A DNA stretch of 41,731 nucleotides, from NCBI GenBank assembly GCA_038256935.1, contig JBBSJV010000001.1, positions 1 to 41,731 of the forward strand. The letters are read 5' to 3'. Shown in pieces: positions 1 to 41,731 of the stretch (within the stretch, counting starts at the first letter, position 1; every line of letters begins with the position of its first letter). The position numbers and the translations under genes were made by a program. The notes beneath the pieces are model-generated. The model searched no databases. It had not been told where the DNA came from and saw only the letters and a program-made list of their open reading frames with translations. The stretch comes from Patescibacteria group bacterium (GTDB lineage Bacteria > Patescibacteriota > JACMRA01).

Positions 1-470
1 CAGAAGTGGCAGCCACTGTGCATTTAGGAAGGGTGGGGGTGATTGCAAAATTACTTGATAAAACTATTAAGCTATTAAAATCAAAATATAATATTAATAC
101 CTCAAATCTGATTGTCTATTTTGCTCCTTCATTAAAACCAAAAAGTCACGCAGTATTAATCGATGTTGTAAAAAGCTTTGATCAAAAGTATTATAAACTA
201 TTACCAGTTGGAGAATATATTGTTTATAACCAAAGGCAGTTTGCAGACTTTAAAAAAACATCAGGATTAGGGGGTGGTGATATAAAATCACTGCAATCAG
301 CTTTGTTGGATCTTGATTCTTTAGTCATAGACAAATTGGTTGAAGCTGGGATAAGATTAGGAAACATTGAAATTCATCCTAGTGATACTTTTTCTGATCC
401 AATCTTTCATTCTTATCGCAGGGAATACCCTGAAAATGGACAAAACTATAGTTTTATTTTTTTGAAATGA
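1..470 (+). CDS. PgeF/YfiH (DUF152, laccase-domain) family protein, C-terminal part; the 5' end lies outside the window
   Basis: The reading frame of ORF 6..470 is open to the window edge. AATVHLGRVG aligns with the AAAHAGWRG region of E. coli YfiH. The tail FHSYRRE...YSFIFLK aligns with the FFSYRRD..GR..SFIWL C-terminus. Confidence 0.6.
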   Translation, partial: EVAATVHLGRVGVIAKLLDKTIKLLKSKYNINTSNLIVYFAPSLKPKSHAVLIDVVKSFDQKYYKLLPVGEYIVYNQRQFADFKKTSGLGGGDIKSLQSALLDLDSLVIDKLVEAGIRLGNIEIHPSDTFSDPIFHSYRREYPENGQNYSFIFLK

Positions 471-517
471 TTTGCGATTTATAGTGTAAAAACCAACTGT
501 TCGCTGACAAATAGACA

Positions 518-583
518 TGTCACCCTGAATTTATTTCAGGGTCTTTAAATAAAGGAAGTTTCTGAAAATAGTTTATAATGACA
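518..583. repeat. Inverted pair of TGTCA(C/T)-stem-loop elements (MITE/REP-like), near-copy of 8428..8502
   Basis: TGTCAC plus an 8-bp stem (522-529 with 535-542, loop TTTAT). 517-546 is identical to 8427-8456. The right end TTCTGAAAATAGTTTATAATGACA is a degraded mirror copy ending in ATGACA. Confidence 0.75.
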
Positions 584-659
584 AAAAAATATTGCCAATT
601 AATTTGATATTTATAATATGGTCGAGGTTACGATATCTCCTGAATTTTTCTAATTACTA

Positions 660-766
660 CCACCAAAGGGGATCCTGAAATAAATTGGATGACAGGTCTT
701 TCATTGTTCTTAAATTGACTTGTTCGTAACCACCAAAGGGGATCCTGAAACAAGTTCAGGATGACA
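660..766. repeat. Two direct copies (70-bp period) of the same element family, both ending in ATGACA
   Basis: CCACCAAAGGGGATCCTGAAA occurs at 660-680 and 730-750. The second copy is an intact hairpin, GGGGATCCTGAAACAAGTTCAGGATGACAC. The first copy carries a deletion in the 3' stem arm (..AAATTGGATGACAG). Confidence 0.75.
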
Positions 767-810
767 CACTTATTTACAAAAGACAAAAGGATTATGAAAG
801 ACTATAAAAA

Positions 811-1695
811 TTAACTATTCTCTTTGTTTTTCCAGCTAATCACAATCTTACCAGAGTTGATATCGCCGCTGCATTTGAGAACTGCATTTGGGAAGGTACT
901 TGCAAACCTATCTGCTTTTTGCACCACTTCTTCTGGTAATCTGTGACCAATTGTCTTGATCCTGACTAGAGGCCTTAATTGTTTGCGAGCAGCTATTAAA
1001 GCTATAATTTCTTTGACAGTGAGGTTTTTAGCCAGTATCAAAGTTAGAATTTCATCTTGTTCATTATGCTCCAATGGTACTAGATTTCTGGCTTGACCTT
1101 CTCCAATTAGATTATCAATCAGAGCTTGTTTGACTGATTTGGAAAGGCCTAAAAGTCTGAGGTAGTTTTTGACGTATTGAACTGAATTTCCAAGTAGGGT
1201 TGCAAGTTGTTCTTCATCGATTTGCTGAGTCAGCATCAACATTCTAAAAGTTTGAGCTAGCTCAATTGGATTGAGATCTTCTCTTTGCAGATTCTCCATC
1301 GCACTAAGCATGGCTTGTTGGGACTCACTAAGGCTTTCTTCAGGGCGAACTACAGCCAGAATAGTTTTCCAACCTAAGGATTTTACAGCTCGCAGTCTCC
1401 TCTCCCCAGCAAGTAAGATAAACTCAGCAGTTGTTGAAGAAGTTACTTTTTTTTGAATTACGACAACAGGTTGAATAAGACCTTGCTCTGATATATTTTT
1501 GGCTAAGCTTTCGATTTTTTCAGGCTCAAAATAATTTCTGGTTTGATAAGGGCTTAATTTGATCTGCTCAAGGGGAATTTCTCGGATATTGTAGTTGCTA
1601 CCAGTATCAGTTAAACCCGAATCGTTACTAAGGTTTACAGAGCTTTGACCAAAGTAGTCATCCAATATATTGTCTAATGATTTTCCAAGAGGCAC
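811..1695 (-). CDS. parB: Chromosome partitioning protein ParB/Spo0J
   Basis: N-terminal GKSLDNILDD, the ParB box LIQPVVV...LLAGERRLRAVKSLGW, and an HTH region. Length 294 aa. Confidence 0.9.
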   Translation of the reverse strand: MPLGKSLDNILDDYFGQSSVNLSNDSGLTDTGSNYNIREIPLEQIKLSPYQTRNYFEPEKIESLAKNISEQGLIQPVVVIQKKVTSSTTAEFILLAGERRLRAVKSLGWKTILAVVRPEESLSESQQAMLSAMENLQREDLNPIELAQTFRMLMLTQQIDEEQLATLLGNSVQYVKNYLRLLGLSKSVKQALIDNLIGEGQARNLVPLEHNEQDEILTLILAKNLTVKEIIALIAARKQLRPLVRIKTIGHRLPEEVVQKADRFASTFPNAVLKCSGDINSGKIVISWKNKENS

Positions 1696-1755
1696 AAGGT
1701 TTATTTAGATTAATTACTTAGTCTTTATCAGCTTATCTTTCTAGTCAAATAAAGC

Positions 1756-2400
1756 TTAGGCTTGTAAGGCTTGAGGTACTTTTACCTTGAGAAGCGCTTC
1801 TCTAAGAATTGGTTTAAGATCCGTTGGGTCAAGGGCTAAGTCTGTAAATTCAGTTTCCACGTAGAACCCTTTATCAGAGGCAACCTTAGCATCTTTTGGT
1901 AGGAAGCTAGAATTAGTTTTATTGGCGTGGATAGAGTATTTTAAGCCTTGTTTATCTAGTATTTGTAATAAACTCTTTACAAAGTCTTGATACCCACCTT
2001 TCTCAAAATAATGATCCAAAGCCTTTTCAATAACCATAAAGATCTTGGCAGTGAGCTGGTATTCTGTGTCTTTTAAATCATTTATCTCAATTTCGATCTT
2101 CTCCAACTGCATTCTTTGTTTGTGATCAGTTTGCAACTTCTCTTTGTATCTTTTGGACTCACCATCGTAGTGGGATTTGAGACTTGTGATATCAGTTTCA
2201 AGTTTTAAGACTTGCTCCTTTAATAGATCTGCTTCTTTTAGTAAATCATTGATTCTTTGAAGCTGGGAAAATTGTACGGTGGACATATATTTTTTGTGGT
2301 TAAAAAAGCCTGACTTGTCAATATCTGATCTAAATCTACACACATATTCATAAATCCGCGACACCGGTATTATAATATTATCAAAATATAACTCAAACAA
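1756..2400 (-). CDS. Hypothetical coiled-coil protein (true start probably the ATG at 2286, MSTVQFSQLQ)
   Basis: Long ORF with a heptad-rich Lys/Glu/Leu N-terminal half. I recognised no family. Confidence 0.5.
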   Translation of the reverse strand: MFELYFDNIIIPVSRIYEYVCRFRSDIDKSGFFNHKKYMSTVQFSQLQRINDLLKEADLLKEQVLKLETDITSLKSHYDGESKRYKEKLQTDHKQRMQLEKIEIEINDLKDTEYQLTAKIFMVIEKALDHYFEKGGYQDFVKSLLQILDKQGLKYSIHANKTNSSFLPKDAKVASDKGFYVETEFTDLALDPTDLKPILREALLKVKVPQALQA

Positions 2401-2462
2401 TGGTCACCTGCATCTTATAGATTTAAATCCTAAGTTAAAAATTGCTTACTTAATTATTTTAT

Positions 2463-3278
2463 TTAAGTTAGGCGAACTCCAAGGGTATCTTTAACAATCT
2501 TATCAAAAAAAGTCTGATCTCCTGCATTGCCAGTACTTGCTAAGTTGAAACTAGTGACAAAGACATGAGTTCCAAGATCTTTTTGTAAGTACGAGACAAT
2601 GTTATCATGGTCTGTATCGATCATTATTAACTCGATTGACTTATGAGTTTCCAAAACTTTTTTAATTTCTTGGCTTAAAAGCTTAACATCCTCAACAAAA
2701 GCTACAGTAAGGCAGCCTTGCGATGTAAAAAGCGGGAAAAACTGAGGCTCAGTAAGTATCAAAATTTGAGGTTCTGGAGAGGTGTATTCAGCAAACTTTC
2801 CAGGTTTTAATTGATTAAGATCTGTGGTTGTTCCTGAAAAATTACTACTACTTAGCTTGTAAATGACTTTAAGAGCATATCCTAGGACTAAATCTTGTTC
2901 TTCAGTTAAAGTTTTAGTTTGATTAACAAGTTCCAAAAGCTCATTATCTTTTTCGCCGCCTCGAATCCAATCCAAAATATCAAGCTGGAACTCACTGTAA
3001 TCAGTGGATTGGCTATTGGATTTGAAAAACGGACTTGTTAGTTCTTGCCAGATCGCTTTGGCTTTGGGGAGGCTACTTTGAGTTAAAACTTGGCTGAATT
3101 TATTGATAAAATGGTCTTTGATGGCTTGTCTAATCTCAGTGTCATTCATCCCATAATAGTCATCAGGATTAAGCTCACCAAGACCTAGTAGATTAACATT
3201 AGCCACAGTAGAACTAGACAATTCGGAGGGAAACTTTTCTAATTCCTTATCATAGTAGAAGATATCGCCAAGAAGCAT
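2463..3278 (-). CDS. Hypothetical protein (271 aa)
   Basis: Long ORF directly upstream of the coiled-coil gene and parB on the same strand. No Walker A motif and no recognised motif. Confidence 0.5.
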   Translation of the reverse strand: MLLGDIFYYDKELEKFPSELSSSTVANVNLLGLGELNPDDYYGMNDTEIRQAIKDHFINKFSQVLTQSSLPKAKAIWQELTSPFFKSNSQSTDYSEFQLDILDWIRGGEKDNELLELVNQTKTLTEEQDLVLGYALKVIYKLSSSNFSGTTTDLNQLKPGKFAEYTSPEPQILILTEPQFFPLFTSQGCLTVAFVEDVKLLSQEIKKVLETHKSIELIMIDTDHDNIVSYLQKDLGTHVFVTSFNLASTGNAGDQTFFDKIVKDTLGVRLT

Positions 3279-3343
3279 GATATAACTAATAAATATATTT
3301 GATTTGTAGTCAATTTGAAATTTTTATAATTAATTAACTTATT

Positions 3344-3952
3344 ATGGAATCAAATACTGAAATGTTTTTTCAACAATTAATATCAATAGATGCTAAAGAG
3401 CTTACTAACTTGGCTTCCATGATAATGTACTTGAATCAAGTAAGATATATTTTATGTGATCCCACTGATTCAGATTCAGATATTAGAAAAAATCTTTCTT
3501 GGATTAATTATCTTCGAGTTCGAAATGAAAATTACTTTAGAGAATGGTTTTTTACAACTAAAGAGAGGTTAGACTATAAAGACGGAAAAGGTGCTATTAC
3601 AATTATCAAAGAAGAGACTGAAGATTGTAAATTAAGAGCCCTAATCTTTTTGGAGTATTTATGTTTCGAAGGTTATTGGAATTTTAACAAGAATTCAATT
3701 ATACCACAAACAAGCTTTAGTTTTGAACCGAGTCTTTACTGTGAAGCAATAGTCATAGTAAGAGAATTTATAGAAATTGATCAGTGTATTGATCGAAGTG
3801 AATTAGTTTTGAATGCAGACTTAGATGTTAATGCAAAGGGCACGATTAAGAAAGGCCTAAAAGATAAGATTAAACATATTATTAGTCAATTAAAACAACA
3901 TAATTTCATCGAGCTGGAGATAAGACAGGTTTTAGATTATAAGCTTTTTTAA
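3344..3952 (+). CDS. Hypothetical protein (202 aa)
   Basis: ORF transcribed divergently from 2463..3278. No recognised motif. Confidence 0.45.
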   Translation: MESNTEMFFQQLISIDAKELTNLASMIMYLNQVRYILCDPTDSDSDIRKNLSWINYLRVRNENYFREWFFTTKERLDYKDGKGAITIIKEETEDCKLRALIFLEYLCFEGYWNFNKNSIIPQTSFSFEPSLYCEAIVIVREFIEIDQCIDRSELVLNADLDVNAKGTIKKGLKDKIKHIISQLKQHNFIELEIRQVLDYKLF

Positions 3953-4006
3953 ATATAAAGTGTTTAATATATTTACAATACTGTAGCATTATGTATTTAT
4001 ATTTTC

Positions 4007-5044
4007 ATGAATACCTACAGTAACTACAAACAAAAATATTTTGATTTTTTCATTGATAAATTTGGTTTCGAATCTGATCTTACTCCCCTTGAAATTGATT
4101 TTAAAAAGCCTTGGTGGCAGGTGCTGGTTGCTCAAAAATTTAAAGTGCTGATTGTGCTTTTTAGTGTGTTTTTAGATAATGGTTTTACACTTTTAGTACC
4201 GCTTGCTCTGGCTTATGCCTTATCTAGTCAATCTATTGATTATCTGTGGTATTTACTTTTTGCTTGGGCTGGAGTCAGTGTGTTTAGATTTATTACTTAT
4301 AGGTGGGAATTACTTTTGTATGGAGTGAGTGAATATAGTGTCAGAAAAGCGGCTAATCAGTTTTTCTTAACTGTAGATCCAAAGTATCATACTACCAAAG
4401 ACAGTGGACAAATTATCAGTAAAGTAGATCGTGGGGTAGGTGGGTATGAAAGGCTTTTGGATGTTGTTTTAATCAACCTATTTCCATTTTTCTCTCGCCT
4501 GCTTACAATTGTTTTTAGTCTGATTTGGATTGATTTGAGAATTGGCTTACTTTCTGCTCTAGTATTAACAATTTTATTAGTAATCAATACAATTATCACA
4601 ATATTTAACTCCGAAGCTTTTGAAGAAGGGTTGATCCCTTTATTTGATAAATCCAAAAGTGTGGAGCTAGAAAACCTGCAACAAAATCAGTTAATCAGAT
4701 CCACTTTTGCCACCCCAGAGCAACTCCAAAAATCCTCCTTTAGATTCAAAAAAGTAACTACCGCGATGATGGTTCAGTTTCAAACCTTTTTTGTCTGGAA
4801 TTTACTAATTAGAATTCTGTATGTGCTAGCCACAATCTTTATTACTTGGCTGATATTAGATAAAATCAATCAAGGAGAATTATCGACTGAAATTGCAATC
4901 GGAGCCATTATTACCTTTGTAAATTGATCTAGTGGGTTGCTATGGATAGGGACTCAAGTAAGAAGTTTTATTTCTTCCACGGTTAAAATCAATGATTTGT
5001 TTGAGTTTATTAGAGGGTTTGGGAAGCAGGGGTTTCCGGTTTAA
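4007..5044 (+). pseudogene. Decayed ABC exporter gene: transmembrane domain only, with an in-frame TGA at 4925-4927 and no nucleotide-binding domain
   Basis: Six-helix ABC_membrane-like sequence. The same frame continues after the TGA (SSGLLWIGTQVRSFISSTVKINDLFEFIRGFGKQGFPV) to a TAA at 5042-5044. This is the point where an NBD would normally begin. Repeats follow instead. Confidence 0.65.
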
Positions 5045-5067
5045 TTATTGATTCGGTGTAACTTCAA

Positions 5068-5248
5068 TGTCATCTCGAAGGCACTGAGAGATCCCATACG
5101 GTGGCTGGGTATAAATCAATTAAGGCGAAAAAAAACGTGGTGAACTTGTTTCAGTATATTTGAAAAAGTATCAACAAAAAATTAATGACCTTACTCTTGA
5201 ATTCAACCATGCAATACTAAGGGGTTTCTCGCTTTGCTCGAGATGACG
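5068..5248. repeat. Inverted pair of TGTCAT-stem-loop-ATCCC elements
   Basis: Left end TGTCATCTCGAAGGCACTGAGAGATCCC (5068-5095). Right end GGGGTTTCTCGCTTTGCTCGAGATGACG (5221-5248), in the opposite orientation. Confidence 0.75.
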
Positions 5249-5297
5249 GATGAGAATAATAAAATCTTAAACACTCAATATCTTAAGATTAGATTCT

Positions 5298-5345
5298 GGG
5301 AAGCCAGAGGCATACCTAGAAAACGGGAAGCCAGAGGCATACCCC
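5298..5345. repeat. Tandem direct repeat GGGAAGCCAGAGGCATACC x2 (27-bp period)
   Basis: Copies at 5298-5316 and 5325-5343. A related inverted copy, GGGGTATGCTTTAGCTTCCC, lies at 26048-26067. Confidence 0.7.
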
Positions 5346-5347
5346 TA

Positions 5348-6202
5348 CTAGAAAATTTTAACTAAAAAACCGCTCGGTAGTTTGATTCCTGATGCACAGT
5401 TTTGGACTATTTCAGCTACTTCTACTTTTTTGCCTTCAAATAATCTGGAGCAAAGGACTTCTAGTGTGATCGGGGTAAATCTTGGGGAGTGAAGAGTCAA
5501 AACCAACTTTCCATCTTGAGTTAAAAGATCCCTCGCTGTCTTTAGAAGGTTTAATAAATCATCTTCGATTTTAAAAACTTCCCCCTTGGTTCCACGGCCA
5601 AAACTTGGGGCATCGATCATGATTCCTGGGTATTTACTTTCTCTTCTTTGTTCTCTTGCTAAAAACTTATAAGCATCTTCCAGGATCAATCTTTGACCTT
5701 CACGGCTAAGCTCATTTTCAGCTAGATTATAGACATAAGTATCAATGGCACTTTTACTAGAATCCACTGCTGTGACTCTAAATCCAGCTTCTACCAAGCT
5801 TACGCAATTGCTTCCTGAATAGGTAAAGAGGTTTAAAACAGGCCCTGGTTTTCTAAAAAAATCTTTCAGACTAGGAGCATATGTCCAATGCTCTGTAAAG
5901 ACTCCGATATTTCCAAAATCATTAGGTTCGACTTGCCATTTTAATCCGTCATTTGACTCGATTATCCACTGGTGAGGCACTCCCATTCCTACAGCTTTAC
6001 GTTTGACACCATCTGGGACTTTGCGAGGGTGCCAGCTACCTTTTTCTCCAACCTCACGCACAAATTCACTATCGACATCAACCCACAGGCTAGGATCCAT
6101 TGGCTCCCATAGTGCTTGAGGGCAGGGACGGATGACTTTATAATCCCCTAGCATTTCCAGTTTTTGTTGATTACCACAATCCAGTAAAACGTATTTTGAC
6201 AT
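5348..6202 (-). CDS. Class I SAM-dependent methyltransferase, RlmI/RlmK-like (probable rRNA methyltransferase)
   Basis: SAM motif VLNLFTYSGSNCVSL..AGFRVTAVDSS, the catalytic-type motif IDAPSFGRG (compare DPPxF), and the tail GKLVLTLHS. Confidence 0.75.
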   Translation of the reverse strand: MSKYVLLDCGNQQKLEMLGDYKVIRPCPQALWEPMDPSLWVDVDSEFVREVGEKGSWHPRKVPDGVKRKAVGMGVPHQWIIESNDGLKWQVEPNDFGNIGVFTEHWTYAPSLKDFFRKPGPVLNLFTYSGSNCVSLVEAGFRVTAVDSSKSAIDTYVYNLAENELSREGQRLILEDAYKFLAREQRRESKYPGIMIDAPSFGRGTKGEVFKIEDDLLNLLKTARDLLTQDGKLVLTLHSPRFTPITLEVLCSRLFEGKKVEVAEIVQNCASGIKLPSGFLVKIF

Positions 6203-6270
6203 ATTATTATTTGATTAAATCAAGCTAAATAGAGCTTTGTATTATTGCTTTTGTCAAACTGTAAAAGCCA

Positions 6271-6675
6271 CTATAAAAACTCGACCTTAAATTCCTTTTC
6301 AAATTTTTTATACTCATGATCCAGAGTCAAGATTGGTAGTGAAAGTTTGTTTGATAAAATTAAGTTAAAGCAATCGATATAAGCAATTCCACCCCTATTC
6401 TTGAGCTTAGCTGCATTTATACAGTCTGCAGTTGAGTGAGTATGGATCTGAAGGTCGTAGATATTGACTAAATCATCGATAAAACTAGACACAATCTTTT
6501 CATTTCTATATCTACACCCAACAAAATATACTTCACCTAATATAAGATTTGAAATGTGTAGGTTTAGCTGACTATTAAAGGCTTGATTTAGTATTTTTTC
6601 CATTTTATTCGCCTGCTTATCACCATTTAAAAAACAAATTAAACTACAAGCATCCAAAATGTATTCCTTATTCAT
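6271..6675 (-). CDS. vapC: PIN-domain toxin VapC (start moved to the ATG at 6675, MNKEYILDACSLI)
   Basis: PIN acidic residues are present (ILDAC.., GEVYF, IDCFNL, LDHE). With this start the gene overlaps the antitoxin stop by 8 nt. Confidence 0.8.
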   Translation of the reverse strand: MNKEYILDACSLICFLNGDKQANKMEKILNQAFNSQLNLHISNLILGEVYFVGCRYRNEKIVSSFIDDLVNIYDLQIHTHSTADCINAAKLKNRGGIAYIDCFNLILSNKLSLPILTLDHEYKKFEKEFKVEFL

Positions 6676-6943
6676 AAACTTTATCACTTTTACTTTCATC
6701 TCCAGATCTCTCTTTTCTGATTAAATCCACTGCAGACTCGTTGGTATTAATTGATCCTTTATATTTACCTATATTATCCTTGAGAAGCATCAACTCAATA
6801 TTTCCTTTAGTATTTATAATGGCTTTGTATTTACTACCTTTTGTGGCTCCAATATTTTTGGTGATGCCACTTGGAATTGTGATTTGATTTTTATCACGTT
6901 GGGTTATAATGGGCGTACTTGATTTTAAGTAAGACATAATCAT
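6668..6943 (-). CDS. vapB: AbrB/SpoVT-type antitoxin VapB
   Basis: QITIPSGITKNIGATKGSKYKAI..GNIEL matches a SpoVT-AbrB swapped-hairpin motif. The C-terminal tail is acidic. The gene sits immediately upstream of the PIN gene. Confidence 0.7.
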   Translation of the reverse strand: MIMSYLKSSTPIITQRDKNQITIPSGITKNIGATKGSKYKAIINTKGNIELMLLKDNIGKYKGSINTNESAVDLIRKERSGDESKSDKVYE

Positions 6944-6988
6944 TTGGTAATACTAAAATATTAGTTGGAAAATTTGTTAATGTCAAAC

Positions 6989-7366
6989 TCAATTTGTACC
7001 CTCTTTTCTGTGTTTTCTCTTTAACTTCCAATATGCTTTATCATCGCCTTTTACAAGATCAGCTGGGTATTTGAGAGCTACTTTATCTAGCTTATCATTA
7101 ATTATCGTGCTAACATCCAGATCTAGTTTATCAGCCAGTTGCAGACAATAGATCATTACATCAGCAAGTTCTTCTCCGATATCTTGGAGTTTTTTGGGGC
7201 TAGCTTTAATCTCTTCCTTGCTAGGTTCAGACCACTGGAAATGTTCTAATAGTTCACCCGCTTCAATCGTGATCGACTTGACCAGTGAAGATGGGTTTAG
7301 ATTATCCCAGCCTCGTTCTTGTAAATGTTTTTGAATTCTTGTGATTAATTTGTGAATGTCGGACAT
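6989..7366 (-). CDS. MazG-like nucleoside triphosphate pyrophosphohydrolase (small all-alpha type)
   Basis: ITIEAGELLEHFQW ... EELADVMIYCLQLADKLDLD is a typical EExxE / ExxD MazG motif pair. Length 125 aa. Confidence 0.8.
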   Translation of the reverse strand: MSDIHKLITRIQKHLQERGWDNLNPSSLVKSITIEAGELLEHFQWSEPSKEEIKASPKKLQDIGEELADVMIYCLQLADKLDLDVSTIINDKLDKVALKYPADLVKGDDKAYWKLKRKHRKEGTN

Positions 7367-7415
7367 ATTTTTTTAAATTAAAGTCACTGTGTTACTTAAT
7401 AAGTTAGAATCAAGT

Positions 7416-8360
7416 TCAGATCTTTTCCAACACTCTCAGCTTCCCACTCCTTGATCTGACATTTGCCTTTACTTCTTGCTCTGTTGGCTCGATTGGATGT
7501 TTTGTAAGGAGTTTATAATGTTGCTCTTTGTTGCCAAAATCATCGGTATTAATGGGTTTACTGGCTTGTCTCATAAATTTGGTGATCAGCTTATCTTCAA
7601 GGCTATGAAAACTTACAATTATCAATTTTCCATCTGCTTTTAATTTATCGAGACTAACTGGTAAAAACTCTTCTAGTTCTTGCAATTCCCCATTGGTCCA
7701 GATCCTTAAGGCTTGCCAGACACGACTTAGGATTTGTTTGCTTTTATGGCGAACTTTTTGAGGTAGAACGGTTTCTATTGCAGTAGTCACTTCTGATACC
7801 TTTAAAGGTACTTGACCTCTAGTTTTTTTGGTTTCCAAGGCTAGTTCAAAAATGGCAATCGAGATCATTTTACTAAAAGATTCACCGCTGTAGGTGTAAA
7901 TGATTTTTTGAAGATCATAAGCTTCACCGAGTTCATAAATCTTTTGCCAAGCAGGTGTGTCGTTATCAAAATCATATCTAAGGTCAAGATCTTCTTCGCC
8001 TTTTTGATAACTAAAACCGCGACCGCTGAATTCTAATTGATTACTTGAATACCCTAGATCGCAAACGATATAATCAAAAAAATTGTTATCAAAATCTTGT
8101 AATCTGTCGATAAAGTGACCTTGTTTTAAAATTAACTGTTTGCCTTGGATTTCTTTTTCAAACTTTTCTTGCCCTTTTTGTACTGCACTTGGGTCAGCGT
8201 CGCAACTAAAAACTTTGTGATTTTGATCTAAAAACTTTGCAGTGTAGCCACCACCACCAAAAGTTCCTTCAAAGACCGCTCCTTGTTTTTGGGTAAAGGT
8301 TAGGATTGGTTCAATCAAGACCGATGTGTGGAGGTTTTTGGTTGGGTTTGATCTAGTCAT
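7416..8360 (-). CDS. rsmH: 16S rRNA (cytosine1402-N4)-methyltransferase RsmH
   Basis: HTSVLIEPIL, GTFGGGGY, DLGYSSNQL, SFHSLEDKLITKF and NVRSRSGKLRVLEK. Confidence 0.92.
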   Translation of the reverse strand: MTRSNPTKNLHTSVLIEPILTFTQKQGAVFEGTFGGGGYTAKFLDQNHKVFSCDADPSAVQKGQEKFEKEIQGKQLILKQGHFIDRLQDFDNNFFDYIVCDLGYSSNQLEFSGRGFSYQKGEEDLDLRYDFDNDTPAWQKIYELGEAYDLQKIIYTYSGESFSKMISIAIFELALETKKTRGQVPLKVSEVTTAIETVLPQKVRHKSKQILSRVWQALRIWTNGELQELEEFLPVSLDKLKADGKLIIVSFHSLEDKLITKFMRQASKPINTDDFGNKEQHYKLLTKHPIEPTEQEVKANVRSRSGKLRVLEKI

Positions 8361-8427
8361 TAAAGAATATTAAAGTCCATTTAAAATAAGTCTTTAGTGG
8401 TATACGATTTTGTAATTGTGGTTAATA

Positions 8428-8502
8428 TGTCACCCTGAATTTATTTCAGGGTCTTTTAATTATACAATAGAAGAAAGATTCTGAAACGTGTTCAGAATGA
8501 CA
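8428..8502. repeat. Inverted pair of TGTCA(C/T)-stem-loop elements (best-preserved copy)
   Basis: Left end TGTCACCCTGAATTTATTTCAGGGTC. Right end GATTCTGAAACGTGTTCAGAATGACA. The two stems differ but each is self-complementary. Confidence 0.8.
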
Positions 8503-8541
8503 AAAACCTTTGAATACATTGAATGTACAGCTGCTACAAAT

Positions 8542-8562
8542 AAAAAAACCCGCGTTTGCGGG
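8542..8562 (-). terminator. Intrinsic terminator after tRNA-Arg(UCU)
   Basis: On the minus strand: CCCGC-AAAC-GCGGG followed by T7. Confidence 0.6.
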
Positions 8563-8580
8563 ATGGGTTAATTATTAAAA

Positions 8581-8657
8581 TGGTACAACCTACTGGATTC
8601 GAACCAGTGGCCCACAGCTTAGAAGGCTGTTGCTCTATCCAACTGAGCTAAGGTTGC
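8581..8657 (-). tRNA. tRNA-Arg (anticodon UCU), CCA encoded
   Basis: Hand fold: GCAACCT TA GCTC AGTTGGATA GAGC A ACAGC CTTCTAA GCTGT GGGCC ACTGG TTCGAAT CCAGT AGGTTGT A CCA. A20 is present. Confidence 0.9.
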
Positions 8658-8710
8658 ATGTATTTTTACTGTAAGAGATGCTTTAGTTATTGTAAAGGGG
8701 GGGGGTGAAG

Positions 8711-9081
8711 TTGGCGTTTAGCTAGTCTGGATCAAGTCCAGCCTGTTCTAGCTGGTACTTACGTACCTGCCTTTCTCTCAATCGCCGTGTGGCTCAAGTC
8801 GGGCCGCAATTCGGTTGGTTCATTCTGAACCTAGCACCCTAGCTCGCCGCATGGCATCGCCGTGTGGCTTTGGGATCGGAGCAAGTCCGATCTGTTCATG
8901 CTTAGCTTAGTACTTCTCTCAGTCGCCGTGAGGCTTGGGGCAAAATAAATTTGCCTGAGTTCTAGCTAATGCTTACGCATTTGCCTTTCTCTCAGTCGCC
9001 GTGAGGCTTGGGGCAAAATAAATTTGCCTGAGTTCTAGCTAATGCTTACGCATTTGCCTTTCTCTCAGTCGCCGTGAGGCT
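8711..9081 (-). repeat. Tandem array of five structured units (two identical 73-mers plus three diverged) filling the spacer between two tRNA-Arg genes; candidate ncRNA or processing modules
   Basis: Units on plus-strand coordinates: 8711-8795, 8796-8869, 8870-8935, 8936-9008, 9009-9081. All share TCGCCGTG(T/A)GGCT. Hairpin stems differ between units but stay paired. Confidence 0.8.
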
Positions 9082-9159
9082 TGGTGCAATCGGCAGGGAT
9101 CGAACCTGCGACCTTCTGGACCGCAACCAGATGCTCTAAATCCACTGAGCTACGACTGC
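9082..9159 (-). tRNA. tRNA-Arg (anticodon GCG), CCA encoded
   Basis: Hand fold: GCAGTCG TA GCTC AGTGGATTTA GAGC A TCTGG TTGCGGT CCAGA AGGTC GCAGG TTCGATC CCTGC CGATTGC A CCA. Confidence 0.85.
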
Positions 9160-9250
9160 ATCTTTATTAATCAAGCTATAAATTGAGGTTTTGTCAATAG
9201 CTCCATCCTTTAAGCTTGCCAAATTTGCTGTAAGTTTGTATAAACTGAAT

Positions 9251-9469
9251 ATGCCTGCAGATAATGATAAAACAAATACGCTGAGTCTTGAGCAGAAACT
9301 TCAACGTTTACAAGAGATTCAAATTATGCTAGAGGAGAAGAAGGTAACGTTGTCTGAAAGTATGCCCTTATTAAAAGAGGCATTTGAGCTAAAAAAAGCA
9401 ATAGAGCAGGAGTTAAGTGAGATGGAAAATCAATTAATCCAGCTTTCAAAATCTTCTACTACGGAATAA
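9251..9469 (+). CDS. xseB: Exodeoxyribonuclease VII small subunit XseB (ATG at 9251 preferred over the TTG at 9191)
   Basis: LSLEQKLQRLQEIQIMLEEKKVTLSESMPLLKEAFELKKAIEQEL matches the XseB helical hairpin consensus. Confidence 0.7.
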   Translation: MPADNDKTNTLSLEQKLQRLQEIQIMLEEKKVTLSESMPLLKEAFELKKAIEQELSEMENQLIQLSKSSTTE

Positions 9470-9470
9470 T

Positions 9471-9932
9471 ATGTTCTCGCCAGATCAAATAATACAGTTT
9501 AATCATGTGGTGGATATTATCCATTCGTACTTTCCATATATTGGGTTTTTGGCTTGTGTATTTATTTTTGAGAGTCATTTACCAGCTCAAAAAGTTATCA
9601 AAGACAGAAATAACCCTATTGAAAAAAGAATTTTTAAAATTAAGTTTTGGGCAATTGTGCTATTTGCCTCCACTTGGTTTTCCCAAGCTATTTTAGGGGG
9701 GTGTCTCGTTCATATCCCTCAAAATGCTTTAAATCAATTGTATTTTGGCCGGCCACTTCATGATTTTGGTTTGTTCTATCGAGAAAGCCTTCCACCAGGG
9801 TATCTGCCTTTTTTGAGGACCTTCTATTTATTTTTATTTGTATATGTAACTTGGAGATCAGTTGTGTTTTATCGTAAATACATTAGTAATCCTAGCTCCA
9901 GTGATGACATCTATTCATCTTTAAAAGCCTAA
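9471..9932 (+). CDS. Small multi-pass membrane protein with a GGCLVHIPQ motif (DUF2784-like?)
   Basis: Three to four hydrophobic helices. Shares a G-C-x-L-[IV] motif with 21040..21420 and 30114..30662. Confidence 0.55.
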   Translation: MFSPDQIIQFNHVVDIIHSYFPYIGFLACVFIFESHLPAQKVIKDRNNPIEKRIFKIKFWAIVLFASTWFSQAILGGCLVHIPQNALNQLYFGRPLHDFGLFYRESLPPGYLPFLRTFYLFLFVYVTWRSVVFYRKYISNPSSSDDIYSSLKA

Positions 9933-9938
9933 AAATTT

Positions 9939-10283
9939 ATGAATATCAATTTTAGCAGTTGGAGAGTGATTTTAACAAGCTTTATAATTGTTGTGATTAG
10001 TTGCTATGTGTTCTACAGCTACGCTAGCACCGAAATAATGACACTTGCCCATCTTAAAAAATTTGATATTCCCAGTATTTGTTTATCCAAAGAAAAGCCA
10101 GATTTTAAATATGCCAAGGTGGTTAAATATGAAAACTATAGAGGTACAGCTGAAATCTACTGTGTGTATCAAAATTCTCAAGGCAATCAAGTGGTTAGCT
10201 TAGATTATTTGAGGCAATGGAGAATAGTACAGCGAAAAAGCCTATCAGCTAGGTTTTCTTGGTATTTTCCAGTTTATTTTTAA
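9939..10283 (+). CDS. Membrane-anchored hypothetical protein
   Basis: N-terminal TM segment VILTSFIIVVISCYVFYSY followed by a roughly 80-aa soluble domain. Confidence 0.5.
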   Translation: MNINFSSWRVILTSFIIVVISCYVFYSYASTEIMTLAHLKKFDIPSICLSKEKPDFKYAKVVKYENYRGTAEIYCVYQNSQGNQVVSLDYLRQWRIVQRKSLSARFSWYFPVYF

Positions 10284-10522
10284 AACCCGAAATTAGTAGT
10301 GCGATTACCAGATTGTAGGGTTTGGATGAATCTGTTGTAATTGATACTTGTAAGACCCACAAAAAATAGCATCAAAATCACAATAGGGATCACAATTATA
10401 TAAACGTTGCTGGGTTTGTAGCTTTTAGCTAACAGATTATAAATTGCTATAATTACTGCAATGAAGAGGAAAAACGAAGCAAAAAGTAGTAGGAAAACAA
10501 ATACTGATGAGATTAGTTCCAT
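10280..10522 (-). CDS. Small two-TM membrane protein (start moved to M21, the ATG at 10522)
   Basis: Two hydrophobic helices. The first 20 codons of ORF 10280..10582 overlap the tRNA-Val terminator hairpin. Confidence 0.4.
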   Translation of the reverse strand: MELISSVFVFLLLFASFFLFIAVIIAIYNLLAKSYKPSNVYIIVIPIVILMLFFVGLTSINYNRFIQTLQSGNRTTNFGF

Positions 10523-10568
10523 AGGACAAATTAAATTAAAATTTGAAAATTTGTTGTGGGTACTTATG

Positions 10569-10590
10569 AAAAAAGGAACCAATTGGTTCC
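10569..10590 (-). terminator. Intrinsic terminator after tRNA-Val
   Basis: Perfect palindrome GGAACCAATTGGTTCC (10575-10590), followed on the minus strand by T6. Confidence 0.65.
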
Positions 10591-10625
10591 GCTACAAAAA
10601 TGAAATTTAGTTATTTTTTGTTTTA

Positions 10626-10700
10626 TGGTGGGTGATGAGAGATTTGAACTCCCGACCTTCTCGGTGTAAACGAGCTGCGCTACCACTGCGCCAATCACCC
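10626..10700 (-). tRNA. tRNA-Val (anticodon UAC), CCA encoded
   Basis: Hand fold: GGGTGAT TG GCGC AGTGGTA GCGC A GCTCG TTTACAC CGAGA AGGTC GGGAG TTCAAAT CTCTC ATCACCC A CCA. Confidence 0.88.
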
Positions 10701-10750
10701 ATAACAGTAATTAAAGGGCAAGATATGGATTATTGTCAAGTCAAAATTCC

Positions 10751-11962
10751 TTAATTTTTAACATCTGCTAATAAAATAACCTCATCTTTCAATTCTGATA
10801 TAGAAGCATTGAGTAAGTCAAAATCTGATGTTTTTATTTCCTGCATAAAGTTCTCTAAAGTATAGCTAGAATAGTTGTAGACGGTTATTTCATCACCTGA
10901 AAACAGGTTTACAGTATAATCATTACCTTCAATATGAAATTCTAAATCAATATCTTTGATCATTTTAGCACTTATTATCCATGAATCAATCTCTTGATTA
11001 AGCCCCCTTACAAGTTCATAATCTTCTTTTTCAAAGCCAATTTCATCTAATAACCAGGTGGAATGCTCTATTATGTATTTATTTTGCATATGCTCATCCA
11101 TATCTGCATATTCATTTTTGTATTTTAGATAGGTATTTATCCACAAATAATCATCTTTATCAAAACTACCAGAAAAATTATTTAAGGTTTTCTGCTTATC
11201 CAATGAACTGCCAATAGTAGAACCTAAAAACAGCACTAAGTTGCAACTTTTTTCAGTTGAGGAAGACTTATTATAAAATAAAATATCTCTAATCATGTTC
11301 TCGTCGATATCAATTACATGATTATTTACGGGTACATTTATATTCCATTTTGAAAAGTTTTCTTCTAAGAGATCTAGTATGTCTTTACTTATATCAATAG
11401 CTGAATATGTAATGTTTTTATCATGCTTTTGAAATTTTTCAATGACTATTTTTGCTAAAAAACCGTTACCAGGACCAACATCTACAAGATTAATTTTATC
11501 ATACCCCTTTAAGCGCATAAGGAGATAATCAAAGCTAACATCCATGATTTCAAGGCCCCTCTCAAGCTCTGAATCTTCGAGACTTAATAAATAGTCACTA
11601 AATGAATTCCATAGCCCAGCACCTTTATCAAAATAGCAATATTTATGAGGGATAATTTTATGACTTCTTATTTTAGTCATGATTTCAATGATTTGAGAAA
11701 CAGTGAAGATTTTGTAGATGCGAGCCTTAACCACTATTTTTCTATACGACAATTTATTTTTAAATTTTTGGGCGTTTTGTTTTAACTTCTCTAATTCATT
11801 ATTATTTTGAAAATTATCAATAATATAATACTTTCCCTTACTTTCCTGTAGAACCAAGTTATTCTTTTTTTCTAGAGCAGCTTCTATCCACTTAGCAACA
11901 GTAGGGTGAGAGACGCCGAATTTTTTGGCAACCGTGTATGGTTTGAGAGGTTTTTGTGTCAT
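10751..11962 (-). CDS. Fusion protein: N-terminal HTH plus an EgtD-like (histidine-N-alpha-methyltransferase fold) SAM-dependent methyltransferase
   Basis: HTH: YTVAKKFGVSHPTVAKWIE. Methyltransferase: YFDKGAGLW, LVDVGPGNG, YSAIDISKD, and FLGSTIGS (compare EgtD FLGSTIGN). Confidence 0.65.
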   Translation of the reverse strand: MTQKPLKPYTVAKKFGVSHPTVAKWIEAALEKKNNLVLQESKGKYYIIDNFQNNNELEKLKQNAQKFKNKLSYRKIVVKARIYKIFTVSQIIEIMTKIRSHKIIPHKYCYFDKGAGLWNSFSDYLLSLEDSELERGLEIMDVSFDYLLMRLKGYDKINLVDVGPGNGFLAKIVIEKFQKHDKNITYSAIDISKDILDLLEENFSKWNINVPVNNHVIDIDENMIRDILFYNKSSSTEKSCNLVLFLGSTIGSSLDKQKTLNNFSGSFDKDDYLWINTYLKYKNEYADMDEHMQNKYIIEHSTWLLDEIGFEKEDYELVRGLNQEIDSWIISAKMIKDIDLEFHIEGNDYTVNLFSGDEITVYNYSSYTLENFMQEIKTSDFDLLNASISELKDEVILLADVKN

Positions 11963-11986
11963 TTTAATTATGTTTAATGGTTATTC

Positions 11987-12025
11987 TTGACATGGTTACA
12001 AAACTATTGTAAACATATTTGTCAA
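11987..12025. promoter_or_regulatory. Imperfect nested palindrome in a divergent promoter region; candidate operator
   Basis: TTGACA(11987-11992)/TGTCAA(12020-12025) enclose TTACAA(11996-12001)/TTGTAA(12007-12012). The spacers are asymmetric (3 nt and 7 nt). Confidence 0.3.
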
Positions 12026-12066
12026 TAATTCTACAACAATTTTAATCTAGATTTATTACCTATTGT

Positions 12067-12324
12067 ATGACAGTTTCTAGAGACAAACAAATGAGTAAGA
12101 AACAAAGTAAAAAATCAAAGCAATGGTTAAAAAAATTTGTTTTAGAAAAACTCAAAGAAATTGAATTAGCATGCTGTTTAGCTGGTGAACCGCTATCATC
12201 TAGAGATGTAGAAGAAATTTTGGTTACACTCCAAAATGAGGAGTATACTAATAAACCATCATTTTTTCAAATTAGTCAATCAGATCATTCAAAAGTTAAT
12301 ACTTTGGCTAAATCAAAGCAATAA
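12067..12324 (+). CDS. Small lysine-rich hypothetical protein
   Basis: 85-aa ORF transcribed divergently from the HTH-methyltransferase gene. The N-terminus is basic. No recognised family. Confidence 0.4.
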   Translation: MTVSRDKQMSKKQSKKSKQWLKKFVLEKLKEIELACCLAGEPLSSRDVEEILVTLQNEEYTNKPSFFQISQSDHSKVNTLAKSKQ

Positions 12325-12394
12325 TAGAACGGAATCTATACTTCAAAAATAAAAATAAGATGAATGGTTACAGTCGGATTGAATACATTATCAG

Positions 12395-13222
12395 CTATAA
12401 GCTAAGATTTCCTATCAAACATTCATTCAAATAATATAAAGTAGTTTCAAGGACTTGCTGTGGAGTCAATTCAGTAGTATCTAGTCTTGCTGAGTCATTT
12501 GATATAATCCCTATTTGCATTTGCTCCATCCAAACAAGGTCTGCTTCGTCTCTTCTGATGTATCCTGATTCAAATTCTTGTCTTACCCTAGCGTCATGTT
12601 CAGCATCTAGAGTTGATAATTTATGTTTTAGTTTATAATCTTGCTGGTATCTAATATAATTTTGTGAGTGAGAAACTTCTAGTAACAATCTAAATATTTT
12701 ATATCCATCACCCGACAGCTTTTTGACGTGGTTTGGATTAGACCCTCTTCCATCCAAGACTACAGGGTAAGGACAGGTGGAGATAATCTCATAAACTTTA
12801 TCGAAAAAAGCAAACTGCTCAAAATCTTTTTGTGCATAAAAGGCAACACGTGAGCTAATACGAGGGTTTCGCAAAGTTTCCATAGAAAGTATCCTACCAT
12901 CATACTTGATAGTAAGCCCTGTTAGATCTAAACTAATTTCTAGTTGGTTAAAGACTTCTGAGATATTGCCGGTGTTACATTCCAATTGCTGGTCTTCATA
13001 TGCATATGTAAGCGCTCTATGAATTAACCCAGAATCTAAACTTGGTATAGCAAGAGTAGATGCTAGATTGCGATTGAGTGTACCTTTGCCAGCTCCTGCC
13101 AATCCATAAATATTTATTAATAGATCACTAGTAAGAGTTTCTTTCAACTGCTGAATTGAATCCATGGAAAATGGCTGTGGCTGTAGTTTGAAGCCTATAT
13201 TGTCTGGATAAGGAGAATGCAT
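12395..13222 (-). CDS. cmk: Cytidylate kinase with an N-terminal extension
   Basis: GLAGAGKGTLNRNLA...LDSGLIHRAL (compare GPSGAGKGTL..LDSGAIYRVL), VLDGRG, and RLDTTELTPQQVLE. Confidence 0.8.
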   Translation of the reverse strand: MHSPYPDNIGFKLQPQPFSMDSIQQLKETLTSDLLINIYGLAGAGKGTLNRNLASTLAIPSLDSGLIHRALTYAYEDQQLECNTGNISEVFNQLEISLDLTGLTIKYDGRILSMETLRNPRISSRVAFYAQKDFEQFAFFDKVYEIISTCPYPVVLDGRGSNPNHVKKLSGDGYKIFRLLLEVSHSQNYIRYQQDYKLKHKLSTLDAEHDARVRQEFESGYIRRDEADLVWMEQMQIGIISNDSARLDTTELTPQQVLETTLYYLNECLIGNLSL

Positions 13223-13225
13223 AAT

Positions 13226-13786
13226 CTAGAGTGTAGGTGTAGTTGTTGTGGCATTGGCATCCCATTGGACTGGCTCCACTACTCTAATAGAATTTACTCT
13301 AAATGTCCCATCGTTATTGTCTACAAAAGAGATTGCAATTCTATAAGAATTACCTACTTCTAAATTAGTCTGAGAAAGATTTAGGTTGGTTTTTCTTCCA
13401 GATCTAAAGTAAGTACTATCGTCATAAGCTGAAGCCTTGATATCAAAGGTATATGATGTAAGGCCGTTTGTTCCTGCACTTCTTGAATCTACAGTTGCGA
13501 TGATTTCACCTGTATTTGCTGTAGGGTTAGTTGACTCTAAACTAGAAGATGAGACTGATGAATCAGTAATTTCTTCTTCTTCGATGATTTCTTCCTCAAT
13601 TATCTCTTCCTCTTCAGAACTACTAGAAGATGAAAATGAAGATGATGAACTTGAGCTACTAGACTGATTACTAGTAGCTTGGCGGCTGCGAGTCATGCTT
13701 TGGTTTAAAACAAACACCCCCCCCAGAATTAATAACATGGTGATGATGGCTACGATGATGCTGGCACGGTTGGAACGTTGTTCCAT
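13226..13786 (-). CDS. Membrane-anchored Ser/Glu-rich surface protein
   Basis: N-terminal TM segment, then a poly-Ser and (EEEII)n low-complexity linker, then a roughly 90-aa C-terminal domain. The coding strand contains a G8 tract. Confidence 0.6.
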   Translation of the reverse strand: MEQRSNRASIIVAIITMLLILGGVFVLNQSMTRSRQATSNQSSSSSSSSSFSSSSSSEEEEIIEEEIIEEEEITDSSVSSSSLESTNPTANTGEIIATVDSRSAGTNGLTSYTFDIKASAYDDSTYFRSGRKTNLNLSQTNLEVGNSYRIAISFVDNNDGTFRVNSIRVVEPVQWDANATTTTPTL

Positions 13787-13909
13787 ATAAATATAATATT
13801 AAATTTTAAAATTTTTATAAAAGGTATTTTAAGATATAAATAATCTTTCACTAGACGTCAAGCAAGAATTAATCTTTGCTTTAAACACGATTGAATAAAC
13901 ATTTATTAG

Positions 13910-14848
13910 ATGTCACTGCAAAAAATAAATCTAAATCTAAACGATAAAGCTATTTTGGAGCAACTTAGTCAAAGACAGATTTATCTCAAATCACCTGCTG
14001 GGAAAAATGCTAAGGTCATCAAATCTCAGCTTGAGCTGGGTAAACAAAATTCCTTGATTTACCTACAAAGAAGTAGCCTGCAGACTCGCCTTTCTATGTT
14101 GGAGGAGAATAATCTCTATAAAACTGTCCAAGATTTAGGGCAAAAATTGTCTATCCAAAAAGTTCCAAGAAGAATTGAGTGTTATGATATTTCCCATTTA
14201 TCAGGTAAATTTGTGTACGGTTCCATGATTGTATTTATGGATGGTAAGCCCAATAAAAAGCTGTACAAATTATTTAAAACCAAAGAACAAAATAACGATT
14301 TTGCCAACCACAAAGAAGTTTTATCGAGAAGATTAAATAGGGCTTTGGAGCAAATTCAAACTGGAGTAGATAAGGGTTGGGGATTGCCTGATTTGATCAT
14401 AGTTGATGGCGGTAAAGGTCAATTATCCTCTGATATTGAAGTGCTTAAAGAGCATTACCAGATTTTTAAAGACAATAACCTTGCTTTTCCAGTAGAAATT
14501 TGCGCCCTTGCCAAAGAAGAAGAGTTGATTTTTGTGCCCAATAACCCTGACCCGATCAGATTAAATGGTGATACCTTAGCGTTAGTGCAAAGAATCAGAG
14601 ATGAAGCTCATCGTTTTGCCATCACAAACAATCGAAAGGCTAGACTTAGAACCATCGAAAAAAGTGCTCTTGATGATATAAAAGGTGTGGGCTCAAAAAC
14701 TAAGATTAAACTTCTTACTATTTTTGGCTCTGTTGCAAATCTTGCTGATAGTTTAGTCAATAATCCAGAGCTAGTGTATGAAGCTGTAGGCAAAAGTGTA
14801 ACACAAAAACTAAAAGATCACTTTGCTGTTAAAACTGAGAAGGGTTAG
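13910..14848 (+). CDS. uvrC: UvrC C-terminal half only (RNase H-like 5'-incision domain plus (HhH)2); no GIY-YIG or UVR domains
   Basis: RRIECYDISHLSG, PDLIIVDGGKGQL, IRDEAHRFAITNNRKAR and LDDIKGVGSKTKIKLL. The 312-aa product corresponds to roughly residues 340-610 of E. coli UvrC. Confidence 0.8.
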   Translation: MSLQKINLNLNDKAILEQLSQRQIYLKSPAGKNAKVIKSQLELGKQNSLIYLQRSSLQTRLSMLEENNLYKTVQDLGQKLSIQKVPRRIECYDISHLSGKFVYGSMIVFMDGKPNKKLYKLFKTKEQNNDFANHKEVLSRRLNRALEQIQTGVDKGWGLPDLIIVDGGKGQLSSDIEVLKEHYQIFKDNNLAFPVEICALAKEEELIFVPNNPDPIRLNGDTLALVQRIRDEAHRFAITNNRKARLRTIEKSALDDIKGVGSKTKIKLLTIFGSVANLADSLVNNPELVYEAVGKSVTQKLKDHFAVKTEKG

Positions 14849-15066
14849 TTTTTAATCAACCACTTGTGCTGGCCAAGATCGATCATAATCTTCTCTCGAT
14901 GCCTGTTAAAGAGTAAATACAAAAGTAACGATAAAGGTACGCTGATTAGAAAAAGAATGTAGATTTCTCCGCTGGTTTTATAAAAATACCTTTGATCATA
15001 AGCACGAATGTACTTGTCATAAAAGTTTTGTAGGTATTCCAAAAAGCTAAGCCAGAATTGGTCCAT
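14845..15066 (-). CDS. Small single-TM hypothetical protein
   Basis: 73-aa ORF with the hydrophobic segment IYILFLISVPLSLLLYLLF. Its 3' end overlaps the uvrC-like gene by 4 nt. Confidence 0.35.
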   Translation of the reverse strand: MDQFWLSFLEYLQNFYDKYIRAYDQRYFYKTSGEIYILFLISVPLSLLLYLLFNRHREKIMIDLGQHKWLIKN

Positions 15067-15159
15067 GAGTATAGTTTATCATGGTTTTTGAGTATAGTCT
15101 AGTTTTTTTGACAGAATAAATAAGAAGCTCTTCAATGTAAAAGAAATAAATATTATCTT

Positions 15160-15771
15160 ATGTACAAATTAATGCAATTACCATACTCAACAGACGCTTT
15201 AGAGCCATATATTGACCAACTTACAGTTGAAACTCATTACGGCAAACACCACGGAGGGTATGTAGCTAAACTAAATGGAATTTTAGAAGGAAACGAGGAG
15301 TTATTAAACATGGACATCGCAGAGCTCTTAGTAAATCTCTCCAAAGTAGAAGAAAGCAAGCGCCAAGCTGTGTTTAATAACGGTGGTCAAATTTATAACC
15401 ATAATGTGTATTGGGAGTCAATGTCGCCAAATGGTGGGGGAGAGCCTACTGGAAAATTATTAGAAGCAATCAATAAAACTTTTGGTTCATTTGAAAACCT
15501 CAAAAAAGAATTAAGCGAGGCAGGAGCTACTCAGTTTGGAAGCGGTTGGGCTTGGTTATCAGTCAATCAAGCAAAGGAATTAGTTGTAACCAAAACTAGC
15601 AACGCTGAATCGCCTTTGATGCACTCCATGAGTCCAATTATGACAATTGATGTCTGGGAACATGCTTATTATCTAAAATACAAAAACCTGCGCCCTGACT
15701 ACATCGAAGCCTTCTTTGGAGTGGCCAATTGGGAAGGTATCGGTGCTAAATACGATGCGGTAGTAAGTTAA
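15160..15771 (+). CDS. Fe/Mn-family superoxide dismutase (Gln position looks Fe-type)
   Basis: LPYSTDALEPYI, HYGKHHGGYV, NNGGQIYNHNVYW, FGSGWAWL and DVWEHAYYLKYKN. Confidence 0.93.
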   Translation: MYKLMQLPYSTDALEPYIDQLTVETHYGKHHGGYVAKLNGILEGNEELLNMDIAELLVNLSKVEESKRQAVFNNGGQIYNHNVYWESMSPNGGGEPTGKLLEAINKTFGSFENLKKELSEAGATQFGSGWAWLSVNQAKELVVTKTSNAESPLMHSMSPIMTIDVWEHAYYLKYKNLRPDYIEAFFGVANWEGIGAKYDAVVS

Positions 15772-15847
15772 TTTTCTGGCTAAATAGTGTTTGGCTTTTT
15801 AGAATAATACCAAAGGCTCTAGACTAAAACTTCTTGTCTAAGTATGT

Positions 15848-15983
15848 TGTCATATCGAGCAAAGCGAGATATCCCATAGTGTAGCAATAAAAGCATTAAC
15901 AATGGCGAATAAACCAAGTCCTTACAAAGCATGACTAGATGCCCTGCCACCGCAGAGGATCTCTCCTTGAAGCCATGATGACA
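15848..15983. repeat. Inverted pair of TGTCAT-stem-loop-ATCCC elements
   Basis: Left end TGTCATATCGAGCAAAGCGAGATATCCC (15848-15875). Right end GAGGATCTCTCCTTGAAGCCATGATGACA (15955-15983), which is degraded. Confidence 0.7.
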
Positions 15984-16036
15984 CTTGTGTTAAGCTGAAA
16001 ACCTTAGGTTTAACTGATTTAATAATTGAAATATTT

Positions 16037-16390
16037 CTACCCCTCAGCAGTATCGCTGTTTACTGGATCTTTAGATGGCACCACTCTTTCCCACCCGTCA
16101 TCAACTGGTTTTTCAATTTTTGGTATCGGTTCAGTTGGTTTTGATTGGTTTGCAACTGGGGCTTGAGATTGAGATTCTTGAGAGCTTGAGCTACTTGTTT
16201 CAGGGCTTTGACTGCTTGATGAGCTGGAAGCAGAGACAGGCTTTGAGCTTTGTACTTGTTTGGAACTGCTAGTGCTACTTGATGCGCTTTCTTGATCTTC
16301 TGAATTGCTACCTGAAAAGGCAATAACAGTAAATAAAGTGATTAAAAAAAGTATAAAAGTAGTGGCGATGATGATGTGCGGTTTTTTCAT
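16037..16390 (-). CDS. Secreted or membrane-anchored serine-rich protein
   Basis: N-terminal hydrophobic segment followed by Ser/Gln/Pro low-complexity sequence. Confidence 0.55.
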   Translation of the reverse strand: MKKPHIIIATTFILFLITLFTVIAFSGSNSEDQESASSSTSSSKQVQSSKPVSASSSSSSQSPETSSSSSQESQSQAPVANQSKPTEPIPKIEKPVDDGWERVVPSKDPVNSDTAEG

Positions 16391-16429
16391 AAGTATTAAA
16401 GTTTAAATTGGTTGTTATAATTGAGTTGC

Positions 16430-16451
16430 AAAAGCCCCAACTTAATGGGGC
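16430..16451 (-). terminator. Probable intrinsic terminator after 16508..17104
   Basis: On the minus strand: GCCCC-ATTAAGTT-GGGGC followed by TTTT. Confidence 0.5.
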
Positions 16452-16507
16452 AATTTGGCTGTTGTATTTTGTGTAAGTAGATTAGTCACTTTAAGCAAGT
16501 TTAGGTG

Positions 16508-17104
16508 CTAGTTTTGGACAAGATTTAGATACCCTCCTGCTACAAAATAAGATGATCCATTGATACTAACATTGTGCATCAGATGGTAACTCTTTCCTAC
16601 TTTGCAGATTGTAAAACCTCCCCCTTCAGCTGGGTAAAGCTGTGGGTCAAATCTAAAACTATTAGCTACCGTTGAGATGCGGTTGCAATTAGAATCTCTG
16701 AGATTAAGACCTCTAGCAGCTAGAACAGTTGGAGTAACACTGGTATTTACTGGACGTTTTGCAAAAGCTTCATTTAAACCAAAGACTGGCTTTGTGTATT
16801 GTAAGGCCGCGTAGTAATTTGACTCTCCATTAGTAGGGCTATTAAATGAGAACTCTTCTACTTTTGTTAAGGTGTAGTTTATCCCATTGATATTACAATT
16901 GATGGTAGGAGCTGAAGGGGTTTTTCTTGCGATGTCACCGGCTTTTAAAGTCGTTATAATTCCACAATTTTGGTTGCGAAGATTAAGTCCTTTGGAAGCT
17001 GTGACAATAGCTAAGTCTGTTGTAGTTTGAGCATTAGCTGAGGTTGGTAAAAATCCAACTGCTAAAACTAGTGTAGTAAGTGTGAGTGCGATGCGTGTAA
17101 ACAT
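16508..17104 (-). CDS. Secreted protein with two SH3b-like Cys-containing modules
   Basis: Signal peptide ending in ANA-Q. Repeated GLNLR(N/D)xNC modules. Paralogous to 17181..17771. Confidence 0.6.
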   Translation of the reverse strand: MFTRIALTLTTLVLAVGFLPTSANAQTTTDLAIVTASKGLNLRNQNCGIITTLKAGDIARKTPSAPTINCNINGINYTLTKVEEFSFNSPTNGESNYYAALQYTKPVFGLNEAFAKRPVNTSVTPTVLAARGLNLRDSNCNRISTVANSFRFDPQLYPAEGGGFTICKVGKSYHLMHNVSINGSSYFVAGGYLNLVQN

Positions 17105-17180
17105 AATATAGAAAATAATTATTAAAGAAACTTGATTGTTTCACCTAGATAGAGTACACGCACAGCCATTTTGTGACATT

Positions 17181-17771
17181 TTATTTGTAAGTAACAAAAG
17201 CAGAAGCAACTTGATAAACTTTTCCGTTTAAAATCACAGGAGTCATGTTATAATACTCACCTCTGACTTTACATAGGTGCATGCTACCCCCAAAACCTGC
17301 CGAGTGATCTTCAAACTTGAAGTTGTTTGGAACTGCAGTTGTTTTTTTACAGTTAGAATCCCTTACATTCAATCCACTTGTTGCTACGACTCTAGGTCCT
17401 TGTAGTCCTGGCTCTCCAGCTGCAGGCCCGTTACCCCTGATTATAGAAGTTGCCTTGAGGTAGATAAAGCCGCCTACTCCTTCTCCAAAAGTCTCATCAG
17501 CTTTAGTTAAAGTGAGATTTTGACCTTTGATGTTGCAGTTGATTTGCTCCCACCCTGAAGCTGTACTCACGACAGTATCCATTGGTAAGGTTTTAATGAC
17601 GTTACAGTTACGGTCTCTGTAGTTAAGTCCTTGTTTTACATTTACCACGACGTAATTATCAGGATAATATGGTTGAGTAGTTTGAGCACTGGCTTGAATA
17701 GTAGGTAAAGATGCTGCTGAAAGTGCAAGTCCTGCTAATGTGATTGTAAGTGTTTTGATAGAAATAGACAT
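17181..17771 (-). CDS. Secreted protein with two SH3b-like Cys-containing modules (tandem paralog)
   Basis: Signal peptide ending in ASA-Q. GLNYRDRNC and GLNVRDSNC modules. INCNIKGQNLTLTK parallels INCNINGINYTLTK in the neighbouring protein. Confidence 0.6.
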   Translation of the reverse strand: MSISIKTLTITLAGLALSAASLPTIQASAQTTQPYYPDNYVVVNVKQGLNYRDRNCNVIKTLPMDTVVSTASGWEQINCNIKGQNLTLTKADETFGEGVGGFIYLKATSIIRGNGPAAGEPGLQGPRVVATSGLNVRDSNCKKTTAVPNNFKFEDHSAGFGGSMHLCKVRGEYYNMTPVILNGKVYQVASAFVTYK

Positions 17772-17943
17772 AAATAATATATAAAAATTAAGAAACTAAA
17801 ATTGTGTTTCACAAGTATAGTCGCGATTTTTACAAAAGTGTGACAAGCCAAAATCAAACTCTCTAATTTTGATTATTTTACAAGATTAAAATAAAGCTAT
17901 TCTCCAAGATTAAGGGGTGATCTATATCTACGACTAACCACAA

Positions 17944-18483
17944 TTAATTAATTACTATTTTGATAATATTTTCCATATTTTCTATTTCTCGGTCGCTAAG
18001 ATCTAGTTGCTGTTGCCCTATTACAGGCATTTCTTTGATGATTTGAGTACAGATTTCACCTACATAGTAGATCTCGATTTGTAATTGTATCAGATCACTA
18101 GTTTTAAATACCTCAAAGTCTCCTAATCTTCCACATCCGTTGTTGACCGTGACACTGCCATTGTAATAAAGTATAGAAGAGGTGGAGTCGTAAGCAAATT
18201 GAAAACCATCCTTGGTCACTGTTTTGGAAGCATTTTCGCTGGCCTGTTGGAACTGTTGGAAAGTTATTATTTTTTGATTTTTAGAAGGTGGGAGAGGGTC
18301 TGAGTTGTTAACAGAAGATGACCTTTGCTGGCTGTTAGTTGATTGGCTGGGGGAATTTTGAGGTAATTTTATTAATAACCAAGTCACTATTAAAGCTGCA
18401 ATGCTAAATATTACTCCAAGAGATATTAAGACTGTAAGTAATAATTTCTGATTTGGTTTTGGGGTTGAGGGTTTATCAGTCAT
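17944..18483 (-). CDS. Membrane-anchored hypothetical protein
   Basis: N-terminal TM segment, a Ser/Gln-rich linker, then a roughly 100-aa domain. Confidence 0.5.
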   Translation of the reverse strand: MTDKPSTPKPNQKLLLTVLISLGVIFSIAALIVTWLLIKLPQNSPSQSTNSQQRSSSVNNSDPLPPSKNQKIITFQQFQQASENASKTVTKDGFQFAYDSTSSILYYNGSVTVNNGCGRLGDFEVFKTSDLIQLQIEIYYVGEICTQIIKEMPVIGQQQLDLSDREIENMENIIKIVIN

Positions 18484-18524
18484 AATCTGTTAGTAGTAAA
18501 ACTTTTTAGATTTATTTTACGGAT

Positions 18525-20408
18525 CTAGACAAGTATTTTGCTAAACAAATCAAAGTATTTATCTAATTTGTGTTTACCAACTCCGTTAATTTGTGAGAAT
18601 TCTTCGCTAGTTTTTGGTTTTTTTTCTACAATATCAAGTAAGGTGGCGTTACTAAAGACTACAAAGGCGGGGACCTCATCAGCTGCCGCGATTTCTTGGC
18701 GTTTCTGGCGTAGTATTTCAAAGTATTCTTGATCCTCAATTGATAATTCTGATTTTATTTTTTTGCTAGTTTTAGTTTTTTTGGGTTTCTTGGTAACTTC
18801 TGAGTATGGGGTTAGTTCTACCTCTTCTAAACTTTTAGCAACCGCCATAGAATCAGCATTGAGAGCTAAGGTCTTTATATACCCGTTATAATCAACTCTG
18901 ATCAAACCAAGGCTGATTAACTGATTGGTATAAAACATAATCTCTTCCTTTTCCATGTCGTTTGCGACCCCGAAAACGCTTAGCTCATTATGCTTGTTTG
19001 CAATTATTCTCTCGCTTTCTAGTCCCATCATGACTTCTGTAATGTAGGTGATTCCATACTTTTGCTCGGTTTTATAAATGGTTGAAATGACTTTTTGAGC
19101 TATTTCTGTGCCGTCAATTTTGGCTGTAGGGTTTAGGCATCCATCACAATTTCCACAATTTCCGATTTGTTTTTCATTAAAATACTGCAATAAAATCTTA
19201 CGCCTACAGTGCCCTGTGTTGCAAAAATCAATTAGCCTTTCTAGCTTATCATGTTGGAGTTTTTGAAAGATTTCAAAGATGTTTCTATCTCCAGTTGGCG
19301 TTGCTACATCGATAAATCTACGATAAGTTGCAGCATCACCTGGGGTGTATAAAAGTAGAGCTTCAGAAGGCAAATCATCACGGCCTGCTCTACCTGTTTC
19401 TTGATAATAGTTTTCAATAGACTTTGGCATGTTCCAATGTACTACAAATCTCACATCAGGCTTATCAACTCCCATTCCAAAGGCAATAGTGGCGCAAACT
19501 ACTTGCAATTTGTCCTGCATAAAAGCAGAGTAAGTACGATTTTTTTCGTCTTGAGAAAGTCCAGCGTGAAAAGCAGCAGCTGAGATTCCTGACTTTATAA
19601 GCAAGCTCGCTACCTCTTCGGTGGATTTTCGTGACAAACAATAAACTATTCCAGATTGACCTTCAAAAGACTGGATAAAACCAACTAGTTGCTCCTTAGC
19701 TTGCTCATCATTGCCTTTGGGCCTGACAGTGTAAGTAATATTTGGTCTGTCAAATGAGCTGATAAAAATTTGGGGTTCAACGAGTTTTAATTGAGTAATG
19801 ATATCTCCTCTGGTTAGTTCATCAGCGGTAGCAGTAAGGGCAATAATTGGAGTGGTGGGAAATGTTTCTTTGATAACACCAAGTCTGGAATACTCCGGCC
19901 TGAAATCATGCCCCCATTGAGAGACGCAGTGGGCCTCATCGATTGCAATCAGACTAATGTTTAATTCCTCTTTCATCCAATCCATAAACTGGCCTTGACT
20001 TGCAAGGAGTTTTTCAGGGGAGGTATATAGGATTTTGAGCTCTCCGTTTTCAGCTGCTCTGGTAGTTTTGATCTGGTCCCAACTACTAATTGAACTGTTG
20101 ATAATCCCCGCTGGAATCCCATTTTTTTTCAAACCTTCAACTTGATCGTGCATCAAGGCAATCAGAGGAGAGATGACAATGACCATCCCCTCATTTACAA
20201 GAGCAGGTAACTGATAACAAAGCGATTTACCACCACCAGTTGGCATAATTGCAAGGGTGTCTTTCCCATCCAGTACAGATTCAATAACAGGCACTTGAGC
20301 GGGGCGAAGGGTGTCATAACCAAAATATTCTTTAAGGTTTTGAAGGACTGTTGATTGCATATTCCAAGCTTGGAGAGAAATTTGATTTAAGTAAAGGGGG
20401 TAGCTCAT
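18525..20408 (-). CDS. recQ: ATP-dependent DNA helicase RecQ
   Basis: MPTGGGKSLCYQLPA, DEAHCVSQWGHDFRPEY, the zinc-finger cysteines CRRK..C..CDGC, and a C-terminal HRDC-like region. Confidence 0.93.
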   Translation of the reverse strand: MSYPLYLNQISLQAWNMQSTVLQNLKEYFGYDTLRPAQVPVIESVLDGKDTLAIMPTGGGKSLCYQLPALVNEGMVIVISPLIALMHDQVEGLKKNGIPAGIINSSISSWDQIKTTRAAENGELKILYTSPEKLLASQGQFMDWMKEELNISLIAIDEAHCVSQWGHDFRPEYSRLGVIKETFPTTPIIALTATADELTRGDIITQLKLVEPQIFISSFDRPNITYTVRPKGNDEQAKEQLVGFIQSFEGQSGIVYCLSRKSTEEVASLLIKSGISAAAFHAGLSQDEKNRTYSAFMQDKLQVVCATIAFGMGVDKPDVRFVVHWNMPKSIENYYQETGRAGRDDLPSEALLLYTPGDAATYRRFIDVATPTGDRNIFEIFQKLQHDKLERLIDFCNTGHCRRKILLQYFNEKQIGNCGNCDGCLNPTAKIDGTEIAQKVISTIYKTEQKYGITYITEVMMGLESERIIANKHNELSVFGVANDMEKEEIMFYTNQLISLGLIRVDYNGYIKTLALNADSMAVAKSLEEVELTPYSEVTKKPKKTKTSKKIKSELSIEDQEYFEILRQKRQEIAAADEVPAFVVFSNATLLDIVEKKPKTSEEFSQINGVGKHKLDKYFDLFSKILV

Positions 20409-20446
20409 TCTTTGACATTATAAATCATTAGTTTGATCAGTTAACA

Positions 20447-20980
20447 ATGCAAAAGTGGAAAATTAATAATCAAAAGGTGGTTTACAACACAAAATTCATG
20501 CAGGTTTTTGAAGAAGAAGTTGTGCTTGAAAATGGAGTTATTATTCCAGATTTTAGCCTAGTCAAAAAGCCTGATATTGTAGTAATTGTAGCAACGGTCG
20601 AGGGTTCTAATATTATTATGGTAGAGGAATATAAGCACGGTGCTCAGGAGATTTTACAGGTACTTCCAGCAGGTCATTTAAAGCCAGATGAAGATCCGAT
20701 TGAAGCTGGGAAAAGGGAACTGCTTGAAGAAACAGGCTATACTTCAAAAAATTGGAAATTCATTCAGCATCTATTTGATTATCCATCTAAAGATAGGCAC
20801 AAAGTATCTGTTGTAATGGCAACTGAGTGTGTCCACAAAAAAGATCAACAGCTAGATGAAAACGAAGTTATAAATTACAAAACTATATCTCTAAATGAGC
20901 TTCAAAAATTGATATCGAGTAATCAAATTTCTAGCTCATCAACACTAGCGGCTTTGCTGGTGTCAGGGGTTTTAAAATAA
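20447..20980 (+). CDS. NUDIX hydrolase (ADP-ribose pyrophosphatase-like)
   Basis: Nudix box: GHLKPDEDPIEAGKRELLEETGY. Confidence 0.85.
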   Translation: MQKWKINNQKVVYNTKFMQVFEEEVVLENGVIIPDFSLVKKPDIVVIVATVEGSNIIMVEEYKHGAQEILQVLPAGHLKPDEDPIEAGKRELLEETGYTSKNWKFIQHLFDYPSKDRHKVSVVMATECVHKKDQQLDENEVINYKTISLNELQKLISSNQISSSSTLAALLVSGVLK

Positions 20981-21039
20981 CATAAAATAACTCTATTGCC
21001 CAAAACATTAATTTAAATTAAACTTTTTTAAACATTAAG

Positions 21040-21420
21040 ATGGTTGTAAAAAAAGATAAATTAATATTGCAAATTGATGGGTTAATTAAGGTTCTTCATT
21101 CATTGATATTTATCGGATACTTTGCCCTTAATTTAATTTTTATTGGCATTGCTTGGTTTGATTTGATTACAAAACAAGATTCAATCAATCTGACTGTAAA
21201 TATTATCTTATTTAATATAATTTACATCTCGTTTATTGCTATACTGCAGTCATTTTTTGGGGATTGTCCTCTTGTCATTTTACGCAGGAAAGTTAATTCT
21301 AATTTTAGAAAATCGGTCAAAATGTTGTGGAAAATCAAGCCAACTGTCCTGAATAGACTTGCCTTATTTTCTGTTGCCTTTGCCTGCTTAGCTGTCTCCT
21401 TAAATCTGATAAAAATATAA
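21040..21420 (+). CDS. Small multi-pass membrane protein with an FFGDCPLVILRRK motif (DUF2784-like?)
   Basis: Three hydrophobic helices and a Cys-Pro-Leu motif after the second helix. Confidence 0.5.
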   Translation: MVVKKDKLILQIDGLIKVLHSLIFIGYFALNLIFIGIAWFDLITKQDSINLTVNIILFNIIYISFIAILQSFFGDCPLVILRRKVNSNFRKSVKMLWKIKPTVLNRLALFSVAFACLAVSLNLIKI

Positions 21421-21421
21421 T

Positions 21422-21637
21422 ATGTGGTTTAATTTAATACTTTTACTTATCATCACAAGCATCGTTATGTGGTCTTTGGTTTCCCTTATCATAAGATCGA
21501 CTAGAAAAAAAGGAAGAAGAAATAACTCTACTAGTGATAGTTATTGTGATTACATTTTTTGTTTGGACTTATCAGATTGCTGCTGTCTTGATTGTTGCTG
21601 TGATGGAGGGTGTGATGGGTGCGATTGTAGTTGTTAA
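21422..21637 (+). CDS. Membrane-anchored Cys-rich microprotein (71 aa)
   Basis: N-terminal TM segment, then the basic stretch RKKGRRNN, then a tail with 14 Cys in the last 32 residues. The start lies 1 nt after the upstream stop codon. Confidence 0.5.
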   Translation: MWFNLILLLIITSIVMWSLVSLIIRSTRKKGRRNNSTSDSYCDYIFCLDLSDCCCLDCCCDGGCDGCDCSC

Positions 21638-21801
21638 GCGATGACTTGTCTTTTAAGAATTTTACTAATTTACCCTTTTGTATATATTGATTAAAACGAA
21701 ACAATTACCCTCAATTAGTTTGGTATTTGAGAATATGACCATAACTTACATTAATTAAAGCGTTGACCTGATCGTTTATCAATTATAAACTAACGTTTTG
21801 T

Positions 21802-22473
21802 ATGCCTATTGAAGATATAAACAACAGATCGCAAGACCCGGATAAACTCGACAGGCGAAGGTTTATTGAAATGTTTGTTGGGGCAGTTGTAGCGAGTGTG
21901 GTTGCTTCAGAGCTACCTCAAAATATAGCTCTAGCTCAAGATGAAGATGATGGCTCGCAATATACACTTGAGGAATATATTGATAGCCAAATATATCAAT
22001 CTCTGATAACGATAATCCAGAGAGATAATCAAAGGAATACACTGACCATTACAGACTTACAAATATTAGTAAATGTTTTAGTTAGAAATTACTTAATTTT
22101 GAGAAGAATGTTAGTTGCATTAGATTCAAAAATAGAAAAAGTTATTTCATTTTGTGATCAAGAAACGCGTACACCAGCACAACGCCAAGCACTGCTTGCT
22201 GTATACCACGAGGCTAGGGAGGTGGCTGATTTTATTAATAACAGAGATGGGTCAGATAGTCTCTACACTCAAATTGATCTTCTAGAAACAATGCTCGCTG
22301 ACATCGAGCAACAGGCTAATTCTGATCGAGTCTCAAATAATCAAAGCCTTGCTACTATATCAGAGGTTAATAGAGCAAGAACAGGTATTGCCGAGCTACG
22401 GTCATTATTTTCTGGTCGTCTTAATCTACAAGAGAGAGTACGTGAGTGTGTTGTAAAACTTGAGTTGGTTTAG
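21802..22473 (+). CDS. Hypothetical exported protein with a twin-arginine-like signal
   Basis: DRRRFIEMFVGAVVASVVAS...ALA-QD resembles S/T-R-R-x-F-L-K plus an h-region plus an AxA site. Confidence 0.5.
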   Translation: MPIEDINNRSQDPDKLDRRRFIEMFVGAVVASVVASELPQNIALAQDEDDGSQYTLEEYIDSQIYQSLITIIQRDNQRNTLTITDLQILVNVLVRNYLILRRMLVALDSKIEKVISFCDQETRTPAQRQALLAVYHEAREVADFINNRDGSDSLYTQIDLLETMLADIEQQANSDRVSNNQSLATISEVNRARTGIAELRSLFSGRLNLQERVRECVVKLELV

Positions 22474-22500
22474 ACTTAGCCTTTTGCTGATGAAATTAGT

Positions 22501-23793
22501 CTACCTCACCTCCAAAAGCCCTCTATAATCTGTAGTGTAGGGCCTGCTCATCCACTCTTGTTTCATCCTGAAGCCTTTGTGGAGTCCTGAAGCTAGGGTT
22601 TTGATTTTGTCTCTGCCGTATTTACTATTGATTTTATCAATTGCCTGCATAAGCTGAGTTTGTTTGATATTATCTTGAGCGTCAAAGATATTGGTTTGCA
22701 CTGACCCTTGTGGAACGATATTAGATACTATTACTCCTGCTTTTTTGTATTCTAAACCTTCCTTGAAAATCTGATCCAAAGCCTTGAGGGCAGTCCTCGT
22801 TAGATCTGAGGTATGACTCGTTGCAGTTGGTATAACTAAGGTTTTGCTACCATAATATGAGCCATTTGGATCAGAACGGTTAGTGATGACAAAGGCCGTG
22901 ATAAGCCCTGCTACTGAGTTTTGCTTTCTGAGTTTCTCACCAATTCTTGCGCAATAAGTAGAGACGGATTGCTGGATCCAAGTTTTGTCTTTGATACCGA
23001 CTGGAAAACTGCGGGTGCAGGCTATGTTTTTTTTGGCTACTGGATTTTTTTCAAGTATGTAACAGTTTATCCCGTTTAGTTCTTGAACTAATCTTTGCCC
23101 TACTACTGTCATCTTATCACCCACCCAAGTAGAGCTGCATTTACTTAATTGATAAGCGTTTGTAATCCCATTATTTTCTAGCATTTTAGCGTATTTTCTA
23201 CCAACTCCCCAGACGTCTCCAGCAGGTAATTCTTGTAAAACTACAGCTGGATTGTCATGATGAAACAAGTTAAAAATCCCTTCTTTAAAATATTTAGTAT
23301 TTGTTTGCTTGCTTCTGGTTTTAGATTTAGCTAGGTTGTTGGCAGCTTTTGCTAGGGTTTTGGTTTTCCCGAGGCCAATACTAACAGGAATGCCAGTCCA
23401 TTGATAAACAGTTTTTCGAATTAGCTCGCCATATTCCATCACAGACTCCAAACCGAAGTCTGGAATTACTAAAAAAGCCTCATCAATTGAATAAACCTCC
23501 ATTTCCCCTGTAAAATGACCTAGGGTTTGCATAACCCTATCACTCATATCCCCGTAGAGGGCAAAGTTGGCTGAAAAGACTTTAGTATTTAATCTTGCTA
23601 GCTCTTCTTTGATTTGAAAATAGGGTCCTGCCATTTTTATCCCCGCATCTTTGAGCTCGTTACTACGAGCAATAATACAACCATCGTTATTGGATAACAC
23701 CGCCACTGGTCTATGTTTTAGACTCGGATCAAAAACCCTCTCGCAAGAAGCGTAGAAGTTATTACAGTCGATGAGGGCGTAAATCTGTGGCAT
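22501..23793 (-). CDS. umuC: Y-family translesion DNA polymerase UmuC
   Basis: ALIDCNNFYASCERVFDP, VLSNNDGCIIA, SIDEAF and VWGVGRK. Confidence 0.9.
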   Translation of the reverse strand: MPQIYALIDCNNFYASCERVFDPSLKHRPVAVLSNNDGCIIARSNELKDAGIKMAGPYFQIKEELARLNTKVFSANFALYGDMSDRVMQTLGHFTGEMEVYSIDEAFLVIPDFGLESVMEYGELIRKTVYQWTGIPVSIGLGKTKTLAKAANNLAKSKTRSKQTNTKYFKEGIFNLFHHDNPAVVLQELPAGDVWGVGRKYAKMLENNGITNAYQLSKCSSTWVGDKMTVVGQRLVQELNGINCYILEKNPVAKKNIACTRSFPVGIKDKTWIQQSVSTYCARIGEKLRKQNSVAGLITAFVITNRSDPNGSYYGSKTLVIPTATSHTSDLTRTALKALDQIFKEGLEYKKAGVIVSNIVPQGSVQTNIFDAQDNIKQTQLMQAIDKINSKYGRDKIKTLASGLHKGFRMKQEWMSRPYTTDYRGLLEVR

Positions 23794-23803
23794 TAAATAT
23801 ATA

Positions 23804-24250
23804 TTAACCGCTAACTCGAGTACTGTGAAGATTAAAAGTCACTACTCCCCAGATCTCAAACTCTTCTTCTTTGGTAATGGTAATGACTTCAAAGTCAGGG
23901 TTAGATGGAATCAGATAAATCAGTTGTTTGGCTTCATCTCGTTTATACCTCTTGATAGTCACTTCCCCATTTACACAGGCAATAATTATATCTCCGTTTC
24001 TAGCATTTAAAGACCTGTCAACTACGACAATGTCGTTTGGGAAAATCCCATCTCCTGTCATAGATTCGCCGATGATTCGCACAAAATATGTAGCTGCCTT
24101 GTTTTTAATAAGTAGATCAGAAGGGTTTAATTTACCCTCCACAAGGTCCTCAGCAGGGGAAGGAAATCCAGCCGCTAGATAAGAGGAAATTACTGGGATT
24201 CTGGCTTGGTTTGTAAAATCAGGGGATAAGATTACCACATCAGTTTTCAT
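23804..24250 (-). CDS. umuD: UmuD (LexA-like S24 self-cleaving peptidase)
   Basis: LAA-GFPSPAED (cleavage-site region), GESMTGDGI (Ser nucleophile) and TIKRY (Lys). The gene lies 10 nt upstream of umuC. Confidence 0.88.
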   Translation of the reverse strand: MKTDVVILSPDFTNQARIPVISSYLAAGFPSPAEDLVEGKLNPSDLLIKNKAATYFVRIIGESMTGDGIFPNDIVVVDRSLNARNGDIIIACVNGEVTIKRYKRDEAKQLIYLIPSNPDFEVITITKEEEFEIWGVVTFNLHSTRVSG

Positions 24251-24477
24251 TGTCTAATCCAAACATAAAATGTAGTAATTGTCGAGTCATTGCTCATAAT
24301 AAATTTAAATTTTGAAGAAATTTAATCTTCTAAGTAAGGTAAAGTTGGGCTTAAAATTTTAAACCTTGAAATAAGCATTATAATACTAAAAAACATTATT
24401 AAAATAGTATTTTAGAGTTTTGACATTTCCCAAAAAGTGTGATTCAAATCAATATAATATATTAATAAATCGATCCT

Positions 24478-25662
24478 ATGACTAGACAATCTGTAACCAA
24501 ATTTTTCAAAACCTACACCCCAGAAATTTTTAAAGGAAGCCTACTTGGACTTTTATTTTTGAGCCTTGTGTCTGTTTCAGTACCTGCTTTGCAGAGTCAA
24601 GGACTTGTAGCTGATGCTCGAATTCAAGAAACTGACTCGTTGATTATTTTTTCAAATACAAATGTCAATGACGGTTTTATTCGCACCAATTGCGTTGATG
24701 AGTTGGGTGCTACTTGCCGTAGTGGTCAGTATTATATCAGGCTTGGTAGTAATGGATTGGATCGCAGAACCAACATGAGCTATTCCAGAAATGATAATGA
24801 ATACAGAGCTAGGTTACCTCGTAATTTGGATTGTAATAGTAATTACGATTTACAATTTTATTCTCGCCAAGATGATAGATTGTTGCATAGTCAAAATTTT
24901 AACACTAGACAGTATTGCGATGAGGAATTTCGTATAGCAGGGCAAGTTGATAGTGTGGCTTACGATGAAAGTAATCTGATTATCACTGGAAGAGCAGTTA
25001 GTGATAGCAGAAGGGAAAATAGCAGTAGAAATAGATCAGTCAGTATTTCGTTTTATACAAGTCCAATTAATCAAGAGGGGTCCCGTAGAATCGGATCGGT
25101 AACTGCAAGAGCTGATAACGACGGGTATTTTAGTAGAAGATTTAGCTACAATGAGAGATTATTTGAAACTGGTAGAGTCTATGTATACGGTGAGGTTGAA
25201 GGCTTTACTTATGAATTAAATAATTCCCCTGTAGCTGTTTCAAGAGCCGAGTGGGACCGCCAAATCAGTATTAGAGAACAGGAGAGATTGGCTAGAAGAA
25301 CCACTAGAACTACTCCAGCACCTAGGGCTCCAACTAGAACTACCCCAACAAGGGTAGTAAACAGAACTCCAAATAATAGAACAATGGATCCTTATGATGA
25401 CTACAATAGTCCAATGCAGGTCTTGAGAAATCGCTACACAAGTGGGGTGGTCAGAATGCAATATACTGATAGTAATCAAAACTACATTACCCTTCGAGAT
25501 GATACTGATTTAGCCCGCGTCTTGCAAGATCACGCCAGAAATAATGGGGTAGGATTTGGATCACAGTCTCATATGGATATTCTTAGAAACCAAGGAGTGT
25601 TGGTTAAAAGAGGAAGCGATTGGTTCGTTAGTTTGAATACATTAGAAAGCAGAATAGACTAG
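24478..25662 (+). CDS. Secreted hypothetical protein with an Arg/Thr/Pro-rich linker
   Basis: Signal or TM segment near the N-terminus. RRTTRTTPAPRAPTRTTPTRVVNRTPNNR linker. No recognised family. Confidence 0.55.
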   Translation: MTRQSVTKFFKTYTPEIFKGSLLGLLFLSLVSVSVPALQSQGLVADARIQETDSLIIFSNTNVNDGFIRTNCVDELGATCRSGQYYIRLGSNGLDRRTNMSYSRNDNEYRARLPRNLDCNSNYDLQFYSRQDDRLLHSQNFNTRQYCDEEFRIAGQVDSVAYDESNLIITGRAVSDSRRENSSRNRSVSISFYTSPINQEGSRRIGSVTARADNDGYFSRRFSYNERLFETGRVYVYGEVEGFTYELNNSPVAVSRAEWDRQISIREQERLARRTTRTTPAPRAPTRTTPTRVVNRTPNNRTMDPYDDYNSPMQVLRNRYTSGVVRMQYTDSNQNYITLRDDTDLARVLQDHARNNGVGFGSQSHMDILRNQGVLVKRGSDWFVSLNTLESRID

Positions 25663-25680
25663 TTTAAAACCAATAATTTA

Positions 25681-26037
25681 TTGACAGCTCAAGTGATTAT
25701 GATTACCTTAGATGATATGTCTACAATTAATATAAAAACTAAAAATAACGATTTAATTGCCTCAGCAAACTTGGGTGAAGGAGTTATTAATTTTGAAGGA
25801 AATTACTATTTTGAACCTAGTAAAATTGATTTATCTCTACTTATAAGAAAAGAAAACCAGTACCACTGCCCGATAAAAAATGGAGATGCAGACTATTTTT
25901 ATTTGGAGGGTTCTACCCGTGAAATTGGTTGGGTGTATAACAAAGTAGAAAATGATTCCTTTAAAAACATTCAAGGTTGGATTGCTTTTTATGCTAGATC
26001 GAGTGAAGTGATAGAGGTGGAAATTATTGGTGTATAA
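25681..26037 (+). CDS. DUF427 domain protein (start may be the ATG at 25699)
   Basis: INFEGNYYFEP ... YHCPIKNGDADYFYL ... GWVY ... GWIAFY matches the DUF427 pattern. Confidence 0.65.
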   Translation: MTAQVIMITLDDMSTINIKTKNNDLIASANLGEGVINFEGNYYFEPSKIDLSLLIRKENQYHCPIKNGDADYFYLEGSTREIGWVYNKVENDSFKNIQGWIAFYARSSEVIEVEIIGV

Positions 26038-26047
26038 GAAAAAAGTA

Positions 26048-26121
26048 GGGGTATGCTTTAGCTTCCCGTTTTAGGAAGTCTGAGAAGCACTAGGGGATTT
26101 CTCAGTACCTTCGAAATGACA
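26048..26121. repeat. Repeat cluster: a GGGGTATGC..CTTCCC unit, a long imperfect hairpin, and a GGGGAT-stem-loop-ATGACA element
   Basis: GGGGATTTCTCAGTACCTTCGAAATGACA (26093-26121) is the reverse-orientation homolog of 5068-5095. GAAGTCTGAGAAG pairs imperfectly with TTCTCAGTACCTTC. Confidence 0.7.
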
Positions 26122-26171
26122 CACTATTTTGTAAAACAAGTAATTAATTCAACCAAAGATTTACAATCATT

Positions 26172-27338
26172 CTACTCAAACTGACTAATAGCTTTGTCTA
26201 GTTTTTGGAAAAATACTTTTGCTGAAAATAATTTTGACTGCTTTACACAATCTTCTTTCATGGATTTTACAAGGTCCTGATCCAAGTGCTTGATAGCTGC
26301 TGATAGGTCTTTGACTGTGGGGTTTGCTGGTAGCATCAAGCCGTTTTTCCCAGCCACTATTGTCTCCAATAATCCACCTTCCCGCACCCCAATTACTGGT
26401 TTTCCAGCTGCCATAAGTTCTAGTTGAGTCATACCAGCGTCCTCGTTTTCAGGGACATATATTCCAGCAAAACAGTTACCTACAAGGTCTGCTAATTTCT
26501 CATCACTGACTCTACCCAAAAATTGGATATTAGTTAGATTATTATCTTTTATAAAGTCTTTGACATAACCTTCTAATGGTCCTCCACTACAAATTACTAG
26601 CTTTTTATCGGGGTTTAATTTGAAAGCCTCCATGATCAAAGCAATTCTTTTGATATGCTCAAGCCTTGCGTAGCTAAGGTAGTAATCTCCATCAGAAATA
26701 TATTTAAATCGATTGATATTTACAGGAGGGAAAATGGCTTCATCGGCTGTGATGTTAGTGTATTCCAAAACTCGTTGCATGATGTTTTCTGAATTAGTAA
26801 TTTTGTAATCCATTACCTCGTATGCCTTTATCCATTGATTGAGTATCCAAGTGGCAAAGAAATTAAAAAATGGTCTTAAAATTGGGTTAAACTTGGCTGC
26901 AACCTTCTTTTTTTGATCAGTAGCGTATCTTGGTGGGCAATTACAATACCCGATAGTGTTTACTTTTTTATCTAGTCTTTGAGGTAGAAAATAAATATTT
27001 CCAAAATTAAAAATCACTAAATCGTAGTTATTGAGACCCTTTACTTTTGGGTTAAACTTTAGGTTCCATATTCTTTTAAAAACCCTCCAAACTGGTATTC
27101 TACTCTCTTCATGAAGATAATATACTTCACCCTCTGTCTCAAAAAGCTCTTTAGCAAAAGGGTTATTGTCATCACCACCATACCAAGTTTTGACATCCAT
27201 ACCACCAACCCAAAAATCACAACCAAGATGTTTTTTGATATCAATCATCATCCTTTCTGACCCCCCAATAGCACTTCCCATTAGGTAAAATTGAAAGATG
27301 GCTATTTTAAGTTTTGGTTTAATTGTTTTGGCTTTCAT
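26172..27338 (-). CDS. Glycosyltransferase family 4 (GT-B)
   Basis: C-terminal EDAGMTQLELMAAGKPVIGVREGGLLETI (E-x7-E type motif). Confidence 0.85.
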   Translation of the reverse strand: MKAKTIKPKLKIAIFQFYLMGSAIGGSERMMIDIKKHLGCDFWVGGMDVKTWYGGDDNNPFAKELFETEGEVYYLHEESRIPVWRVFKRIWNLKFNPKVKGLNNYDLVIFNFGNIYFLPQRLDKKVNTIGYCNCPPRYATDQKKKVAAKFNPILRPFFNFFATWILNQWIKAYEVMDYKITNSENIMQRVLEYTNITADEAIFPPVNINRFKYISDGDYYLSYARLEHIKRIALIMEAFKLNPDKKLVICSGGPLEGYVKDFIKDNNLTNIQFLGRVSDEKLADLVGNCFAGIYVPENEDAGMTQLELMAAGKPVIGVREGGLLETIVAGKNGLMLPANPTVKDLSAAIKHLDQDLVKSMKEDCVKQSKLFSAKVFFQKLDKAISQFE

Positions 27339-28594
27339 AAATTAGTAGTTACTTTTATGATCGCTTCGTAAATATCAGTAGCGACTTTTCCCCATCTAAA
27401 ATCCAAGCTTCTCTGGTAGGCTTTGTGCTGGTAACTTGATATTTTTTCAGAGTCTTTTTGGTTAGTTATCTCGATCATCGATTCAAGAATTTGATCTTTG
27501 CTGTTTGGGTCAAAATATATAACAGAGTCGCCGTGCATAACGGATCTAAAAATTTGTATATCACTACAGATTAATGGACATCCTCTGCTTGCAGCTTCGA
27601 TAAGTGTCAGGCCAAAACCTTCACTAAAACTTGGTTGAATCAAAAACTTGGCTTCATCTAAAAGTTTGCAAATATCAGAATCAGGTAATAACTCTAGCCA
27701 CAAAATAGTTCCCTTTTTGGATAGCTTGTGGTTTTGTAAAGTGTCAATTTCATCTTTATTTAAAGGGTCTTTTTTACCGCAAATTAACAATTGAAAATCT
27801 GGATTGTTTTTTGAAAATTCGCTAAAGGCCTCGACTGTTTTAGTAAGGTTTTTGTGACTTTTCCAAACCGATACAAACATTCCATAATCACCTTTGATAC
27901 CAATGGATTTTCGCCAGTTGTCAGCTTCTTTAATGTCTTTAGAACTAGCTTGATTAAGCTCAGTCGTTAGGTCAAACCTTTCAGGATTAGTTTGAGGCAG
28001 TTGCAAATAATCTGTACTTACTCCAGCTTGCAAAACTGTATTTGGTTTAAATTTAGAAGAGTTAGAATCAGTAAAGTTATTATTTGTAAAAAATCCTGCC
28101 TCACCCTTAGCTTGGTCCCCCAAAAACAAAACATGTTTTGATCTGGATACCCCCCTTCTTATAATTTCTAAGAATATTCTAGATTTTAGTTTGTAAGAAA
28201 GTGATCTCTTCTTTTTAGCTTGGTGCTGGTGGGTAAAATCAAAGACCTGGTAGATAAAGGGCCCTTTGTAAAGTAGTGGGTAATTGGCTGTAAAAAAATA
28301 CATCAGATCTAGTTTGTAAGAATTCACAAGTTTTAAAAACTCAGTTTGCTCTTTGAGATTGTAATAGCCAGTACCGCTATAAACGATTTCAAATTTATCA
28401 CTCAAACGGGAAAAATCAGTTAAAGTTATATCTAAATCTTTAGCTTGATTGCTCTGATCCATAAATAGAACAACCTTAGAGACTTTTTCATCCTTATCTA
28501 AAAGATTGATTAGCTCTGGCCAAATACCTGCAATATAATTTGCTAGACCAAAAGGCTCAGGTCTATAAAATTTAAAATCTATACCAAGTTTCAT
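27335..28594 (-). CDS. Glycosyltransferase family 4 (GT-B)
   Basis: PSFSEGFGLTLIEAASRGCPLICSDIQIFRSVM. ATGA overlap with the downstream glycosyltransferase gene. Confidence 0.85.
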   Translation of the reverse strand: MKLGIDFKFYRPEPFGLANYIAGIWPELINLLDKDEKVSKVVLFMDQSNQAKDLDITLTDFSRLSDKFEIVYSGTGYYNLKEQTEFLKLVNSYKLDLMYFFTANYPLLYKGPFIYQVFDFTHQHQAKKKRSLSYKLKSRIFLEIIRRGVSRSKHVLFLGDQAKGEAGFFTNNNFTDSNSSKFKPNTVLQAGVSTDYLQLPQTNPERFDLTTELNQASSKDIKEADNWRKSIGIKGDYGMFVSVWKSHKNLTKTVEAFSEFSKNNPDFQLLICGKKDPLNKDEIDTLQNHKLSKKGTILWLELLPDSDICKLLDEAKFLIQPSFSEGFGLTLIEAASRGCPLICSDIQIFRSVMHGDSVIYFDPNSKDQILESMIEITNQKDSEKISSYQHKAYQRSLDFRWGKVATDIYEAIIKVTTNL

Positions 28595-28597
28595 AAT

Positions 28598-30064
28598 TTA
28601 TTGCTCGTCAGTTTTTGGTTTACCTTGACCTGCATCTTTAGCTGAAGGAGGGACTTGAAAACCACCTTGAAAACTTTGGGGTTTGTTAAAACTAATACTA
28701 TCTACCTTGGTCACGCCATTACTAGAAATCACTGTAGAGTTATACTTTGGACCTTCATTAAATTCACTATTAGTATTTTGAGTGTTAAATATCGGGTTAC
28801 TATCAGAATTTTCAAAGGTGGGGCTATTTCCTGAGACAGAATTATTAAAGACAGGATTTGGCTGAGGTTGTGGTGGGGTTACTGTTTGCTGATTTAAAGT
28901 GTTTTTGAACTCTGCATCGAAGGTTGGAGTAGGGATTTGTTTAGGTTTTTCGTTTTCAAATTTTTTGAGTAATTGATTTTTTTCATCGGCATTTACAAAG
29001 AATCCACTCACCTCACAATATTGCAAAACAAAGTTTAATGTAATCATCCCAACAGCTAGCCAAAAAGCATAAGAGACGATATTAAATGCAAATTTCACAG
29101 CTTCAAAAGAGATGATTTGAGTCAGTTGATTGACCTGAAGTCCTGGTAAAAATAGCTCTTGCAAGTAACTAGTAAAATACACACTACCACCGATTGTTAG
29201 AATCACAGCAGCGCTTAAACTAAAGATTCCAAGAGAGGTGTAAAACAATGTTCTTCTAAGTTCAGAAAGTACTTTGCGATTGGCAAATCGAGCCATTAGT
29301 AATTGTAATACAAGGGCAATAATAAGTCCTATTAAAACAAATGGAATGGCTTGTTTAACAGAAATAAATAGATCTCTTGCTTGATTTAAAAGTCCTATTA
29401 ATCCATCGGAGTATCTAGGTAGTTCCGTTGGTTTATAACTATTTGAAAAAGCGTTAAATGGACTATTTCGGATCAAATTTGAGAAAAATTCTCCAGTTTC
29501 CACAGCTTGGTCATTGATTTCCAAAAACTCTGTCAGGCTCTGCTCACCGTTTTTTACGCTTTCTGGAAGACATACTTCACTATTTAAGGCAAAACCTTCT
29601 CTTTGTATGGTATCAATTTGACCCTGAGTACAGGTCTCGATATTAATTTCAGAATTGTTATTAATTTCTTGGACTTGATTGTCCAATTGCCTGGATGCCG
29701 CAAGCTCAATGTCTTTGGAAGGTAAATACAGCACTAGTTCGCTGTTTTCACCGTCTAACCAGTCGGTTGTGTTATCGATATTTTGCTCAAATAGATTTCG
29801 CAGCCAACCTGGAGAAGCCACATCTTGCAGGACAGAAGCGTATAAAATACTGCCAAAACTGACTTGCCCTTCTTGGTCTTTGACCTCAGCTTGTTGCAAC
29901 TGAGAAGAAAGTTTGTTATAAAAATCAGAATTGGATAAAGTTTCTTTGTGTAGCTGGCTATTTGGTAGGTTGATGAAAATACTAACCAGAACTAAAAGGA
30001 CGGGAGCAACCCAGATTAATAATCTTGAAATCAATCTTTGAATCGGTTTTAAAAGCTTAGACAT
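28598..30064 (-). CDS. Large polytopic membrane protein with an Asn/Pro/Gln-rich C-terminal tail (start moved to the ATG at 30064)
   Basis: N-terminal TM segment, a roughly 200-aa loop, four to five TM segments, then a disordered tail. The stop is 3 nt from the glycosyltransferase start. Confidence 0.6.
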   Translation of the reverse strand: MSKLLKPIQRLISRLLIWVAPVLLVLVSIFINLPNSQLHKETLSNSDFYNKLSSQLQQAEVKDQEGQVSFGSILYASVLQDVASPGWLRNLFEQNIDNTTDWLDGENSELVLYLPSKDIELAASRQLDNQVQEINNNSEINIETCTQGQIDTIQREGFALNSEVCLPESVKNGEQSLTEFLEINDQAVETGEFFSNLIRNSPFNAFSNSYKPTELPRYSDGLIGLLNQARDLFISVKQAIPFVLIGLIIALVLQLLMARFANRKVLSELRRTLFYTSLGIFSLSAAVILTIGGSVYFTSYLQELFLPGLQVNQLTQIISFEAVKFAFNIVSYAFWLAVGMITLNFVLQYCEVSGFFVNADEKNQLLKKFENEKPKQIPTPTFDAEFKNTLNQQTVTPPQPQPNPVFNNSVSGNSPTFENSDSNPIFNTQNTNSEFNEGPKYNSTVISSNGVTKVDSISFNKPQSFQGGFQVPPSAKDAGQGKPKTDEQ

Positions 30065-30113
30065 GAGACAATATAAATACTTACAGGATACAAACATGTA
30101 GTCAATACAGTAC

Positions 30114-30662
30114 TTAGCTTAATTTTTTTAGCCCCTTTACAAGCCAATAAAGATAAATTCCAAGACATACTACGGCTATACAGTAACTAACAAAAACCAA
30201 ATTATAGCCAAGAACAGGTGAGCCAAAAAGAGTGGTAGATTTCCAAGTAGTTAAATTTGTATATTGACTTGCTAGCCAGTTTTGTAAGTGGATCAAAATA
30301 CAACCATTTGTTAGAATTTGAGTAGCAAAAAAGAGGATTAATACAGAGCAAGAAATGAGTGAAATAATGTATTGGGTTTTTTCAGTTTTCCCATCGGCTT
30401 CAAAGTATTTATTATACCCCACAAGTACTATTTCTAAAAACAAAATGGGAAGAATAAGATAAATAGTTATTACAATAATAGTTTGTATATCAGATACAGC
30501 ATTAAATCTAATTACAATCAAAGCCTGCAAAAATACCCATACAATAGTTACCAGAAACCTGATTATTTTGGGAGTATGAAACAATAAACTGTACACCAGA
30601 ACTGGTAATAAAAACTGTAGATAATTATGAAGTTCATCTACAAATAATAAAAACGAGTACAT
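30114..30662 (-). CDS. Multi-pass membrane protein with a TNGCILIHLQNW motif (DUF2784-like?)
   Basis: Five to six hydrophobic helices and the shared G-C-x-L-I motif. Confidence 0.55.
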   Translation of the reverse strand: MYSFLLFVDELHNYLQFLLPVLVYSLLFHTPKIIRFLVTIVWVFLQALIVIRFNAVSDIQTIIVITIYLILPILFLEIVLVGYNKYFEADGKTEKTQYIISLISCSVLILFFATQILTNGCILIHLQNWLASQYTNLTTWKSTTLFGSPVLGYNLVFVSYCIAVVCLGIYLYWLVKGLKKLS

Positions 30663-30667
30663 ACCAA

Positions 30668-31339
30668 TTAACTAGTTTGCTGGAAGTAACAAAGTCCCGC
30701 TAGCCAGCTGGGATAAACTATATCGCCAAGAGAATAAAACTGCAAATTTACTTCTTTAAATTCAGCTATTTCAAAGTCACTAAATCCTCCTTCAGGGCCA
30801 ACTAAAACTGCTTGGTTTTGGATTTTATTTTGACTTAATTTTGTTTCTTTTGAAGCTTCAGCCTCTAAAACCAGTGGAGTATTGGCAGCTAATAATCTAT
30901 GCAGGTCCTCAGAATTTGCAATCATTTTGAGCTTTGGTAAAAACACATTTTCAGATTGTTCGCAGCTGCGGATTAAGATTTTTTGAAGTCTTTCAAAGTT
31001 GATATTTTGCTTTAGAGATCTGTGAGAATGGTACAAGTATATTTCAGAAATTTGACTGTGTGGTAGGATCTCAAATAGTTTTTCAAGATATAGTTTTTCA
31101 GGAATGGCTTGAATCAGCATGCGATTTTTGGAAGTCTCGTGAGTTACAATATCTCCAAGCCAAGTCAAATCCACTGTCTTGGTTTTTTTATCAAGTTTGT
31201 AAATTTTAGCAGGTCTGATGTTTCCATTGAGATCAGTGAAAGTAAAGACTTGTTCCAATTGCGGCCTGAGGCTAAACAAATGAGGACAGTCTTTTTCTCG
31301 AAGACTTGAGATTTTAAGTGAGGGAAGGTAGATGTACAT
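30668..31339 (-). CDS. rsmE: 16S rRNA (uracil1498-N3)-methyltransferase RsmE
   Basis: IRSCEQSENVFLPKL and LVGPEGGFSDFEI (the RsmE SPOUT motifs). Confidence 0.8.
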   Translation of the reverse strand: MYIYLPSLKISSLREKDCPHLFSLRPQLEQVFTFTDLNGNIRPAKIYKLDKKTKTVDLTWLGDIVTHETSKNRMLIQAIPEKLYLEKLFEILPHSQISEIYLYHSHRSLKQNINFERLQKILIRSCEQSENVFLPKLKMIANSEDLHRLLAANTPLVLEAEASKETKLSQNKIQNQAVLVGPEGGFSDFEIAEFKEVNLQFYSLGDIVYPSWLAGLCYFQQTS

Positions 31340-31787
31340 GATTGGAGGGTGGGAAGCTTTGAAAGTTTTGTCTAGACGGGTTTTTAGTAATTTTAATTAA
31401 AAATATTGCATGAAATTAAAAACTGTGCTAAGCTAAAGCAATTATAAGAGAAGTTGATGTTATTGGTTTGGCTGCAGGTGCCATCACCTTTAGTATATTG
31501 GCAGGAAATGTAGATCCTGCACAACTTGGAGCTGGTGCAGCCGGTGGATCAGGTGTCCCTCAAGCAATAAAAACGGCAACTAGAAGAACTGAATTGGATA
31601 TCGCGGATTTAGAAAATCCGAATACTAAGTAGTAAGTTTTAGAATATTATCACCCAACCGCATTAAATACTTAAAGGACTTGATTTCTTGTTTATTGTGT
31701 AGTGAGACTGTAAATTTAAATACTAATGACATTATATAGCCTATGAACAGTCTTAAATCTTCATAAAATTTTATTTCTAAACCTTAA

Positions 31788-32282
31788 CTAATTCCAAAGC
31801 CAAACAAATAACCCTAGTGTAGAAGCAAGTGATAGCCAAGGAAGTAGAGTGATATAGGTAAGATCGATTCTTGCTGGAAGCTTTCTTGCAACAATTATGC
31901 TGGCAATTGTGATAAGTAGCATACTAAAGGTTGGGACAAAGAACATGATGGGGGCTTCTAAGCCAAAAGCTAGAGGAGTGAAGATTAGATAATTGACCCA
32001 AAGTAGGATTTGCAAAAAAATATAAGTTTTTTTGAGTTTACTTTTTGGCAAAGTGAGTGCAAATATATTACCATAGATTACAAGTATATTATTAATCAAC
32101 CAAACGGGACCAAAAACCCAACCTGGTGGGGAAAACCATGGCTTAGTCAGAGTATCATAAAAACTAGTATCAATGGGGGAGATATTCAAAGTGATCAAAT
32201 TCATGACAATTAGAAAAATCAACCCATAAAGAAACCAAGTTTTAGGGATTCTTTTAAAATTTAAAATGCTGTACTCATTCAT
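31788..32282 (-). CDS. tspO: TspO/MBR tryptophan-rich sensory protein
   Basis: KPWFSPPGWVFGPVWLINNILVIYG, five TM helices, and a Trp-rich C-terminus. Confidence 0.85.
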   Translation of the reverse strand: MNEYSILNFKRIPKTWFLYGLIFLIVMNLITLNISPIDTSFYDTLTKPWFSPPGWVFGPVWLINNILVIYGNIFALTLPKSKLKKTYIFLQILLWVNYLIFTPLAFGLEAPIMFFVPTFSMLLITIASIIVARKLPARIDLTYITLLPWLSLASTLGLFVWLWN

Positions 32283-32303
32283 AGGTCAAACCAGCCTTGG
32301 TAA

Positions 32304-33641
32304 CTAATTTGAATCTGTAAAGAAAGAAATCAAAAACCTCCAAAATTGATCTTCATAAAGGCCTTGAGAAGAAGCGGGAATGCTTGTAAAATTATTTTTC
32401 GGGTAATACACACTTATGCCAGAGCTAAAATTAAGGACAGGTCCAGGCTGACTTGATGTAATAGCTTCATTGAGATTAATAATAAGATATTTATCACCTG
32501 TAACTTGTGTATCAATTAGGCTTAATTTGAGCCTATCCAGATCGCTTGAATTAGTCAGATCAAATCTACCTAATAGTAGTTGACTGGTGTTTAAATGAAA
32601 AGTGTCATTGAAGCCAAATTTGTGGCTCAGTAGGCCTTCTTGTAGCCATTTTGGGTATTGATCTAGCCCAGTAGTATCGATATTTAACTGTATATTACTG
32701 GCTTCAAATATTTCTGATTTAAACAAGCTTGGTAGATCAAATTGTTTATCTGAGTTGGTAGCAAAAAAAAAGGTGTGCAAACCAAAAACCTCATCAATTT
32801 CTAGCAGTAATGGGTATAGATTAAGCAGCTTTGGTTGATTGTAATTTACAAATAATACTTCATCATTAAGCTCAATTCTATGCTCTGGATTGTCGGTTGG
32901 AAAGATAGTGTTTGTACTTTGGCTACTGATAATCAGCTCCAATAATTTACTAATTTCTTGAGTGGATTGTAAGGACTGCCAAAAACTAGGTTTGTAGCAA
33001 TCGAGGCTAAGGTAATAATGAGTGCCGTAGTGGATTTTGAGATATTCATCGATAGATAAATACTGCTCATTTTCACTAGCTAGTGTTGGTTCATACATCA
33101 GTCTTGGAAGTAAGCTAAAGTATTGGCTTTTGGTATCAGTAATGGTTGCAATATCAGAAACCGAACCAAGTACGACTTTGGATAAAATGTTATCGTCTTT
33201 TTGGCTTAATTTAGTTTGCAAGCTATTCCAGCAGGAAAGTGCATCGACTGTGGTAGTAAATAAATGCAGGACGACTTTTTCAAAATCTTGATTGGATAAA
33301 CTATCAAGCAGGGCAAAATTTTCGTATTCGCAGTCTATTCCAAGATTCATTATAAGGTGTAAGACTTTGTCTTGGCTGTAGCGGTGGTATTTGTAAGTAG
33401 AGTTACCAGCGTAATCCTTTTCAACCATCTCCAATTCCCCCTCTTGTTGCCACCTGTTTGCTAAAAACTTGGACACAGAAAATTGGCTATCAACTACTCT
33501 CAAGTTTTCTAAAAATATATCAAAACTCTGGTCTTGAGTAATCAGATCTAATTTTAAATGGTCTTGCAGTGACAGAGTAGGGTTAGAGATTATATCTAGT
33601 CCAGTGTCATCAGATGTTACCCACAGATGAAGCTTGTGCAT
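32304..33641 (-). CDS. Hypothetical soluble protein (445 aa)
   Basis: Long ORF between the murD-like gene and tspO on the same strand. No TM segment and no recognised motif. Confidence 0.55.
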   Translation of the reverse strand: MHKLHLWVTSDDTGLDIISNPTLSLQDHLKLDLITQDQSFDIFLENLRVVDSQFSVSKFLANRWQQEGELEMVEKDYAGNSTYKYHRYSQDKVLHLIMNLGIDCEYENFALLDSLSNQDFEKVVLHLFTTTVDALSCWNSLQTKLSQKDDNILSKVVLGSVSDIATITDTKSQYFSLLPRLMYEPTLASENEQYLSIDEYLKIHYGTHYYLSLDCYKPSFWQSLQSTQEISKLLELIISSQSTNTIFPTDNPEHRIELNDEVLFVNYNQPKLLNLYPLLLEIDEVFGLHTFFFATNSDKQFDLPSLFKSEIFEASNIQLNIDTTGLDQYPKWLQEGLLSHKFGFNDTFHLNTSQLLLGRFDLTNSSDLDRLKLSLIDTQVTGDKYLIINLNEAITSSQPGPVLNFSSGISVYYPKNNFTSIPASSQGLYEDQFWRFLISFFTDSN

Positions 33642-33680
33642 GTATTAATTATACTCTACAAACATAGATTTGGCTAGTCC

Positions 33681-35126
33681 TTATCTCAGAAAATCCTGCA
33701 AGCTATCAAGTAGAGCTTGAGTAAACCAATTTACTCTCTCAGTGTAGTTTGTAAACTCATCAAAAGAGCTGCCTCCAGGGCTAAATAGAATGCTTAGTTG
33801 AGTGTCATGGGTTTGGGATTGTAGCCACGAAGTAAGTTCAGTTTCCCATTTTTCTTGATCTTTTAATAATCCCTGACCGCTTAAGGGGTGGCCTGTGAGT
33901 TTGGAAATCGTCCCGCCAACTGTACCAAATAAATTAACCCCCACCAATTGTTTGGAAAAAGTTTGGAATTGAGTTTGCAGATTTTCCAGCTCACCTCCTT
34001 TGTCTATCCCGCACATTATCAGCCATAAATTATCTCCAAGTGAAGCAACGGTAGAGATGGCAGCTGCTACGGCATCGGGTTCGGTTGCATATCCATCGTC
34101 GATGATTTTGAGCTGGATTTTGGCTCCGTTACTATTTATAATTTCCCTATCCAGTAGGATTTGTTGCCTGTGATCAAGACCTTTGAAAAGATTCAAAGTA
34201 GTTTGCAAAGTGGCTTGATTTTTTTCTAAATACTCGATTATTTCAGACTCGTTGAAATTTCCTTGAGTCATGGCAAGGACTGAAAGTGCTAAGGCTGAGT
34301 TTTGGATGAAATGATTTCCTGGACATGGAAGGATAAACAGTTGACTAACTGAGTCTGTGATTTGATTATCAACGTTGATACCTTTATTTAAACTATCTAG
34401 GTTTTGGGTTCTTGAAACAACTGGGTTTGTGAAAACTAAATGATCATGTTGGTTTTGATTCACAAAAATCTGATCTTTACTGTTCCAGTATTCTTGGGGG
34501 CTTGCGTGTTGGTCCTGATGATCTACGTAATAATTAGTAATGACTGAAAGGTGAGGGGAGATTTTACTATAACCTAGATCTTGTAGTTGAAATGAGGATA
34601 GCTCAATAACAATCCATTCGTGGCTACTTGGTTGCCAATGCAGATCGCTCCATAAAGAATAGGGGCTGATACCTGTGGTGTTTCCAACGTAATGAGAGCT
34701 GTGATTAGCTAGAGATTTGAGTAGATGATCGGTAAGACTGGAGGTAGTGCTTTTACCTTTTGTGCCTGTGATCCCGATAATATTATCTTTGAATCTATCT
34801 ATAAACCAAGTAAGAGATGAAACAACCTTATCCTGTCCATAATTTTCTCTAAATTCTTTTAATTCAGGCAAATTGGACCAAATCCCTGGAGCTTTGATAA
34901 TCAGATCAGGGTTGTGGTCTAAAGCCAAGCGTAAGTAATTAGCACCTCCAAAGTATTGAACGTTAGATGCAATGTTTTCAGGTCTAATTGGTTTTTGATC
35001 AGCTATTAATATCAGCTCGCTCGGGTAATTTATTACTTCACTAAGCCAATTATAAAAACCAGAAAGCTCTGAACCAAAGCCTAATAATAGCAGTTTTTGA
35101 TCGTGGTGCTCTAAAATGTTTTGCAT
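33681..35126 (-). CDS. murD: Mur ligase family protein, MurD-like
   Basis: N-terminal Rossmann-like LLLLGFGSELSG. P-loop GITGTKGKSTTSSL. The equivalent of the MurD DDSKATN motif reads IDDGYATEPDA. Confidence 0.75.
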   Translation of the reverse strand: MQNILEHHDQKLLLLGFGSELSGFYNWLSEVINYPSELILIADQKPIRPENIASNVQYFGGANYLRLALDHNPDLIIKAPGIWSNLPELKEFRENYGQDKVVSSLTWFIDRFKDNIIGITGTKGKSTTSSLTDHLLKSLANHSSHYVGNTTGISPYSLWSDLHWQPSSHEWIVIELSSFQLQDLGYSKISPHLSVITNYYVDHQDQHASPQEYWNSKDQIFVNQNQHDHLVFTNPVVSRTQNLDSLNKGINVDNQITDSVSQLFILPCPGNHFIQNSALALSVLAMTQGNFNESEIIEYLEKNQATLQTTLNLFKGLDHRQQILLDREIINSNGAKIQLKIIDDGYATEPDAVAAAISTVASLGDNLWLIMCGIDKGGELENLQTQFQTFSKQLVGVNLFGTVGGTISKLTGHPLSGQGLLKDQEKWETELTSWLQSQTHDTQLSILFSPGGSSFDEFTNYTERVNWFTQALLDSLQDFLR

Positions 35127-35180
35127 TTTTTTACTAAAGGTGATTTATGATAATTTGTAAATAACCCCATCAATTCAAAG

Positions 35181-36155
35181 CTAGTTCCTATTTGGTGTAA
35201 TCTGTACAGTGTTTCCTGAATTGGAACTTGGCACGTCGCCTACATTTGCTCTGACAAAGTAAATTATCATTTGAACTATTGTGGCTGCAAGTAGGGTAAT
35301 GACTAAGCCGATTACAGCATTTTTGATAGCTTCTTTAGCTTTTTCTACTTGTTTCTCATCACCATTTGAAGTCATCCAGTAATAGCCCCCAAGGACAAAG
35401 AAGAATACGGCAATTACAGAAGAAAGTGGTATCAAAAATCCATTTATGACAGTGACTGCAAGGCCTAATATTCCATCAATCTGGACTCCAAATTCATCTC
35501 CACCGGCACCTAATACATCTTGGACAAAGCCAGTGATTGCAAAAGCAAGTAAGATTACTACAAGGCCAGTGACTCCAGCTTTGACAGTATCTAAACCATC
35601 TTTTTGATCACCAGGAAGACCTGCAAACATATATTTGTACCCACCCCAAATGATTACCAGCACTGCAACGACCGATGACAAAGGAAGTAAGATACCTCTG
35701 ATAATATCATCTTCGATTAATGAGGTAATGCCATCAACATTAAAACCATCTTCAGTAACAGCTCCCCCAATAATCTCTCTAATGAATCCTGCAGATAAAA
35801 CGATTACTAAACCAATTGCTCCAGAGATAATGGCTTGTTTTCCAGCCGCGGTATCTCCAGTAAAACCACCAAAAAAGTACTGATAACCTCCCCATATAAA
35901 GACAAGGGTAGCCAGTATTCCTGAGATCCCTATTGCAAAACTGATTAATTGATCTACTAAAGCATTATCCTCACTACACCCTGCTTGAGAAGAAAACACA
36001 CATTCAACACCCAAGATATTCAAATCACTAATAGTTTGAGCCTGAACCTGTACAGAAGCTATTGTTAAAGCAAAACTCAGCATGAAGAAAAAAGCCAAAA
36101 ATGATTTTAGATTTGGTGTCATTAATTGATTGAGTTTGGTAAATAATTTGATCAT
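35181..36155 (-). CDS. Membrane protein made of three tandem VirB2/TrbC-pilin-like modules
   Basis: Signal peptide, then three repeats of [TM - WGGY(Q/K)Y(F/M)F.G / LGGYYWMTS - charged loop - TM]. Confidence 0.65.
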   Translation of the reverse strand: MIKLFTKLNQLMTPNLKSFLAFFFMLSFALTIASVQVQAQTISDLNILGVECVFSSQAGCSEDNALVDQLISFAIGISGILATLVFIWGGYQYFFGGFTGDTAAGKQAIISGAIGLVIVLSAGFIREIIGGAVTEDGFNVDGITSLIEDDIIRGILLPLSSVVAVLVIIWGGYKYMFAGLPGDQKDGLDTVKAGVTGLVVILLAFAITGFVQDVLGAGGDEFGVQIDGILGLAVTVINGFLIPLSSVIAVFFFVLGGYYWMTSNGDEKQVEKAKEAIKNAVIGLVITLLAATIVQMIIYFVRANVGDVPSSNSGNTVQITPNRN

Positions 36156-36156
36156 A

Positions 36157-36678
36157 TTATATTAAAAATTCACTTAGATCAGCCCCTGTAATTGCTCCTT
36201 CTGGATCCAAGAAACCTAAGATTAAAAAGATTATGAAATAAAAAGAAATTATCATGAAAAATCCAATTGCCGAGTTTGTCAGCCATTTTTTTGCATTACT
36301 AACCTGGCTTTGATCAATTCCTCCATACATATACATTAGACCAGACCCAATCAAAACAGGGGTGATAAGATAAAAAGCAAAAGCCACAATCAGTCCATAA
36401 GCCCTAATGAATAAAGTAGGCAAAAAAGATAAAGGCAATGCTTGAGGGGTTCCATCATCATTTAGTGTGCAGCTTTGAGGAATAATAGGTAAAAATGCTC
36501 CAGGAGCTGCAAAATCATACCACTTGATTTTTTTTAATTTAAAATCCCCCTCACACTCAGCCGTTTGAGCAAAACCAGAGATACTAATAATACTCATCAG
36601 AGTTATCAAAATCCCAACTACCACCACTAGCTTCGTCAAAAGACTACTAAGATTAAATCTTACAAAAATTTCAGTCAT
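36157..36678 (-). CDS. VirB2/TrbC-pilin-like membrane protein (single module)
   Basis: N-terminal TM or signal segment. C-terminal LMYMYGGIDQSQVSNAKKWLTNSAIGFFMII module. The stop is 1 nt from the start of the next gene. Confidence 0.55.
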   Translation of the reverse strand: MTEIFVRFNLSSLLTKLVVVVGILITLMSIISISGFAQTAECEGDFKLKKIKWYDFAAPGAFLPIIPQSCTLNDDGTPQALPLSFLPTLFIRAYGLIVAFAFYLITPVLIGSGLMYMYGGIDQSQVSNAKKWLTNSAIGFFMIISFYFIIFLILGFLDPEGAITGADLSEFLI

Positions 36679-36783
36679 GATCTTCTTTATATTATAGTAT
36701 ACGATATAAAAAAACTTAGGTCAACGAAAATCACTTGACGAAGCGGGTAAAGCAACCTTGGATTCGTAAGTTAGATTATATTT

Positions 36784-38043
36784 ATGGCTATTGTTGTTTC
36801 ACTTTCAAGCAGATGGATACTTGACTCCCGTGGTTTACCAACCGTTACATGTACTTTAGTACTAGATCAGCAGGGCAAAAAAACTATAGGAACTGCAAGT
36901 GTACCGAGTGGAGCTTCTACTGGAACTTACGAAGCACTTGAGCTTAGAGATGGGGGGAAGGATTTTCATGGAAAAGGCGTCAATACCGCTGTTGATAATG
37001 TGCTTTATAAGATCGGGGATCAGATTCTTAGTAGAGAATTTAATACAGCTTTGGAACTAGATAAATATATATTAGGATTAGATCAATCCGAGAATAAAAG
37101 CGAGCTTGGAGCTAACGCAATTTTGGCAGTATCTATGGCAGCTCATAGAGCCTTTGCAAATTTGTACGGACTGGAGCTATGGCAGTACTTACGCCGGCTT
37201 TATTTCAGTGGTCTTCCAGCAGTCAATAAATTTCCAAGATTGATGTGCAATGTTGTTAATGGTGGAGTACATGCTGATAGTGGCCTGGAAATCCAAGAGT
37301 TTATGATAGTGCCAAACTCCAGAGAAATTGAAAAAGACGTTCAAATTGCAAGTGAGATCTACCACAATCTCAAAAAAATGCTCGCAAAAGACGGGCACAG
37401 CGTTTCATTAGGCGATGAAGGAGGGTTTGCTCCTCATATCAGGACTACCAAAGAAGTGCTAACTTACCTGCAACAGGCAATTGAAACAGCAGGCTATACT
37501 TCTCTTGACTGTGATTTAGCTATGGATTGTGCAGCTAGTGAATTCTATAACAGCGAAAAACAGATCTATACAGTCGATGGGCAACCATTTTCACAAACTA
37601 AACTAGTAGAATTTTATAAAAATCTTAAAGAAAACTTTAATCTTATTTCAATTGAAGATGCTTTTGCTGAAGATGACTTATTAGGGTGGGAGCTTCTTAC
37701 TGAATCCTTGGGTCAGAAATTACATTTGATAGGAGATGACTTGTTCGTAACTAATCCTGTTAGATTTCAAAAATTAGGAGTTGAAGAAGGTCTTGGAAAT
37801 GGAGTCCTAATTAAACTAAATCAAATTGGTAGTGTGAGTGAGACCTGCGAGGTGATAAATGCTGCTAAAGACAATAACTTCATCACAATTGTAAGCCATA
37901 GAAGCGGGGAAACAACTGATGACTTCATCTCAGATCTGGCAGTTGCAAGTCAAAGTGAATACATCAAATTAGGAGCTCCAGCAAGGGGGGAGAGAGTTGC
38001 TAAATACAATAGATTATTGGAAATTAAAGAGAATTTAAGCTAA
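36784..38043 (+). CDS. eno: Enolase
   Basis: ILDSRGLPTV, SVPSGASTGTYEALELRDG, SIEDAFAEDD, IKLNQIGSVSE and SHRSGETTD. Confidence 0.95.
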   Translation: MAIVVSLSSRWILDSRGLPTVTCTLVLDQQGKKTIGTASVPSGASTGTYEALELRDGGKDFHGKGVNTAVDNVLYKIGDQILSREFNTALELDKYILGLDQSENKSELGANAILAVSMAAHRAFANLYGLELWQYLRRLYFSGLPAVNKFPRLMCNVVNGGVHADSGLEIQEFMIVPNSREIEKDVQIASEIYHNLKKMLAKDGHSVSLGDEGGFAPHIRTTKEVLTYLQQAIETAGYTSLDCDLAMDCAASEFYNSEKQIYTVDGQPFSQTKLVEFYKNLKENFNLISIEDAFAEDDLLGWELLTESLGQKLHLIGDDLFVTNPVRFQKLGVEEGLGNGVLIKLNQIGSVSETCEVINAAKDNNFITIVSHRSGETTDDFISDLAVASQSEYIKLGAPARGERVAKYNRLLEIKENLS

Positions 38044-38399
38044 TGGCTGAGTTAGTATTAGATAAAGCTACTGAAGTAGTTAATTTTGCAAATCTAGATT
38101 TTATAATACAACAGATTCGTTTGAATTTAAATATAGACTCCATTATTGTGGGAGATTGTCTAGCTTTAAATCTAAAAAGTGATAATTATATTGATATTTA
38201 TGGAAATGATCATCATGTTTGTGATTTTAAATGCAACTTCGAGTTCTGGAGCAGTGGAGATAATCAAAAAGAGAAAGTAGTATTTGCTTTGTTAAAATTT
38301 TTATACTTCTTGAGTACTGAAAATCATTCTTTAGGAGCTCTCTATAAAATTTCATATACAGGAAATTCTGCATCTTCGTTATGGTTGAGTAAAGTATAA
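38043..38399 (+). CDS. Hypothetical protein (118 aa)
   Basis: Its start overlaps the eno stop codon (TAATG). No recognised motif. Confidence 0.45.
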   Translation: MAELVLDKATEVVNFANLDFIIQQIRLNLNIDSIIVGDCLALNLKSDNYIDIYGNDHHVCDFKCNFEFWSSGDNQKEKVVFALLKFLYFLSTENHSLGALYKISYTGNSASSLWLSKV

Positions 38400-38585
38400 G
38401 GAGGTTTTTATGCTGGAAATTTAGATAAAACTGGTAGTTTTTATTTGCAATTCACTTCTAGAGATATTGATTCTATGATCGACTGTCTTAAGACTCAACT
38501 GAATAAAGAATCACTTTTAAAGCTATAGTTTACTTGACCAAAGTAGAAAATTATATATTGTTACTGTAAATTGTAATATTAATTT

Positions 38586-39146
38586 ATGGGACTATTATAC
38601 GGTTTACTATTTAACATAATCACTTTTCCAGGAATCATCTCAAGAAGATTTACTACAAACATATTATTAAGTGCGTTTACAAAGGGTAAGCCTGATCCAT
38701 ATGTAGAAAAAGAAAACCTAAACAAGGAAGAGAAACAAGAAGATTTTAAACAATACATCAAGGCTAAATATACAGCCAGAATTGCTCTTATTATAACCAT
38801 CGTACCTTTGATTTCTCAAACTCTTCTGACTATCGTCTTTGCCTGTTTTAGCGCCTGGGCTTTACTTTCAGGAGGGGATGAGGAGGGAGCCATGATGAGT
38901 AATGTTGTATTATTCATGAATTATTTGAGTTTGTCTTTTGGTGTCCATGCCCTACCTAGTAAATTTGATATCCAAATCTTTAGAGCATTTAAAGATGAAT
39001 ACACTGGTTTTAAAGCCTTTACTTTAGAGTTTTTTAAAATTGTATTTATTGTAGTAAATTACCTAAAAGCTGTCTGGATCGATTTGTTTTACGCTGTTAT
39101 TATCTGGTTTATTGCAACAGAAGTTTTCAAGTCTATACTGGGTTAA
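38586..39146 (+). CDS. Multi-pass membrane protein
   Basis: Four hydrophobic helices with a charged loop (KENLNKEEKQEDFK). Supersedes the antisense ORF 38579..38800. Confidence 0.5.
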   Translation: MGLLYGLLFNIITFPGIISRRFTTNILLSAFTKGKPDPYVEKENLNKEEKQEDFKQYIKAKYTARIALIITIVPLISQTLLTIVFACFSAWALLSGGDEEGAMMSNVVLFMNYLSLSFGVHALPSKFDIQIFRAFKDEYTGFKAFTLEFFKIVFIVVNYLKAVWIDLFYAVIIWFIATEVFKSILG

Positions 39147-39242
39147 GGTCCTAGATTTAAAGCCATTTAAATAGATCAAAAATCTATCTGAAAGCAAATA
39201 CAGTTTTGACAAAATAGATGATCTAGATTGTAGTGATATTAC

Positions 39243-39320
39243 GCATTCGTAGCTCAGTTGGATTAGAGCGTCTGGTTTCGGCCCAGAAGGTCGTGGGTTC
39301 AAGTCCTGCCGGGTGCACCA
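39243..39320 (+). tRNA. tRNA-Arg (anticodon UCG), CCA encoded; the T-stem and acceptor stem each contain two G-U pairs
   Basis: Hand fold: GCATTCG TA GCTC AGTTGGATTA GAGC G TCTGG TTTCGGC CCAGA AGGTC GTGGG TTCAAGT CCTGC CGGGTGC A CCA. Confidence 0.8.
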
Positions 39321-39339
39321 TTAGTTTAAAATTAATATT

Positions 39340-39362
39340 CTCGCCATTTTGGCGGGTTTTTT
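39340..39362 (+). terminator. Intrinsic terminator after tRNA-Arg(UCG)
   Basis: CTCGCC-ATTTT-GGCGGG followed by T6. Confidence 0.65.
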
Positions 39363-39779
39363 GTTGGATAATTTGCACTTTTTAGTTTTAGACAGTTTCC
39401 TAAAAATATGATTTAATTGGATAAATTTATAAACCATATGGATGAGTTTGCTAGAAGAAATGGATCAGAAACTACAAGTTAAATCAATAGTCCACGAGAA
39501 AAAAGGGAAGCAGCAGCTTTGGTAAATACATGTAGTCGTTATAACATGTTTTTTATGCTTAACTTTTCTGAGTCAGATGCAATTAAGGTTTGTCCTACGG
39601 ATTTCGAATATGAAAGAGGTAGGCGGGGGTTGGCAAATAGTAGAGAAGTGTATCTTTCTCTAATAAAAGTTAAAATTTGTGAAAATCTTGTGAAAATAGG
39701 TTTGCTTAGAGAGCTTAAGCAAGAGGGGGGCATACTGCAAGTAAGCGGTGAGAGATAACAAATTGATAAAGCTTTTGAA

Positions 39780-40367
39780 ATGGCAGAAAATATTGTTGAT
39801 AATGATCCTTTGATAGTAGATCTTCAGAGCCGTGCAAAACAAGCAGAAATGCTAAATAAAATAAGTGAGATAATCGATGCTATACTTGATCCCATATATG
39901 AGGAAATAATGAGTAGTGAAGCAGCTGAGGATGTAGAGACTCTAAACGAAACTTCTTTTATAGAATTCAACTTATTTAAGAAACATCCTTGGTGGCTGGT
40001 TGAATATGCTTTGATTGAGGGTTTTGCAAATAAAGACAAAGCTCCATATAGCGATAATATATTATCTGATTGGCAGAAACAGTTGCTATTTAGAATTCGT
40101 AATCAAATCAGAGAAGATATTGGAATCCAAACCCTGGCTGATATGCAAGAAGCTCACAAGATTTCCATACTACGCTATGGATTTATTATCAGTTATAGAT
40201 TTAAATACTTGGTAGAACCAGTTGACTCAAACCTTTACGAACACAATTTTAGTGGGAAAAATTTTGCCAAGAAACAACATCTATTATTTGAAGACATAGA
40301 TGAGAATAAAGACATGATTTGGTCCAATATCGTACAATGCAGCACTCGCAGCCAAATTAATTCCTGA
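39780..40367 (+). CDS. Hypothetical acidic protein (195 aa); may be frameshifted at its 3' end
   Basis: Long ORF. A +1 frame stays open from 40318 to 40503 without any ATG. Confidence 0.45.
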   Translation: MAENIVDNDPLIVDLQSRAKQAEMLNKISEIIDAILDPIYEEIMSSEAAEDVETLNETSFIEFNLFKKHPWWLVEYALIEGFANKDKAPYSDNILSDWQKQLLFRIRNQIREDIGIQTLADMQEAHKISILRYGFIISYRFKYLVEPVDSNLYEHNFSGKNFAKKQHLLFEDIDENKDMIWSNIVQCSTRSQINS

Positions 40368-40660
40368 AGAAATTGTTTTTTACTACCAATACAAAAATCT
40401 TGAACTTACTGGGATCAAAAGAGAGAGTCATAATGATCCAAAAATAGGACCTTTAAATTACCTATTTGAAGAAATTGTAAAAAATCTATCTCTACAATCA
40501 TAAAAATACGATTATTTATACACTGCTAGGCCTAATACCAAACTACCTCTTGCCAACCCGCAAAAACTAAGCTAAAATCATAGTACTTTAACAGGCTGTG
40601 CAAAGGTGGTTAAAGGTTTAAAAAAGCAAATACAAGCTGATAAAACAAAAACACATACAA

Positions 40661-41731
40661 ATGAGCTTTGGCTTCAAAAGAGGTAGATTACCAAAGAATA
40701 TTCCAATAGCGGCAAAGAAGCCTACTGTTTTTGTTGCCCCACAAGCTAAACCCAAATTTACCTTACCTGACAAGGCTCAACCCACTCCAACACAAACCAC
40801 AACCCCATTTGGTAAAAGCCTGCAAGGCCTGCAACATAGCCTCCAGACTAAGCTTGATAATTTTAATCTAAACCAAACCCCCTTCAAACTAAACCAGCCT
40901 AAAGCTTCTGAAAAACCCCACTCAAATCTTTCTCCTTCATCCAAACAAAAGCAAGCCCCAAGCCCAATTAGTGCAAACTTAAGTCTTAAAAACTCCAACC
41001 TAATTACAAACCTAAAAAAACTATTCCTTAACCAAAAAAAACTAACTGCTTCTTTAATCATTGGAGTAGGAGTCCTAGCTACCATCATCTCAGCTGTTTT
41101 TTTCATTTTCTTAAATCCTGATACCGCTCAAGCCTCGGGTATTACTGCTCAGTTCACGCACAGCGAACTCAAAGGACTGGCCTCAGATACCAAGCCAGCT
41201 ATTGGTGTAGTACTTAGTACTCCTTCAGCAAATGATATTACCCTTACCTTGGCAGTCACTGGAGGAAGCGCTGTCAAAGATACAGACTACACTTTACCTA
41301 CTACCGCTATTATCCCAGCCGGTGAATCAGGGGTTAGGGTGCCTCTTACCATCTTGCCAGCACCTACAGCAACGCTTCCTGCTACAATTAATCTGTCACT
41401 GACTGCAGTATCAGGGGATGCTAATGCCGCGCTTGGAACAGGGACAAGTTTTGTCTACACTATTGTTCCAAACCCAAATCAGGCTATTACCTACCAACAC
41501 CCTCTTGGTGGTTTTGTCGATAGCCCAGTTAACCCAGTAGTCAACCTAGACGCTAGTACCATCAATCAAGCTAATAATACCACAGTAGGCCAGTGGAATG
41601 ATCTGAGCGGAAATGGCCTTAATGCTATACAAGCAACCCCAGCTAATCAACCAACCCTGCTGACAAACCAATTAGGGGGAAAGAATATATTAAGATTTGA
41701 TGGCAATGATGACCTCGTAATTGCCCACAAC
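40661..41731 (+). CDS. Membrane-anchored surface protein, 3' end outside the window: Calx-beta-like domain followed by a LamG/concanavalin-like lectin domain
   Basis: Not in the ORF track because it has no stop codon. ATG at 40661 and 357 codons open to the window edge. TM segment LIIGVGVLATIISAVFFIFL. ITLTLAVTGGSAVKDTDYTL..IPAGESGVRVPLTI is Calx-beta-like. WNDLSGNGLNA...LRFDGNDDLV is LamG-like. Confidence 0.7.
   Translation, partial: MSFGFKRGRLPKNIPIAAKKPTVFVAPQAKPKFTLPDKAQPTPTQTTTPFGKSLQGLQHSLQTKLDNFNLNQTPFKLNQPKASEKPHSNLSPSSKQKQAPSPISANLSLKNSNLITNLKKLFLNQKKLTASLIIGVGVLATIISAVFFIFLNPDTAQASGITAQFTHSELKGLASDTKPAIGVVLSTPSANDITLTLAVTGGSAVKDTDYTLPTTAIIPAGESGVRVPLTILPAPTATLPATINLSLTAVSGDANAALGTGTSFVYTIVPNPNQAITYQHPLGGFVDSPVNPVVNLDASTINQANNTTVGQWNDLSGNGLNAIQATPANQPTLLTNQLGGKNILRFDGNDDLVIAHN

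Follow-up and report, generated by a model that had tools for sequence, protein, structure and literature searches.

REPs tagged with CGTC, TGTC or CCTC were defined as a class by Di Nocera, De Gregorio and Rocco (2013; BMC Genomics 14:522; PMC3733652). Their stems measure 8–9 bp and open with an A-T pair, their loops comprise 4–5 nt and a short tail with the consensus CCA follows. Most are arranged as 'HH' dimers in which the tags are outermost, heterodimers predominate in the CGTC-2 type, and the repeats are extragenic, their neighbouring genes being unidirectional or convergent. They lack an associated transposase gene, and no Y1 gene flanked by them was found; the supplement of the same study includes an intragenic CGTC-2 copy of Sulfurovum that encodes the peptide RHSELVSGS. 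Ssn is a single-domain GIY-YIG nuclease of ~94 aa that binds hairpins of the NTS/dRS3 type solely when they are ssDNA and cleaves a few bases 5' of the hairpin (Chenal et al. 2025, Nat Commun 16:2388; PMC11893778). The C that follows the palindrome is crucial for Ssn binding, the three nucleotides upstream affect cleavage, and in Neisseria the enzyme acts in the restriction of transforming ssDNA; an Ssn-related motif (SRM) or more than one lies close to 71% of ssn genes, and 42% have a motif on both sides (PMC11893778). REPs furthermore serve as insertion sites for members of the IS3, IS110, IS4, IS256 and IS5 families (Tobes and Pareja 2006; PMC1525189), examples of which include IS1397 and ISKpn1 (IS3 family) and ISPpu9, ISPpu10 and IS621 (IS110 family).

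Here we report on a family of tagged hairpins in a stretch of 41,731 nucleotides (the window; contig JBBSJV010000001.1, positions 1 to 41,731, assembly GCA_038256935.1) from a Patescibacteria group bacterium, and in the remainder of its genome. We consider it probable that these elements are CGTC/TGTC-tagged REPs of the CGTC-2-like kind and thereby Ssn-related motifs, that Ssn is their partner in hairpin–ssn–hairpin modules, and that their doublets are modules devoid of the gene. They belong to the same class as the dRS3/NTS repeats of Neisseria and the RPE-4 and RPE-6 repeats of Rickettsia, and they are a dense, low-GC example of it in a tiny uncultured bacterium, not a new kind of element.

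The repeat unit is 24–25 nt long and consists of a (T)GTC tag, an 8-bp stem enclosing a 5-nt loop (TTTAT, CTCGT or CTTGT), the return stem and a C. In the 1.36-Mb, 127-contig assembly the exact pattern GTCAYNCTGAAYTNRTTTCAGNRTC is matched 152 times, compared to zero matches for the reversed control, which bears out the initial annotation of a dispersed REP/BIME-like hairpin family that resides 3' of genes, mainly as inverted pairs. Once variant stems are included the assembly holds 201 units with 65 distinct sequences, or about one unit per 6.7 kb; a genome-wide count of about 200 thus disposes of the scenario, entertained at the outset, of only a few copies without conserved ends. The enrichment is specific to the complete architecture: GTCAY with an ensuing hairpin (5 bp or more, 24-nt register) is found at 220 places genome-wide and at 35 in a shuffled genome, counts in all other registers are at background, and the hexamer TGTCAY taken alone shows no enrichment (43 against an expected 35 ± 5). 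Four subtypes can be distinguished. Type A (GTCACCCTGAATTTATTTCAGGGT) has 63 copies, 56 of which are identical, and type B (GTCATNCTGAACTYGTTTCAGNAT) has 96 copies and the tail CTTTTC. Type C combines the hairpin of type B with the tail CCCCTGTGGTGGCT (18 copies), and type D, with about 24 copies, carries the same tail as type C and deviates from the common loop in having a 5-bp outer stem and an 11-nt loop. The ATCCC(C) ending that had initially been described as usual does occur in subtypes C and D but is restricted to them, as is the continued tail CCCCTGTGGTGG; overall the tails read CTTTT, CTATT or CCCCT, in contrast to the published CGTC-REP consensus CCA.

The boundaries of the unit are well defined. 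GTC is preceded by T in 184 of the 201 units, by C in 11, by A in 5 and by G in 1, the invariance of GTC itself being built into the search design. The 5' end proposed initially, TGTCA(T/C), is therefore correct in so far as (T)GTC is a conserved tag (with T in 184/201), but the A that follows GTC is the first base of the stem. A C is found directly 3' of the palindrome in 198/201 units, including the 24 D-type units, which had been selected for this C. The first stem position is an A-T pair in 176/177 units; the second is T-A in 105 and C-G in 70, and the third C-G in 108, A-T in 28, T-A in 24 and G-C in 6. Such full compensatory covariation of the stem argues that the hairpin itself is under selection. 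Units of types A and B are joined with their tags outermost in 46 heterodimers, mostly of 72–74 nt, around a variable spacer of ~25 nt.

Direct reading and a hairpin scan of the window agree with the eleven copies counted originally: seven 24-nt units are intact, one has a shifted stem and three are degraded. As had also been noted, four of the loci are convergent pairs with the tags outermost, the copies between 660 and 766 being arranged directly instead. The first pair comprises a type A unit at 518..543 on the forward strand (core 519-542), TGTC-ACCCTGAA-TTTAT-TTCAGGGT-C, whose 24-nt core GTCA...GGGT is identical to 56 genome copies, and a degraded type B unit on the reverse strand at 559..583 (559-582; read directly) in which the 5' arm is mutated; together they form a 66-bp doublet. 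The direct repeat consists of two type C units on the reverse strand, an intact one at 730..766 (742-765) with the tail CCCCTTTGGTGG at 730-741, and a degraded one at 660..694 (672-693) that has lost part of its 5' arm and carries the same tail at 660-671. A type D unit (5-bp outer stem, 11-nt loop) with the tail CCCATACGGTGG lies on the forward strand at 5068..5104 (5069-5092), and its convergent partner at 5210..5248 on the reverse strand is the type D unit with the shifted stem (5224-5247, GTCATCTCGAGCAAAGCGAGAAAC), also followed by a tail; this pair spans 181 bp.

Another doublet is a heterodimer of 73-74 nt whose left half is a type A unit on the forward strand at 8428..8453 (8429-8452) and whose right half is a type B unit on the reverse strand at 8477..8502 (8478-8501; GTCATTCTGAACACGTTTCAGAAT), again with the tags outermost. 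The two are separated by the variable spacer of about 25 nt (8454..8476), and the hairpin at 8432-8452 followed by CTTTTAATTA was flagged as terminator-like. For the region 8425-8505 as ssDNA, the predicted fold is a three-way junction in which TGTCA:TGACA forms the closing helix (-13.7 kcal/mol, z = -4.8). A further pair of 136 bp is formed by a type D unit at 15848..15886 on the forward strand (15849-15872; tail CCCATAGTGTAGCA) and its degraded type D partner at 15947..15983 on the reverse strand (15959-15982; tail CCTCTGCGGTGG); taken as a whole (15845-15986) this pair has no significant structure (z = 0.2). The eleventh copy is a lone type D unit on the reverse strand at 26087..26121 (26097-26120) with the tail CCCCTAGTGC, situated 52 nt 3' of the stop codon of the gene at 26172-27338 on the same strand. 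Rfam matches in the window were limited to tRNAs. It contains no ssn gene, and tblastn detected no ssn relics in its D-type pairs.

The resemblance to CGTC-2 is close and includes the (C/T)GTC tag, an A-T-opening stem of 8 bp, a 5-nt loop, a tail that begins with C, an intergenic location and the 'HH' heterodimers; moreover, essentially the same sequence is present in Sulfurovum, sphingomonads and Bacteroidota, and the Sulfurovum peptide RHSELVSGS is compatible with CGTCATTCTGAACTTGTTTCAGGATC. The family described here differs in that the tag is TGTC in 92% of copies, the tails are CTTTT or CCCCTGTGGTGG and not CCA, and the density reaches one unit per 6.7 kb; the host, a Patescibacteria-like lineage with a tiny genome, belongs to a phylum outside the survey of Di Nocera and colleagues. 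Similar GTCAT hairpins in other environmental bacteria, mentioned initially, were indeed recovered when a 25-mer pattern was scanned against one genome per species. The identical 25-mer pattern is found in sphingomonads, there with a CGTC tag and a CCA tail, and it occurs together with the A+B heterodimer in Pedobacter, Chitinophaga and Flavobacteriaceae; Gastranaerophilales, Treponema, Nitrospirota, Elusimicrobiota, a Rickettsia endosymbiont and several CPR lineages also contain it. Within a sample of 401 genomes from the phylum, 68 are pattern-positive, and the genome analysed here ranks highest with 152 copies, followed by genomes with 78, 69 and 62.

The assembly encodes four small GIY-YIG ssn loci, two of them intact and two pseudogenes, with open frames of 66-109 aa that match PF01541 at E values of 3e-16 to 2e-11. 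An intact gene of 106 aa (C26:14608-14925) is located between an A unit at 14604-14627 (+) and a B unit at 14992-15015 (-), and its last seven codons (DPEINSG) and TGA stop codon are encoded by the A unit itself. The other intact gene, of 90 aa (C101:8-277), is cut off by the start of its contig and has one unit nearby. Both pseudogenes are bracketed by units, of types A and B on C110 and of type D on C33, so that inverted units bracket the ssn locus on C26, C110 and C33 alike. Loci fetched at random from other taxa supplied a further example, L110, in which an ssn homologue again sits between two units. The module on C26 has a doublet on either side, and the spacer of one of them (C26:15035-15102; CTATTAAGTTTTGGGGTAAG) equals both inner ends of the module joined together; the 72-74-nt doublets therefore look like gene-less modules. 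The local Ssn proteins have no NCBIfam family and no PDB relative.

These loci share with the published Ssn system a small single-domain GIY-YIG gene (90-106 aa here) bracketed by inverted GTC-tagged hairpins, the conserved GTC before and C after the palindrome, and the co-occurrence of gene and repeat. They differ in that the hairpin encodes the 3' end and stop codon of ssn and in having an inner stem (CTGAA) too AT-rich to fit the published degenerate motif, HGTCWYN(0-2)YYVSBRHN(0-5)WNVSBRGN(0-2)RNCYNB. This motif matches none of types A-D, and its ten matches in the genome are all to a variant with the stem CCCCGTAC. It is the AT content of the inner stem, and not the architecture, that prevents a match. 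The GTC tag on the 5' side and the C after the stem give the ssDNA hairpin its orientation. By analogy with the characterised enzyme, a small GIY-YIG Ssn would bind the folded hairpin on ssDNA only and would cut a few bases upstream of it. The abundant inverted doublets of 72-74 nt are probably versions of the hairpin–ssn–hairpin module that lack the gene. We infer that the local Ssn cuts the AT-rich variants, and either Ssn or the module may be what spreads the doublets.

The distribution of ssn across the phylum points in the same direction. Using a cut-off of E <= 1e-8 and hand-tallied counts, we detected an Ssn homologue in 50 of the 68 pattern-positive genomes compared to 96 of the 333 pattern-negative ones in the sample of 401, figures that overstate the support because related genomes are not independent. 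Among the genomes outside the family with at least six copies, 19/20 encode an Ssn homologue and the twentieth has divergent small GIY-YIG genes. Repeat-bearing genomes without a detectable ssn are G015 (69 copies, 85% complete), the closed genome G017 (10 copies), G007 and G022, and the 96 genomes that are Ssn-positive and pattern-negative presumably possess hairpins of other variants. As a partner of the hairpins, Ssn has the best support and is favoured over the Y1 transposases.

An IS481-family IS and its 146-nt MITE insert specifically into the hairpins, and the MITE has recently multiplied. A larger composite is present in at least 14 identical copies at contig ends, and its terminal sequences (TGTAGATGTTAATTATTTTAATGACAG... 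on one strand, TGTAAGTGTCAATTTATTCGCTGACAATTTTAATCT on the other) correspond to those of a complete IS (C28:14109-15155, continued in C9) with ~80% identity over 34 nt; the composite is therefore a 146-nt MITE with an A+B doublet as its core, and its terminal inverted repeats (TIRs) lie about 36 nt outside the hairpins. The IS transposase, of 324 aa, belongs to the IS481 family (NF033577, 170 bits, E 7e-50). The terminal motif is matched 36 times, and 34 of these matches are genuine termini; 17 termini border on the opening 8 nt of a unit (GTCAYCCY|) and 15 on an entire hairpin without its tag, and complete MITE copies pair one terminus of each kind. Insertion takes place just 3' of GTC and duplicates the first 5 bp of the stem. 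Simple target duplication does not, however, account for every MITE copy. A perfect 5-bp duplication that rebuilds an intact unit is preserved in two of the six complete MITE copies, which, together with the inverted flanks of one copy (C18), suggests later recombination between copies. The picture is clearer in the closed relative G017, where an IS of 67% identity occurs in eight identical copies of 1080 bp, all of them inserted in TGTC hairpins just 3' of the tag, with perfect 5-bp duplications in five of the eight (ACCCT four times, AGGGT once) and an intact unit rebuilt in seven of eight, in either orientation. Target-site duplications, which it had been proposed to look for, are hence found at the IS and the MITE in the form of 5-bp repeats; the window copies are not clearly of the MITE type, scoring at or below the control threshold for IS-TIR-like sequence. 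Such sequence is present upstream of about 59/157 A/B units (above the 99th percentile of controls) and indicates that the MITE has helped to raise the copy number to its record level. Propagation of some of the hairpins by a DDE-type MITE is demonstrable in this genome, and since this element carries two copies of its own target and each insertion adds targets, it may explain why the copy number is the highest of the 401 genomes. The TIR motif and transposase are confined to G000, G007 and G017, so the IS exploits the hairpins and is not their general mobiliser. Like the known REP-targeting ISs, it occupies one precise hairpin position in nearly all copies. It differs from them in that the IS481 family is not among the five families compiled in PMC1525189, and in that the MITE derived from it contains its own target twice; the literature searched yielded no report of REP targeting by the IS481 family. 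As for other candidate movers, TnpB and IS110 have no representative in the assembly, and the IS3-like rve genes at C6 and C54 are unrelated to the units.

One rival account takes every doublet to be the core of a MITE mobilised by the IS481-family DDE transposase, which would make the family an ordinary TIR-type MITE family and would reduce the hairpins to its internal sequence and target. The terminal identity to the IS, the identical copies that break the assembly, the IS-TIR-like sequence upstream of A/B units and the presence of target duplications all fit this account. We nevertheless regard it as improbable: about two thirds of the A/B units, nearly all C and D units and all window copies are without recognisable TIRs, G014, G015 and G023 possess 62-78 units with neither the TIR motif nor the transposase, the same hairpins extend across many phyla, and the IS enters pre-existing hairpins, which implies that the hairpins came first. 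The TGTCA...TGACA ends interpreted in the initial annotation as MITE terminal inverted repeats are in fact the orientation tags of two separate hairpins. The same annotation had proposed a RAYT/IS200-type enzyme that recognises hairpins, and the similarity to REPINs mobilised in trans by a RAYT, a Y1 HUH transposase, is apparent (Bertels and Rainey 2011; Nunvar 2010; Ton-Hoang 2012): both systems feature inverted doublets of tagged hairpins with a spacer, near-identical copies clustered round a few master sequences and RAYT-like genes in the genome, and the hairpin-plus-tag design is reminiscent of GTAG REPs. Three Y1 genes are present, an IS200-like one on C17 and two RAYT-like ones (C20:16528-17085 and C57:6041-6613). 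The latter two contain the HUH motif and the catalytic Tyr, which aligns to Y115 of E. coli TnpA-REP (PDB 4ER8), and RAYT-like matches occur in 7/9 repeat-bearing genomes within the family. However, their scores against NF047646 (75.6 and 62.8 bits) are under the family cut-off of 80 bits, no unit is located within 600 bp of either gene, and the C17 gene is flanked by a different repeat, so that the search for a hairpin-binding transposase ended with three Y1 genes, none of which is flanked by A-D units. The tag here is TGTC and not GTAG, and there is no phyletic association: Y1 genes track the repeats weakly (39/68 pattern-positive versus 147/333 pattern-negative genomes, hand tally), and nine closed or near-complete genomes with 10-23 copies, including the single-contig G048 and G142, have no PF01797 or NF047646 match. 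Unit-free flanks and phyletic pattern, mirrored by the lack of Y1 genes flanked by CGTC REPs in the earlier survey (PMC3733652), lead us to reject RAYT as a required partner, and mobilisation of the doublets by such an enzyme is very unlikely. GTAG-tagged hairpins inside the C20 RAYT gene were considered as the source of the family and discarded, as they amount to ~5 copies only and none occur in relatives.

A different type of explanation does away with mobility altogether and views the hairpins as plain intrinsic terminators or RNA stability hairpins. Their placement is in keeping with such a function, given that 191/201 units (95%) are intergenic in a genome that is 86% coding according to a simple ORF map, 40% of clusters lie between convergent genes compared to 18% of all intergenic gaps, two thirds of the units share the orientation of the gene ending upstream of them (120 sense versus 60 antisense), and 55 units are followed by CTTTT, in addition to the terminator-like A unit of the window doublet. 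Against this, an identical 24-mer at 56 loci combined with an oriented tag is unlike independent terminators, identical 146-nt copies occur in unrelated contexts and as nested insertions, and a few copies are within ORFs. Furthermore, 13 orthologous loci in relatives lack the unit found 3' of the gene at 26172-27338, which is weak evidence because the relatives in the family are only 42-49% identical in the flanking protein; for the flanking proteins no identical records were found, and a metagenome scan returned one relative, at 48% identity. An origin as plain terminators is accordingly extremely unlikely. A terminator role is likely to be a secondary use of the repeats, and doublets may plausibly act as bidirectional terminators or stabilisers of mRNA 3' ends.

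We return to the reading of the hairpins as CGTC REPs partnered by Ssn, on which they should be annotated as CGTC-REP/Ssn-related motifs and not as MITE ends or RAYT REPs. The SRM motif fails to detect the low-GC variants predominant in CPR genomes, and surveys that use it therefore undercount. The repeats also have practical consequences since they fragment the genome assembly; 15/254 contig ends have a unit within 150 nt, about four times the chance rate. The IS481-family element extends the list of known REP-targeting ISs by one family, and its MITE has the peculiarity of propagating its own target. Owing to the tiny genomes of these bacteria, the set of genes that co-varies with the repeats is small. 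We tentatively put forward a more far-reaching version, namely that the hairpin–ssn–hairpin cassette is mobile and that the doublets are its non-autonomous derivatives, copied in trans via ssDNA cuts made by Ssn and coupled to the IS481-family IS and MITE; if true, this would turn Ssn into a transposase-like enzyme. Hairpin–ssn–hairpin modules that reside beside gene-less copies offer an immediate way into the question of whether Ssn propagates its own sites.

The TGTC-tagged hairpins are themselves the specific target of an insertion sequence (IS) of the IS481 family, which is approximately 1.05 kb in length, encodes a transposase of 324 aa and is located outside the window in the G000 assembly (C28:14109-15155 and C9:1-142; C-numbers denote contigs). 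Insertion occurs just 3' of the tag and generates a 5-bp duplication, and in the closed genome of a relative, G017, all eight copies of the IS reside within TGTC hairpins at precisely this position (loci L156, L161, L163, L165 and L167-L170). A 146-nt MITE in G000 is a derivative of the same IS and contains an A+B hairpin doublet, thereby bearing two copies of its own insertion target.

Several other mobile or repeat elements are present in G000. Two halves of an IS3-family transposase, which bears no relation to the hairpin units, are found at contig ends (C6:2-451 and C54:9988-10383), indicating that a further multi-copy IS fragments the assembly. An IS200-like Y1 transposase gene (C17:11060-11545) has copies of a roughly 47-nt repeat distinct from the TGTC units, AGCCCTGAAAGGGCGAAACA...CACAGGGTG.AGCCCTGTGAAC, in each of its flanks (C17:10760-11060 and C17:11545-11845); the gene and its repeats look like a REPtron of another family, and the repeat is possibly that of the 68-nt family at window positions 8658-9159. 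The RAYT-like gene on C20 harbours two inverted, in-frame, GC-rich GTAG-tagged hairpins (GTAGGGGCGATTTCGCAATCGCC; C20:16660-16685 and C20:16935-16960), a type that occurs only about five times genome-wide in G000 and was not found in 25 family relatives.

The TGTC units also extend into coding sequence. The intact ssn gene (C26:14608-14925) takes its TGA stop and the seven codons before it (DPEINSG) from the reverse complement of a type A unit (C26:14604-14627), and the ssn pseudogene on C110 has the same kind of ending. A canonical type C unit with a CCCCTAGT tail (C72:3710-3733) lies within a 936-aa open reading frame on the minus strand (C72:1455-4265) and may represent an intragenic insertion that keeps the reading frame, of a kind on record for the same repeat class in other genomes.

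Units of types C and D share a conserved tail of 12-14 nt, CCCCTGTGGTGG(CT), after which there is often an A/T-rich stretch with AATCAAT at its end; copies of the tail occur at window positions 660-671, 730-741, 5093-5104 and 15947-15958 and on many other contigs. Since D-type units bracket the ssn pseudogene on C33, they suggest a second Ssn-hairpin pair.

Follow-up and report, generated by a model that had tools for sequence, protein, structure and literature searches.

What are the five folded units that stand in tandem between two tRNA-Arg genes of a patescibacterium, and what keeps them there? Genomes of the Patescibacteria (CPR) are very small and streamlined, but a number of these bacteria give over many intergenic sites to arrays of 68-nt folded units. 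An earlier, sequence-only reading of the window (the whole 41,731-nucleotide stretch analysed here) had drawn attention to the units and offered several tRNA-linked roles for them. The stem-loop units after tRNA-Arg are confirmed as real, and their array is a member of a hitherto undescribed family of ~68-base folded repeats. If selfish, this family would constitute a new kind of structured repeat with a highly sequence-specific propagation machinery; if a functional RNA, it would be a small-RNA or processing system that is new and abundant in a major radiation of uncultured bacteria. Direct tests are possible, since the family has a clean covariance model, its junctions follow clear rules, and filled and empty sites can be compared in at least two cases.

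The order first proposed for the locus, namely, tRNA-Arg(GCG), five units, a C9 tract, tRNA-Arg(UCU) and a terminator, is borne out by ARAGORN, Rfam and the sequence, which together give the following features.

9082..9159, minus strand: tRNA-Arg(GCG), CCA encoded (ARAGORN; Rfam tRNA, 65.9 bits)
9009..9081, minus strand: unit 1, standard, 73 nt (sequence, fold, covariance-model match of 30.4 bits), comprising head 9062-9081, hairpin B 9037-9058 with a GUAA loop, GAAC 9032-9035, hairpin A 9012-9028 and tail CCA 9009-9011 (parts from sequence)
8936..9008, minus strand: unit 2, an exact copy of unit 1 (TRF, covariance-model match)
8870..8935, minus strand: unit 3, standard, hairpin B degraded (sequence, fold, covariance-model match of 42.6 bits)
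8795..8869, minus strand: unit 4, a truncated member of the second, "long" module type of 103-104 nt (alignment with long units from six other loci)
8706..8794, minus strand: unit 5, a standard core at 8722-8794 plus a 16-nt non-family tail (covariance-model match of 47.4 bits over the core)
8697..8705, minus strand: C9 tract, distal end of the array (sequence)
8668..8696, minus strand: promoter-like site TTTACA-17-TACAGT for tRNA-Arg(UCU) (promoter scan)
8581..8657, minus strand: tRNA-Arg(UCU) (ARAGORN, Rfam)
8549-8562: intrinsic terminator hairpin 3' of tRNA-Arg(UCU), followed by a T-run (promoter/terminator scan, sequence)

On the minus strand, the first base of the array is the base directly after the CCA end of tRNA-Arg(GCG); the repeat element does not include the promoter-like site and has its distal limit there. 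The neighbours of the locus are rsmH and an xseB-like gene, and no plus-strand gene reads into the array. A coding repeat is ruled out, since no ORF of at least 32 aa crosses the array and unit lengths of 67, 68 and 73 nt are not divisible by three. The unit start proposed earlier, AGCC(T/A), holds in all five units, which begin AGCC[U/A]CACGGCGA. Within the 41.7-kb window AGCCWCACGGCGA occurs five times, on the minus strand only, starting at 9081, 9008, 8935, 8869 and 8794; 0.27 copies are expected by chance, and five were reached in 0 of 100 shuffles. The unit borders as first drawn stand for units 1-3, but that between units 4 and 5 was off by 1 nt: unit 5 starts at 8794, not 8795, and unit 4 therefore spans 8869-8795. 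The two 5'-most units, the 73-mers at 9081-9009 and 9008-8936, are identical in the assembled sequence, as claimed (TRF: period 73, 2.4 copies, 99% matches). Because equivalent tandem arrays exist in dozens of independent assemblies, the array type is not an assembly artefact, while the copy number of the 73-mer is the assembly's own. The GC-richness noted by eye is also real (0.46-0.57 versus ~0.33 in the flanks).

All of the hairpins originally proposed fold. Units 1 and 2 carry AAUGC-GUAA-GCAUU and GGCAAA/UUUGCC (unit 1: -22.9 kcal/mol, z = -3.0); unit 3 has GAUCGGA/UCCGAUC as hairpin A and a CCAA tail; and the sequence and fold of unit 5 give GGUAC-GUAA-GUACC as hairpin B, CUGGA/UCCAG as hairpin A and a CUAG tail. 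Unit 4 is laid out as head, CGGCGAG, GCUAG, a GAA-loop hairpin and AACCGAA; the standard-unit covariance model does not match it, and its alignment with the long units of the six other loci includes a compensatory hairpin. The C9 tract is not general to the family, as other arrays end differently.

A search of other genomes for related units, suggested at the outset as a check, found many by motif scan and covariance model. An 18-base motif recurs in tandem copies on ~42 low-GC metagenome contigs from ~12 samples, with 11 array loci in one MAG, and the covariance model of the standard unit returns 176 matches. The hosts are a clade of tiny, low-GC, uncultured Patescibacteria-like bacteria, in which head-to-tail arrays occupy dozens of intergenic sites, at a density of roughly one per 10-20 kb in the best-sampled contigs. 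Units recur with a period of 67-73 nt, the variant module measuring 103-104 nt. At its 5' end, a unit opens with an invariant head of 20 nt (AGCCNCACGGCGAYUGAGAG); next come hairpin B, whose loop is GNRA or GAA, then GAAC or GAAA, then hairpin A, whose loop is U-rich, and finally a short YA(R) tail. The unit carries three hairpins in all, of which the left one begins 1 nt from the border and B and A covary. The main unit class is GAAC, and GAAAA-class units also exist. The head is identical across lineages whose best-matching proteins share only 30-52% identity.

A known RNA family is ruled out: at gathering thresholds, Rfam finds tRNAs only and no match to the units in the window and in 13 loci, and all 4227 models run with permissive filters (E <= 10) on two arrays again return only tRNAs. 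Viral contigs contain no unit match, which rules out a phage origin, and literature searches on the motif strings and on CPR structured repeats found no match. Array-rich genomes also harbour GTAG-tagged REP-like hairpins, a separate repeat family, and other repeat modules. A "GTCATTGCTTCTCTTGTTTCAGGATCTC" module is kept after eight arrays; it neither ends a gene on the opposite strand, where there is no long ORF, nor acts as a fold-back partner of the head, with which it forms no stable fold.

The covariation first suspected from five units is stronger than five units could show. Among 133 distinct units from many genomes, compensatory changes occur in 13 of the 17 pairs of hairpins B and A, and 89.7% of cells pair, versus 29-39% when the partners are slid; of the 14 pairs predicted from a structure-blind MAFFT alignment, 11 still show compensatory changes. 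There are 121 G-U pairs to 16 A-C mismatches, and the loops do read as GNRA on the tRNA strand alone; both observations point to the tRNA strand as the one that folds. Mutual information, to which the invariant head is uninformative, reveals no long-range or pseudoknot pairings beyond hairpins B and A, and an HDV-type nested pseudoknot is therefore not supported.

This bears on the proposal that the units belong to a new class of small self-cleaving ribozymes. Each would cut at its own 5' border and so free unit-length RNAs and the 3' end of the tRNA that precedes it, as is the case with HDV-like theta ribozymes. HDV-like ribozymes are defined by a nested double pseudoknot of P1, P1.1, P2, P3 and P4, a catalytic C in J4/2 and cleavage at their own 5' end; the hammerhead core consists of CUGANGA, stem II, GAA, stem III and an H where cleavage occurs, and its junction is closed by stem I. 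The units have a fitting size (~68 nt), conserved junction purines, variable helices and a tandem layout, the first unit lies 0-1 nt past a tRNA CCA, and the order of stem, YUGAGAG, hairpin, GAA, hairpin and border recalls a type I hammerhead. However, a hammerhead is rejected in spite of the similar order, the strand being YUGAGAG (no G8 A9) followed by GAAC, with no Rfam match at E <= 10. Twister, twister-sister, pistol and hatchet likewise lack a covariance-model match in two arrays searched with the 4227 Rfam models. There is a precedent for ribozymes 3' of tRNAs, since HDV-like theta ribozymes sit downstream of phage tRNAs (PMC10879173), and the units resemble these as structured RNAs of similar size that begin directly past a tRNA 3' end. 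They differ in having neither an HDV-type double pseudoknot nor an Rfam HDV-family match, and in being tandem, multi-copy, mostly away from tRNAs and absent from viral contigs. On the predicted structure, without extra pairings, an HDV-like or theta ribozyme appears to be ruled out; many arrays, moreover, have no obvious promoter, and we consider a self-cleaving ribozyme of a new class very unlikely.

How far does the tRNA context explain the units? The CCCA and CCAA ends claimed to follow hairpin A are present (CCCA in units 1-2, CCAA in unit 3), and CCA-type tails recur in 32 of 70 unit types. They had suggested tRNA-like acceptor minihelices with CCA ends, serving as substrates or decoys for RNase P, RNase Z or the CCA-adding enzyme. 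This idea does not survive comparison across the family, in which CUAG (20 unit types) and CUAA (5) tails are about as common as the CCA type and CUAG is the single commonest tail. ARAGORN and the Rfam tRNA model match only the two flanking tRNA genes. Neither a cloverleaf, nor an acceptor plus T-arm helix visible to tRNA models, nor a conserved single-stranded NCCA 3' end is seen in the units; the stems of hairpin A span 5-7 bp with no T-arm equivalent, and most arrays lie far from any tRNA. Similarity between the units and either window tRNA does not exceed that of shuffles, which also rules out an rtT-like origin from the tRNA 3' end. A minihelix role is thus extremely improbable, and the case carries a caution, as adjacency to tRNAs and CCA-like tails suggest tRNA mimicry even where it is absent.

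Insertion at the tRNA 3' end, another early proposal, stands in part: a relative lacks the units, and at least six other tRNA species bear a flush unit (eight tRNAs of at least six species have one 0-1 nt past the CCA). In that relative, L119 (~75% protein identity), the same two tRNA-Arg genes are separated by a 103-nt spacer free of units; its tRNA-Arg(GCG) matches the window copy at 78 of 78 bases, its tRNA-Arg(UCU) is identical as well, and the promoter-like site at 8668..8696 is the sole part of the spacer that is conserved. Since L119 has the tRNA pair without units, the window array is accessory, an insertion in the tRNA-Arg(GCG) 3' trailer and no part of tRNA maturation. A second comparison concerns the PGM/ftsZ intergenic region, which is empty in L116 (108 nt) and contains units in L088 (1044 nt), and relatives whose enolase is 72-74% identical have no unit in 88 kb. 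The related species L005 and L086 both carry an array at an apparently orthologous site, with first units alike. No polymorphic orthologous arrays or clean single-unit insertion were found, homologous locus pairs being 100% identical duplicates from the same population.

The borders and orientation of the arrays provide a further line of evidence. Arrays begin precisely at a YA(R)|AGCC junction; what meets AGCC there is the CCA end of a tRNA, a -35 box with its outer edge, or the preceding unit's tail. On the other strand, TTGNCA terminates 24 of 67 flanks, with the best -10 score at spacer 17; at locus L046, the junction TTGACA reads as a -35 box, its promoter-like site leading to a divergently oriented tRNA gene. 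A sigma-70 promoter of the array's own, starting at the first unit, is rejected because no -10 enrichment exists on the same strand 7-13 nt upstream of the first unit and TTGTCAA reads better as a -35 box of the other strand. Arrays occur in either orientation relative to neighbouring genes: upstream neighbours lie on the opposite strand 43 times and on the same strand 16 times, and between co-directional genes the array is antisense in 19 and sense in 7. Those adjacent to tRNAs, the window's included, are in sense orientation.

Flush other-strand TTGACA edges, the -10 peak at spacer 17 with L046 as the clear case, and the excess of antisense arrays speak for a role played by the DNA or by the opposite strand: arrays would either bind proteins upstream of promoters or form blocks that insulate or terminate. 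In the latter version, they would separate an upstream gene from the next promoter, whose -35 box they adjoin. The reverse complement of GAAAA-class units reads as a terminator-like hairpin plus UUUUC. However, the main GAAC class yields no opposite-strand U-tract, the G-U pairs and GNRA loops favour the motif strand, and both the sense orientation beside tRNAs and the lack of a plus-strand gene reading into the window array count against such a role, which is highly improbable.

The main rival is that the units are host-beneficial RNA modules, transcribed with a tRNA, with an mRNA or alone. Either an endoribonuclease that recognises the head would cut arrays into ~68-nt small RNAs, or the units would serve as folded 3' trailers by which the ends of transcripts are set and protected. 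A constant core combined with covarying helices is what one classically expects of a functional RNA, and the head kept across very divergent hosts, the motif-strand-specific structure with GNRA loops, the units exactly after the CCA of at least six tRNA species and the arrays shared by L005 and L086 all fit this view. So do the frequent head-only partial units at array ends, as a terminal solo head would complete the last unit in the manner of the terminal repeat of a CRISPR array. Against it, most arrays are not co-oriented with the upstream gene, the 24 of 67 flanks abut the -35 box of a divergent promoter with no suitably spaced -10 on the same strand, the orthologous tRNA site of a relative has no array, and the genes flanking 78 arrays are unrelated, without a recurrent family. 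We regard host-beneficial modules as possible but somewhat unlikely.

Our tentative preference, at a probability of roughly 45%, is that the family is a new non-autonomous, strand-specific, self-propagating structured repeat. New units would be seeded or duplicated on the 5' side of an array, each unit's tail remaking a junction for the next, and a putative trans-acting factor would read the invariant head in a folded single strand, either tRNA read-through RNA or ssDNA in propagation. The hairpins would then persist because recognition requires that the single strand be folded. Many independent contigs with tandem copies, the covariation of the hairpins, patchily filled and empty sites, dispersal beside unrelated genes, precise 5' junctions and 5'-to-3' polarity favour a self-propagating repeat. 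The polarity is apparent from first units, complete in 37 of 37 arrays, versus last units, complete in only 17 of 37; arrays often finish with a head-only partial unit, truncated or decayed copies lie at the 3' end, and in the window it is the two 5'-most units that are identical. The GTAG-tagged REP-like hairpins of array-rich genomes are likewise counted in favour. Other observations weigh against this reading. GNRA loops and an excess of G-U pairs are typical of RNA; tandem arrays in direct orientation, without terminal inverted repeats or target duplication, are unlike REPs and MITEs; no clean single-unit insertion polymorphism was seen; and among 499 ORFs of array-rich loci no mobilising enzyme was identified and no multi-copy transposase- or RT-like gene appears. 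Head identity across divergent hosts is explained by a conserved host function no less well than by a selfish element, and in streamlined genomes deletion bias alone could leave retained elements flush with their neighbours.

A variant would place propagation at the RNA level, the units being replicators or catalysts, either a new class of small self-cleaving or self-ligating RNAs or small RNAs copied by a reverse transcriptase. In the latter version, the enzyme would switch templates end to end at CCA-like 3' ends, and RNA concatemers joined head to tail would have been copied into DNA as the arrays and the tRNA-CCA(+0/1 nt)|unit junctions. Such copying would yield the precise 5' border, the occasional extra purine seen at unit junctions, and n full units plus one truncated one. 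The RNA-level variant as a whole is distinctly unlikely.

Several known systems invite comparison. The rtT repeats of the E. coli tyrT operon are tandem, transcribed downstream of a tRNA gene and contain a tRNA 3' segment; the present units share the tandem position downstream of a tRNA, but not the tRNA similarity. ToxI arrays consist of ~36-nt tandem RNA units upstream of a single toxin gene and are cut to monomers by a dedicated endoribonuclease, whereas the unit arrays are dispersed beside unrelated genes and have no Rfam match; with 78 arrays lacking a recurrent flanking family, a type III toxin-antitoxin RNA array is rejected. CRISPR arrays are alike in their slightly variable period (here 67-73 nt), a conserved 20-nt "repeat" alternating with a variable part, a terminal partial or degenerate repeat and 5'-to-3' polarity of intactness. 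They are ruled out because unique, unstructured foreign spacers are replaced by two hairpins of conserved architecture that recur between loci and genomes; many arrays per genome stand beside unrelated genes, and a scan of window ORFs without dedicated Cas profiles finds no Cas-like protein.

An IS200/IS605-type element carries a subterminal hairpin at either end, each preceded on its 5' side by a guide tetranucleotide, and it inserts next to a fixed tetranucleotide, on the 3' side. The units resemble such HUH ssDNA elements and the miniature PATEs derived from IS200/IS605 (PMC6006769) in being strand-specific, with subterminal hairpins, no inverted repeats or target duplication, and insertion 3' of a short sequence. 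At the right end the fit is loose: the GAAC just 5' of hairpin A is position-wise complementary to the commonest tail, CTAG. At the left end, the hairpin 1 nt from the border leaves no room for a guide; unit tails and junction tetramers are heterogeneous, tandem arrays are the rule, and a TnpA was not found among the 499 ORFs, scanned without a profile search.

Finally, REPs and BIMEs are repetitive extragenic palindromes that carry a GTAG or CGTC tag and owe their mobility to RAYT/TnpA-REP (PMC3733652, PMC2817692, PMC3479197). The 67-73-nt units, with three hairpins and a 20-nt head, differ from the single imperfect 20-40-bp palindrome of a REP; they are direct head-to-tail repeats, where REPs alternate in orientation, and they begin with AGCC, with no GTAG tag at the head. 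REPs flank a RAYT (Y1 HUH) gene; among the 499 ORFs (genome fragments, no profile search) no RAYT was identified and no multi-copy protein family appears, and the head is conserved over far more divergent hosts than is usual for a REP class. What the units and REP/BIME elements have in common is a high copy number, lineage specificity, a patchy intergenic distribution and GC-richness relative to the surroundings, together with stem-loops held by compensatory change, composite arrays and a conserved tag beside a hairpin.

Five copies of AGCCWCACGGCGA lie between the two tRNA-Arg genes of the window, starting at 9081, 9008, 8935, 8869 and 8794 on the minus strand, and none occurs elsewhere in its 41.7 kb (chance expectation 0.27; five copies in 0 of 100 shuffles). 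The elements that frame this array are as follows.

Landmarks around the array in the window
9082-9159, minus strand: tRNA-Arg(GCG), found by ARAGORN and Rfam
8581-8657, minus strand: tRNA-Arg(UCU), found by ARAGORN and Rfam
8696-8668: promoter-like site TTTACA-17-TACAGT, between the C9 tract and tRNA-Arg(UCU)

Because the promoter-like site follows the C9 tract and a terminator lies 3′ of tRNA-Arg(UCU), the array sits in the 3′ trailer of tRNA-Arg(GCG). Judging from sequence, the downstream tRNA-Arg(UCU) probably has a promoter of its own, and read-through from tRNA-Arg(GCG) probably carries transcription into the units, since no terminator intervenes. No meaningful open reading frame (ORF) crosses the array. 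The tRNAs, the five motif copies, the identical 73-mers of units 1 and 2 and the elevated GC content (measured at 46-57%, against ~33% in the surroundings) reported by the sequence-only reading are all present, and the hairpins it named fold as stated; its unit borders hold, with the start of unit 5, at 8794, as the sole correction. A covariance model of the family recovers units 1, 2, 3 and 5, and unit 4 aligns with a second module type of 103-104 nt that is present at several other loci (six aligned), one hairpin of which differs in sequence yet stays paired. The polarity of the window array is that of the family, with two identical units proximal to the tRNA and aberrant or diverged units distal.

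Each unit begins with the head AGCCNCACGGCGAYUGAGAG, within which lies an invariant GCC/GGC mini-hairpin, and continues with hairpin B (lower stem, one-base 3′ bulge, upper stem, loop of the GNRA or GAA type), the linker (U/A)GAAC or CGAAA, hairpin A (a GC-rich stem of 6-7 bp with the loop CUUUG, ACUUGYU or AUUUAUU), and a short tail such as UAG, UAA, CA or CAA. Pairing in both hairpins is strongly supported. When 40 units are aligned by MAFFT, blind to structure, RNAalifold predicts both, and 11 of the 14 pairs show compensatory changes. For 133 distinct units aligned to the model, the share of paired cells is 89.7%, falling to 29-39% when the partners are slid, and 13 of 17 pairs show double changes, an alignment of this kind leaning toward the model's own structure but agreeing with the structure-blind one. 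Double-change cells number 425, against 132 ± 15 in shuffles (observed value reached in 0 of 500), a count that overstates independent events because many units are related by descent. The top mutual-information column pairs are exactly the helices of the two hairpins, and mutual information reveals no further long-range pairing. G-U/U-G cells outnumber A-C/C-A cells by 121 to 16 (47 to 16 once a doubtful closing pair is left out) and the GNRA loops are legible as such on the tRNA strand only, which identifies this as the folded strand. The folded molecule could be RNA or single-stranded DNA; GCGAAGC, a frequent apex in the units, is a notably stable DNA mini-hairpin. Set beside this strand bias, an insulator or terminator role exerted by the opposite strand or by DNA is distinctly unlikely.

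These units constitute a new, widespread family of strand-specifically folded repeats. A scan for AGCCNCACGGCGANTGAGAG, which required 18 exact bases and so missed divergent relatives, returned 83 stretches from public metagenome contigs and 27 from species-representative genomes. Single matches in high-GC DNA all resemble chance; the loci at 32-38% GC all carry real units, mostly in tandem with a period of 67-73 nt. Real units occur on ~42 metagenome contigs from ~12 samples and at 11 loci of the metagenome-assembled genome JBIKIW01, with 1-10 units per array and four or five arrays on some 80-kb contigs. Ten 67-nt units served to build the covariance model, which has 176 matches in 581 kb. 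Neither viral contigs nor the searchable literature contain the motif. Even the best protein matches between the window and array-rich loci reach only 30-52% identity, yet the 20-nt head and GAAC do not differ. The array-rich loci themselves come from species whose orthologues share 37-88% identity. The family is thus patchily distributed, and either old or spread by horizontal transfer, or both.

The window itself is a Patescibacteria contig: its enolase has named matches of 64-68% to Patescibacteria and Gracilibacteria, and it carries T4SS-pilin genes and many ORFs without a family. At its site the array is accessory. A relative, L119 (~75% protein identity; same sample as contig L001), has a tRNA-Arg(GCG) identical to the window's, then 103 nt of AT-rich spacer and tRNA-Arg(UCU), with no units; its spacer can be aligned to the 424-nt spacer of the window only in the promoter segment that precedes tRNA-Arg(UCU). 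Likewise, 88 kb from relatives with 72-74% enolase identity contains no units. The contigs of the closest relatives end at or beside the two tRNA-Arg genes (L001 1-40, L118 1-20, L120 1-5), breaks that may be due to repeats or low coverage. The CGN-decoding anticodon GCG (window 9082-9159, minus strand) is kept in two relatives (L119 156-233, L120 5-82). The usual bacterial CGN tRNA-Arg has the anticodon ACG, normally deaminated to ICG; the sequences hint that the window organism and its relatives may decode CGN without TadA-type editing.

A second comparison concerns the divergent PGM/ftsZ intergenic region, which is 108 nt long in L116 ('TTTGTCAA tataaac TTGACA') and 1044 nt in L088, where the units begin directly after TTTGTCAA; the L088 insert holds other sequence too, and is thus not a clean single-unit event. 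L088 belongs to JBIKIW01 (L086-L111), which is titled 'Limisphaerales bacterium', has ~35% GC and shares the PGM-ftsZ neighbourhood of L116/L117, contigs with an enolase 72% identical to the window's. As L088 and L116 share 82% identity in FtsZ, this genome is probably, on protein similarity, a Patescibacteria-like relative, and its taxonomic label looks doubtful.

The arrays are dispersed beside unrelated genes in either orientation, the neighbours of 78 arrays being mutually unrelated. The gene on the array's 5′ side is encoded on the other strand 43 times and on the array's own strand 16 times; between co-directional genes, antisense arrays number 19 and sense arrays 7. The 5′ junction is precise and the 3′ ends decay. 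Among loci selected for containing units, eight tRNA genes, representing at least six species (Gln, Ala, Lys, Val, Arg-CCU, Arg-GCG), have a unit starting 0-1 nt beyond their CCA. TTGNCA of the other strand directly adjoins the 5′ edge in 24 of 67 distinct flanks, with a divergent start codon ~35-60 nt away; a TATAAT match on that strand is best at spacer 17 (at least four matches in 10 of the 24 flanks, against ~4 at other spacings). The L046 junction comprises TTGACA, an 18-nt spacer, TATATT and a short gap, a promoter-like site leading into a divergent tRNA gene. Examples of such flush edges are L046 ~7200-7258, L088 4813-4870 and L116 2585-2615. Target preference, deletion bias or co-option may explain arrays that end exactly at a −35 hexamer. 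No same-strand −10 signal gives these flush arrays a promoter of their own. At the ragged 3′ border, the last unit is complete in only 17 of 37 multi-unit arrays (first units, 37 of 37; middle units, 30 of 32) and has more head mismatches.

Our preferred reading, to which we assign a probability of roughly 45%, is that the array is a non-autonomous, self-propagating structured repeat. New units would seed at YA(R) sites, the tail of each would recreate the junction for the next, and a putative trans-acting factor recognising the head would read the folded strand. The main rival, in which the host benefits from the units as processed small RNAs or as modules at transcript ends, is favoured by the RNA-type loops and by how deeply the head is conserved. 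It sits poorly with the statistics on orientation, the lack of promoters and the orthologous site that holds no units, and we consider it possible though doubtful.

Array-rich genomes carry other repeat families too, including GTAG-tagged REP-like hairpins. Long non-coding stretches of other modules (L097 6750-7600, L103 480-1000, L067 7400-7900, L005 1400-1560 and the minus-strand array flank of L107) hold GTAG-tagged hairpins in both orientations, e.g., GTAGCGGCGACCTCCGCGTCGCCAT, an AT-rich 'AAAATTATAAATGGTTAATGG' block and a ~150-nt 'GATTCCCGTCGCCTGGT...CCCCGGGTGGGACTTTACT' module, none of which has an Rfam match. A conserved 'GTCATTGCTTCTCTTGTTTCAGGATCTC' follows the last, truncated unit in eight loci (L006, L008, L035, L050, L057, L065, L072, L081); with no long ORF and no stable fold, it was rejected as an ORF end or a fold-back partner of the head. 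One shared stretch of 45 nt or more, with ...GGGGTGGTGGTGTAG as its end, lies 5′ of the arrays in L007 (minus), L052 (plus) and L061 (minus), and the downstream sequences are completely different; either this flank is a multi-copy gene end or the arrays are sites of rearrangement or assembly chimerism. At L097 4958-6643 (minus strand), a chorismate synthase ORF is seemingly split by a GNAT acetyltransferase domain, with Acetyltransf_3 between two Chorismate_synt stretches.

Among known families, tRNA is the sole Rfam match at gathering thresholds, and also at E ≤ 10 under permissive filters, as applied to two different arrays; CRISPR is ruled out by the nature of the 'spacers.' The tRNA-like decoy proposed by the sequence-only reading is very improbable, as the units show no similarity to the flanking tRNAs and CCA-type tails end only 32 of 70 unit types, CUAG being the commonest tail. 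A new self-cleaving ribozyme is unlikely: the element order recalls the type I hammerhead, but the core nucleotides misfit, and there is no sign of the double pseudoknot of HDV-type ribozymes. Among unique units from all loci, GAAC is accompanied by CTAG or CTAA in 22 of 44 and GAAA never by CTAG, an association that shared ancestry could explain. Position by position, the GAAC directly 5′ of hairpin A is complementary to CTAG, the most frequent tail (G.C, A.T, A.A, C.G), and the guide and cleavage tetranucleotides of IS608 form the same kind of code.
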